From Atractiella rhizophila (lineage: Eukaryota): a DNA stretch of 64,000 bases. Below are positions 1-64,000 of the stretch, piece after piece. Numbering within the stretch: the first letter of the stretch is position 1; each line of letters opens with the position of its first letter. The notes under the pieces are model-generated. The model did not search any database and had not been told where the DNA came from. It saw only the letters and a list, made by a program, of their open reading frames with translations. The position numbers and the translations under genes are program-made. Where the stretch lies: NCBI GenBank assembly GCA_021432655.1, contig MU271341.1:1-64000 (forward strand), in the 5' to 3' direction.

Positions 1-2186
1 CGTATCGATCACGTGGCTAAATGTCAAAAGGGTTCAAATGGCCCATTTTCCAACTTCATCCAATTTCCCTTGCCGGAGGGAGGAAATGGAGCTGGAGCTG
101 TAGCCCCTGGTAAGTCTAAGTTGAAATTACTAGGCGGTGTGTTGAGCGTTAATGTGAGTGTCTAGGTTCTGCGGGTAAAAATCAGCATGCTGGTGCTCTT
201 GATCAAGGGCTGCAAGCTGCTAACGCGCTTACACTTCTCTTCACCTTCCTCGCTTATACTATACCTATCTATGAAAGTATTTTCTCTTTGCAGTGGCATT
301 CGCTTACCAGCTCAACAGGGAGGTATTGTTGCAGATACCAAATGGGGAAGGTAGGCCGTCACATCGCCGAGCTTCTCCACTAACAAGATCTCAGGTTCAA
401 GACTATCTGCGTTGGCACAGCGGTTGGTGCTATTGCACACGTTCTCTTGGTCATTCCTGCGATTCCGAGTGTTATTGCGAGCGGAAATGCTTTGGCTCCA
501 TTTATTATCGCCCTTCTGATCCTCGCCTTCGCTGCAGGTTTAACCTTCTTTTCGTTCATCAATCGACACAATAACTCACGAAGGAATTGACAGGATTCGT
601 CAAGCCTTCATTGGGACCTCTTCTCTGTGATCAATGTCCCATTGACAAACAACAAATCAAGACCCTCAGTACCGGAGAGAGAGTTATACTCGACCCTGAA
701 ATGACCATACAAAAGTACCTCACCAACTTCTACTGGTTAGTCTTTATTTTGCCTTTGGTGTTTAGAGTAATAATCTGTAACAACAGGGCTATCAACATCG
801 GGGCATTTTTCTCTGTAGCAACGTCCTATTCTGAACGTTATGTCGGTTTCTGGCTGGCCTACTTGCTTCCAGGAATCGTATATATGATCATGCCTGTAGC
901 TCTCTGGTGGTGCCACAGTAGGCTGAGGAAGTTTCCTCCTCAAGGATCCATGTTTTTGGAAGGTAGCAAAGTTATTGCTGCTTGTTACAAGAACGGAGGA
1001 TGGAAGCGAGCGTTCAAAGGAGGCGACGCTTTTTGGGTACTCTTTCTTTCATCAGTCACCCCAATTGCTCATTGTCTGCGTTCAAGGACCAAGCAAAACC
1101 GTCTATTCAGGCTGCGGATGGAGTTTCTGCAAAATCCAGCTGGGATGATCTCTTCGTGGACGAAGTGCGTAGATCTGTTAAAGCGTGTTATATTTTCTTC
1201 TTGATCCCGTGCGTGCATTTTATCTTTGAATGTATGGACAAACTGACCATAAAACAGTATCTTCAACGTGTACGTTTTTACCGCGATAAACTTCTGTCTA
1301 TTCAACTACTATTGGCAGCGCGGATGGAGGTTTCGGTAGTGTGCAAAATTCTCAGGCGGCTTCGTTGACTGCCAACGGTGTTCCCAACGACGTTATATCC
1401 AACTTTAACCCTCTCACCATTATAGTAAGTCGATCCATAGTGCCCAACAGAGTAAAGCACACGATTCATGCTGCATGCCTAGGTTGCCGCCCCACTTCTC
1501 AACTACGTTATTTACCCTTTTCTTCGGAAGCACGGCCTTATGCCAGGAGCGATTCCCAGAATCGCTTTTGGATTCTTCCTTGCTTCTCTCACCATGGTAT
1601 GCCTGATTGACTCACCCATCACGCTGCTTCACTCATTCCGCACACTTCAGGTCGCTGGTGCCATCCTCCAATGGCAGGTTTACGAACAATCTCCTTGCGG
1701 ATACCACAGCACGGATTGCGATGAAGTGGCCCCCATCTCCCTTTGGGCACAGATCCCGTTATATTCCATTCCGGCCATTGCTGAACTGTTCGTCAATGTG
1801 AGACACAGTCCCTTACACGGCTTGAAATGCTGACGATTACAATCTAGGTAACATCGTACGAGATTGCCTATACTCGCGCACCAGCGAAGATGAAGGGACT
1901 TGTCTACGGAATCTGCCTCTTTTCTTCTGCATTGTCCTCAGCGTTCCTTCAGATCGTCAATCCCTTCATGAAGGATCCTGATCTCATTTGGCCATTCGTT
2001 GCGGCTGCCGTCGCCAATTTCCTGGTCGCCATTGCTCTTCCTTTCATCTTCTCGGATACCAGGAAGGAGCTCGTCAACCTCGACCTCAGCCACAGCCGAA
2101 TGGACAAAGTCGAGACCGAGTCTGTAGAGGAGAAAGTGCTCACTGATCGAGCTTCCTTGTATGAGGAGAAGCACGAGAAGAACTAG
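1..2186 (+). CDS. PTR2: POT/PTR2-family proton-dependent oligopeptide transporter, multi-exon, 5' end outside window
   Basis: Spliced pieces give GFVKPSLGPLLCDQ, AINIGAFFSVATSYSERYVGFWLAYLLPG, NGVPNDVISNFNPLTII, SYEIAYTRAPAKMKGLVYG, all typical POT motifs; stop TAG ends 2186. Confidence 0.9.
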
Positions 2187-2525
2187 GTGGAAGGACAGAA
2201 AGGCTGAGAATGCATTTTCATGATCGCGACGTCCATGTTTCTATTCGTGATCAGTAATGAGGGCTTAAATATACGGTGATGTGGTGTTGTGCTTCACTTG
2301 GCTTCAGAACATAGTTATGGGTTGTTCTTATCTAGAAATCGCAAGCATTAACTTTCAATTATCAACTTCGAGTCTACGATCCTCGCTCTGCATCCTAATG
2401 CCTCCTCTGGAGACGCCACTTACGAAACATATTTCAGAAATAAACAAATCATTACAGAAAGTATTCTAAGCCTGCACACGCAAGATCAATCCATTAGAAC
2501 CGAGTCTGAGAGCAAAAGCATACAA

Positions 2526-3536
2526 TCAAAATAGTTCATGTGTTCTAGCTGGCACAGCTTTGCCATTGAGGATGAAGACCTTCAAAGCAGGAGGTAAAGC
2601 GCCTTGACGATAAGGGTTCCATCCGTCAGCGGCACGATTGATCTCTAATCTCTTCAAGTTCTTGATCTCTCCCAAACGAAGTCGGTAAAAGAAAGGATCG
2701 GGATGATATCTATGACTGTCTATGGTTAGGAGTTCGAGATGGTCCCATCCTCCCTCGTTGAAAAGGCCGATGAGCATCTTTCCGGCATGAGGAAACTCAA
2801 TGTTTTCTAGGAAAAGCTTCTCGAGACTCTCTTTGTAAGCGACCACGAATTCTTGTAAAGCATGAGCGACGTATGGCGCGACGTCGTGGGTCCATTCGAA
2901 GGAGACACGAACTACCTTGAGCTTCTGGGAGGATGAGGGAACACGAAGTTCGTCTCCCGAACCGAAAAGCATTTGCTCCAGTGCGGGCTGCACTATTCGA
3001 GTCTTCTCGGCGACGAGGCAGCGGACGCCGGGTAGGAAAGAAAGAGCGTAATTGATGAAGGCTGGAGACCACTGACGGGTGGTGAGCGTCGTGAGCAAGC
3101 TGAAGGAATGTCCCCCGCCGACCGCTCTGGCAAGGAGACCACATAGGGCTACGGGCTGGCCGTGGAGGGAGAGGGAGGAGAGGCTGGGGAAGGAGGTGAG
3201 AATGGAATGAACTGGATCAGAAACTGGAGATGATGGCGCCGACAAGTCCAGTGCTCCCCAGACGCCGGTGAAGGAGATTACGAGATGTTTGACGTAGTCC
3301 TGGTTCGCTTCCCAAAACTCACTGTGCTTGCCTAGCAAACGTCTCGCATGACCCTTGGATCGCAGGATGAGTGTTCGCCCCAGCGCAATACCTGAGACAA
3401 AGTTCCATTCCCTAGACACTCGGAAGCAGGCGTAAAGATCATCGTGGGAAACATAGGAGAAGATGAGAAGGAGGACATCCGGTATCAGTGGGCGAGGAGA
3501 GGTGCGAGTGGACTCCATATCGATAGACAACTGCAT
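2526..3536 (-). CDS. F-box-like protein, single exon, with Leu-rich C-terminal region
   Basis: PLIPDVLLLIFSYVSHDDLYACFRVSREWN is an F-box-like motif near the N-terminus; first ATG at 3536. Confidence 0.65.
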   Translation of the reverse strand: MQLSIDMESTRTSPRPLIPDVLLLIFSYVSHDDLYACFRVSREWNFVSGIALGRTLILRSKGHARRLLGKHSEFWEANQDYVKHLVISFTGVWGALDLSAPSSPVSDPVHSILTSFPSLSSLSLHGQPVALCGLLARAVGGGHSFSLLTTLTTRQWSPAFINYALSFLPGVRCLVAEKTRIVQPALEQMLFGSGDELRVPSSSQKLKVVRVSFEWTHDVAPYVAHALQEFVVAYKESLEKLFLENIEFPHAGKMLIGLFNEGGWDHLELLTIDSHRYHPDPFFYRLRLGEIKNLKRLEINRAADGWNPYRQGALPPALKVFILNGKAVPARTHELF

Positions 3537-3900
3537 ATTTCCTAGCCGTAAGTGAGGGTTTAGATTAAACAGGAGTGAAATGACAGGAAGATGAGGTATA
3601 TAGGAAGGGGAAAACAACTGAAGGTAGAGGCACAGATGGAAAACAGAAGTGTGGCAAGTAACGCATCTGGGCTCGCACCTTTCTTATCACAGTAGCCCAT
3701 TTAAGGACCGCGGAATGCAGATCGCGGAGAGCAGATCTCGGAGGAGAGTGAGATCCAGGGGCGGATCCTGATGGTGATGAGGTGGAAGGTAGATACAGAA
3801 ACAGGGGCCGGAGTGTAATCTGAGATTACGGAGTGACGGATGAAGTGGGAGAAAATCGAAGCAAGTGTTGGGCAAACTGCAAATCATTATGTACAACGCT

Positions 3901-4953
3901 CTAAGCGATTCTGTCCAAAGGCCTGTGATAAAAGTGAGATAGTGAGATCAGTGCACTCGACAGGGAGGATATGGGAGAGACTCGACCTGTTGAATCCACC
4001 TTTCCTATTCATGTACTGACGCCAAGTACGCTGCTTCTTCACGTTCGCAGTCCCAACCTCATTTCCATCCACCTGCTTGCCCTGTTCATGGATCACCGCG
4101 TCGTCAGAAGGGATACAATTAAACGAGGAGAGAGATGCATACGTGAGTAGTTGTGAAGCCTCCAAATCCCATCATTCGCGCCATTGCCTCTGTATCATCT
4201 GCCATCAAATCCACGTCCATACCATTAGCGTCATCTTCCTGATTCACCTTCCTTGGTGGGGAGGCCATCCTGATGTCAGGTTTCTCCTTGCCCTTCTTTC
4301 CCCTCCCCCTCTCCTCTTCCGGCCTCTCAGGACGGTCAAATTTCGGACCTGTAGGAATGGCTGGTTCGGTTGATTGCACGTCAGGGACCTTTGGTGCCGG
4401 TGGAGCGGCCGATTTCAATCCTGCGTGAGAAGGTGGAGGAGACGTGTCGATTGGAGGAGGCGGAGGTCGTTTGGAATCATCTATGGTTCATAGCACAGGG
4501 AGTCAATCAGCACCTTCGTCGCTGATTCTGAGCTCCAAAACATGTATGAAATCGAGCTCTTTCACCCAAATACGAGAAGAACGTACTGTCTCTCGCCCTA
4601 TCCCTTTCTCTGTCTTTCTTGGACCCACGAGGAGAAGGACTGCGTCGACGCGGTGGCGAGCGACTTCTTCTCCTTTCCCTGTCCTTAGTGCTCCTCCCAT
4701 CCCTCCCATCATCCTTCCCATCTCTCCTACGCGGACTAGGGCTCCTCCTAGAGCTACGGCGAGGCGGGCTTGGACTTCGACGCGACCTTGGAGGGGGCGA
4801 CCTGCTCCTGCTCCGTTTTCGCGAGTCGCGTCTGTGATCCCTATCCCTGCCTCTATCTCTTGACCTAGACCGTTCTCTGTCCCTTCTACCGCTGTCCCTA
4901 TCCCTGTCTGAGTCTCTGGCAGTCCTTCCTGACCTCGTAACTCGAGATGACAT
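3901..4953 (-). CDS. SNRNP27: U4/U6.U5 tri-snRNP 27 kDa protein (RS-rich N-terminus, DUF1777-type C-terminus), multi-exon
   Basis: RS/RD-rich exon, then MARMMGFGGFTTT and KKQRTWRQYMNRKGGFNR|PLDRIA*. Confidence 0.9.
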
Positions 4954-5081
4954 CGTTGCTCCAAACAACACGAAAATCGCATGTTTCCTCATAAGGAAGG
5001 TGAAGTTGGAATTGCCGACGACCTCTCCTTCAAAAAGTTCACTCTAATTCGCGCATTTCATCTTACTTTCTAAAGACAGAA
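4954..5081. promoter_or_regulatory. Probable compact bidirectional promoter between SNRNP27 and CBP20
   Basis: Divergent start codons at 4953 (-) and 5082 (+), only 128 bp apart. Confidence 0.55.
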
Positions 5082-5843
5082 ATGGCCAATGTAGTGCAGC
5101 CATTAGATTCTTTTTCAGCTTACCGTGATTCTCGCTCAGCAGTCCCATGGAGCGAGCAGCAAGAAGCACTCCGTCGTTCTTCCACGGTTTATGTTGGCAA
5201 CTTGTCCTTTTACACGACGGAAGAGCAAATTTACGAGCTTTTTGCAAAGACTGGAAACATAAAGAGAATCATCATGGGTCTGGATAGGAACAATAAAACA
5301 CCTTGTGGCTTTTGCTTCGTCGAGTACGTTCTGTCCTGGACCAAAGTGGCGAAGAACCATCCTAATTATGTTTACCGTCAGGTATTACACTCATGAGGAC
5401 GCTCTTGAGTCACTACGATATATCTCGGGGACGAAGCTCGACGAGAGGTTCATACGAGCCGACCTCGACCCAGGTTACAAAGACGGTCGTCAATACGGTC
5501 GCGGGAAGAGTGGAGGGCAGGTTCGTGTCTCTTGGATGACTCTAAAACCATCAATCAAACTGGACAATCAGGTTCGAGATGAATATCGAGAAGATTACGA
5601 CGAAGGCCGTGGTGGTTGGGGACATCTGAAGGCGCAGCGAGAAGCGGAGAAGGAGCGTCAGCGCGTCCAGGACGAACTTTATCAAGGAGATGTGAATGGC
5701 AATATGGACGTACCTATGGGCGAGAGGGATTATCAGGAAGACGTACGTTCCGCCCCTCTTCCATCTTCTCAAAGTAGTCCTTGAACTAAGGAGTTTGTGG
5801 GTAGAATCCGAGGTTTAGGCAGGAGGAGGAGGAACAGTTGTGA
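5082..5843 (+). CDS. CBC2: Nuclear cap-binding complex small subunit CBP20 (RRM)
   Basis: [72 protein letters not shown]; last exon [12 protein letters not shown]. Confidence 0.95.
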
Positions 5844-6153
5844 CCTTGATGGTCTGTTTTCAGGACAAGACGTATTGATTGTATTTAGCTCGTATACGAC
5901 AACACGGAAGCAGTAATTCGTTCATAGTCAATGCTCACACCCAAATTCAGTACGTAGTCAAGATGCAGATATTCAGAAACGCAAATGCAGGCGAATTGGA
6001 ACCTTTTACCACAAGATTGAACCTTCGGGTTGTCCGTAACTGATATCATCTAGTCAAGTCTGCCACTGAAGTTGGCGGCGAACTTCAGGTCGCTCAGGAA
6101 ACTAGGAGAATGGCCCAACCGAACCTGGGAAGGACTTCTCAGAGTCTGCCAAT

Positions 6154-7617
6154 TCAAGACATTGTCAACGACGCGTCCTCGTCGAACACAAAGGCAAAGA
6201 TGGAACTCACAATTCTTGGCGTACTACGATCCCGACACTCGCTCTGCAACACTTGCGCCAATGTCGAGAACTGGGTGGGAATATCCTGTCCTTGGACCTG
6301 GAGGGTACTTGGTGAAGGAGAAGGCTGAACCGGCGATGAATTAGGAGAGACGACATGTCCTTGAACGTATGGGAGGCGCGTGGGTTCGTCTACCTGGAGG
6401 GTACTTGGTGAAGGAGAAGGCTGAACCGGCGATGAATTAGGAGAGACGACATGTCCTTGAACGTATGGGAGGCGCGTGGGTTCGTCTTCGTCGAGCGTAG
6501 GGAAGTAGGTCCTACTCTCCGTTCCTCCAAAGCGGATACTCTTAGGTGAAGAACCGTTCGATCTGAATCCGGTCGGGACGGTGAAGAAGTAGTCGTTCTC
6601 TCCTATCTCTGTTTGATGGTTGCCGTTGTAGAGAATGGAGTTGACTGGACGAGTCTGGCTGTAGGCGCGAGAGGGAGGGGTGGTCGCGATCAAGTATTTG
6701 GGAGACCTCGATCGGGGAGGAGTGGAGAGACCATGGGGATACTGAAGCGTGTACGTTGGAGTTGAAGGCGTGGGAACTACCGCAAACGATTTCACTTCCT
6801 CCATATTTTCCGTCCTTCCCATTTCCCTTCCCTTCCTTCCCGTACCCCTCCCCTTTCCACTCCTCTCTCTACCTTCAACCCAAAAAGACGACACGCTCCG
6901 ATACAACTTGCTGAAACCAGTCTTTTCCTCTTCCTCTTCAGAAGGAGTCGGGAGTCCCGCGAAGCTTTGGAAGTCAGGTCCGAATCCCTGCTTCGTAAAC
7001 CTTTTCACTCCCCCTCTCCCACCCCAAGAACCTTTCTTCAGCTTCCTCAAGAGCAGCGAAACAAACAAGACGCCAAAGAGTGCGCCAATGACGCCACAAG
7101 CCACGAGGACCTGTTGTCTTGTTGCAGAATCCATCCCGGTGCCTTTTCGAGGGGCAGCAGTGGGAAAGACCCCGCCATCAGACGAGACCGTGGCCGTGGA
7201 CGACACAGGGAGATGGACGGTCACAACCGTGTGAGATGCAGGCTGAGAGGCAATTGCGCCAGCAACAAGGACAGTCGAGCTCGAAAGAGTGGAAGTCTCA
7301 GCTCTTCTACTCTTCGTCGTTTCCTCCTCGGCGGCGGAAGAGCTGCTGCTATGTTGAGGCGTGTCGCTGGGAGTCGAAGTCTCCACCTGGATGAAGGTCG
7401 GTGGAGAGAGGGAGAGGCTAGTCCTTTCGATGGAGGAGCGGGAAGTCGCGCTCGAGACAACCACAATCGTCGTGCTTTCTCCTGCCGCTTCCCGTGGTTG
7501 AGAGGGGATGCTTGATGCCGTTTGTCTCTTTTCGAATCCTACAACGCTAGGGCTGTCGGGCAGGATGCGAATGGGGCGAAAGCGGTGAGCTTGGTGAGGG
7601 GATGAGATTTGTCGCAT
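6154..7617 (-). CDS. Ser/Thr-rich single-pass membrane protein (cell-surface sensor-like architecture); true start may lie upstream
   Basis: 487-aa ORF: S/T-rich segment, hydrophobic VLVACGVIGALFGVLFVSLLL followed by RKLKK, then a low-complexity tail. Confidence 0.55.
   Translation of the reverse strand: MRQISSPHQAHRFRPIRILPDSPSVVGFEKRQTASSIPSQPREAAGESTTIVVVSSATSRSSIERTSLSLSPPTFIQVETSTPSDTPQHSSSSSAAEEETTKSRRAETSTLSSSTVLVAGAIASQPASHTVVTVHLPVSSTATVSSDGGVFPTAAPRKGTGMDSATRQQVLVACGVIGALFGVLFVSLLLRKLKKGSWGGRGGVKRFTKQGFGPDFQSFAGLPTPSEEEEEKTGFSKLYRSVSSFWVEGRERSGKGRGTGRKGREMGRTENMEEVKSFAVVPTPSTPTYTLQYPHGLSTPPRSRSPKYLIATTPPSRAYSQTRPVNSILYNGNHQTEIGENDYFFTVPTGFRSNGSSPKSIRFGGTESRTYFPTLDEDEPTRLPYVQGHVVSPNSSPVQPSPSPSTLQVDEPTRLPYVQGHVVSPNSSPVQPSPSPSTLQVQGQDIPTQFSTLAQVLQSECRDRSTPRIVSSIFAFVFDEDASLTMS
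6296..6487. repeat. Perfect 96-bp tandem duplication (two copies), in frame (32 aa)
   Basis: 6296-6391 is identical to 6392-6487; DEPTRLPYVQGHVVSPNSSPVQPSPSPSTLQV appears twice. Confidence 0.95.
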
Positions 7618-8236
7618 ACTGACTAGAACTGCAAGAGAGAACGAAAGTTGTGCACCTAATATATACTAATTTGACTGAAGATTCAAATAGAAAAGGAAGA
7701 GAGTGCTCGAGATGGTTGTCAAGAGTGATGGAGAGTAGTTACAAAAAAGGAGTCGACGCAAGCAGACCGTGGGAACTCTTCAGAACTCAACTCTTCCCGC
7801 TCTTTCTTGCCTGTGAGAAAGCGCAGAAACTGCCCCAAAATGGTGGACATCCCCCCAAATGCTTATGAATTGCATCAAATGAAGGTCCGCTGAACAGCAT
7901 TACACTGAATCTGTATTAGGATCATTCTGAGCTTTCATACTCACTTCTCGTGCGCAAGATCCAAAGATGACAAAGTAATCAATCTTCCCAACAGCCAATG
8001 AATGAAATGAAAATTGGTATAGACAATATAACTTCGGTTCGACTCGCGATGCGCCTTCCATCAAGCAAGCAGAACTTGGATTCATGAAGAACGCCAAAGC
8101 CCTGAATGGTAAGAAGAGACATTGTGCTTGAGTTCGCGTGACTTAGTTTGTAGTTAGTGCATTCACTTTGCAGCATCGAGTGTCATCAACTGCCACCTTC
8201 CTTTGTTCAACGTCCATTTGCTCTTAATGACAACGT

Positions 8237-11200
8237 ATGGATTTCTCGACCGTTTTCACTTCTTGGGACGCCTCGAACCAGCCAATCGCTGCTGTAGTAT
8301 CTCAGCTAACGCCCTTGCTCAGCGGAGAAGGGGATTCCCTTATTACCGCGTTGCACTCCATCCTCCACTCATTTGCAAAGTCGACTTCATGTCCGGCCGC
8401 CGATCTCGCAAAGGTCTTTGCTGCTCTGCCATATGAATCGGATGAAGAGAAGCTGAGAGGATGGAAGGATACGTTGGTGGACTTGGTTTGGACTTTGGAT
8501 CAGGAGTTCGAGAGTATGGTGGACCAGTACAAGGCGGATAGCGATGGAGGGAGAGAGGAGGAGGTTGTAGCACAGCGGAGGAAGATTTGGCAACTGCTTG
8601 CGGCACTTCTGGTTCGTTTTTATCTCTGACACGGCTGCCAAACGGGATTAAAGCATCCATTTGGTTGGCGTGCGTGTCGACAGACGGACAATATCCTACC
8701 TAACGATCCCACTATCTCCAAATTCGACCCCGATACAGTCAGGGCTAACCTTCCAATGAAAGGCATTGCCGACGCCATGGCCTCCTTGAAGACCAATACG
8801 TCTCGCTTGAACACCGCTATCTAGTCAGTCTCGCCATTTACCCCATTGTGACCAGAACTGACGGATGTACCGATGAAGTTACAAGCAGAGGAAATTCAAC
8901 CTCTTCCGCGAAGAGAGTGAAGGTTACAGTCACCTCATCACCGAAATTCGATCGCATTTTGGCCCACCAGCATACCCTCCTGGTCATTCTGAGGAAGAAA
9001 ACAACCCTCCAGAGAGCGATGAGGATATCACAAAACGAGCAGAAGTGGTGTTGAAAAACGTCAAAGGTTTGCTGGGTGAGCTATTTTTCTACCTTCTATT
9101 GGAGTTGGCAAGGCTTAACCGGTGGCATGGAAAGGCTACTTCGAGCTCGCTCCCGTTCGTATCGTCGATTGCATTATCGATATTTTCTCCAACAACCTCC
9201 TCACGCACCATCGCTTCTTCCACACCCTCATCCGTATCTCTCCATGGATCGAACGGACAGAATACGGCGACATCATTCCTTCAAGCCTCCTCGCTCAAGC
9301 CCTAGGCTTCAAGTTTTCGTCCTACATCGCCAACACATCAGAAGGAGACATTATGAGGCCAGACGAACAAGAAAAGCTGTGGTATCTCTACCTCACTGCT
9401 GCCCTGCTCATTCGATGGGGATTCATCGAGCTTTCCGCCTTGTTCCCGCACCTTCATCCTCCAGAAGAAGGCATGCGTGCTCTCCAAGCTCGCTATCGAG
9501 AACAACTTGCGGACAAGGCCAGGGCAGGCCTCGACAATGCCCTTGCCAACGCTCCTGCGCTCGGTGATGAGCCTGATAACCCGCGAGATTATCGAGGTGA
9601 GTGGCCACCGAGGAGATTGAACGAGCGAGAGGTGTACTTTCAAAAGCTCGAGAAGGAGAAGAAGGAGTTGGCGCGTCGGATGGAGATCGATAATTTGAAG
9701 AAGGAGAAGGAGAAGGAGGAAAAGAAACGAAGGTTGGAGAACGCTTCAAATCAGAAGGTGGGATTGTTGAAGGCTCTCCTCACTTTGGGATGCATCGACG
9801 AGGCTCAATGGTGTTTGGCACAATGGCCAAATATCATCGGAGCCCAGGAAGAGGTCGCAGATCTTTGGTTGAGATTGGTGGCCAAGTCAGTGGACCCTTG
9901 GTACGAAGAGGTCAGCATCGTGAGGAGGAAAAGCGCCTTTTTCGATGGTCTCATGGATTCCGCCCTTTCTCAATCGTCATCTCAAATGGATGTTGATGAA
10001 AAGGAGAAGAAGAAAGAAGAACCCCTTGGCAAAGCTTGGACTGCTGGACCGTTCAAAACTAAGGTCTTGGTGGACGAGTCGACTACGACGGTTGTTGAAG
10101 CGCCGCCATCTCATTCATCATCGAGTTCGAATGAGAAGGAGAAGGAAAAGAAAGTATTCAAAAACGCCGTGTTCTTCTATCAAGATTGGGCCGATAGGGT
10201 GCCAAAGGTAGTCGCCGCCGGATCCAGTAGCAACTTTCTCAAGGTCGCTGGCCCTATGTGTAAAGCTGCAGGGTGCTTTCTGGCGAGAGACTCAAAACTG
10301 TTGGTTAAGATAATCAGAATCGTGACGGACGCCACGAAGGTATGTCTCACGTCGCTTCGCTTCAACAGGTCCAGGCGTTGACGTTGTCACAGCCATCGTC
10401 GAACATTGACGAGTTCGAGAAGAGCGCTTGGTTCGACTTCATTCGATCGAACATCATCCCAGCCATCAGCATGACGAATTCAAACCCTGCGCACTCTGCC
10501 GAACTTTGGAAACTCCTCCAGAATTTTACTCAAGAACAGGTCTGGTCACTTTACGGGGAATGGAAAGCGTCGTACAAGACTCCGGAATTGCGAGCGAGAA
10601 TGGCAGAGGTGAACAACCAAACAAAATCTTTCTTGAAGCGATTTTCGAACGAAACTCTCAAGTCTTTGGGACGCTCTCTAGGCAAAATCGCACATTCTAA
10701 TCCCCTCCCCGTTTTTGCAACTGTTATGAAGCAAGTTCAAGCTTATCCTAACCTTATCGAACCATTAGTTGAAGCGGTGAAGCATTTGTCCAATCTCGAA
10801 TTCGATGCTCTCAGCTTCTCGATGCTTGATGAGCTGAGCGACTCGGGGAGACTTAAGATGAAAGAGGATGGATCGAACGCTTCGTCTTGGCTCACGAGTG
10901 AGCGTGAACTATTAATGTCGTATCTGCAGATTCTAACCTAGCTTAGATTTGGCCGAATTCACTGGGAAGGTATTGCGACGTTACCCATCCTCATTGGATC
11001 CTGCTCGAATTCTCTCTTTCATTGGTTGGCAATTGCAACACGGCAATCTGCAAGACTTGGTCGTACTCAAAGCAATTCTTCTTCGAATGGCGGATGTTGA
11101 CGTCTTCACCGATCTCTCAGATTACCAGCACGCAAGTCTTGGGGGCTTCAAGTTGTTGCGAAGGGAGACGCTTCGACCAACGAACCTTGCGACCGTTAAT

Positions 11201-14200
11201 GCTAGACAAACCATTTATACGAAAGCGGTCACAAAGTTGTCTCAGACACTTCGACATACTGGTCTCGCCACTGAGCTTTTGACCTTGTTGGCGAAGAGGC
11301 TCCAAGATGGAGTCTTTACGGCTGGCGAAGAGCACCAAATGCATCCCAAGTCGATGAGCCAACTTTTCGATTCGGTGCGTCCTCGTCGCTTTCGCTTCGA
11401 GAAAATGGACAAGGAGTGATTGGGTGGACATCATGTAGTGTCAAGAGGTGTTCCTCCAGCTAACGGAATTTTTTCGCTCCAATCTAACTAAGGAGGAGTA
11501 TGCCGGTATCCTCCCCTCTGTCGAAGCTCTCTGCCTCGATGAGAAAGTGGATCCTGCTGTTGCATTTCACATGTGGCGACCGAAGCTCAAGGCAGATATG
11601 GAGGTGGGGGTTTTTAACCGCCTCGATCCCGTCTTTAATAGTTGTGATGTAGGCATACGACAAGAAAATTGCCGCGGAAAAGTCCTCCACAAAGGCAAAG
11701 GATTCTAAGGATGCAAAGAAGGAAGATCCAACTCCAATAGACCCCTCAGAACCTAAGGATGAGAACGAGAAACCACCTCCTCCTGACTCTGAGAAGGTCT
11801 CAGCGACTCCAAACGGTCCTGCCGAAATTGTCCGCCATTCTCTCTCACTCTCAAAACATCAAACTAATTTGTCGATATCAAGAACTGGCACCCAGCGCTG
11901 AAGGATGCAACCGAACTTGCTCGCAAGGTGCTGCCTGAGTCTATCCAGAACTTTATGACGTACGCTCCATCTTACACCCCCACACCTGCTCAGACTTCTC
12001 ACAGAGCCGATTTCTATGTCGCTTTCTGGCAGCAATCACTTGAAGACATCAAACATCCAACTGACAATTATATCAAGGAGCAAAAGCGGTTGGCAGCTCT
12101 TGCAGACGACATTCAAAAGCGGAAAGTCTCTCCCAGCAGCGGACCAACCGCTAAGGACGCAAACGATGCCGTTCACACACTCAATCAGTTGCAAAGGGCA
12201 TTGATTAAAGAGGCTGCAGAACACAGTGACAGAATCCAACGCATGCGACAACGAATTGCCAATGAAGGTCGCGGTTACTTCAGAGGTGCGCAGTGTGGTA
12301 TAAACATACGCAGTCATTTGACAGGCTTGAGCAGCTTCCGCAGGCGTCACTTCCGTTGACGCTTTTCTTCAATATTGTGTGATCCCGAGAGCCCGCCTAT
12401 CTCCAATTGATGCCATGTTCTCTGCCAAATACATTCGTCTTCTACACGAACGCGGTATTCCCAACTTTGTGACTGCTTCGGTATACAATAAGGTGATTTA
12501 TTTGCAATCATCGACCCCAAGGTGACTGACTCTTCGGACAGCTCTTCTCGAGTGCCATCACTCCGCTACTACTTCAGGCTTCGGAGCAGGAGGCCAAAAA
12601 TCTGGGTATGGGTGCATTTTCTCACCTGATGCGTCTGACGGCTCTCGCGAACACAGGACTCTTTCTGTGCCAGATTCTGGAACATGTGCATCATCTGAAA
12701 CAGTCGAAAAAAGTCTACGACGAAGATGGGATCGGTTCCAATCGCCCTGGCTTTCAAACTGCAGTCCAGGGAGGCGGAGGTGGGCCAAAGCGAAACAATA
12801 TTCAGTACGAAGACTATGTTCGGCTCACACAAAAATGGGCCATGAAGTTGATCGGTGCTGTTCTCGAATGCTTGGAGTCTCGAGAGTATATGCACGTCAA
12901 GAATGCCCTCCTTGTACTCGACAAAATCGAGCCGTATCATCCTCGCTTCGACGGGATTCAGCCCAATGGCAAGTTAAATCATGTGGAGGAAATTCGAAAG
13001 GTTGTGACAAAGTTACGACTCGAAGAGACTCGAAGCGACATCAAAGTCTTGGCGATGTCTTACCTTCAAAAACTTTCAAAATTGGAAGAGCGCCTCAAGG
13101 CTGAAAGAACCAAAGTGAGCTCTTTCAAAAGTCATGCGAAGAAGATTTAACGTCATTTAGACGGAACCAAAGTCGGCAACTTCGACCACCAAAGCAGTAG
13201 ATCGCAAGGAGCCTCCAGTTACCACCAGTCTACCTCAGGCGCCGAAAGCGCTGTCCAACGGAGTACCTCCACGGCCGCACTCCAATGGATCCGTTCCGTA
13301 AGTTGTGAGGACATCTCGGTTCACTGCCTAACTCAATGTCACAGACCAACGTCTCGACTCCCTCCGCCAAACAATCTCCCAGACCGCCGCCCCCTTCCAA
13401 GGGAACCACCGCCACCGTGAGTTCATTTTTCTTCGCTCTTTGTGTCCTGACATTACGATCCAGTGCTCGAGTGAACGATCTGAGGCAAGATCGACATCCT
13501 CTGCCCCAGAAGCCCTCAGATGGGGGACAAAGCTCTGGAGATCGTGCACCAACTCGCCCGGATTCCCCGCGCACTGTGTCCGATGATGCTTCATCGCGGC
13601 CTCGACCACCTGGATTGCCACCCAAACCAGTTTCAGCGGAGGCAACTCAAAAAGCTGCACAAGTGACTAGTCGTGACTTGCCGAGCACACGAACAGACCC
13701 TTCCCATTCTCGAAGAGAGGGTATCAAGACTCCCCCGCTTCCTACCGATTCCAAAGCTGGGCCAGCTGCCTCAAGTTCCGTGAAAACGAAGGAGTCTAAG
13801 GATCGGCCTTCTTCGCCTAGCAAGGTAGATGTGTCAAAACGGGACGATCCCACGAAGGCAGCTACAGCAACCCGACATAGTGAGGGGGCTGATCTCAAAG
13901 ATAAAGGCGAGATCAATGGACATACGAGCAGGAGGGAAGACACGGGAGCCCGCTCTGATGGGCGAAGCTCTCGAGATGTACGTGACAGCCGCGATGCGAG
14001 AGACAGAGAAAAGCAGCATCGTTCACGGCAGCCCAGTGTAGATTCCTCCCAATCCAAGGATAAAGACAGGCGGAGGACGACGGATCGAGATGTGAGAGAG
14101 AAGGATCGCGACCGCGACAGACAACGAGAGCGAGAAAGGGAACGCGATAGGGAACGTGATCGTGAGAAGGGGGACAGGGACAAAGAACGAGAGAAGGAAC

Positions 14201-15065
14201 GGGAGCGGCGCAAAACCACCGTTCGGGATCGGACTCCAGAGAAGGAGCGTGAGAAGGACCGGGATAGAGAGAGGGAGAGAAAGGAGGAGAAGCCGCGCGA
14301 GCGAGATGTTCGCGTGACGCCTAGTAAGCGGGAAAGGGATGACGACAAGGCGCGTAAGGAGGATAAAAGGGATAGATCAAGAGAGGACGATGATGGGCCA
14401 AATAAACGGAGAAAGTTGGATGACTCGCGCGCGGACAGCGTAAGTCGGACTGCTGTCATATCAGAGCACCACTGACCACTTGTATGGCTTAGTCTCGCCG
14501 TGTCGAACCTTCTCGCCTTGACATGGCACTTCCCGACGATGTGCCCTCTCAACCTCGAGCAATGGGAGGCACTGCGCACCCAACTCGTCAACCATCTCAA
14601 AATGGTTCGCGTTCATCGACTGCTCAGCCTGGACGATCCCCTGTCATCCCTACTGGTCCCTCACGAGTGGCACAACCACCACCAACCCTTCCACGACAGA
14701 CGTCCCAGTCTGTAAGCACGGCAACGACGGAGTTCAAAGTCAAAGGTCGAGGGGCAGAGCAGCCGCGGAGTTCTCTTCAAACCGCCATTGCGGAGGCACA
14801 ACGAAGCACAGCTGGAACAGATCGCCCTTCTTTAAAACGTCGAGACCGAGAGGAAGGCAGTAAGTCAGAAGGACGGGGCCTGTTATCGAGGATCTCGGGC
14901 AACAGTACGGAAGAGGGGAGTGGAAAGAGACCTCGAGCTGACGGTGACGGCGACATGTCGGCGAGCAGAAGGGAAAGCACTTCTGGTAGAGTCAGTGATT
15001 CTAGGAGCGAAAGACGCGAGAGTAGAGATCACAGGTCTAGTACCAGTAGCAGTAGGAGAAGATGA
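8237..15065 (+). CDS. THO2: THO complex subunit 2, multi-exon, with a charged RD/RE-rich C-terminal tail
   Basis: YKQRKFNLFREESEGYSHL, LAQALGFKF, KIAHSNPLPVFATVMKQVQAYPNLIEPLVE, LKMKEDGSNASSWL, FYVAFWQQSLEDI, LESREYMHVKNALLVLDKI. Confidence 0.92.
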
Positions 15066-15218
15066 GATTACTATCACTTTCGTGGATCTAAATCAGGATT
15101 TCTTGTTGTGCAGTGTACCATAATCAGTACCCTCAATACCTGTCTCGAAAATATTTACATTCATGCTTCCTCTCTTGAACAATGTACCTATGTACATCAA
15201 GGAAAGTAACACCAAGCA

Positions 15219-17045
15219 TTACTCCTCCTCTCCTCCGTTCAGGATATCGAACCAAGCAAAATCGAATTCATCCATCAGCTTCTCCGCTGCTTCGTCATCC
15301 CAGCTTCCAAAAAATGTTTTGATGAGGATTCTGCGTTCATCAGGTGTTACTTCATCATCGCCAAGGGTCGGTCGCTTCGGAGCATAGAAAGATTTGACGA
15401 AAGCATCGAATCCTATTAACGAGGTCTCACAATACGAGATGACGATGGAGTGCAAAGACAATGAAGGTGAAGAGAGGCGGGATAGTTGGAAGAAGAAGTT
15501 TGAAGGGAGAAGGAGAGCTTCTTCCGTCCCTCCATCCAAGTGTAACTCAGCAAGCCCATAGAGGGCAGAGAAGTGAAGAAATTTCTCCTGTTGCAATATT
15601 GGTGCGTCCAGGGACGGAGTCAAAAAGATCACGCGCAATATATGCAAGTTCTGCCGCTTGCCATCCAATATGTCTTCGACGAGCGTCCGCAGCGTCGTTG
15701 GAAGAGGCCAACAACGATTGAGCTGAAGATTGTCCAGAAATCGATCTTTGTCGAACAATATCCTCGCCAGTCTTTCGCTGATCAGAGTCCGCACAAGACT
15801 GATATCGCGAAGTCGTAGAACGCTCCAAAAAGGCTCGACTGGAACAACATCTGGCAGAGCAAGGGGGGCACGGTACGATAGTGAATATATGCGCAGCTGA
15901 CGAAGCTGTGATTTCGAGGCTTGCAAAAATCGAAACACGTCGTCATCAGTCCAATTATCATGAGCAAAATCAATGCGCGCAAGGTATCGAAGCTGTGATA
16001 AAGAGCCCAAAAAGTCTTTTCTACTCTGAAGCCTAGCCGGTGCGTATTGCAAGGTGACATCTGCTAGGTTTGGGCAATTCTGAATAAAGAGTGGCATGTC
16101 AAATTGGGACCTCATATCACCAATATCGAAGGTGGCGAGGTCCCAAAGTTTGCCAGCACGAGGAAGCCGTTGGGAAATCCTTTGCATCAATCGAGCTTTG
16201 ACGGGATTGTAAATCAGGTAGGTAAGAGCAATCCTCTTCCAACGACGGCAGACACGACAACATGTGCGAAGTTCCGTCGCCAGGAGCGAGTCATGCAATC
16301 CGAGCTTGGTAACGTAGAGCTCCGCGAAGATTGCATCCAACAGCTCGTCAGGAAGAGACTCAAATGGAAAATAGTTTTTCGGGGGGCGAATGCTGAACTG
16401 AATGATCGAGAATCCTTCATTTCTGTCGATGTGTTCAATACGATGCCATGAATCATCACCCCGGAGCACGTTATACCCCAAAACTGTTATGCCAGGGGTT
16501 TGTGGAACCTGCAGTTGTATTTGATCGTACAGGTCCTTTTTGAGATCATCAAGGGGATACTGAAGGCCATAATGCGAGCCCAGGGATGAGCGAGTGACAC
16601 TGATCGTGATCTCTTTCCCATCTGCAGCGTTACGGGTAAAATCAAGAAGTTGATGACTTGGACTTGGCTGCACGGATTTCGACACGTATATTACGAGGTT
16701 AGTGCGAAAGGTTTGGACGAATTGTGGAGAAAACGAGACGGCAAGCTGACGCGGGTGAAAGTAGTTGCCGGAGGATGAATGAAGAAGATTGCTGGATATG
16801 ACCAGATTGGTAGGAGAACAGAGGTTGCTCTCGACGACTTCAGTCTCCATGGCACTGTAATCTTGGAATGAGTTACTTGTAGGAAAAGAATATCTGAGGA
16901 AGAAACATTGCCGTCTAGCAGCATCAAGCGGTTCCAGGACAGATCGATATATATCCACAAAGTCATCAGGTGCGACAATCACATTATGGACAGCATGTTT
17001 CACCAGCAGTTCCTTCAAGATTAAGCGTGTCTTAAGACTACGCAC
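15219..17045 (-). CDS. F-box/LRR-like protein with a ~220-aa N-terminal extension; start uncertain (upstream exon likely)
   Basis: FPFESLPDELLDAIFAEL...LRTCCRVCRRWKRIAL followed by LxxLxL-type repeats. Confidence 0.7.
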   Translation of the reverse strand: MRSLKTRLILKELLVKHAVHNVIVAPDDFVDIYRSVLEPLDAARRQCFFLRYSFPTSNSFQDYSAMETEVVESNLCSPTNLVISSNLLHSSSGNYFHPRQLAVSFSPQFVQTFRTNLVIYVSKSVQPSPSHQLLDFTRNAADGKEITISVTRSSLGSHYGLQYPLDDLKKDLYDQIQLQVPQTPGITVLGYNVLRGDDSWHRIEHIDRNEGFSIIQFSIRPPKNYFPFESLPDELLDAIFAELYVTKLGLHDSLLATELRTCCRVCRRWKRIALTYLIYNPVKARLMQRISQRLPRAGKLWDLATFDIGDMRSQFDMPLFIQNCPNLADVTLQYAPARLQSRKDFLGSLSQLRYLARIDFAHDNWTDDDVFRFLQASKSQLRQLRIYSLSYRAPLALPDVVPVEPFWSVLRLRDISLVRTLISERLARILFDKDRFLDNLQLNRCWPLPTTLRTLVEDILDGKRQNLHILRVIFLTPSLDAPILQQEKFLHFSALYGLAELHLDGGTEEALLLPSNFFFQLSRLSSPSLSLHSIVISYCETSLIGFDAFVKSFYAPKRPTLGDDEVTPDERRILIKTFFGSWDDEAAEKLMDEFDFAWFDILNGGEEE

Positions 17046-19016
17046 AGGTCTGACAAAAGGGATAGATCTGTAGAAAGGACGTACTTCCTGCTTAAAATTT
17101 CTACTGTCGCAGTGAGAAGCAAGGAAACTTGATATGCAGGGCTGTGATGCAATATCAAGTTAGCTTTCTCAGTAAACGGAGCAAAATTCAAGGAGAATGG
17201 AACGACCTCAAGACGAAATGTCGGGTTACATTGAACTTTCAATAATGAGTCAAAGGTGAACAAACGGATGGGAAGGGACGGCGACAGACAATTCAACGGG
17301 GATACTTTACTGAGACTCTATCGCGTAAACAAATCTAACCATAATTGGCCGATGCCAGCCTGAACGCAGGCTGCTTTCTAGTTGACAGGAAATTGATTCC
17401 ACCCTCAAACAGTTTTGGTTCCTTTGGAGGTAGTCACGTGTTCTTTAAGGAAGGTTTTTCCGCCCGACAAAAACTGCAAAGCACAGCAGGAATTATTAGC
17501 ATGAGCTCCTCCTCACCCCACAAGCTCTCCCCGCAAGGTACGCAGCGCAATCTCCACCAAGACCAAAAATGACGTTTTTTACCGGTCGAAAGAAGCGCAA
17601 AAGGTATCCACATTCGTAAACCAGTCGCCGAATGATGACTACACCTTCGACTCGGAGCGGAACAGCAATATTGTGAGCTACAACATACACTCAGTCCCTT
17701 ACAGCGTGTAGGTATTGATAGGAATAGACAGAGCTATGTGCTAAGAAGAACGGTCAGCTGAGCTGCATCAAGGTTCGTCCTCTGTCGTCCAAATCGAACG
17801 TTGTCGTCAGTCACAGCTGAGGTACCAATTACTGTGCTTTGGGTGATATGGGAACAGGTAGCAGCTCAGAGCACTGCACTCTTCGCCTACATGCAACACC
17901 TGGGTTACTTCTGCCAACTTCCCTTCGACCCGACTGAGACACACATCCGTGCGCACCCCTCACCTTTTCTTTCTCCTCTAGAACGGCGTCACTGATTGGA
18001 GCTGATGGGATGCAGAGTGCAGAAGGATTGAAAAGATCACTGGTATATAACTTCTCGCTGCTCGGATGTATAGGCCTGACGGAGATGCAGGATTGGACCC
18101 CAAGAGAGCTTGAGCCCGTTGGACCACTTGTCGCCATGTCACCTGTAATGAAAGCGCGACCCAAGGCGTTATGGACTATATTACATCGTAGCCCCTTATT
18201 TGTCTTCCTCGCTGCCCATGTTCCCTCCGCTTTGCTGGCTTTCTCTTGCTCTCTTGCTCTGACGGACCCGTAGCAAGAGCGACGTTATCAAGCTCGTTGC
18301 ATGTAAAGCATGGACTCCCAGTCGTGACAATGGGCATGTTTATTGACAAGCCAGCTTGTCCATTTGGACAATCGGTGCGCTGTCTATCTTGTTACGCTGA
18401 TATTGAATCGTCCTGCCTTTGGTCGGTTTTGTCGAAGCATGAAGCAGACAGGTGACGGGTTCGGTTTGGTGGACAGCTGGAGGCTTTCGCCTTCTCGCAC
18501 CCTGCCAGCGTTGTGCTGGAACATGACCAACCGAAACCGAGAACCGACTTTTCTGGCTTCAGTGCATCTGTCGTGATTCTTCCTCGACGGTTGTTCTATA
18601 TGTCAAGACGAAGCCCTGCCATATGCTGCCATGCTGAATCTTGTGCCACTTCCGTGCACAAAGAAAACTTTAATTGGCAAGATCCAAAATGCGCGCTGGG
18701 AATGAAAATCTCATGTCTCCTAGGATCCTTGTTTCCGAAAATATAATAAGCGACAAGGGATTTTCGGATTTTGAACTCTACAATCAAACAAGCGTGTTCT
18801 TCATGCATGCTCCTGGGAAACGGCTCGCTCTGGGACAAGGTGTTGCCTCTTTCACACGTTTGTTTGTCGTTGTTTATATAAATTTACGATGGGCGCTTCT
18901 CGCTCCCCAGTTCATTTGGGGTTGACCTTCTCCCGCTCAGCTTCTAGTTTATAAGGGCACGATCAACATGCCTCGTCGTTGAGTTCCCCTCGTAGACCAG
19001 CTTCGGTATTCGTGCG

Positions 19017-20629
19017 ATGATCTTCCAGTCCTCCTTTCGTCGTCCCTCTCTTCCCCAAATCTTCGCTCGTCGTGGTTCTACGACCCCAACTCCTCCGCTT
19101 CCTGCAGCAGATTCTTCCTCAATTACGAGTGCTGAGGCTCCATTTGCCTACCCTGTCATCAGTGGCAGACGAGGTTCGCTCACTCCCAATCCCATTTCAA
19201 AGGCTGCGAAGCTCCTGGGTCGTCTCACGGTGTGTACCGCTCCTCCTCACCAAAGGCGAAGTCTCACTCGACTTCGCAGCCAAACGCGAGCAAGGTCGAT
19301 GTTTCCCTTCCTCGGGCTTCCGGTCCAATCGAGAGTTTGCCCCAAGAAATCTTCCTCGTCGTCCTCGAGGAACTTTCTCGCGATGGCGACTCAGAAGGAC
19401 GAGCAGCGATCGTCGCCTTGAGTTCGGTCAACAAACTCTTTCGACGACTGGCCATCCCTAAGCTCTTTACGATTTTGCAGTTCCCCAACAAGTTGATTCG
19501 GGACCACTTGAAGGGGAAGAAGAACGCGACGCTCCTCAGCGACGAATACATGGTCTTCCCACGCGGGTTCAAGGTCGTGATCGACGCAGAATATGTGAAA
19601 GAAAGCTCAGATGGTGACTTGTTAGGGTTAGACAAACAATTTGATTTCGTCATTAAGGAGTTGGCAAGAGTCCGATCGCCTTCATTCAACTACCTCAGCT
19701 TCGTGTTCAAGAATGTCAAGCAGTCGTTCTGTCGTGACGCCTATCGGGCCGAAATCGACTCATTCTTTGCAAAGTTGTGCAGCGTCATCTCCACTCGGCT
19801 AGATGAAGAGGTCAAGGCGGAGTTGACGGTGGACCTCATTGGGAACGACCGCTGTACAGAGGGTTGCATCATCCCCTCTGTCGTGGAGAACATGGTCGCG
19901 CACTTCCCCCAACTCATCGACTTCAAAGTCACGTCATCATACATGCAGGAGACGAACCTCGAGGCATTGAAGAAGTGTGCGAATCTCCGTTCGCTTTCCG
20001 TCGTGTCGCATGGACAGGAGCCGCCTGCTATCCCGCTCGGGATGCAGTTGAAGCAACTGAAGGCACTTTCTATCGTGTACGACGAGGGATGTCGGTGCGG
20101 ATGCGACCGACGGTTCGGCCACCACTTTGGGTTCATCTTCTCCTCTTTGGTCGGGTGCATGTCCACGCTCGAGCGTCTTAAGCTGGACGTGGCGCTCGAC
20201 GACGTGCCTCCGCTTTCGGAGGTCGAAAGGCGGATCCTTGAGAAAGGAAAGATGAAATGGACCTCTCTCTCCCATCTCGAACTCGACAACATCCTCGAAC
20301 GGAACCCAAACACAAAGATCGCCTCTGTCCTCGCTCTCTTTTCACAAGCTCCCATCCGGAAACTCGTGTTCGGACAAAAGTTCCTCACTCAGAACATCAG
20401 CCGCTGTTGGGAGAACCAACTTCGGGATGTTGGATTCTTGCCAACATCAAAAGCGGGAGAGTTCAACCAATACCTCGCTTTCGTCTTTCATCTCCTCCTC
20501 CAACATAAGAAGGCTGGGAGGTTCCCTAACTTGAGGACGGTCATCCTAAGGGGAGACATCCGTGCGGAGGCGATTGATTTGAGAAAGGAAAGACATGCTC
20601 TGCGTGCCGCCGGAGTGGAAGTGAGGTAG
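19017..20629 (+). CDS. F-box/LRR-like protein, one probable intron (~19230-19279)
   Basis: IESLPQEIFLVVLEEL...ALSSVNKLFRRLAIPKLF and Leu-rich repeats; GTGTGT...CGCAG joins the 19017 ATG exon in frame. Confidence 0.7.
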
Positions 20630-21115
20630 ATGGTCCTCCAACTCGGAGCTTCTGTGTTGGGCCTCTGTCTGGGTTATACTTTGACTAGTTTCATGTTTAT
20701 ATTTAACAAACACTGTCGTCTTTGTTCACAGACGAGAAGCATCTCGTCCCATCGTTTCATCCACCTTCGTCTCGCTCGCGGTTCGATTCCATGTTCATAA
20801 TACGAAGTCATTAATCGCTCTGCCTGTAGTCTCTTTCTTTGCATGTAGGAGCAGCTACCATCTCCCATATACCGAGGTCAATAAAATGTCGAGGGATTAT
20901 CGTATACTTATACGCATTCTCATTCACAGGAGTGAGGAAGTTCTCACAACAAAATCTGCATTACTTGCAATACTATAAGCCAACTCGCGAAAAAATCAAT
21001 AACTGGCACTCTATCACAAAATCGAGGGAAAAAAGACATAAAAGACCTGCATCCCTTCATTCACCCACTCCCAATTCCATCTCCTCTCCGCTTCCCACGT
21101 GAACATGGACAGAAC

Positions 21116-21899
21116 TTAAACGCTCTGCAGTCCCTGATACTGGCTCTCCACGCTTGGCTCAATGAGCGCGGCGTGTCCGAGGATCAAGACGGTGGATGAA
21201 CCGACGATGTAGAAGAAGGTGGCAAAGGGACTGGCGAAGAAGAGGAGGGGGATGCCGATGCAGAAGAGGGCAGTGTAGAGTCCTTTCATCCCAAACCGGG
21301 TTCATTCAGTCATAGTCATGGGGGGAGAAGACGTCAGTGTACCTTTTTGTGTCACCACTGTTCCTTGGACTTCAATGGGGTCCGCACCGAAACGGTTGAT
21401 GAGGATGAAACCGCCTAATAAGATCCTTTAATGACAGCTTCAACTTCAAAGAGAGGAAGGTCTAGGTACCGAAGAGGAAGAAGAGTGCGAACTGCGCCGC
21501 AAGCCGGAATGGTGAGTGGCCGAGTTCTGGAAAGGCTGGATGAAAGACTCACGAGCAGCCTCGGGTTGGTGAGGATGGCATAGAGCGCAAGGAGGATGAC
21601 TACGACGCTATAGTTGCCGCTGAAAATTCGCGTGTTGTGACTGATCCTCGAGACTGCCTCATTCATGTTTTGGGGGCGGGAGATGCTGTCACCCACCCGT
21701 CATGTCATTCATTAGCAAGCTAAAAAACCTTTTTGGAACTGTGGCGTACCGGTTGTGGTCGAACATCTCCCCCAGCGGCCTGAGGGTCGAAAGGCGTGTC
21801 TCCTGCGTCTTAATTGAGATTGTGCGAATGCCAAAGTAGCAAACGACTGACCCTGAAGGACTGCAAGTACCCCGGAACGCTGGTCATCAATCCAGTCAT
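21116..21899 (-). CDS. YIP3: Prenylated Rab acceptor PRA1/Yip3, multi-exon
   Basis: RETRLSTLRPLGEMFDHNR, ISRPQNMNEAVSRISHNTRIFSGNY, ILGHAALIEPSVESQY. Confidence 0.88.
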
Positions 21900-22218
21900 T
21901 TGGTCAGCCATTTTCGTTGATCTTGTTGTTAATTGTCTTAAAGAGCGTTTCGAGGGAGTTGTGTGTAGCTTTTATAGGCCTGCTGTAATGTGAAAGGCGT
22001 CGGTCGACTCGAGTATTCGTGGAAGAAGTGGACAGGAGCTGCGGACAGTGACTGTGAAGCCAGCTTCCCGTGCGCCCTCCCGCGACAACCTGCGCCCTCA
22101 GATCTTGACACGTCGCCACCTTCGCATCCAGCAATCTAACATACCCCAGCCTGTCAACCGCGAATCCAGCCAAAATTGACGCGACGCGGCACGGCACCCG
22201 TCAGCTATCTAATCAACT

Positions 22219-25200
22219 ATGATTATCCGCGCAGCCCTATCAGTAGGGCTGCTTCTGCTTTCCTCCTTACCTCCATCGCTCGCTGTCAAACGGGGCGACT
22301 TCAAGACTTGCGACCAGTCCGGTTTCTGCAGACGCAATCGAGGCCTCTCCACGCGTGCATCGGAGCATTCGACCGAATGGAGGAGTCCTTACTTTGTCCA
22401 GACTGTTGATTCGTCAAGTGGGACTTGGAAGGGAGAGGTGAAGAACGCACTGTTTCCGGAAGTTAAGTATGAGCTTGAGATAAGGGTGTTGAGGGATGGA
22501 ACTGTGCGCGTACTCTTGGATGAGAAGGACGGGTTGAAGCAGAGATATAATGAGACCTCCCGCTGGGCTTTGGTCGAGGAACCATTACTCATGTTGGAGG
22601 GAGGCGTGCAGTTTGGTGAGAAGGAGAATGAGAGCAAGATTTGGTTTGGACGGCATAGTATGGTTCGAGTTCAGCACAATCCGTTGAAGGTGGAGTTCTT
22701 CAGAGATGGACAGCCACATGTGGTGCTTAATGAAGGCGGACTCTTCAATATGGAACATTTCAGGGTCAAGAGCCAGAACGCCGCAGAGGAAGTGGAGGAA
22801 AAGGAAGAACAGGAGGAGGGCACGGGAGAAGGTGTAGGAGTGAAGGTCAAAGGGTTCGTGAACCAAAATGAAGAGAAGGAGAAGGTCGTGCTCCAGAAGC
22901 CACAAAAGATCAACGTCCCTGGATCCGTTGATTACCCTCACTTTCTGCCCGAAGATGAGAACGGGATGTGGGAGGAGAGTTTTGGAGGAAAAACGGACTC
23001 TAAGCCTAAAGGTTCGCATCAGTTCTCTCTTCCCACAAGAGTCTTGTTGAATATGCACAGGACCCGAATCTCTGAGTATGGATATCACCTTTCTCGGATA
23101 CGAGCACGTCTATGGTATTCCCGAGCATGCTTCGCCTCTCTCTCTGCGCACCACAAAAGGTGGTGACAACGCATATACGGACCCCTACCGCTTGTTCAAC
23201 CTCGACGTGTTCGAATACGAGGCTGATTCTGAGATGGCGCTCTATGGTGCTGTGCCATTCATGAAAGCTCATCGTCCTTCTTCCACCGTGGGAGTCCTAT
23301 GGTTGAACGGCGCAGAGACATGGGTCGACATTGAGAAGGGAGAGACTGGGAAGGCAGTGAAAGATTCTTGGAAAGCAGGAAAGTTCAAGCATGGCGGACC
23401 GGAGGACAGGACGACGAAGACGCACTGGATGAGCGAGAGCGGAATCCTTGACCTTTTCGTCTTCCTCGGGCCCTCGAATGAAGATATCTTCACCTCCTAT
23501 GCTAGATTGACTGGAACGACAGCCCTTCCTCAGTACTTCGCCATCGGGCATCACCAGTGTCGATGGAACTACTTGTCGCAGGAAGACGTACTTGAAGTCT
23601 CCCGCAAGTTCGATGAGTTTGATATTCCGATGGATGTGATTTGGTTGGATATCGAATATGCAGAAGAGCACAAGTATTTTGTGTGGAACAAACGGTCGTT
23701 CCCTGATCCCGAGAAGATGCAGGAAGGTCTTGCGGAGAGGGGAAGGAAGTTGGTGGCGATCGTTGATCCTCACATCAAGAAGACGAACGATTTGTACGTC
23801 TATACCGAAGCACAGCAGCACGATGTTTTGGTGAAGGATAAGGATGGAAAGGAATTTCAGGGTTGGTGTTGGACTGGTGATAGCGCTTGGGTCGACTACT
23901 TCAACCCCAAGAGCTTTGATTGGTGGGCCAGTCTCTTCAAGTTCGACAAATTCAAGGTCTGTCTCCTCCTTTAACGAGCGGCCGAACGGATTGACTGAAC
24001 TCGAGTGGAACAGGGATCCACAAAGAACCTCTTCATTTGGAATGATATGAACGAGCCCTCCGTCTTCAATGGTCCAGAGATCACCTTCCCTCGGGATGTA
24101 GTACATCATGGCGGTTGGGAGAACAGGTGCGTTTCCTCTCATCATCACCAAATCTTGTCACAAACACTGACGAGAAGAAAGAGACGTGCACAACATAAAT
24201 GGCATGGTCTATCACAACCTGACCTCTCAAGCCTTGATCCAGCGCGAAGATACGCCGAAAAGACCTTTCGTCCTCTCACGCTCTTTCTTCGCCGGTTCGC
24301 AACGATATGGAGCCATTTGGACGGGCGATAATATGGGTTATTGGTCCCATCTTGCGCACGCACCAGCCATGATACTCGCAAACTCGATTGCAGGTATCAA
24401 CTTCATTGGTGGTGAGTCTACTCACTTCCGATTTATATCCTTCCTCTGGTAACATCATCATCAGTCACTGACATATGCTTTGATGGGTGAACAGCCGACG
24501 TCGGTGGTTTCTTTGGTGACCCCTCTCCTGAACTCCTCGTCAGGTGGTATCAGATGGGTGCCTTCCACCCGTTCTTCCGAGCTCACGCACATATCGATAC
24601 CAAGCGCCGGGAGCCATATCTCTTCGACGAGCCGATCAGAAGTCATATCCGGGACGCAGTACGTCTCAGATACTCTCTCCTCCCGACCTGGTACAGCGCC
24701 TTCTTCGAGGCTAACAACCTTGGGTTTCCAATCGCCAGGTGCGCGGTTCCTACTATGTACCTTCGTGGCTCACATTCTGACGATGAATGACAGACCTCAA
24801 TATGTCGTCTTCCCTGATGACAAGGATGGATTTGCTGTTGACGATCAATATTTCATCGGAAGCTCTGGCCTTCTTGTGAAGCCTGTTACACAGGAAGGAG
24901 CGACGGAGACGAGTGTCTACCTAGCTGGAGTTGATGTGCGTTATTTTGTTCAACGCCGGCTCTTTGCTAATGAGGTTTGATATTAGCCATATTACAACTA
25001 CTTTACCAACGACATCTTCTACGGTCCTGGACGCATCGACTTTCCCGCGCCGCTCGATACTGTCCCTCTCTTCCAACGTGGTGGATCCATTCTCTCGAGG
25101 CGAGACACAATCCGCCGTTCCGCTCCTTTGATGTGGAAAGACCCTCTCACCTTGGTCGTGGCGATCGACAGAGACAATTCATCTGCTCGAGGACAGTTCT

Positions 25201-27271
25201 ACATGGATGATGGCGAGTCGTACAACAATGAGCAGGGACAGTTCGTCTGGCGTCACTTCAACTTTGGACCCGACACAGACAACAAATCCAACCTACTCTT
25301 CCACAATACTGACGGAGGTGGAATTCCTGGGACTTCTCGTTCATTACAAAAGGGAGTCGCAGTCTACGATCCAGACTACAACAACGAGTATGCAAAGGCA
25401 ATGAGGGTCGTCACCGTCGACACTATCGAAGTTTTAGGTCTACCGTCAAAACCGAAATGCCTCAAGTTGTCTGGAAGGGACCAACCTGTCCATTTCGAAT
25501 ATCTCGATGGCTTCAGCTCGTACGCTGGTCCGAAAAAGAGCGGAGTTGGAAGAAGGGCAAGCAAGCTCATAATTAAGGACTTAAAGGCTTCGATTTCTGA
25601 GGAATGGCGCATCGAATTTGTGATGTACGGTGAGGCCTGTCAAGTCCCCCCTGCCCTTCCAGATCGCCAGACTGCTCTTCAATCTCCACTCTGCCCTCCC
25701 AATCACTTCCGCTGTGCGAACACAGGTCACATCCCCGCTTGCATACTCACTTCTCGCGTTGATGATGGCCTATGCGACCCTGAGTGTTGCGACGGCTCCG
25801 ACGAGCGAGATGGGAAAGTATCTTGTCCCAACCGATGCCAAGAGGTCGGCGCAGAGCATCGAAAGAAGCTGGAGGAGGAGAACAGGAAGTTTAGAGTGGG
25901 CGGAAAGGTTCGAGGCGATTACATCAAGTTTGGGCAGAAGGAGAAGGAGACCCTTCAAGGCACTATCGATGCGCTTCAGGCTTCGCTCAGCACTTTGGAG
26001 GTGAAGGAAAAGAAGGCGAAGGCAGAATTGGATAGACTGGAGGCAGAGTCAGCATCGGAGTCGAAGCGGAAGATGGAGTCAAAGCTTTACAAGAGGCTGC
26101 AGGAACATCAAACCGCCATTGCGACTCTGCGTCAACAGAAGGCTGATCTCGAGACCGACCTAGCTGAACTCAGTTCCATTCTGAATGATCTCTCGGTATA
26201 TTGTTCTAACCTTTCGTACTCCTTTTGACTGCCATTGACAGCGCGACTTCAACCCCAATTATCAAGATATGGCGGTCCTCGGTGCCACTCGAGCTTTTAC
26301 TGAATGGAAAGAAAGCAGGGCAGCTCAGTCGGGAGAGGAGGGCATCGAAATCGAAGGAGACGAAGACGAGGACAGCAACGATGCGACAAAGTTTTCTGAC
26401 GATGACCTAGATGCGATTGAGAAGGAAGACCTGCTCGAACTTATCGACAGCCTATCCCCCTCCTCTGAAACACCTAAGCCCGCTCCGGGCGAGCCTAGTG
26501 GTCTGATGGCAACGATTGATGGATGGAAGACATCGGTGTTCAACATTTTAGAGCTTGCAGGAGTGATCTCTCAGGATGAATCATCTTCGTCCCCTGATAC
26601 GAGTGAGAGACCCGAGGTTGCAAAGGCGAGAAAGAGACATTCGGACGCTCAGGCAGAACTGGAAAAGGCGAAGAGGGAAATCGAGGATAAGAAGAAGGAG
26701 GTCGAGAAAAACTTCGGGAGGGAGTGGGAGTTCAAGAAGCTTGATGGCACCTGTCTGGAGAAGGATACCGGAGAGTAGGTGTTTCTTGCTTCTCCCATTT
26801 AAGAGCCACGTCCTCATGGATGGTCATAGGTACACGTATGATGTCTGCCTCTTCCAGGAAGCACATCAAAAGTCGAACAAAGGTCACGGCTCCACGTCAC
26901 TTGGGTTCGTCTCCTTCTCCTTGCTTGTACAACCCACTAATCACGCCAAACCATGAATCAGAAAATTCTCGTCCTGGTCTACAGGGGGCGAATCACCATC
27001 CTCAGACGAATACTACATGAAGCAAGTATATTCCAAAGGCGCGCGCTGCTGGAACGGTCCAGAACGCAGCGTCAAGATCGACCTCGTCTGTGGAACCCAA
27101 AATGCGCTGCTTTCGGTCGTCGAACCGAACAAGTGCGAGTATTTATACAAAGGTCCGTCCTCCCTTCTTTTTTTCTGAGACGTCGTTGAGATGATGGCAA
27201 CAGTCTCTACCCCGGCGGTGTGTTGGCCACGGGCTGATGCGGAGGAGACGAGGCAAAAGGAGGAACTTTGA
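22219..27271 (+). CDS. Fused ER glucosidase II alpha (GH31) plus beta (PRKCSH/Gtb1) polypeptide, ~10 introns, ~1,500 aa
   Basis: Signal peptide then [21 protein letters not shown]31 [10 protein letters not shown] and WTGDN; the same exon continues into [38 protein letters not shown]; coiled coil; MRH domain ([27 protein letters not shown]); ends KEEL*. Confidence 0.9.
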
Positions 27272-27553
27272 ACTCATCCACATACCAGTCTGAGAGTTGT
27301 AGATATCTATCATTCATAAGTAAGGACTCATCCATATCGCATTCAATCTCATTCAAACCTCAACGCTTCGAGTCCTTTGCAACCGTTGGCATCTTGGGAT
27401 TGCAAACAAAAAGATTGGAACGGAGGAAGAGCGGCCATGCACGAACAACACGAAGTATTATAGAAACTCGAAATCGTACAAAGACTCATATCTCCAGTCG
27501 ATCAACATTTACTTTTAAGCCCTCCACACAAACCGCTCACGCTCACTGGCAAT

Positions 27554-28756
27554 CTATTCCTTCTTCTTAACCACCACACCTCCCGTACCGGAACAGCTCC
27601 CCGGTCGTTGCGCCAGCTCTTTGAGAGCCCCAAGCATCGCTTCCCGCGCTTTTTCGGAAAGTAATTCGATGTCTTCGTGCGACGACGTGAAACCCTTGGT
27701 CTCTATTGGCTCCAGGACTGATGCACCACAAGACGGGGGATCAGCGACGGGAAGAGAGTAGGAGATAGGAACGGACCTTTGATATGCGCTTCACCAGGTT
27801 CGAAGAGCGAGTTTTTGAGCTGGAACATGTTCCAATACTAGGCAGAAACAAAGTTTCATGAGCACACTGAAATATGTAAGGAGAAAGGAGTACGTTTTCA
27901 CAAACCACCGGTATTATTGGCACTTGCTGTAACCATCCGCGACCTCAGTTCCTCCCACCACTCGACCAAAGAGGAAGAGAGAACGCACCGCCTGGACAGC
28001 CAAATGGAATGCTCCTTTCTTGAAGGGCAGCAAATCAGGACCTTGAGCATTGCTCCTCGTGCCCTCTACAAAGATGACTGGGCAAGTCTGCATTTCATGC
28101 ATCTCCTTCGCCGCCTTCGCAAACGTCTTGATAGCCTTCTCCCGACTCGCACGCTCGACCAAGATAGCCCGACTGGCCCAAAGGTAGGGGCCGAGGATGG
28201 GGAGCCACAGGAGCTCCTTCTTCGCCATGATGGACGTCCCCCTCTGCATGACCTTTCCGAGGATGAGGACGTCGATCATGCTCTGGTGGTTGAGGATGAT
28301 GACGCAGGGCTTGGATTGGGTCAGACGCTCTTCGTTGTGGATGGTCAGCTTCCAGGAGACGAGGGGCGAGGTGATGGCGTAGAAGGTACGGGCGACGTAG
28401 AGGTTGATGTTGCGTCGTTGGCCGAGGATGGGGAGGACGATGGAGAGGAAGACGCCGAAGAAACTGGTGAATGTCAACGTCGACAAGTACGCCGTCACTC
28501 TGAGCCTGGCGACCACAGCACGCAACGAATGAGCTCTGATACCCTCTCATGGTGAAGTTGATGGGGGAACGCACCAATACCGCATCTTTTGTGAAAACCG
28601 GGCCAAAATCATGACAGGGATTGCCCCAAAGATCCCCTTGAGCAACCGAGTTGACAATCCGGCTCCTGAAGCGCTAGTCAGGGGGAGGGACATGAATACG
28701 CTTGCTGCTGAGTACACAAGGAGGGGGGGCAGGAGGAGGACCACCGTGCGAAACAT
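27554..28756 (-). CDS. SLC1: 1-acyl-sn-glycerol-3-phosphate acyltransferase, multi-exon
   Basis: NHQSMID, FVEGTRS, LLPFKKGAFHLAVQA; C-terminal VKKKE* (KKxx-type ER retrieval). Confidence 0.92.
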
Positions 28757-29685
28757 AGAGTCGTCGTTTTGCTTCTCTACTTGCTCAACGCTTTGGCTTT
28801 CAGCTTGGGTTCGTGTCGGGCCGAAAGAATTCACAGAGTTCGGGTGATTAATGTGTTCGATCAACTTCTACCCGGATCTCTGTCTCTGTATCCATATCTC
28901 AAAGCAGAGGGGAATGTTGGAGATTTGTATGGTTTGTAGCATGAGAACTGACAGGAGGCCAGCCTATTGTCGACTGAAGTGTATTCTTGAAGAGAGAGCA
29001 ATGATGGCCGCAACAACCATAGCCATATTGTAATCGATGATTGTTTTTCAGTAAACTGTCCGTTTGTCTCCAAACCTCTGATCAACTTCTCAGGTCAGGT
29101 TCAGACTGAGAAGGTGTAACACCCAACCAAGAGAAGAGTCGACGGGTGGCGAAACTCAGTCTGAGCATAAGGCGTCACTTCACGCAACATGTTGACAACA
29201 CCTTCTTTCTTCGCTCCGCTTGCCATGCCAACACCAACCAACTTTACCGTAAGCGCCAGACCATGAACTCCCAATCACAATCACTCACTCCAAGGTTGAT
29301 GACCGTGTTCTGAAGGTTGACGTGCTCCAGCACCTGCGCAAACTATGAGCTCCAGGTGCTGCTGATGGTCGATAACGCAATGCAAAGTCTATTGACGGAC
29401 TGGAGCTACAGAAGCAGCAAGGACAGGTTTGGCAGATATCCTCTCGTTTCTCTCTCAACTTACGTAGAGCGTTACTCAATACTCTTCCCTCCTCTTTCCC
29501 GCAATGTTGAACTCACTCATCTCCCCTCCTTAATCCTGAATCGCGAGTCGCGAGCAAACAAACTCACTTCCTCAAACTTGCAACCAGATTCGAACCACAT
29601 GTTAAACAATACATTCATTCCTCAACACCTCCCTCCTTTCTTCACACAACAACCAGGAGGAAATGTGAGGGAAAAGAAGTGACGA

Positions 29686-30091
29686 TCAAGCCTGAACGAC
29701 CTCTCCCGAATTGACCGTCTTTCCCGTCTTCTTGATCTTCTCCAACACTGTCTCATAAGGAGCGCTCGCATTCGCATTGACTATCACTTCCTGTTTCTCG
29801 AGCGAGATGTCGAAGGATTCCACGCCTGCCATCGCCACCGCCATCGCCAACGTCGCCATCGGATTTAGTCAGCGTGTGCCATCTTTCGTTTTGGGGATTG
29901 ATTTGGGGATTGGGGATTGGGAGCGAGTGTGAAGAGCAGATACACACCTTCTGTCTTCTTCAGAACGCGCTCGACGGCCCCTGAGCAGCCGGTGCAGGTC
30001 ATGGTTACGTTGAATTTGTAGGTCTGGTCCCCATGCATCGATCAGTTACTTCAGGTTATTGGTTTGTTAGAAGCAGGCGCACCTGAGACAT
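29686..30091 (-). CDS. ATX1: Copper chaperone (HMA domain), 3 exons; absent from the ORF track
   Basis: Spliced MSQ|TYKFNVTMTCTGCSGAVERVLKKTE|GVESFDISLEKQEVIV...YETVLEKIKKTGKTV; MxCxxC and KTGK motifs. Confidence 0.93.
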
Positions 30092-30342
30092 TCTGATTGT
30101 TTCTTGAGGAGATTTGTGACTCTCTTGATGATTTATATATTGCGTACTGCGAGGACGATGGTTGTCGTAGACGGTCACCTTGTAAGCAAAGCAAAGAGAT
30201 GAACCGATAGGGTAGATGACTCATGGACTTAACTTAGCAACCGCCTTGTCTTTTGCATTGACCATTGAGAATTGTTCCACCATCTCATCAAATCTCACAT
30301 TCTCAGCATTCTCAGCAGGACATATCTGAGGAATAGTCAGAG

Positions 30343-31735
30343 ATGCCATCACTATCAACCACATACACGCTGGCGACAGCCTCCTCCCGCCTGCCATCTC
30401 TCCCGTCCAACCCACGCTCCGGCATCTCTCTTCCCTCGATGCCCTCGATGCCATCCCTTCCCTCTCTCCCCTCCATGTCATCAGACCCCAAACCATCATC
30501 ATCCTCTTCCTCCAGGACAAGGCCGAGCAGATCACGCACCGGATACGCCGACGAAGACGAGGGAGGATACACCCAATGGGCGTCGCGGCACACCTCCTCC
30601 GCCTCCTCGTCCTCCCGCACACGTCCAAAAGATACCTCCACGCTCTCCTCTTCCTCATCATCCACCTCCCGACCGGTGCGTCCACGCTCCAAATCGACGT
30701 CGGATCGCGTGCCGTTGCGGGAGACGAGGACAAAGGAGAGAGAAGAGGAGAGGCCGGCGTTGCCTGAGAATGCGGGGTATTACGAGAAGATGAAAGCGTG
30801 GGCGACGAGTCCGGAGGGTGGAGAGGCGTATGCGGAGAAGGCGGCGGAGGGGTGGAGTTACTTGAAGAAGCGGGTGGTGGGTGAGAGGAATCCTGGTGCG
30901 TTTTCCTCACTGTTTTGCTTGTTATAGGAAGGTGGTTGATGGAGTTCTTTGCGTTGGTGGTGGTGATGATGTAGAGAATGGGGATGAGGAGGAAGGAAAT
31001 GCGACGAGGGGGTATCAAGGAAACGAGAAGGGTGGGAGTAAGATGTGGGACTCGCTCATGACCAACGTCCAACGGACAGTGAAGCGAGCGAAAGACAAAT
31101 ACGTCGACGGTCGCGCCGGTACGTTTCTCCCATCCATTCATCCATCCATACCTTCTCTACATGAACTAAAAAGAAACTGATTTGGGAATGTAGATTCGGA
31201 CGCGTCGGACTACGAAGGCGAGAGCCACCTGACGCGTATCATGAAGGAGCACCACGTCTCAAAAGCGACCAAGACCTCCGACCTCCCCCGCTGGCTCTTC
31301 AGCGACGCTGAGCTTCGAGGGAAGCGGGAGGCTGAGGATGGGGTTCGGGTTGCGAAGGAGCGGAAGGAGAGGGAGGAGAGGGAGAAGGAGTGGGCTGAGA
31401 AGGAGGAGAAGAGGTTGAGGGAGTTGGATGGGAAGAGGAGGAATCGGTCTGCGACCACGAACAGTCAGGCTAGTCAGGGAAGAGCGAATGTGAGGGATAG
31501 GGAGGGAGAGAGGGAGAGGGACGAGTATGATCCGTTTGCGGAGGATAATTATGCGTCGATGAGAGAGGGGAGGAGGGGCGGTGGTGCGCTTAAGGATATA
31601 TTCAATTCGGTATCGGTGGAACAGGGAAGTGGTGGCAGCGAGGTCAGTGTCGATTCGGGATATGCGAGTGTGGGCGGAGGGAGGGGGAGGACGGAAGATA
31701 AGTTGAGGGCGATGAAGAGCCAGAGAAGGAGGTGA
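30343..31735 (+). CDS. Low-complexity hypothetical protein with a possible Mso1-like Sec1-binding segment, 3 exons
   Basis: DYEGESHLTRIMKEHHVSKATKTSDLPRWLF resembles the Mso1 Sec1-binding motif; remainder S/R/E-rich. Confidence 0.5.
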
Positions 31736-32025
31736 AGCTCAGATTTCTTTCGTTTTCTTTTCTTTCTTTTGGGTTCGAGACTGGCATCATGATTCGTCTT
31801 TCGATGTTTTGCAGAGACGTGAGATCTCGAATGGATGGGCACACGCTGGTCGATGCCCCCTTTTAAACTTAGTGAATATTAGTCCAACTCACTATTCCTT
31901 TCTTCATTTGAAGTTGTCGTCTAGTATCACCACACAGTATACCCCCTGCAACTAGCAACCTTGTTGTTGCGCTTTCGTGTTAAAGAGATGGGTTTACATT
32001 TCACATTTAATAATGGGATGACCCT

Positions 32026-33451
32026 TCAATTCCTGGGAAATTTGTACAATGGCCACGTATCGAACCAGTCCAACATGACCTGAGAAGCGACAATAGGCGA
32101 ATTGGAAAGCGTAGCCCACTCGTGTCCCAGTCCAGAGATGTTATAAGCTTGCACGGCCGGAGGCGTTCCTCCCACCTTGCATCCGTTCCACGAGTGGATC
32201 TCCACCACACCGGAGTTGGTTGTGGTCTTCGAAAAGTTGGAGGAGCAGCCAGCGCGGGAGGCATACCCTACACACACCGTGACAAGGAGATTTTCACGTC
32301 AGTCAGTACAAATTACAGCGAGATGGGCATTAGGAGAGAAGATGGGAATGGCAGAACATACCTTGTACCACGGATGTGATGGAAGGAAGGATGATGCCTG
32401 ATTCGGGATGTGGTCCACCATAATACGGTATCCTTGGATCTGCCGTGCCTGTTTCTGCGCATGAGAAGATCTGGAGGCAAACTGGTTGAACAAACCGTGA
32501 ATTTCTAGGAATGGGACTCCGGAAGCAGAAGCGCAATTCGCGGTAGCTCTGGTTGGATTTGAGATGGTTCACATCGATTGTAAGGAAGATCTCACTCGTC
32601 GTAGAAGGCACCGGAAGAGGCAGCGAAGGCACCAAAGATCTTGTTGATCCTATTATCGCATGCGAGCTTGCCCACAAAACTATCAATAACACCATCTGTT
32701 AAGTTTCTTCTGAGAAGGACCTGTAACTCACCCGCCTCCGTTGCTTTGACCCGAAGCGAAGATGTGGTTGGGTCCTATGATCTGATGAATTTGAAGGTCC
32801 AAGGTCCAATGTTTGGAGTAAGAACACCCACCAATGCACAGTTTGGATTGCAAGTACGAGGTGAGCTCGAGGATATAGCCGACATCATCGTTAGATGCAT
32901 TCCCATAGGGAGCGGAGTCCCATGCCTGAAATTTCATTCGTCAATTTTTTGCACGGTATGACAGGTAATAAGCGCACATCGTCTCTCCCCTGCGTTGAGA
33001 CCGCCATTTAGCCTCTTAGAATCTGATCATCAGAAAACCTCACGTGTGGGTATACGCTAATCTATAAGCAACAGTGGATGAGACTGTGAGTGAGAGGAGA
33101 TGACAGGCACTCACCCATCTCGTACTCGTGGGGGCGTAATTGTTGAACTGAGCGACATTGAACTGATTCAATCCCGTTCCTCCCTGTCCGTGGAAAGAGA
33201 AGACGAGCCCGGTTTGCTCCGTCTGCTTGTAATCAGGAGGAATCCAGACGCGATACGTCCTCGTTAGTCCCGCATGATCGAAGTAGTGAACGGTATTGAT
33301 GTCTTGATACGCAAATTCTGATGGCAGCGAGCCGGTGCAAAGTGCTTGAACGGAGAAGGGTAGGAGGAGCGAGAGAGCGGTAGCGGTGAGGGCTGTTATA
33401 TGCGCGCTATGATTTCGTCGAACCGGGAAAGCAAGCAAACTTACCAAACAT
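32026..33451 (-). CDS. Secreted alpha/beta-hydrolase of the CE1 / feruloyl-esterase-like type, multi-exon
   Basis: Signal peptide, RTYRVWIPPDY...LVFSFHGQGG, nucleophile elbow ASGQSNGGG, catalytic-His motif GLGHEW. Confidence 0.8.
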
Positions 33452-34612
33452 ATGCTTTCCTACGCGTTTGAGTAGATACTTAGGACTTAGGGCTAAGTAC
33501 ATAACTGCCGTTGCGACACTTTTTATAACATGCCAAGCTCGGACAGCACCATATGCTTCCGTGGCACCAACGTTTCCCCAACGCTGAAGCACCAGTGCGT
33601 GCGGAGACGCCCAACGGTGCATGTGGATGATCCGGCTTGAGCATCGACGCGTTGAGGATGACAGGAGCTCCACTTGCGACAACACATCAACCCTTTATTG
33701 CACAAATCCTCGTTCGAGAATGAATCCGTCCTATCATCGATACGAGTACGGACGAACATTCGGCCACGAAGTGGCCAAGTGGAGAGGAGACGGCCATGAG
33801 CGTACGGCACACTAACCTGTAACCAGTCATGCAAATATGCATCCTCCTTTGTACACGCGAGTTTCACTTCGGATTCGACACAAATCTTCCATCTCTTCAG
33901 AGTACCACATGACTCTACAAAATGATTATTGATTAATCTAAAGAGTCAGAATCTGTTCGGGTTGATAGTGATGGACGTAATAGTGAATTTGAAGAGGGAA
34001 CACAGCAAATATTGACAGAGTGAAAACATCATGCACTAGATCACATCCTTGGAACTTGTTTTCAAAAATACCTGATTCTTGATTCAAGACGTTCTGGTAT
34101 TGGCATTGGTATTTTTCCCAAGCACTTGGAACACGAGACAAGAACCTTTTATCTACTCTGAGCTCGCATCTTTATTAGCCTGACATATTCAGTGCAACTG
34201 ACATTGGACTAATAGTACTTAGAGATAGTGGAAGCAATGAATCATTGACATGCCAATCATGCACGCGAAAAATGAAGAATATCTCAATATATGCGAGCTA
34301 ACTACCTGACTCCTTTACGTATCTTGAATATTTCAATCCTCCCTGACCGGATACAAGCTGCCTTCCCTGTATCATGTCAGCCTATGCGCTTTGCTCGTGC
34401 TTTAGTGGCGAATAAAGTTAAGGTCAGCTCCAACTTACCACCTGACTTTGACGAAACGACGACTTGCTCATCATTTGAGGAGAGCACAACAAGAAAATTT
34501 CTGAGAGCTTTGTGTACTCTGAGTGATTACGTTTGGTGGAGAAGATTGATCTGAACTTTTCTGTCATTTTCTGAGCGCCAAATTATTTTTTCTTGATTCA
34601 GGATTGTCAAAG

Positions 34613-37600
34613 ATGGAGAAACGGAAAAGAGAGCCTTCCCGTCTCGCGCGCGAGATCGCTGAAGCTCAAGCTGAGGCCAAAAGAGGAGCGAGGTCAGCTC
34701 AGCCTGAGAAGAAGCGGAAGGTCTCCAGACAGACCTCGAAAACGGCCAAACCGAAGCCGAAATCAAGAACCAAGTCAGCGACGAGACAGGCGGACGAGTC
34801 GAATGGATTGGAGTTTGTTGAGAGCAAGGGAGGCTATGATGCTAATGGAACATGGCTGTATTGTATCTGTCTTGGGGAGGAAGATGCCTCTCGGGCAATG
34901 ATACAGTGTGACAGTTGTTTATTGTGGTGGGCATCTCTTTCGGACTGAACGATGGGGGACTCACGAATTGTACAGGCATCATTTGTCTTGTGTCGGGTTT
35001 ACAGAGGAGGAGGCGAAACAAATTGATGATTGGTACTGTGACAAATGCATCGAATCTGGCGCTAAACCAGTCCCAGAAAGTGAGTTCGTCTCTGTTGTGT
35101 GTGGGAAAGGAGGGAGACAGTTTGAGCTGCCAACTTGCTACCTTGTCACCTGTCTGTACAATCTGAGCCTGTGAGAGCGTGACCTATTGCTATCGCTGCA
35201 TGTGAGGACTGTGAGATTTCGAGTGTCATTCAGTTGTGACGACTGCGCCAGCAACACAACCACGCCATGCAACGTCAGGCGAGTTCACCTCCATCGACTA
35301 CAGGCAATGAGGACTAGATCAGGACGGGCAGCAGACAGGGCAGCAAGTACGGCAGCTTGAACGAGGGTGTGGCAGTCGAAGGAACTGCCACCTCCGTTCT
35401 GTCCCAAACGACATGAATAGCTCTGATGTCGCTTGCGTGGGAACAGGTGACAAACGACAGGGAGAAGATGAGCAATGGATTGAACCCTCTCCCATAAGCA
35501 AGGAGTCGAGCGATTTGTCGGACGTGGATTACGACGAAGGAACCGTGGCTCCTGCTCCAACCGCAAACCAAGACAGAACACCTAGCGCTGCACGGAGAAG
35601 CGCGACATCGACTGGGAGACGAAAGAGAAAGCCCGAAGGATTGGAAGATGATGATGATGACGACGACGACGAGGATTTCGAGGACGGCGATGCAACGGTA
35701 GGGCAGAAGAGGAAGAGGAGCCATTCAGGGCAGCTTGAGAAAGTCCGTTTTTCATCCACTCAGGTCCGAAAAGTCATACTAAACGATATCGTCTATTTGC
35801 AGAAGCGAAAAGCGTCTGAAGATGTTCCCACAAGAAAACCTAGCATTTCTCAAACCGCTGGAGCTGTCGGTCTGGTGGAAGAAACGAATAAAGCCAGGGT
35901 TCACGTTTTAAACGAGCTCAAGAAGCTATTGTTGCCTCTCCTTCCGGACGAATTGAAAGCAGAAGACTTTGCTCGTCATTTAGAGACCCAAATTCTCATT
36001 TCGCTCGGGGAGGTCAGCAAGGGTCTGAAAGCGCCTGGTGGTGCATATAAAAATAGATTTTCGCTCCTCAAGAAGCATCTTGAGACCAACGACGATTTCA
36101 AGTCGCGCATCACATCTGGGGAGTTAGATCCTACGACTCTGGCTAACATGCCTGCTGAAGAGATGGACCCTGCACTGAGAGCTTACAAAGAGAAGTTGTA
36201 TGAGCAGTCTCTCAAAGTTACTGTGAAAGAAGCGCTGGCGCAGCCAAAGGTGAAGAGAACACATAAGGGAGAGGAATTGCTCGAGGACTCTTTCCAAGCT
36301 GGTCCTTCATCTATTCCCACGTCCACCGTCCCGTCGAACGATGTTGAACTGGCTATCGAAGCTCCGCCGTCACCTGGTACTCTTCAAAGTCCTCTACTTG
36401 GAACGGAGGAGGCGCAAGATACTGCTCCTCAACTCTTTCGACGAGGAACATCCTCTTTCGCCAAAGCAGGGGACGAACCTACTCAGCCACAACCACTTCG
36501 TCGAGGGTCCTCTTCTACCATCGCTCCTACGGATGAGGCAGAGCATTCCAAGGCGATGGTTACTGACACCGCTACCTTCATGACGACGATTACCGAAGAT
36601 CCCGAAGAGGTTACGCCTGCAGACGCAGATGAAGATGATCCCATTTTGCTCTCTAGAACATCCACCGCCGATCGTCCCAATTTCGATCTCAGTACCGTAT
36701 GGGACTCCATTAAGACCGGCTCCAAACCCTCCATCCAGGAGGAAGTGCAAAGGAGCAGGAGCCCAAGCACTACTCCAGAGTATGATCCTGAGAAGGCTGG
36801 CGAAAAAGATGAGAAATCTGGAGTGGAGGATTTCGACCCATTCGCCCCTATGGAAGGAGTTCAAGGTTACAACGATAAAGATCTAAACTATATTCTCGGA
36901 CAGGACGAACCGATGTCCACCACACCTCCAAACGAGCCTCCGCCACTTCCTGAACCAGACGTCATGAAACTTGACGACCTACCTATCGCGTACAAAGGGG
37001 ATGTGTCAGTTCCAGACGAAACTGACTATCCCTATCAAGCGATTCAAGTAGGTGGACGATATCTAGGTGACAGCAATGCTGTATGGGAGCAGCTCCTTCC
37101 CCGCACCTTTATATCAGAAGGACGCGTTCCTGTACCCGACGCGATGGACTTTTTCTTCAAATGCCTTGATCCGGCCGGCGCCAAAGAACTCTTCGTTACC
37201 GCTTTTCTTCCCGATCAGCTCGCTGCAAATTATCGACAGCGCACAAAAGATGCTCTTGAGAGCTTAAAACATATCGTCGGTTATTTCCAAGGTCGAAAAC
37301 GGGTAGGAGTGATGCTTACACCCAAAACCGACGCGATAAGAAGGCATACAAAGGAAATCTACCTCGTCCCTTTGCTTCCCCAGGATCCTTTACCGAAATT
37401 CCTCGAAAAGATCGAAGGCGATAACATCCTTTCGACGATCGGAAAACGCAGCGAGCCTTTACTTCTCGGCGTAATTGTCGCTGCGAAAGGCGTCTTCAAA
37501 ACGGTGCCCCGTCCTCCGAAACCCATGCCGACTATTACAGGCACTTCGACATTCGATCCCATCGCGATTTCAGAACTCATCAAGAACACGGACTTGAAGG

Positions 37601-38052
37601 CTCTTGCGGAGGCGCTATCTCAACAAGGTGGACCCAGCCTTGACCAACTGATGGTCAACCCTACCCTTCCTCACCAAGGCGCTCCCTTTCCAACCAACTA
37701 CGCAAGTACGAGCGGTCCTTTCGCCAACCCCACTCCAACCCCCCAAAGCCTCATTCAGAACTTGTTCGCTGCCCCAGCACCACAACAACGTAACGATCTG
37801 GACATTGACATACCGCAACCGAAATCGACATATGGTTCGGAAGGGAAGTGGTCTATGTATCCTAGGGATAATGGATGGCCACGGAACGATGACCGTGACC
37901 GCAGGTCGAGATGGGGAAGAGATGATAGGGAAAGAGACAGAGGACGTGGTGGAGGAAGGGATGGCGGTTGGGGAAGAGGGAGGCGCAGCCCAACTCAAGA
38001 TCGCGATGGCTATCGAGAGAGAGGAGAGCGCGGCAGAAGAGGAAGGCGCTGA
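34613..38052 (+). CDS. BYE1: PHD / TFIIS-M-like / SPOC protein (Bye1/PHF3/DIDO family)
   Basis: PHD YCICLGEE...MIQCDSCLLW|HHLSCVG...WYCDKC; ITSGELDPTTLANMPAEEM, KRTHKGEE; SPOC-like IEGRV-type segment (ISEGRVPV) and KEIYLVPL. Confidence 0.8.
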
Positions 38053-38222
38053 GGAGGTGGTTCCCTTTCACATCAGTTTATTCTCGGCTTTATGGCTGTA
38101 TTGTCTATGTTTTGTGACTAAAAATGTATGATTGTTTATCTTTCCATAGGTGCTACAACAGATATTAACAACACTTTGATCGAATTCCCTCAAACCTAGG
38201 TCATGGCAATGACCCCAGTGCC

Positions 38223-39603
38223 TCAAAATAACTTTGAGAACGGCAGGGCCGGTGTGGGCTGCAGCCAATTCTTTTCGTCGAACTCATTTGAGCCCTCAAT
38301 CTAAAACCAATACAGTCAACAAAGCTAATAGAGACACTCGCAAGTAAAATGCTTACCATGTGAAATGTATAAATGAAGCGCGATTTCTGAGACAAATTCT
38401 TCGGACTTCTGTGTTCGACCTTTCCGTGGATTAGCACTAACGTTCCTGAGCATATAATGAGCTATGGATATCAATGCAGAATAGAAAGAGAGACGAACCC
38501 GCATCACAAGGTAACTCTCTCCAATCGTCTTCTTCAGTCGCATCGCGATAGTTCTCCAACTCTTCCTTGGTCAAATTATCAACGAAAGTAGTTCCTCCTC
38601 CTTCTGCGCGCACGAAGCGCGACTTGATCTTGCCCTCATTCCATTTATGCGAACCAGGAATAAAACTCAGGCATCCGTTGCTCTTACCGCATTCCTCAAG
38701 CGCGAACCAAAAACCTATCCCAACTCAAATGATTAAAAGTGTACTGTGAACGAGGTCACGCATACCGAGAGCAGAAGGTGGATTAGTATACAGAAAGGTG
38801 CTGTCATTGTGGATCGGGACAGATCCCCCAATCGATGGCTGTTTGCAAATGATCATGGACTGCAATACTCTAGGATCCCGATGGAACTGCAAGTCTCTGG
38901 CAACCGCTTTCAGAGACTCGTTTTCGAGCGTAAATTTGCGGAAGGTTGGATCAAGCTCATGTAACGCGTGACCTTGAATTGATTGAATATGGTCAACATT
39001 TCTTTCAGTATGCAGCGCAAAATGACGAGTGACGGACCAATTTTGTTGATGGCTAATTCTTTGGGACGCGTGAGGTTTCCTGCTTGGTCGAAGGCGGAAT
39101 CTTCAAAGAAGAATCGGATCTGTTTTCAAATCAGCACAATGTTACTGAGAACCTATGTAAACGCACTTTATCACCAGAGTTGAGGAAATAATCATCGCTT
39201 CTTGGTGCGTGAGCGCGTAACTTTGGTACAGGATAACGACTAACCCAACATGCTTGCTATCTTTCGAGTCAGCAGTCGTAAACTTGGTCTAATAGCACAT
39301 TTAGCATCCAAGAAAATTAAAGATATCCAGCTGCTCGCCTTTGGATGGGCTTCAAGATCGAAGTCCCTCAAGAGCTCCTGCGAACGGCGGAGGAGAGCTT
39401 CGATTTCGTCTTTTGACATGAACGAAGGAATTGCTAAATAACTGTGATCTTTGTCAAACTCTTCAGTTATGGCAGTATCACAGCAACTACCCGTCACGTT
39501 CGAACTGAGCGTAATCTTATCAGTCCACATCCTTGAGGGCCATGAAGAAGAAAGATAAACACACTTGATCTTTCTGCTCCTGGGAGAGTGCAAACGACGC
39601 CAT
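38223..39603 (-). CDS. Phytanoyl-CoA dioxygenase (PhyH/PHYHD1-like) family protein, many short exons
   Basis: MASFALSQEQKDQ|FERDG|YLAIPSF; INKIGHALHELDP; QSMIICKQPSIGG; HNDSTFLYTNP (HxD); NGCLSFIPGSH; LIHGKVEHRS; KSRFIYTFHM; NWLQP. Confidence 0.9.
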
Positions 39604-39883
39604 TTTTTAAAATATTGTATTGAGGTGCTCAAAACCGTCCAATAGACTTCTTTGTCCTTCTTACGAACTCGATTCCTCCCTCTTGTCTTCGAAGAGACTA
39701 CCCAATGTTGGTGCAAGAGAGCAAACTAAAGAGACTTTACGGAAGCTGATCTTAGTGATAAAGGTTTCGGCAGAGAGGCTCCAAATTTTTCTGCGACTTT
39801 CCACCGATTTCGAGTCAAGCGACTTCTCCCCTTTCGTTCATCTGGATCGACAGCAGTGTGCTATATTTCGTGGGAGGCTTGAT

Positions 39884-41252
39884 ATGGAAGTCACAAATTC
39901 CCCAAAAGCTAAGAAAGGCGCAAAGGTTCGTTCCCGCTCCCCGCATCACCAAAAACGAGCTGATAGTGATCGTGTGCAGCCCATGGTGCAAGGAAAACGG
40001 AAAAGAGAGTCTAATCTAGCGATGGATGAAGCGATCAAAAAAGCAAAGGTACGGCTTTCTGCACTCTTAGTGGAAAGACGGAAGGTGACAGTGGTCGTGC
40101 TGTGATTCTTCAGATTGAAGCTACTCAGATTGAGCCGGAAGATGAAGGGTCGAGCGATAGCTCTGAGACTCCTGTGCCTCCATCTGCTATTCCCTCTCGT
40201 CTTCACGAACGCTTAGCAGAGATCAAGGCAGCGCGAGAAGCACGCTCCTCCCGCAAACGCCGGAACTCTGCCTCTCCCATCCTCTCCCTGTCCCTCTCCC
40301 CACCAGTAGCATCCTCGACGTCTTCTCCTGTCCCGGAAGGGGAATTTCAAGAGGGTCCGAAAAGTCGAGAAGAGATGTTAGCGGAACGGAAGAGGAGAGG
40401 AGAGATGAGAGATCGAAGGAGGAAGGCGACCAAGTTAAGAAAGAAGCAGGAGAAGTGGGAGACGAGGCAGGAAGAGAAAAGGTCAAGAAAGGAAGAGAAG
40501 GATAAAAAGACAGCGGAAGAAAAGACTAAGGGGAAGCAGAAGCTGGAGGAGAAGGACCTTACCTCCAAAACACCTGAAGCACCCCAGGTCTGTCTTTCTC
40601 CGCTACGATTCCTGATATGCGCTGAATTTAGAACGTATAGTCTGATGCTCCCATCGCTTCTACTTCCTCCCGAAAGATCGATGTCGATGTCGATGCTGCT
40701 AACTTCCGTTTCTCCAACCTTGACTTCACCCCCGCAAGCACTACCGACGTCGCGACATCGATTGCATCTTTCAAGAAACCGCAAAAGAATAGCACTGAAA
40801 CGGCTTTAGCAGCCATCGAGAAACGACGCAAATTCCTAGATAAGCTCAACCCCGCATGTTTGGAGAGGGCGGAGGAGAAGGACCGGTGGGAGAGCGCGAC
40901 GAAGCGTGCCGAAGGCGTCAAGGTAGCGGACAAGGAGGATGAAGAGAAATTAAAAAAGGCACTGAAGAGGAAGGAGAAGCAGAAAGATAAGAGCAGGAAG
41001 GATTGGTTCGTCCCCTTTTTGGTACTCTCTAATTTAAGCTGATGTGTTTTGGTGTATAGGAAGGAGAGACAGGTTCAGGCCGCTGATAAGATGAAGGAGC
41101 GACAGCAGAAGCGGGCAGATAATATTGCGGCAAGAGCCCAGGCGAAGAAGGACAAGCGGATGGGAGTGAAAGGGAAGAAAGCGGGCAAGGCTCGACCTGG
41201 ATTCGAGGGTGGAAGGGTGAGAAAGAGTGGTGTGATGGGGAAACGAAAGTGA
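39884..41252 (+). CDS. RRP14: Surfeit locus protein 6 / Rrp14 nucleolar protein; start approximate
   Basis: KRAEGVKVADKEDEEKLKKALKRKEKQKDKSRKDW|KER...RQQKRADNI...ARPGFEG. Confidence 0.85.
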
Positions 41253-41476
41253 TAGCTTTCTTTCTCGTCTAATTCTCCAGCTGTTTTAGTCCACCGTTGT
41301 CGACAAGTTCACATGTTTCGCAAAACGTTACGCCTATGTCCCATCCCAATTCAACATTTTCTAGTCTGTACATTATTGCAATAACGACAGGATATATCTC
41401 TTCCATCCGCAGACAACAAAACAGGCAGGGTAATCAGAACATGGGCAGTCGCAGACCATTTGAATATCGAATCTCT

Positions 41477-43266
41477 TCACTTTTTCTTGTTGCTGGTAGA
41501 ATTCTTTGGCAATTCTCGTACGAAAGGAATGAAGTCACGACCTTGCATGTATGGTCGAAGTACTTCAGGGATGATGAGACCCTACAATAATAAGTTGAGA
41601 TGAGTAACAGAATATTGGAAGAAAGTGGACAGACCTCTGGTGTTTGGTAGTTTTCAACGATGCAGCAGAGAGCACGCTCGGTCGCACAAAGCGTTCCGTT
41701 GAGCATGTGGACGTAGACCTTCTTTGTGTCTCCTTGCTTCTTGACACCACAACGGACTTCAAGGCTTCTCGATTCTACGAAGGTTACTCTCAGCTCTTGT
41801 CTGAAGAAAAAAAGGAGAGAAAAGACGAACGATAATCTGTGCAGTTGCTGACGCTGACGAGCTCCTTATGCTCTCCTTGATAAGGGAACCAAGCTTCCAA
41901 ATCGTACTTCTTCGCCGCCGCATTGTTTAACGCGCTGGAAACGATGCTGACCAGCCTATAGGGGAGCTTGAGGGACTGATAGAACTCCTCAGAGTGCGCA
42001 ACCATGTCTTCGAACATCGCCCAGGATTTGGAAGGGTCAGTGATGCAGAACTGTTCCACCTTCTCGAACTGATGAACTCGAAAGATGCCCCAGGTGTCAC
42101 GACCGTGAGAGCCGGCTTCCTTCCGGAAACAAGTCGAGTAGCCCGCGTAACTGGACGGAGGGAAGGTTAGATGGTAATTTGCAGGAGGGGAAGACGAACA
42201 GTTTTGGCAGCTGAGTGTTGGGAGACTCAAACCATTCGTCTGCGTGATAAGCAGACAATGGTTGTTCAGAAGTAGCGATGAGGTATTTATCGTCTTGTCC
42301 GTCTCCGGTGAGCTATGTCCATCCAGTCTCAGTTTTCATTGTCCCCGTCAACAAAACTGGCTGTCACACCTTGTATAGGTTCTCGTCAAACTCTTCCAGC
42401 TGAGCAGTCTTGCCCATCAGCGATTTGTGCATCATAAACGGTGTCATCACTTTCTTGTAGTTCTTTTTCCGGAGGAAGTCGAGACCGTAGTTGATAAGCG
42501 CTTGGTTGAGATCGACGCCGTCGTTGATCAGAAAGAATCCGCGGTGACCAGCAATCTTGACACCTTCAAATTTCTATCAGCCAATGCAACCACGCCGATG
42601 TTAGATGCTCACCTCGATCTTGATCGAGTAGTTCCAATCGATACATGACTTCGTGGTGGGAGAGAATATCTGTCTTTTTCTCAGGTGTAGCATTTGGACC
42701 ATCAGGATGCCATGTTCGAATGATAGCGTTATCATCCTAGCCGCAAATACCTCAGCTTCGTACTTTATCAGCCTTTCGAAAGAGACATACCTCCGTGTTG
42801 CTCACCGGCACACTGTCATGCACTATGTTACCAATCGTCCCAGCTTTCGCTTTCATGGCAGCCTCCGCTTCTGTAGCCTTCCCTTTCATGGCCTCGATCT
42901 CCGAATCAAGTGCCGTCTTCTGCTTCAGCAAATCGCTCGCATCCTCCTTCGCCTAACATTACTCGTCAGTCTAAAGTTCTCCTCTGATATAAGACAGGTA
43001 TACACACTTTTTTCTTGGCTCCGATGTCCTTCTGCAACAAATTCACATTGCGTTGAAGCTGCATCAGCTCATAGTTGACTGAGGATGGACGCGATCAACC
43101 TCAAGCTTCCCGTAGGAAATGAAAACTGCGCACGTTTGTTCCAAGCCTTATACATCTCCAAAACCTCATCCACTAGCTCCTCAGAAGCATTTCTTCGCTT
43201 CTGAGAGAGCTTGACGACCTCTGGCTCTCCGCCTTTATCTGGATTAAGCAACTGGATATCGATCAT
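41477..43266 (-). CDS. SES1: Cytosolic seryl-tRNA synthetase, multi-exon
   Basis: [78 protein letters not shown]. Confidence 0.97.
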
Positions 43267-43552
43267 GCTGATTCTTGTTTGTATTTCGTGTGGGTGGCCT
43301 CTGTGTTGATTTTAAAGACTTGTGAAGCTAACAGAGCTCGATTTATGGCAACGATCTCGACTCAGTTCGCAAGATTTTTGTAGTTGCGAGTCATAGTCTT
43401 GTTGTAGTCACACTGACTACACTGACTCACAAGGAGCTCCCGCAGTAAGTATGATCGATATCTATCATTTCACGATTTCATGAGTGTTTAAGTTTCCACG
43501 TTCACACCCTCTTATCAGCTTCTTCACCCTAGCGAAAACTACCTTGTGATCA

Positions 43553-45541
43553 ATGGCTATTTCTGATGTCCAGCAAGACCGACCTGGAGCCATCCATGAT
43601 GAGCTGGACAGCTACTTGAACACGGACCTTGAAGGGTTGAGCAAGCTGGAGGTGGATGAAAGTAAGAGAGATGAAGGATATGAACCGCGATGTATGTGAC
43701 TTATGCTTAGGTAGATTGGTTTGAGGAGTAATGTGTGCGCATTAAATTGTCTTTCATTGGGCATCATTAGATGATCGGCCGACCCATTGTCTGCATACTC
43801 AGGGGGAGCTAACTGGTGGGACATTGGTCATCCTGCATCAAGTGAAGGTAATGTTGGGTATGTCATTAGCCAACAATGACACTTTGCTTCGAAGCGTCCC
43901 AAAATGGCATGCTTTCAATCTCGCTTCGAAGCTTATATTGGGAAAAGTCTTTCTGTGTTTACCTCCATCAATAACTAATCGACATGTCCAGCCGCGTTCA
44001 ATGTCAAATCAAAAGCGCATGACTTACCGACCGAGATTCTTCTTCAAATTTTTCAATACCTCTCGATAGATATCTTCTTCTACCAGCCCTTCGATCCCAC
44101 TGAGAGCTTTGTTCCTTCGTTCGAAACTATATGACCTCTCCTATTCGTCTGCAAGCAGTGGTATGGCCCTGCTCGTTGCATTCTTGCTCGATCCTTGATC
44201 TTTGCATCTGCCAAGCGACAATGGTACTTTCCCCCGATTAACGACATTGAATTCGTGAGGAACATCCGCTCAGTGTGGTTCGACATAACATCCCCCGATA
44301 ATTCTGTGGCCTAGAAGACTCTCGAGCTCGCAAGATCCCGGTTGGATAGCCTGGTTTTGAGAATCCCCTTCAGTCCCAGTTTTCCAAACACGAAAATGCC
44401 TTCCTTGCCGACATTGAAACGGTTACGGCTGTCTGGAATGTTCTTCGAACCTGTACAGAGAAAGCCTGCTTTCACCGATTCTTTCTTCACCGATTTGGAC
44501 TCGGTGACCAGAGATCTCACTGTTCTTGTCATCCACAACATGTGGATCTGCCCTTTCAAGACAGGCGTCCCGCAGTTCATCAATTTGCGCATACTTGAGC
44601 TGTCAGATGTTGTAGTGGATATCGACGTGGCCTCGATCATGTTTCGGGCATCTCCTATTCGTTCTCTCACGCTACGTGATATCCAAGGTGAAAAAAGGCA
44701 ACATTATGGCGAGTTCTTTGCTTTATTTCAAAACACATTATTGGACCTTAATATTCACAAACGAGCTGCCACTGGTCCCCAGATCCTCCATCTTCATCCC
44801 CCCCTCCACACTCTTAAACATTTAACTATAGACACCTCGTACCACCTTTCGCCAACCCAGATCATCGCCATTTTGGCGCACCGCTCTTTAAAGACTTTCT
44901 CTGTCGAATGTGGTTCGCTTCCCCTTTCCGAAACAATTCTGTCAGAAGACCATGCTCAGCCATTGGACCAACTTGAATCAATTGCTGTAAAACCAATTTT
45001 CTCGGCGTCCGAAACGTCATTGTTGCCTTTCCTTTCTCCAAGTAACACCAGTCTTCGTTTTGTCGACATTCTCGGGAGTTGTTTCTTCGAAGGATGTGAA
45101 GTCTTTCTCAACGCTCTTATCAACCTTCCTCATCATGATCACATCTCCCTATCGTTCCATTGGGATGATTACGAGAGTGACATGCCTTTGGACATATTGT
45201 CCCAATTCTCAGCCCTTCACTTACGACACTTGCACTCCTTCCCCCCAAAATGGCGTTGGCTCTCATCTGTGCTTCGCTCTCTACTCAGCGCTAATAGTAG
45301 AATCGTCTATTTGAATTTTCCTTTGGACTTGGACCCGAAGAAGGTGAAGCAGGAGCAGTTGTTACTGACTCTTCAGCATGTTGAAGCGGCTCGACTGCGA
45401 GGAGTTATGCTTACCTTCACCAAAGACATAACAGCGGTTACGCTGGCGGGGAACTCGGGCAAGAAGGTCGACATTAGTTCAGAAGATGAGGATCTTTGGA
45501 AGAGATGGGAACAAAGGTGGTGGAGTAGGGAAGAATCGTGA
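43553..45541 (+). pseudogene. F-box/LRR-like gene with two in-frame premature stops; 5' extent uncertain
   Basis: HDLPTEILLQIFQYLS...ETI*PLLFVCKQWYGPARCIL...SVA*KTLEL is in frame with the 399-aa ORF; TGA 44132-44134, TAG 44312-44314. Confidence 0.7.
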
Positions 45542-46017
45542 CTTGATTCAGGGACGGGACTCATCAGTCTGATTTGAGATTCATGATGACAGTTAGGCAC
45601 CATTTCCACGCTGTGGTGCCAATCATAAAGTTCTGCACCAAAGTGAAGACCACGCCGTTCCTTGGCTCCTTTTACTCCTGCCCTGTGTCTGGGATGTGAA
45701 TATCGGCACAGGCGAAGGTACTGCAACGTCTAATGTCAGTGATGAAGTGTCTCCGGGATTTCTTGTCTCTACCGCAATCGCTTCCTCTCTTTCTTGGACG
45801 AGTTAAACTCCCTGTTGACTCTTACTGATCTCACGAGTCAAGATACTGAGCAGCTTGGTGTTTTCGTGTTCTTTCTACTCGTGTCAGTCAAAGGCTTTGG
45901 TCGTCAGGCCGTTTGTCATCACAATTTGTGCAAGAATGAATCAAAACTTCAATGCGATTCCTACATGAATTTCGGAAGACGATGAGAAAGGAGAATGAAC
46001 CAAAAGAACAAGTGCAA

Positions 46018-48014
46018 CTATTGACTGCGCCCCCGTCCTCTACCTCGAGAACTCCCAGTACCACGCTCCGAACCCTTCCCGCGTCCTCGGTCCGTACCAT
46101 CTCCACCTCTCCATCCCCCTCGTCCTCGACCTCTACCCCGCTCTCCGTTCTGCGCTCTTGCAGCTTGGCCCATAGCTCTTCTTTCCTGCCGCTCCATCCA
46201 TTCTCGCTGCCTTTGCGCTGTTTGCAGAAGGGAAGGCGGCCATGCAACTGGATCCTCAAAGGGAGAAGCACAAACGTATTGAAGAGGCGCCCCGCGACGT
46301 ATCAAAGATGCAGCTCTTGCAAACTCCTAAAACACAATTTCAGCATCACCATACATCACCAACATGATTACTTCAGAGAGATGCAAGATGGGTGTACTAA
46401 CCTCCACTATCACGTCGACAACACGTGCTTGAATATTTTGGGCAGTGTTCCGCGTGAGAATAAAGGGATCTTGTATGACGAGTTTCTCGCTCCGCCAGCG
46501 AATATTTTGCTCTTCTGTTGCGCCATCTTCATGAACTTGCCCAGACTGCGGCGCATTATTATCTTCTCCTTGCTGGGACTGGTTCCATTCAGGTTCCAGG
46601 TCTTCCTCTGTCGCTTCTGGACCTGGCTCTATGCGCTCCTCTTCTTTTGCGTCTCCTCCCGCTGAGACGCTGGCGTCGCTGTCAGATTCTGAATCCGGAA
46701 GCGGAGTGTGGGTAGCTTCTTCTAAAGCATTCTTTGCTTCAAGTGCTGGAATATCCGACTTCTTTTTGTCTTTGGTCTTCTTTTCCTTCTTCTTCTTTCC
46801 AGGCCAATCTGACGCTCCATACGGTATCCGTCTAAGTCGAACACCGCCAGAAGAGATAGAGACTATTGAGGAGGTGGTATCGAACCCCATGCCGCTGTAG
46901 AATTCGAAAAATCCGAGAATGGCATCCTCAATCGACATTGTCCTCCCACTCCAATTTAGAGCAGAGGTGGGAAGGAAGTCAGTATTGAATCCAACAGGAG
47001 GACGAACGCTTCCATTGCCAGATTTTCGCGGTAGAGTGAAGAAGAGGCGTGCCTGACGGTATTTGAGGAGATTGGGGTCTTGGAGGTTGGGGAGGATACC
47101 AACAGTTTGGAGATAAGCAATGAGAAGGAGAATTATCGAGTAAGAACTGAGTGTAGTGATCCCTGATTATAGTTAGCTGTTTTCAGTGGTGACGAGAACG
47201 CAACTGAAAAGGAAATCATACCACGACTCCCACTTGGATCATTTAAGCCGCGCGACTTTGCCCAATATTTGAGAAATATGGCGACCACCTTAACTAAACC
47301 GGGATTGATGGAAAGATACGCGTTGAGCATTGCACTGTTATAAACGCCAAAGCGCTCATTGCAATTGAGATCACCTGGAGAGAGGTCATCGGACTGGAGC
47401 GACAAAAGGAGACTGAGCACACCAGAGAAATGATATCCACCAAATGTTGCACTGAATTTACATATTGGGACTGCCGCCTCGATTGGTTGTACGGTCGTGA
47501 ACATCCGATTTTGTCTGTGCCCAAACCCAGCTTAGCTAAAACAAAGCAGTCGCGGTGGAGACACCAACCTCAGAATATTAGCGAGCTGTCGCACATTATA
47601 GCACGAAGGGAGCTCCTCGTCCACCTTGTCCGACGCCTTCTCGAATCCTCTCGGCCTGGACTCATCCATAATGCAGAGATCAAGGTCAGAGTAAGCGTTG
47701 GAGAGACCAGTAACGCTCGAACCGAAGAGCTGGACTTGGAAGCGAAATCCAGGTCCTAGACTCTGCTGTAGCTGCTGTTGCAAGTTCGCAATGAATCCAT
47801 TTCGGGCATGAACAATCTCTGCCGGCACTGAATGGTTCCAAAAGAGTTGCTGAACTTGAGTCTCGAAAGCTGAGCGAGGAGGAGGGGGAAGCGGCCGCGA
47901 AGATGGTGGAGGAGAGAAAGCTGATGAGCTGGAGCCAGCCACGAAATTATCGTGATCCAAAAACGCCATTCGATTGGCACTTGCAAAATAGGTCGTAGTT
48001 GTGGGAAATTCCAT
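46018..48014 (-). CDS. Cid1/TUTase-family non-canonical poly(A)/poly(U) polymerase with an RGG-rich tail
   Basis: QLFGSSVTGLSNAYSDLDLCI (GS...DxD), DLNCNERFGVYNSAML, FLKYWAKSRGLNDP, LVIQDPFILTRNTAQNI. Confidence 0.88.
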
Positions 48015-48478
48015 GGCACTGCTGTGGACGCAAAATCAATGATGAGAGATTTAGGTTGGAGTGGAACAGAGTCAGGAGCAGGGTGCGTTACCTGGCACGC
48101 TTGCTAATGTTGGTAGAAACCAGTTTGGTCGATTTGGGCTTTCTGAACTTTTTGATGGGCTTGTTATTTGTTGAACGTAACAGTTCCACGCCTTTCTGGG
48201 GGCTGAAACTTCGCGAAGGCTTCATCAAAGGTTGAAAGTATAATGTTTGCTTTGTTGCCAGTGCACGCACGTTGCACCATGACTCGATCTCGCGGGAAGC
48301 TGCCGTCAAGTAATTTCTTCTGCGGAGGATTCCCAAGATGCTGGTGCACCTTATACTATCTGTCAGTGTAAAGAAATGAAGACGCAATGGGATGGGGTAT
48401 CAAAGTACAAGTAATTGTCCACATCGGGTTTACATTACATCAACTAACGCTGCCAAATGTACTATTGTACACTCAGTC

Positions 48479-50230
48479 TTAAAAAATCTTTCCTCTACGT
48501 CTTCTACGCTCTCCAAGAATCCACCAAAGAGCAGCTACGGAAGCAACGCTCGCCGCACCGCTTGCAAAACCAACCAATCCGTTGCCCTTCTGCTCTGTCA
48601 TCGTCTCTCCCGCTTTGGACTTTAGAACTGAAATCCACGAAGAAGAGGAAGAACCGGATTTCGAGGAGGATGGTGTAGAATTAGATTCTAGGACTTCGAG
48701 ACGGGAAGTGACGGATCGAAGTTGAGTGATGAGGTTTCGAAGGTTGAAAGAGTTGGGAGGAGTGAGTGTGGTGGAGGATGAGTCTTCCTCTGCTTCGTCC
48801 TCCGATTCTTCTTCGTCTTCTTCCGATTCTTCAGCAGTCTCAGACTCTCCCTCCTTTTTCTGAAACCAAGATCCAAGTTCGGGCAAGAAATTGTTCTCGC
48901 TCTCATCTGGCTCCGGAAGGGTAGAAGCGAGTTTAGCGAGCGCACGCAAAGACTTGGGTATCATCTTCGTGATAACTGTGCGAGTAACAGAGGATGGGAC
49001 CCAAGCTACTCATCGCTTCATCAGTCCTGTCTAAGAGGTTGAGAAAGAGACGACGTACAACCCAAACCGCTCAGATCTGTGATCTGGATCAATCGGGAGC
49101 CCTGTCCCTCCGCGCCATACTCTTCAACAATGAACCCTGACACATCGAGCTTCATTCGGTTGTACGCTCGCTCTTCAGGTGCCCGAGGATGTTCAACTGA
49201 GGTTGCTGCAACTACCATCTTCAATCCATTCTTCTTCCCTTTGTCGTCAGGGTATACGGATGGTGTCCCTTCTGGGAGGGAAGCAATAGAGGAGAGCAGG
49301 ACCATGTCTACAATACTGTCAGCGCACAGATAGACAAGCAGCTGAGTAGTCTGTTGACGCACCCTTTGGTTTAATGATTGCCATCCCCTTCATCTTGAGA
49401 TGGGAAATAGTCCCTAACCGGCCTTGAGAGAGGGGAGGTCTGATATCCTCAATCGTCTCTCCAGAATCACAAATACTATCCCACTCCTTTCGCCTTTACA
49501 CCGACACAAAAGTAGAAACGGCTCAATACCCACATCCCATGACAATACACAGCAAAAGAACACACCTCGTAACGTCCCTCAGGCCCTGAATGAGCTTCTT
49601 AACCGGCACATCCTCGAAAGTTGCACAAATGGCATACAGTCCACTCTGCGTAGGATGCTCTACCACCACTAGATCATTGTCTTCTTCTGCGCGAAATATG
49701 GACTTCCAATCTTTGAGAGGGAGAGGAGGGAGGGATGCAGGTCCAGAGGGAGAAGGTTGCGGTAGGACGGAGAGAACATTGGGCGAAGAGATGGAGAGGA
49801 AGCGATGGAGAGTGCGATCCAACATCGAAGGCGGAAAGAGTGGATGGACTTTCGGTTGCCTCGCTCCTTTTATCCTAAGCTTTCCCTTCTTCGCTTTCTG
49901 TTCCACCTTGACATCTTCGTCCTTTTCAGTCACTGCAATCTCCTGCTGTGTTGGGGTTGCAGTCTTCGACGTAATCTTGCTCTTCACTCGCAAGAAGTTG
50001 TTGAGGAGGAACAGGAACACAACCTCAAAAAGGGTAATGTGTAAGTTATCTAATGAGAAGCGTTCTGCCCATCCACGCGCCAATCAACAAATTTCGCAGG
50101 CAAGATCTATGAAGGAATACTTACCCCGGAGCTGAAGCAGGAGATACAGGGGCGTGAACGACAGTGAAGCCCAGCTCACAAGTGTGAGGGTATCGGGAGC
50201 CGGTGAGCGTGTTGACAGTACTGTACTCAT
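48479..50230 (-). CDS. START/SRPBCC-fold lipid-binding protein with N- and C-terminal hydrophobic segments
   Basis: RKEWDSI, KPK|DMVLLS, AATSVEHPRAP...YNRMKLDVSGFIVE, SRLIQITDLSGLG|SWVPSSV follow the START pattern. Confidence 0.65.
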
Positions 50231-50579
50231 TGGTGGCGTGCAGGCGTCGCTGACAGACTGCTGAGGGAGTTCGAGGTCAAGGGATGGTGGTGTTGTGTGT
50301 TGCTTCGTTCCCTTCGTTTTGAGTCGTGAAATAAAGCCGGAAGCACTTGCCGGGTCGCCGTCTCGGGCTCACGTGCCTTGTAGGAAACTCAAAATATGCG
50401 ACACAAAAGGATAAAATTACAGAGAGATCAAAAAGTCACAATAATACAGCAGCGGTGAACGGCGACAACGATCTGAAGGGCAACAAATGCTGAGGGGGAC
50501 AGCTCTAAAGAGTCCCGGGAACATCCCCTTCAGTGCTCGATAGTCTAGTGTGCAGGCATATAACTCACAGAACAGAATA

Positions 50580-51284
50580 TCAGAGACCCCTCCGCTGAAT
50601 CTGACCGAGAAGCACATCCACCCTCTTTCCCAGCTTTGGCTGCCCCTTCTTCGTTTTTTCCTTCCACTTATTTGAATCCTCTGCTCTCCTCTTCCTCGCA
50701 TCCTCAATCCTAGCTTGTTTTTCTACTTCTCTCGCCTTTCTCTCTTTCTCCCGCTGCCGTTGCTGTGCCTTTTTATCCGCTTTTGTTGGCGGAACATAAG
50801 GACGTCTGGAAGGATGGAGCTTGGAGTGATTCGAAATAAATTCAGGTTTTGTGATCGCAGAAGAGTGTTCAGCTCGTTCAGGTGGCTTCTGTGAGGTCGA
50901 GCCCATGGGTTCAGACAGAGATTTGGGTTGCTCTTGAGTGCGAGACAGCTTTCTCGAGGCAGAGGTGTCCTTCGCTACCCGCAGAGAATTATCGTTTTCT
51001 TCGGTGGATTCCTCCTCGGAAGCTTTTTCTGGAGATCCGTCATCTTCGAGCGTTTCTTCGCGTCCTTTTCCATATCCCTCGTTCTTCAAAAGCTTGTGGT
51101 AAGACTTTTTAAGCTTTGCTTTCTGGATGAGGTTTCGCTTGATTTTTTTCGCTTTCTCAGCACAAAACTCTCAGTATTGATATTTAAAGAGAGTCAAAAA
51201 CGTACCTTTTCCAGTATAGGCGCCTGTCTTCGCCCTCGCAGCCACCTGGAAACCCTGCTTTCGCGTTGAGGTTGATTTCTCCAT
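50580..51284 (-). CDS. FYV7: rRNA-processing protein Fyv7/TAP26 family
   Basis: GFQVA...GAYTGK|...KLKKSYHKLLKNEG and C-terminal KTKKGQPKLGKRVDVLLGQI. Confidence 0.75.
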
Positions 51285-51427
51285 TTCTTGCGGAACCGAG
51301 TTTGTTTGGTGAGAAGTTGGGCAATCTCAACCGAATTCGACCATCTCCAATCTCGCCACCGTTTTCTGTCCCCCTTAACTGCCTTCCAGTCCCCTCTATC
51401 ACTAGAACCAGCGCAAAAAGCACTCTT

Positions 51428-51927
51428 ATGCTCTTGAATCACGCTTCGAAAGGTTTGTAGAATCGTATTTAACTGTTGTCATATGTTGAGACGGACAATG
51501 GGTGGCGCGGGTGATAGATCCCTTCGCTGACACTGGAGACGACTTTGTCGACAATCCTCAGGCTGAAGATTTAAAGTCAACGGATCCCAAGTCGGGATAC
51601 GTCCACATCCGAATTCAACAAAGGAACGGTCGAAAGACGTTGACGACCGTCCAAGGAGTTCCGAGCGAATATGATCCCAAGAAGATTTTGAAGTATTTCA
51701 AGAAAGAATTTGCTTGCAACGGAACGCTGGTGGAGGATGCAACTCTCGGAAGAGTCATTCAGTTGCAGGGAGATCAGAGGACCAAGGTCCTTCAATTCCT
51801 CACTTCGCCGGACATGGGCATTCGTGCGTCTTTTTCTTCACTCTGATATCAAACGGTACGGAAGTTCATTCTTGTTTTGTTTGTGTGGCGTTCAGCAAAA
51901 TCCGGCATCAAGATTCATGGATTTTAA
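51428..51927 (+). CDS. SUI1: Translation initiation factor eIF1, 3 exons
   Basis: MLLNHASK|DPFAD...YVHIRIQQRNGRKTLTTVQG...KKEFACNG...IQLQGDQR...IKIHGF*. Confidence 0.96.
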
Positions 51928-53015
51928 GCAAACTATGGATCATGGATCTCAATCCCAAACTCCTTCCCGTCAGTATCGCCGATATCAAACTTCATTCCGC
52001 TATCCCGACCCTATTTCTAAATGTCAGAGCCCTGAAATGTTGAGGAGAGGTTTGCACATGAGAGGTGGAGTGGAGCGTGCAGAGTGTCGACCTCCTTCTT
52101 CTCGTGACATCCATTGATTCTTAACCCACTTCCCCGCCTTCTATTGATATCTTTGTTGATGTTTGACGGCTGCTATTTCGCTCTCTGAGTACAGGATTGA
52201 GATCTTTGTTCTGTTATTAGTTCTGTATCCAACCCTCCTATTCTTTCACTTCTTTCGTTCTGATTCTGAACCTCTGCGGATCGTTAAGCCTCATTGAAAT
52301 GCTATTGATGTATAGAAACCTTGTTCTGGTGCCTACCTAATCACCAAGGCAGGATCGCTGCTGAGTGTACAAACGAAAATCCTATGACAGTCCATTGATA
52401 CTCTGATCCATCAACGCAACGCATAGATCGGAATCACAGACTCATCCACTATCATGAGGGGCAATTGCCAACTTGGGAAGAACGCAAACGCATTGAACCT
52501 CGCGAGTGGTAGGAAAAAACCAGTATACGTTGCTTGCGTCGCGGATGGTGGATGTCTTAGCCGTTTCGTCCTGTGCGTCGGTTGCCTGATGCGTTCGCAA
52601 CCTATAAAGACTCTCTACGAGTTTAGCATTGCGCTTGTACGCTTGGTAGTTCTTCCCGCCTTTCACCATCGACGCTTTTCGCAAAATCGTATGCATCACT
52701 CGCGCGTTTGTACCCAAATCAGGCTCGAGAGAAATGTCGAATCCGCTTCCCAATCTCGTCCCGCCTCCGTCTGCGCTTGTCTCTGCGTCTGCAGGCAGAA
52801 AAGGTGCGTCTTTCGCACTGCGTTGTGGCTGAGTTGATGAGTTGTGGTGCAAAACGCGTTGGTCTGACGCAGGAAAGGGAAAGAGAGGAGACGTGTGTTC
52901 TCTCTTTGCTATAAAAGCCTGGTTGATCTCAAGTGGAAAGCAGAAGAAGAAGTCACCTCATCCTTCAGTTCGACCTCCTCCTCCTCCACAATATCAGAAA
53001 GGTATCCTAGTCTCA

Positions 53016-53671
53016 ATGTCTACTCCTCCAATTCAAGAATCTCCTGCTCCATCCCTTACCGAAGAGCAACTTGCCAATGTCGCCTCGCTCGAGGAGAAAA
53101 TCGGGTATATTTTCACGGAAAAACATCACGCAGCTCACGCCATGGTCCACCGTTCGTCCTTTTGTCCTCTACTCCTTTGATGATTCTTGATTGGTATTCT
53201 TTCTACAGCCAGCTTGACACGTAAGTAATCCCCTCCAAATCCTGCATGAATTGATCCTTTTTACAGCCGGTGGAAACATGGTGCTTGCCCAAATGGGGGA
53301 CGCCGTGCTCAGGGTCGTAATGACGGAAGACCGATACTTGAGAGGACGAAGGGGGAAAGGTACCATCACTCCAATATTCCAACAAAGCTGACGGAGCATT
53401 TGCAGGCGACGTCGAGAACGACATGTCTGCGGCTCTTTCTGGAGGGAATTTGGCCAATTTGGCAGAAGATTTGGGCTTGAAAGACTTGATCCAACTGGGT
53501 CAAGGTCAAAATGCCCCAGTGGGCCAGAAGGCCATGGAAAGCTTCCTTGAAGCTGTCTTTGGAGCAGTTTACTTGGATACTGGTATTGACGGGGTGAGGA
53601 AGGTGATGCAGAAGATAGGTTTGGGCATCGAAGACGAAGCCAACGGCAAAGAACAATCGCAACATGTGTAA
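53016..53671 (+). CDS. Stand-alone RNase III domain protein without dsRBD, 4 exons including a 12-nt microexon
   Basis: LEEKIGYIF...AMVHP|SLT|PGGNMVLAQMGDAVL...NLANLAEDLGL...MESFLEAVFGAVYLD. Confidence 0.8.
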
Positions 53672-53736
53672 TTCAGCGCCTACATTTCCCTTGTTGTTGT
53701 TAAACGATGGAGACAAACAATTGGATTTATGTTATT

Positions 53737-54295
53737 TCAGACCCGCTCTCCCAGTTGCGTGCCTGAATTGTTGAATGGGTTGTCCGTATCGACATCGTAA
53801 GCGATGGTGTCTAAAGCATTACTCAGTATTTCTCTTCTTCTTTCGTAGACGGAACAATCCTTCAGCGAGTTCCAGTCTCATAGCATTGACAGCTTGATGT
53901 TTCTCGTGGGAAGCATATACACTGAGATCCGAAGGCTTTTCGAGGACCGCTACCAATCCCCAATTATATCCCTGCGTCCTCACTGTCTGAATAGACGGTC
54001 CAACTTCGACACTCTTCAATCCTAGCGATTAGTCAGTCGCATCAGCCAGAAATTCGAAACGACTCAGAAGAGGCGAGCCGCTTACCTGGAATGTGCCCAA
54101 CCATACCCTTGATCAAGCCGCCGAAAGTCTAGAACGAATCCACATAAACTCCCTACGACCAGCAGAGCATACCTTCAACTGAGCTTCGGTCGTCGTGCTC
54201 TTCACTCGAATGAGGACTGCAGACAAGCACTGATCGATCAGCTATGCCGATTTTGACCCAAAGAACTGCAACGAACCGATGTGATACAGAACCAT
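53737..54295 (-). CDS. Dabb-family stress-responsive alpha/beta-barrel protein, multi-exon
   Basis: MVLYHI|VLIRVK...GMVGHIP|GLKSVEVG...TQGYNWGLVAVLEKPSDLSVYASHEKHQAV...TIAYD. Confidence 0.8.
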
Positions 54296-54799
54296 TTTCA
54301 GCTCTGAGAGTTCCTTTCTTCGATCTAACGCGAGCGATGATTTGTCTGTGAGTACTACAGTACGATAGTGGAGTTGGACAGATTCGGAGAGTTTGATCGG
54401 GAAGTAATACCCTGTTATATAGTCGCCATAAACTCTAAACTCTGCTCCATGTTCCTATGAACTCGTGTGTCTGCGGATTTGGAGGAGCCTTCAAATTTGA
54501 GCAGGAGAACCTGTTGTACTGTCATTGCACAAGACGGATCAAATGTTACACGCTGCGAAATGATATATGGAGATGATACACAAGAAATGAAAATGAAAAT
54601 GGAACTCGTTCAACAAACAACTTCGAAGAATCGTCACGATAGCACTGGGACCATAGGTGTAATATAGCGAAAACGAAGAGAGAAACTCACTAGAAACGAA
54701 ATTATATCCACAAAGGGCAACGAATTAACCTTCGGAAAGGAAAGATAGAAAGGACACATGCTGAAGAACAGAGACAGTGCAGCGGCGGCACAAAGGTAC

Positions 54800-57700
54800 T
54801 CATTCCTCGTCGACGCTGGAAGAGCTCGAAGGAGGCAAGAAGATGTCTGATCCATAGCTCGATCCATGATGCGGCGCATAAGAACCGTAACTTGAAATGA
54901 AACCCTGCAAAAGGAACTAAGTTCATGGGTATAACCAAGGTGCAAGAAGAAACGTACAGTCCGTCGCTCAGTGACTACTTTTTGAAGCATGGCAAGCAAG
55001 TCCGGTTTCCGCAGAGGCTTAGTCAGGTAGTCGTCCTGTAGATCATTTAAGAATTGGCTTCCTGACCGGACACTCGAACTCACCATTCCAGCCGCAATAC
55101 ACTTCTCGCGGTCGCCCAACATTGCGTGAGCAGTAAGAGCAATGATAGGCGTCCTAGCCAAACGATGTTGCTCTTCGTGCTTTCGAATTAATCCAGTAGC
55201 TTCATAACCGCCCATGAAAGGCATAGAAACGTCCATCAATATTACGTCGTAGAACTGCGGTGAATGTAAGCAAAGAAAAAGGTTTAGTGGTAATAAGCAA
55301 ACGCACCACTTTCTTGATAGCCTCAACCGCGAGTGCTCCATTCTCCACAATCTCTGGTCGGTGACCTGCGCTCTCCAAGAACTTGACAGCAACTCGCTGA
55401 TTGACGACATCTAAACGGCATTAGCCTTCCACGTCACGTAACTTTTCGAGAAAACACACTGTCTTCGGCGAGCAAGACCTTGTAGGACTGATTGCCTTCA
55501 ACCTCCTTTCCATTACCCTTGTTGGCTTCCAGTGCAGGCAGGATACCGTTGTAGAGGTCCGAAGCATTAGTAGGAGATTCGATACAGTTGTGAACTCCGT
55601 TGTCCAAGCAGTACTTGAGATTGAGCATGGGGACCTGAGGAGTGACGAGCACGATGGGAATATACCGGAGAACTCAGCGTCGTCCCGCAGTTTTTGAACC
55701 AGTTCAAGCTTGTCGACGATAAGGACATCGTAATTTGGAGACACAGAAGGCAGCGTAAGAATCTCCTTGATGGACTTGACGATGGTGATGTGGAAACCAA
55801 GCTGCCTGGCTGCTGAAACGACAGAATCAAAGCAAACGCACCACTTTCTTGATAGCCTCAACTGCGAGTGCTCCATTCTCCACAATCTCTGGTCGGTGTC
55901 CTGCGCTCTCCAAGAACTTGACAGCAACTCGCTGATTGACGACATCTAAAACGGCACATTAGACTTCCACATCACTCAACTGTTCGAAAAGACATACTGT
56001 CTTCGGCGAGCAAGACCTTGTACGACTGATTGCCTTCAACCTCCTTTCCATTACCCTTGTTAGCTTCCAGTGCAGGCAGGATACCGTTGTAGAGGTCTGA
56101 AGCGTTAGTAGGAGATTCGATACAGTTGTGAACACCGTTGTCCAAGCAGTACTTGAGGTTGAGCATTGGGACCTGAGGAGTGACGAGCACGATGGGAATA
56201 TACCGAAGAAGCTCAGCGTCGTCCCGCAATTTTTGAACCAGTTCAAGCTTGTCGACGATAAGGACATCGTAATTTGGAGACACAGAAGGAAGCGTCAGAA
56301 TCTCCTTGATGGACTTGACGATGGTGATGTGGAAACCAAGCTGCCTGGCTGCTGAAACGACAGAATCGCCATTGCCACTCGTGTCCATGAACAGCATCGA
56401 CCTCGAATGGTTGGGTGTTGAGAGCTTCTGTCTTGCGGTGTCCATTTGCCACTCTCCAGGACGGCACTTGACGGTGAAGTAGAACTGCGATCCTAAACCG
56501 TACTCGCTCGCAACCCAGACCTCTCCTCCCATGAGGTTGACCAATCGCTTTGAAATGGTCAGACCCAGACCCGTCCCTCCGTACTTCCTGGTCATGGATC
56601 CATCAGCCTGGCAGAAGGTGTCGAAGATCAAATCAAGTTTGTCCTGCTTGATACCGATCCCAGTATCAGCGACGCAAAATTCGATGGCCCAAAGCCCGTC
56701 TTTGCAGTGGTCTGGTTGAAGTCTGCATGACAGAGTGACGGAACCTCGCTGGGTGAATTTGATGGCGTTGCCAACAAGATTGGTGATAACTTGACGGAGA
56801 CGGAAAGGATCACCGATAAGAAGGTCGGGGATGAGAGGATCACAAAGGTACTGAAGATCGAGCTTGCTCTGAGCAGCCTTGACGGCCAGAGTCTTCAGCA
56901 CACCGAACACGACTCCTCGAACCGAGAAACTGATTTCTTCCATCGTCATCCGACCAGCCTCGACTACAAGGGGCGTAAGTGAAAGCGAACTCTATGTTTG
57001 AAGAAACTCACTCTTCGAGATATCCAAAATGTCATCGATAATCCATAATAAGGAGTTAGCCAAACCAGATACGATAGTCAAATTCTCTCTTTGGGCTCGG
57101 GTCAACTCCGTTTCCAGAGTGACGCCAGTCAGACCAATGATACCGTTCATTGGTGTCCTGATGATAAGTTAGAGGATGCGATTGCGAACAATTCATATAC
57201 TGACCTGATTTCGTGAGACATATTGGCCAAGAACTCGGATTTGGACCTATTGGCGGTTTCGGCAGCCTCCCTAGCAGCGGTGTTCCTCTGTAAACTCTCT
57301 CGCAAGCTGAGAACCATTTGATTGATCTTTGTCTTCAGTGAATCCATCTCTCCGCTTGCCTCGACGGTGACGAAGGAGCTGAAATCTCCTTCCGTAGCTG
57401 CAGCAGAGATCTGTCCGAAAGCTCGCACTTGGGACGTCAAATTCATGGCCATCTATTTGCTGATTAGAAGATGGGAGGGAGCAATGAGCGGAACGCACGA
57501 TGTTGACGTTCTCGGTGATTTCTTGCCATGAGCCCTCGACATTGTCCACGTTTGCTGTGACGCCTAAATTGCCCTTTGTACCGACTTCCCTCGCAACTCG
57601 TGTCACTTCAGTAGCGAAAATTCTCAACTGGAATAGGATCAGTGCCGTCTCGACAAAGGGCTTGACAAGCATACTCGATCAATCATAGAATTGATGGTGT

Positions 57701-60700
57701 GTGCCAATGTTAGGATTTCGCCAGCGGCTTCCGTCGTAACTTTTAAGCTGAGATCTCCTTTGGCGACAGCCGTCTAGTTTAGGTCTCATGTCAGCAGGTT
57801 AAGAGAAAGGCGAAGACTTGAAAAACTGACTGTAGCAGCAGCAATCGATCGTACTTGGGCGGTCAAGTTCTACGCTCAAAAGATCAGTCGTTGCTCGTGG
57901 CACTTTAACGAACATACTTTAGCCATTCCGTTCACAGAATCGGTGAGATTGCGCCATTCGCCTTGAACACCTTCAACATTCGCCTGACCTCCCAACCGAC
58001 CTTCCGTTCCGACCTCGCGAGCGACTCTCGTGACTTCAGCAGCAAAAGTTCTCAAACTATCCACCATGGAATTGACGGTGACCTTCAACTCCAGAATTTC
58101 TCCTTGAGCCTCAACAGTAATCTTTTGGCTCATATCACCGTTGGCCACAGCTTTGGTGACGATGGCGATGGACCTGACTTGATCTGTCAAATTCTTCGCC
58201 ATTTGGTTCACGTTATCTGTCAAGTTCTTCCATGTTCCTTTGACGTTCTTGACTTGAGCAGAACCCCCCAAGATACCGTGCGTTCCGACATCCAACGCCA
58301 CCTTCTCGACTTCTGAACCGAAAGACCGCAACTGGTACACCATATCATTCACCGTAGTCTTCAACGCAGATATTTCTCCACGAGCTTCAACGTTGATAGT
58401 TCTCGTCAAGTCTCCTTCAGCGACGGACTTGGTGACAGCCGCAATTTCTCTTACTTGATCTGTTCGTGACAGTCAGCCAAAATTTAGCGAGATAATAGGT
58501 AAACGGACCAGTCAAATTCTTCGCCATGTAGTTCACGTTATTGGTCAACTCGAGCCATGTGCCTTCCACATCTCTCACTACAGCCTGACCGCCCAACTTG
58601 CCTTCGATGCCGACCTCCAAACTGACTCTGCTAACCTCGGCGGCGAAAATGCTGAGTTTCTGAACCATTGAGTTGATGTCCTGTTTGAGCAACAGCATTT
58701 CTCCTTCCACTTCAACATCGATGGTCTTCGTCAAATCTCCTCGAGCGATACCGGCTACGACTTCTGCGATAGACCGTACTTGAAGAGTAAGATTGGAAGC
58801 CATTTGGTTGACATTATCCGTGAGCAATTTCCTGTTATGCATAGCGGCAAAGATGCTGAGTTTCTGAACCATCGAGTTGATGTCCTGTTTGAGCAACAGC
58901 ATTTCTCCTTCCACTTCAACATCGATGGTCTTCGTCAAGTCTCCTCGAGCAATACCGGCTACGACTTCTGCGATAGACCGTACTTGAAGAGTAAGATTGG
59001 AAGCCATTTGGTTGACATTATCCGTGAGCAATTTCCTGTTATGCATTTCAACACTTCCTCCACGATTACAGATAGAACCATACCATGTACCCTGTGCACC
59101 CTCGACCTGAGCTTGACCACCCAACTCTCCCCGAGTTCCGACGTCGAGAGATACTTGCGTGACTTGGCCAGCAAAGCTTCGCAATTGGGTTACCATACCG
59201 TTGACGGTCTCCTTGAGATCCGCAATTTCGCCAGATGCCTCGACCTCGATCATTTGGTTCAAGTCTCCACGAGCGACGGCCGCGGTAACGCGGGAGATGG
59301 ATCGTACTTGTTGGGTCAAATTAGTGGCCATGGTGTTCACGCGGTCCTATCAATCGGTGTCATAAATCAGTTTCATGCGCCTTTCAGGTACAAGGAGCAG
59401 AATGAGACGCACTGTCAAAATCCTCCAAGTTCCTTCGACGCCATCAACGACGGCCTGTCCACCCAACTTGCCCTCCGTACCTACTTCGAGCGACACCCTC
59501 GTTACTTCATCCGCAAAAGTGCCAAGTCGAACCACGAAGTCGTTCATGCAGTCCTTGAGCTCGACCAAATCATGACCTTGAACCGGGACCTCAATCTTCT
59601 GGGTCAAATCACCGACCGCCACTGCTTTACAGACACGAGCGATATCCTGAATTTGCGCTTTGAGCAGTTTCAACTCTTGTTCGGCCGACAAGCCATCCGT
59701 GACTTCAAAGTTCCGTTGACCGTCCACATAGTCGTCCTCTTCCAAGACGGATTCCGAGGTGTTCGTTCGAGAGGCAGAGACGATCCCGAACGAGTCAGAA
59801 TCGGTCGAAATCACATCCTCATTTCCGATATCTTCGAATTCTTCCGACGTTCCAGATTCGGACAGGCTAGTCTTAGGTCTCATATTACTAGACATCGACG
59901 ACGCCCTCCCAGCTGGCGCAGACTGATCTACGATGACCGCTTTTATATCGCCCATGCCTCCGACGGGTACCACGCGAGGTTTCTTGATATTACCCACCCT
60001 CTTCGAGAGATGGAGATTAGACAAGAATTGTTGATTGGTAGACGCCACCTCTCCCATGCCCACCGAACCGACATGGACATCAGCCGCATTCTTGATAGAA
60101 TCCACCTTCTTTTCAGCCTCTCCCAGTCGCTTCGCGATCCTCTCCACCGAAGCCAAGAGTGCATCCGCTTCAGGCGGCTTTGTCAATCCGCCACCCAAGA
60201 GACCCATGAGGGTCTCAATGCAGGCGTCCACTTGGGCTTCCTTGCTCTTCGGGGCGGGAGCGGAAAAAGGTTTGACGGGTGGAGGTGGACGGCCCTCGTG
60301 GCTGGAGGCGGACGACGAACGTGAGGATGTGGCAGAGATTGGACGAGCCGGGTGAAGGTACGTCCCGATGTGGGTAGCGATGTGATCCGGCGAAGCCTCC
60401 ATCGCGGTGAGGAGACCAAGGATGAAGGCCGGAAACTTGATGTCCTCCGTAGAAGCTGGAGGCTTCAGAGTGGGAGTGGTCAGGTTTGTGGTTTGCATCG
60501 GAACTTGTTGATAGAGGGAGGCGAGATGTGGTTGGAATCCATTGGGGAACGACGTTGTCTTGGAAGTAGACATGGAGGGGGAGAGAGTCGCGGTGGTCGC
60601 GGCATGTTGAGAAGGAGGAGTAGTGTGGACGATATTGTGAGTCGATTCACCACCTCCCATCTTGTCGACGAAGGGAGTGGTAGCAGCGGTCGCAGTTGAA

Positions 60701-60858
60701 TCGGTGGATGACAGAGACGACGTTTCCGAAGTAGAATCTGTAGTGTAGGATAAAGGGGTTGTTGATTGTTCTGGGGAGATGATTTCAGGTGGTACCAACT
60801 CTGCCATCTTTTTCCCGCACGGGATCGCGCAAATCGGACAGAAAGTGGGGAACGACAT
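54800..60858 (-). CDS. NIK1: Group III hybrid histidine kinase (poly-HAMP, HisKA, HATPase, receiver; Nik1/Os-1 type); start at 60858 or 60807
   Basis: Repeated [23 protein letters not shown] units, [64 protein letters not shown]. Confidence 0.93.
55295..56367. repeat. ~535-bp imperfect tandem duplication inside the kinase gene (55295-55828 vs 55830-56367)
   Basis: Direct comparison by eye: the exonic substitutions checked are synonymous, the intron is diverged, and the 55295 copy has a 1-bp deletion. Confidence 0.92.
58640..59046. repeat. 204-bp in-frame tandem duplication in the HAMP region (58640-58842 vs 58844-59046)
   Basis: [18 protein letters not shown]...SIFAA occurs twice with identical protein and a few synonymous changes. 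Confidence 0.93.
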
Positions 60859-61577
60859 CAACACCTCAAACCGGTCCAATGTAAGCAAGGAGAGACTCAC
60901 CAAATGATCCGAGTGTGTATTATTTGGGGAAGAGTACCACCGACCTGAGTCTGTTTGGTGGTTCGAAGTGTGCTGGGATGCGGAGGAACGAAAATTAGAG
61001 GAAGCCTTCCTTATCAATGACGATCGGACGGTCGACGACGTCGAGATATTATGAAAACAGGAGGCTTAGAGGGACTGAATAGATGTAGATCTACTTGCAA
61101 ACACTAGTTGAGCATAAAAAATAAGGGGCATGTTGGCTGAGAGATTTGTCACCTTTCGATGCGAAAATCCGAATACACCAAACTTCTCCCACTTGCTAGA
61201 TCCTGATAGTACTTCCCCTTTTCCTCGACGTGGTCGACCTGAGAGGGACCAACTACGCTGAGGGAGTTGACACTGACTACTCTGGGGTAGAGAAGTGGAA
61301 GTGGAAGTGGCTCGTGGATTTCGAACCAGCGGGACGATACAACGTTTCTCAGGTTTGAGTGGCGTCAAGGTTCCGGTCAAGGTTCCGCTTAAACAAACCA
61401 AGATCACTTTCAGCGTTTCAACAAGGACAAACATTGCAACTTCGATTCTGAAACTGTCAACATAATACTGTACTCGTATTCGGAGCGCAACAAATAAGTT
61501 AGGTTCGTTGTATTATTTTGCGGGGTGCATTGCTGACGTTGAAAGTCGCCAGCACCACAGCAAGAAAACGAAGCGCA

Positions 61578-62935
61578 ATGTCCAATCCCACCCCATCCAG
61601 AACATCTGCACGGAAACCTGTTACTACTATCACGACTTTACTGAACACCCACATCTCAAAATGGCCTACTCGACGAATTCAAGGGCATCGCGGGATGGTG
61701 CAGTGCCTAGCATGGTCCTGCAACGGCCAGAACCTCGCTACTGGCGCCAATGACAAGACTATACGGTGTTACAATCCAGAACGTAGGTTTGTTTGTCCAC
61801 TAACTTTTTCTGGTGGATGCGGTGCCGAATCACTGAAGCATGGTTTAGGTGTCGAAACGACGAGTACAGAGTTCAGAGGACACGCTTCTAATGTCAATAC
61901 CGTCTCTTTCCATCCTTCCAACCCCCAATTCTTCGCTTCTGGGAGCGCAGACAAAACTGTCAAGTTCTGGGATCTGAGACGTTCGTCTCCATTTTCTCAC
62001 CTTGTTTCAGTATTCCCTGATGAAACTCTCGCTTTGTGTGGCTTAGAATCTAAGCCAGTGGGTTCGATAAATGTTGAACGCACACCTCTTTACATGGCTT
62101 TTCGACCCAATTCCGAGAACTTGGTGATTGGTGACGATAATGATCGATTACAGTTCATGGATTTTCGAGAATACAAGATTGTCCGTTCATGGCAGCCGAA
62201 AGAGGTTATTCTTCCTTCATCTCTCTCTTCCTCGGTAACGTTGAGGTACAGTCAAAGGCCCAAGTCAACGAGTTCCGCTTCGCGCCTTCAGGGCGAGCCC
62301 TAATAATTGCACATGGAGACCATCGGGCCAGCATTTATGAATATGAGACGATGAAGGAGATGCATGACCTTCTGTGTCACACAGGGCGGTATGTTTGTAT
62401 GGATATCGATCCGTCTGGGAGGTACGATTTCTCCAAGATTTCTTCTTCTTATTTTGTTGGTATGCTCACACAAGCTGGCTAGGACCATGGCAATTGGCGC
62501 ACATGACGCATTGGTATCTATATGGGACACCAAAGATTGGATCTGCACCGCCACTTATGCAGAATTTGAGTTCGTCCTCTCTTTCTTTATCCTTGTTGAC
62601 ACATAACAGAACCGCTGAAGACAAGGGTAGCCAATCAGTGACCAGCGTCTCACTTTCGTACGATGGGAAATACTGCGCCGCGACGACGGAGGGGGATAAC
62701 AGATTCGAGATTTTCGACACATCAAATGGCAAGCAGGTCCATCAGGTCTCCCCTGCTGATGGGCATGTGCAGGCTCTCGGTTCGTTCTCTTTCTCCTCTC
62801 TCGCATCCAAATGAGCGGTTAACTCGTTTTATGGTGTTCATTTCGATAGCTTTCTGCCCGACAAAACCGTATCTCGCTTATGCCAAGAAAGGCACACCGG
62901 AAGGAATGGTTTCTGTTTTGGGTTTGGATCGATAG
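61578..62935 (+). CDS. TEX1: WD40 protein, THO/TREX subunit THOC3/Tex1-like
   Basis: GHRGMVQCLAWSCNGQNLATGANDKTIR, MDIDPSGR|TMAIGAHDALVSIWDTKDWIC, VSLSYDGKYCAA, KPYLAYA. Confidence 0.75.
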
Positions 62936-63072
62936 CGCGATTCTTTCTCTCTTCTCTTGGCTTGTAGTTTTTCTTCGTCACTATGTGGTTTTTGTCTAAC
63001 AAAAGTACATTGCAATGGCATCGCTTATGCTTCACGGAACGGAGACTAACAGGTCGTAACAAATCATCAATA

Positions 63073-64000
63073 TTACATCGAATTCTTCCCCGTCCTGATC
63101 GATTGACCGTCTACGCTCTTCCTCAGGCTATCGCTGTCAACGTCATTCTCTATACTCAGACTATCAAGTCTGTCCTGTTCCTCCACATTCTGCTCCACGC
63201 TCTTCGTATCCGTCCTGCTTAGGGCTCCATCCGCCGTCGCGCCGTAATCAGCGATGTAACGGCGCTCTTTCCGTTTCAAACCACAGCAACTCGCGCCAGG
63301 GTTGTCTTCAAGAGAGGTGCGAATAACAGAGCCAGCGAATAGAAGGTCCATTTCCTCCAACGGAACACCTTTCGTTTCCGGCAAACCAATGAGCACCTGA
63401 GGCAGACCATGGTATTACGTTCACTGTTTCGACGTGGCGAAGAAGGGAACCCGTACCCAGAGAGTCATGAGCACACACATGCTTCCGAAAAGGAGAAAAG
63501 TCCCATATTTGATGCTTTCGAGCAGAGTTGGTGTGATCCGGACAATGACCTTGAGTTCGCAGAACATGAATAAATGTGATCATGCAAGGGGCGACTTACA
63601 AAGTTGAAGAGCCATTGGGTCATCAACGCGAACGACATCGTGAAAGAACGAAGATTCGTGGGAATCACTTCCGTCGCGACCTGCATTCGGTAGGATGGAT
63701 CAGCAAAAGTGCGGACTACGGAGGAAGGGCCCACCATCCACGGAATTGTTCCCCATCCAAAACTGTAGAAGACGCTATCGAGGAAAGTATGAGGGCAGTT
63801 TCTTGGATGAGTGCAAACTGACACATAGACATATACAAATGCAATGGCTCCATAACTGGCCCCAATTCGCTCATGTCCCGGATGGATTTTCCCGTAAGCT
63901 CCCAAGTAGTACCTATTCTAAACGTCAAAGCTGTTTGTTTTGAGCAAAAGGCACTTGCATTGATATCGCTTGCCCCATCCCGCCAACGATCAGCGAACGC
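63073..64000 (-). CDS. MFS sugar porter (quinate-permease-like), 3' part only
   Basis: FYSFGWGTIPW...EVIPTNLRSFTMSFALMTQWLFNF and LPETKGVPLEEMDLLF. Confidence 0.88.

Follow-up and report, generated by a model that had tools for sequence, protein, structure and literature searches.

A probable single-chain glucosidase II encoded by one gene in Atractiella rhizophila and other Pucciniomycotina

Introduction

The beta subunit of endoplasmic reticulum (ER) glucosidase II holds the alpha subunit in the ER, stabilizes it and brings the glycan through its MRH domain. Described heterodimers include GANAB/PRKCSH of mammals, Gls2/Gtb1 of S. pombe, Rot2/Gtb1 of S. cerevisiae and GII-alpha/beta of C. thermophilum (PDB 5dkx, 5jqp), and papers including PMC3103398 and PMC4742823 present the enzyme as an obligate, two-gene heterodimer in yeast, mammals and a thermophilic fungus. 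Within the beta subunit, the G2B domain is credited with alpha binding and ER retention, according to PMC3103398. Subunits of an obligate complex can occur as one chain, as in the fungal fatty acid synthase, whose alpha and beta subunits are fused or split by lineage. That enzyme is unrelated and serves here as an analogy for the effects that joining subunits can have, and the fused synthase in PMC7300031 is an engineered one.

Here we analyze a locus of Atractiella rhizophila at positions 22219-27271 of a 64,000-nucleotide window (the whole stretch of DNA analyzed), the 11 exons and 10 introns of which encode a 1497-aa fused glucosidase II composed of the alpha subunit and a truncated beta subunit. 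All features described below lie on the plus strand. In contrast to the heterodimer, the fused form is encoded as one polypeptide by one gene, lacks a beta signal peptide and retains the second G2B module alone. A linker of 24 aa is new, as are three cysteines that are invariant and specific to the lineage, one in alpha (C964), one in the linker (C1024) and one in the module (C1058). In common with the heterodimer it has a GH31 core with both aspartates, an LDLa-like module, a charged arm, an MRH domain and an HDEL-type end, and it conserves the arginine pair of alpha that holds beta, with docking predicted at that very site. Taken overall, the best explanation of the locus, and one we consider highly probable, is a natural ER glucosidase II made as a single chain from one gene.

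Gene model and junction

The chain of exons 22219-23011, 23061-23956, 24014-24126, 24182-24411, 24495-24738, 24794-24935, 24987-26195, 26242-26774, 26830-26904, 26962-27152 and 27204-27271, the boundaries of which carry an ambiguity of 1-3 nt, reproduces exactly the 1497-aa protein P0001, an NCBI record from A. rhizophila that is 100% identical along the junction exon. Also verified were the KEEL end, the start ATG (22219) and the stop codon (27269-27271). The initial annotation held that the C-terminus of a GH31 subunit reads into a PRKCSH/Gtb1 part without stop or intron, inside a single exon of about 24987-26195, and this is borne out by the open frame, the contigs and the exon chain: the stop-to-stop frame 24987..26228 continues into CCDGSDE without a stop. 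The alpha part ends at F1017 (base 25619), the linker, correctly put at about 24 aa, spans 25620-25691, and the first cysteine of the module follows at 25692. Scanned by itself, the junction exon (403 aa) matches PF21365 and DUF5110, both GH31 C-terminal domains, together with the PRKCSH-like PF12999, the latter at 73 bits versus a cut-off of 34.9. The expected combination of GH31, PRKCSH-like and MRH domains was recovered from the full spliced protein (PF13802, PF01055, PF21365, DUF5110, PF12999, PF13015 and PF07915), and this one protein matches both solved GII-alpha (E=7.4e-280) and solved GII-beta (E of about 1e-41 to 1e-39).

Assembled contigs from four public runs, each from a different study, were aligned to the region 24300-27400. 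In all four, GT..AG introns are skipped exactly as in the model (seven joints, corresponding to the seven 3′ introns). X4 alone is recorded as RNA, and for the contigs from the other three runs a probable RNA nature is read from their missing introns. The contigs of these runs contain no joint, frame-breaking indel or loose end within 24987-26194, apart from one contig of depth 2.3 that omits a single base at 25997. There is neither a loose end nor a joint near 25560-25760 in any of the four. The junction is spanned by one spliced contig (X1 record 5), which joins 25571-26194 to 26241-26646 and thereby includes 49 nt of alpha sequence and more than 1000 nt of beta sequence. Under a rule of 31 nt on each side, this contig alone bridges 25619/25620 and the rest tile with shorter overlaps; contigs do not by themselves establish one transcript. 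A contig of X21, with three alpha introns spliced out, extends to 25642.

Distribution among fungi

At least 33 full-length fused orthologues occur in three classes of Pucciniomycotina, namely Atractiellomycetes, Microbotryomycetes and Pucciniomycetes; the set includes 20 proteins of 1437-1564 aa, 8 more, and Rhodotorula members among the matches listed. When 1.84 billion representatives were searched, 15 of the best 150 matches crossed the junction, each with at least 41% identity, and the rest cover the alpha side alone or the beta side alone. The protein searches were word-based, and their figures refer to the best matches listed. Separate subunits are found in Agaricomycotina, Ustilaginomycotina, Wallemia and a glomeromycete. 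The anticipated survey of architectures across Basidiomycota yields fused proteins in the Pucciniomycotina classes seen and separate ones in the other Basidiomycota examined, and the fusion, at first attributed to this fungus in particular, is instead a trait of at least three classes. The survey reached these three classes, with Mixia, Agaricostilbomycetes, Cystobasidiomycetes and others seen neither fused nor split. In a tree of the beta part built by a quick search, the 18 fused rows fall on one side of a branch with a weak SH-aLRT of 77. Judged from these sequences, the single-chain form is a real variant of a known enzyme, shared by rusts, red yeasts and Atractiella.

The alpha part

A likely signal peptide, the sole one in the protein, occupies aa 1-22 (22219..22284). 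This call is a reading of the hydrophobic N-terminus and of alignments; conservation among 28 proteins and the alignment to mature C. thermophilum GII-alpha both begin at aa 22-23. The GH31 alpha part that follows (aa 23-1017; 22285..25619 including introns) scores 168 bits with PF13802, 382.7 bits with PF01055 and 80.8 bits with PF21365, and DUF5110, on the full protein, reaches 22.7 bits, under its cut-off of 27. Its closest solved relatives are GII-alpha subunits (5dkx_A, E=7.4e-280; mouse and human GANAB, about 1e-240 to 1e-222), with weaker matches to other GH31 enzymes such as maltase-glucoamylase (4e-121) and lysosomal alpha-glucosidase (about 1e-81). Separate alpha subunits of Clathrus, Wallemia and Mycena stop where ...EEWRIEF aligns. 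The first 1017 residues thus make up a whole GH31 alpha subunit with its likely catalytic residues in place.

The likely catalytic aspartates are D574 in WNDMNEP (codon 24044-24046) and D650 in WTGDN (codon 24327-24329), which align with D556 and D633 of C. thermophilum, respectively (the residue numbering of 5dkx_A is offset by +26 in the alignment). We take the second of them, D650, to serve as acid/base. It is present in 28/28 fused proteins and D574 in 24/28, the four exceptions apparently being gene models mispredicted at a small exon. For C. thermophilum GII-alpha, PMC4742823 gives D556 as the catalytic residue. Finally, R849/R850 align with R834/R835 of the C. thermophilum protein, whose replacement by Ala impairs alpha–beta binding, as stated in PMC7585303 citing Satoh et al. 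(2016, Protein Sci).

Linker and beta part

The linker (aa 1018-1041) has no counterpart in the separate alpha or beta subunits aligned. It is proline-rich and diverges from class to class except for the invariant C1024 and a conserved LQS motif. Beyond it lies a single LDLa-like Cys-rich module (aa 1042-1090; 25692..25838), which corresponds to module 2 of the G2B domain in beta subunits. A Cys-rich module had been proposed at this place and is indeed there, albeit as the second of the two normal beta modules only: PF12999 is covered from position 72 to 171 of 176, versus 1-175 in the Coprinopsis beta subunit; in human GII-beta, the alignment to the module begins at residue 68; and the motif D[GE][ST]DE occurs once in 33/33 fused proteins and twice in 113/120 of the best short matches. 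The beta part begins mid-exon, 24 aa past the alpha end, with no hydrophobic stretch after M1019. In keeping with the view that no separately initiated beta with its own signal peptide exists, M1019 is the sole methionine past the alpha end and precedes a polar, proline-rich stretch. The alignments indicate that the fused form has lost both the signal peptide of beta and LDLa-like module 1 of the usual two. Separate basidiomycete beta subunits (Coprinopsis P0144, Thecaphora P0028, Tremella P0035), most matches of which cover 79-91% of the beta part at 36-43% identity, have the module-2 motif, the MRH domain and K/R-[DE]-EL ends in common with it but, unlike the fused form, begin with a signal peptide followed by module 1 (CDCxDGSDE), with PF12999 positions 1-175/176.

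The remainder follows the order initially described, that is, a probable coiled coil, acidic stretch, MRH domain and KEEL. The charged stretch at aa ~1091-1209 (25839..26195), probably a coiled coil, aligns to residues ~115-229 of human and mouse GII-beta, shares its exon with the alpha C-terminus and extends to the end of that exon. Next in the translation comes an acidic low-complexity stretch (aa 1210-1343; 26242..26643), and the exon scanned alone as 26239-26775 gave no Pfam match. The MRH lectin domain (aa 1344-1485; 26644..27232, with three introns) scores 101 bits with PF13015 and 38.6 bits with PF07915, and among solved structures it aligns to the corresponding region of 7jty_B and 8d43_B. 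Q1400 does not vary among 28 fused proteins, of which at least 90% have R1447, E1466 and Y1472; these four we presume to be the sugar-binding residues of the domain. The chain closes with KEEL, of the ER-retrieval type, and the stop codon (27257..27271). A [KR][DE]EL C-terminus is found in 19/20 fused proteins, and separate basidiomycete beta subunits end in KEEL, KDEL, REEL, HDEL or similar, with VEL in 2/10.

Fusion-specific cysteines and predicted docking

C964 lies in the KPKC sequence of the alpha distal C-terminal domain (codon 25458..25460), and its column is Cys in 28/28 fused proteins and in none of six separate alpha subunits (Q, E, S, T, V, R). C1024 in the linker (codon 25638-25640) and C1058, the extra cysteine of the module (codon 25740-25742), are likewise invariant in fused proteins. 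C1058 is found in 33/33 of these and in 3/120 of the best short matches; as it happens, three of those 120 are fragments of fused proteins, which we take to be the same three, and the segment of P0030 shows the cysteine. At the IPxC position, 112/120 short matches have no cysteine, the remaining eight being fused fragments and truncated models. Altogether, ten cysteines between residues 964 and 1090 are invariant in 28/28 fused proteins.

A complex prediction pairing alpha residues 100-1017 with residues 1018-1097, run without the fused-protein alignment, scored 0.61 versus 0.00 for the best of three controls, although the prediction may draw on the solved GII heterodimers (5f0e, 5jqp, 8d43). 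The mark used for such predictions is reached by 51/78 solved complexes and 2/108 mismatched pairs. The runs share at least 91% of contacts, with a partner pLDDT of at least 79. The contact predicted with the lowest error is C964–C1024, and module residues 1060-1071 are predicted to contact alpha residues 846-850 and 854. The model thus supports, rather than shows, binding of the module to alpha at the arginines known to hold beta, and the predicted pose could place module 2 at the site of module 1 in the heterodimer. From conservation and this one predicted contact we infer the disulfide pairings considered below.

Alternative explanations

Might the fused precursor be cut in its linker after translocation, leaving an ordinary alpha/beta pair and a fusion that merely serves co-expression or co-translocation? 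The linker is proline-rich and, save for its cysteine and LQS, divergent between classes, much like an exposed cleavable loop, and the loss of the beta signal peptide is explained equally well in this way. Yet the linkers of 20 aligned proteins contain no conserved dibasic or other recognizable processing site, C964 and C1024, which are invariant and in predicted contact, would link both parts covalently even after a cut, and the loss of docking module 1 is easier to understand with a lasting tether. We regard such cleavage as unlikely. More doubtful still is that the fused gene represents an additional paralogue with a specialized role, accompanied by separate alpha and beta genes. Puccinia triticina P0024 (998 aa) is indeed an alpha part alone, but it is labelled ‘partial’ and ends two residues past the alpha end, where its relatives go on. 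No named stand-alone beta of Pucciniomycotina appears among the best 120 short beta matches, an absence that counts against a paralogue, since a beta from the same lineage should outrank the top, 40%-identical matches from Ustilaginomycotina. Moreover, the catalytic aspartates, MRH residues and ER signal are conserved as expected of a housekeeping enzyme.

Merged models do occur in this family: a 1864-aa model of Rhodotorula mucilaginosa falls in the same 90% cluster as models of TauD dioxygenase, an indication that the fused gene and a neighbor were run together in it. That the Atractiella junction itself is an assembly chimera or a merger of two neighboring genes is nevertheless extremely improbable, as it lies inside one exon without a stop and recurs in 33 independently annotated proteins and 15 representative open reading frames (ORFs), some on contigs of more than 100 kb. 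It is present in spliced contigs from four runs of four studies, and the fusion-specific cysteines are invariant. Sequence, domain searches, RNA-derived contigs and the 33 fused orthologues all favor the covalently tethered, self-retained glucosidase II originally proposed.

Proposed mechanism and implications

For this single-chain enzyme, we lean slightly toward a fuller account, in which a single ancient fusion defines Pucciniomycotina and supplies their sole glucosidase II, the tether and a C964–C1024 bond replaced the first LDLa module in holding beta, and C1058 re-paired an orphaned cysteine. The fusion would have arisen once, near the base of Pucciniomycotina, and, with the peptide bond in place, part of the non-covalent docking device may no longer have been needed. 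One signal peptide would bring the entire 1497-aa chain, of an expected ~165 kDa, into the ER, where the remaining module presumably continues to sit against the C-terminal domains of alpha at the conserved R849/R850 pair. A new disulfide, C964–C1024, may staple the linker to the alpha distal domain, and C1058 could be the partner of the cysteine orphaned by the loss of module 1. KEEL would ensure retrieval to the ER. Carried on a flexible arm, the MRH domain would bind the mannose branch of the N-glycan and present the glucoses to the GH31 site. The overall action would resemble that of ordinary glucosidase II, the difference being an obligatory 1:1 stoichiometry and no assembly step.

On this evidence, a lineage that includes rust pathogens, anther smuts and red yeasts (Rhodotorula toruloides) appears to have joined the two subunits and dropped half of the docking domain, a combination that separates, in nature, the needs of assembly from those of catalysis and glycan presentation. 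If true, it amounts to a natural experiment on which parts of G2B serve solely the assembly and ER retention of alpha, and structural and biochemical studies of how the active site is fed by the MRH arm would have a ready-made glucosidase II in a single ORF. Stoichiometry would be fixed at 1:1, one ORF would suffice to express the complete enzyme, and the fusion may provide a clean molecular marker of the lineage. As to novelty, a search of the full-text literature found no description of the fusion in print, and to that extent the claim stands; fused proteins themselves are already in public databases, and to that extent it does not. They appear there, at about 1500 aa, under inconsistent automatic names (‘GH31 protein’, ‘Glucosidase 2 subunit beta’, ‘glucosidase II’, ‘hypothetical’), and the small catalytic exon is where several of the models break.

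Gene structure and domain organisation

The initial annotation placed glucosidase II's alpha and beta subunits in one gene at 22219–27271, and the frame, the exon chain and the matching database record agree with its coordinates, its 24-aa linker, its single junction exon and its KEEL end. A stop-to-stop frame on the forward strand (24987..26228) passes without a stop from the last GH31 domains through the linker and the Cys-rich module into a long charged stretch. On the junction exon alone, Pfam scores the PRKCSH-like family PF12999 at 73 bits (cut-off 34.9) next to matches to two GH31 C-terminal families, PF21365 and DUF5110. A protein search returned P0001, an NCBI record of 1497 aa named [quoted passage not shown], which is 100% identical across this exon and which was reproduced by a script chaining 11 exons of the window from 22219 to 27271. 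In P0001 numbering, used throughout, the alpha part, ending at F1017, carries PF13802 (aa 86–354), PF01055 (aa 419–746), PF21365 (aa 754–842) and DUF5110 (aa 859–916); after the linker (aa 1018–1041), the beta part carries PF12999 (aa 1042–1142), PF13015 (aa 1344–1485) and PF07915 (aa 1378–1441) and closes with KEEL at the C-terminus. The GH31, PRKCSH-like and MRH families proposed at the outset are thus all found on one protein. A separate beta protein from an internal start was ruled out, because M1019 is not succeeded by a signal-like sequence. The ESM Atlas, queried with residues 900–1210, gave no usable match.

Spliced contigs across the junction

Contigs of four public sequencing runs (of 22 listed), from four different studies, were aligned to 24300–27400; one run is recorded as metatranscriptomic RNA and the type of the other three was guessed. 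GT..AG introns are missing exactly at the model positions in contigs of all four runs (seven intron joints in run X21, four each in X2 and X4, three in X1), and the contigs therefore derive from spliced RNA. Across 25560–25760, where the initial annotation looked to reads for a check, the junction is bridged by record 5 of X1, a single contig covering 25571–26194 and resuming at 26241–26646, in which the last 49 nt of alpha are followed by linker, Cys-rich module and coiled coil, together with one spliced beta intron. Record 11 of X21, with three spliced alpha introns, reaches 25642, 23 nt into the linker, and shorter contigs tile the junction, each with less than 31 nt on one side (X21 record 12, X2 records 7–9 and X4 record 20). 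No joint, loose end or indel occurs within 25560–25760 in the contigs of the four runs. Those of X4 are without cover at 25652–25859, and contig depth and uncovered bins were left unused as evidence. One-piece transcription of the fused gene is backed by these contigs, on evidence that is good but not final because contigs cannot prove single molecules. The contigs also diverge from the window by ~1–10%, mostly by transitions and in most cases by <5%, and the samples, a root metatranscriptome among them, therefore contain other strains of this fungus or close relatives.

Distribution and origin of the fusion

Protein searches returned fused proteins of 1437–1564 aa with an identical Pfam set from Atractiella, from Microbotryomycetes (Pseudohyphozyma, Meredithblackwellia, Phenoliferia, Rhodosporidiobolus, Sporobolomyces, Microbotryum and Rhodotorula) and from Pucciniomycetes (Puccinia species, Austropuccinia and Cronartium). 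These are the three classes in which fused proteins were seen; Mixiomycetes, Cystobasidiomycetes and the like were absent from the matches altogether. The initial annotation had spoken of “this fungus”: the fusion itself is borne out, and its restriction to one fungus falls with the fused relatives in the other two classes. From its taxonomic spread, the fusion is a lineage trait common to at least these three classes and not confined to Atractiella. The contrasting architecture, with a separate beta subunit, is that of Ustilaginomycotina and Agaricomycotina.

Could similar fusions have arisen elsewhere? When 1.84 billion representatives were scanned exhaustively with HMMER, 1964 matched, and the best 150 of these include 15 that span the junction (identity at least 41%, E 7.7e-65 or better), all others among them covering the alpha side only or the beta side only. 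A distant independent fusion would score between the spanning and the one-sided groups, and none lies there among the best 150 of the 1964. Ten junction-spanning representatives that were looked up returned names of Rhodotorula only; five alpha-only and five beta-only representatives returned Mycena names or no name. A third protein search, with residues 940–1120 only, scored 260 candidates, and its 13 matches are not a census. The alpha-only matches came from Clathrus, Wallemia and Mycena, plus a Puccinia triticina model, labelled “partial”, which breaks off two residues past the alpha end.

The beta part had 404 matches among short proteins, of which the best 120 were examined. Those of the 120 that carry a name belong to Ustilaginomycotina and Agaricomycotina, with one from a glomeromycete, and are separate beta subunits with a top identity of 40–43%; a named stand-alone beta subunit of Pucciniomycotina is not found among the best 120 of 404, and three unnamed entries there are fragments of fused proteins. 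When the beta part was placed in a maximum-likelihood tree, obtained by a quick search on 43 rows picked by the author from named matches, Ustilaginomycotina (SH-aLRT 100) and Agaricomycotina (96) are recovered, and the 18 fused rows fall on one side of a weakly supported branch (SH-aLRT 77). Given this weak branch, a single origin of the fusion is compatible with the sequence data, not proven by them.

What the beta part lost and which cysteines were gained

Separate alpha subunits stop exactly at the position aligning with ...EEWRIEF, and the alpha part of the fused protein is therefore complete. The beta part differs: human GII-beta and the Coprinopsis beta subunit have both of the LDLa-like Cys-rich modules of the G2B domain, and the fused proteins have module 2 only. 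PF12999 is matched in P0001 from profile position 72 on, as against 1–175 in the Coprinopsis beta subunit; the alignment with human GII-beta begins at its residue 68, the start of the second module; and a single D[GE][ST]DE motif is present in all 33 fused proteins examined, compared with two in 113 of the best 120 of 404 short matches. Hence the fused beta part has lost module 1 as well as the signal peptide of beta. Relocation of module 1 into the alpha part is ruled out by the presence of exactly one such motif per fused protein. In S. pombe, a point mutation in either module of G2B (E73A, E114A) leaves alpha unbound and no longer retained in the ER (PMC3103398), so the loss of module 1 is no trivial change.

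Peculiar to the fused proteins are three cysteines, C964, C1024 and C1058, each of them kept in 28/28. C964 lies in the alpha distal domain, where aligned separate alpha subunits (n=6) show Q, E, S, T, V or R; C1024 lies in the linker; and C1058, within the module, is missing in 112 of the best 120 of 404 short matches. An equivalent extra cysteine is carried by three of these 120, which we take to be fused fragments. With the seven retained cysteines the three new ones make ten, an even number. We infer that C1058 may re-pair the cysteine formerly bonded into module 1, and that C964–C1024 probably forms a new staple.

Predicted docking on the alpha part

The pair C964–C1024 had been singled out from conservation before a complex prediction of alpha residues 100–1017 with residues 1018–1097 came back, and it is the contact of least expected error in the predicted complex. 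The complex scored 0.61, vs 0.00 for the best of three controls, a mark that 51 of 78 solved complexes attain, as do 2 of 108 mismatched pairs; the runs share no less than 91% of their contacts, and partner pLDDT is 79 or higher. Module residues 1060–1071 (TSRVDDGLC) are predicted to contact alpha residues 846–850, 854, 452 and 490–492. Alignment to the solved chain (numbering +26) makes R849/R850 the counterparts of R834/R835 of C. thermophilum, whose replacement by Ala impairs the alpha–beta interaction there, according to PMC7585303, citing Satoh et al. (2016, Protein Sci). The 2016 Sci Rep paper of Satoh et al. concerns the alpha subunit alone, and a calnexin-cycle review and an iminosugar review yielded nothing on the alpha–beta interface. 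Since heterodimer structures are already solved, the predicted complex may owe its score to them, and since the VND[DG]xCD motif is common to both modules, the predicted complex may seat module 2 in the place of module 1. Binding of residues 1018–1097 to alpha is supported by the model, not shown.

Catalytic, lectin and retrieval features

The catalytic Asp of WNDMNEP, D574, is present in 24/28 fused proteins and D650, the Asp of WTGDN, in 28/28; the four exceptions at D574 are plainly faulty gene models at the small exon 24014–24126 or its counterpart. Gln, Arg, Glu and Tyr, the sugar-binding residues of MRH domains, are all conserved in this one, and [KR][DE]EL closes 19 of 20 fused proteins. 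Judging activity, localisation and chain integrity from such features, we conclude that the fused protein probably serves these fungi as their functional, single-chain glucosidase II in the ER. In the four faulty models, P0011, P0023, P0317 and P0318, the WNDMNEP exon is missing or garbled (columns of P0001 aa 564–577), which looks like annotation error, an intron retained or an exon skipped, and not a loss of activity.

Prior record

Full-text searches of main texts outside the subscription journals turned up no published description of a natural alpha–beta glucosidase II fusion; those matches to “fused” with glucosidase II that were opened concerned GST tags and fused rings. NCBI and UniProt already list the fused proteins by automatically assigned names, and their domain architecture is therefore open to anyone looking.

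Neighbouring genes and unusual models

A convergent frame at 27914–28546 (−), starting ~640 nt past the glucosidase II stop, has an acyltransferase domain (PF01553, 104.7 bits); a 646-aa frame at 15219–17159 (−) has an F-box-like domain (PF12937, 31 bits); and a 913-aa frame at 35311–38052 (+), with TFIIS central (PF07500) and SPOC (PF07744) domains, looks like a Bye1/PHF3-type transcription factor. These three neighbours show no link to the fused glucosidase II. Among the protein matches, P0300 of Rhodotorula mucilaginosa is over-long (1864 aa) and falls into one 90% cluster together with ~365-aa TauD/TfdA dioxygenase models, which suggests a fused glucosidase II merged with an adjacent dioxygenase gene in one annotation. 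Two unnamed proteins, P0188 (1275 aa) and P0239 (754 aa), hold the beta N-terminal region deep inside a longer protein, at residues 189–361 and 364–492, and may represent different architectures or result from the merging of gene models.
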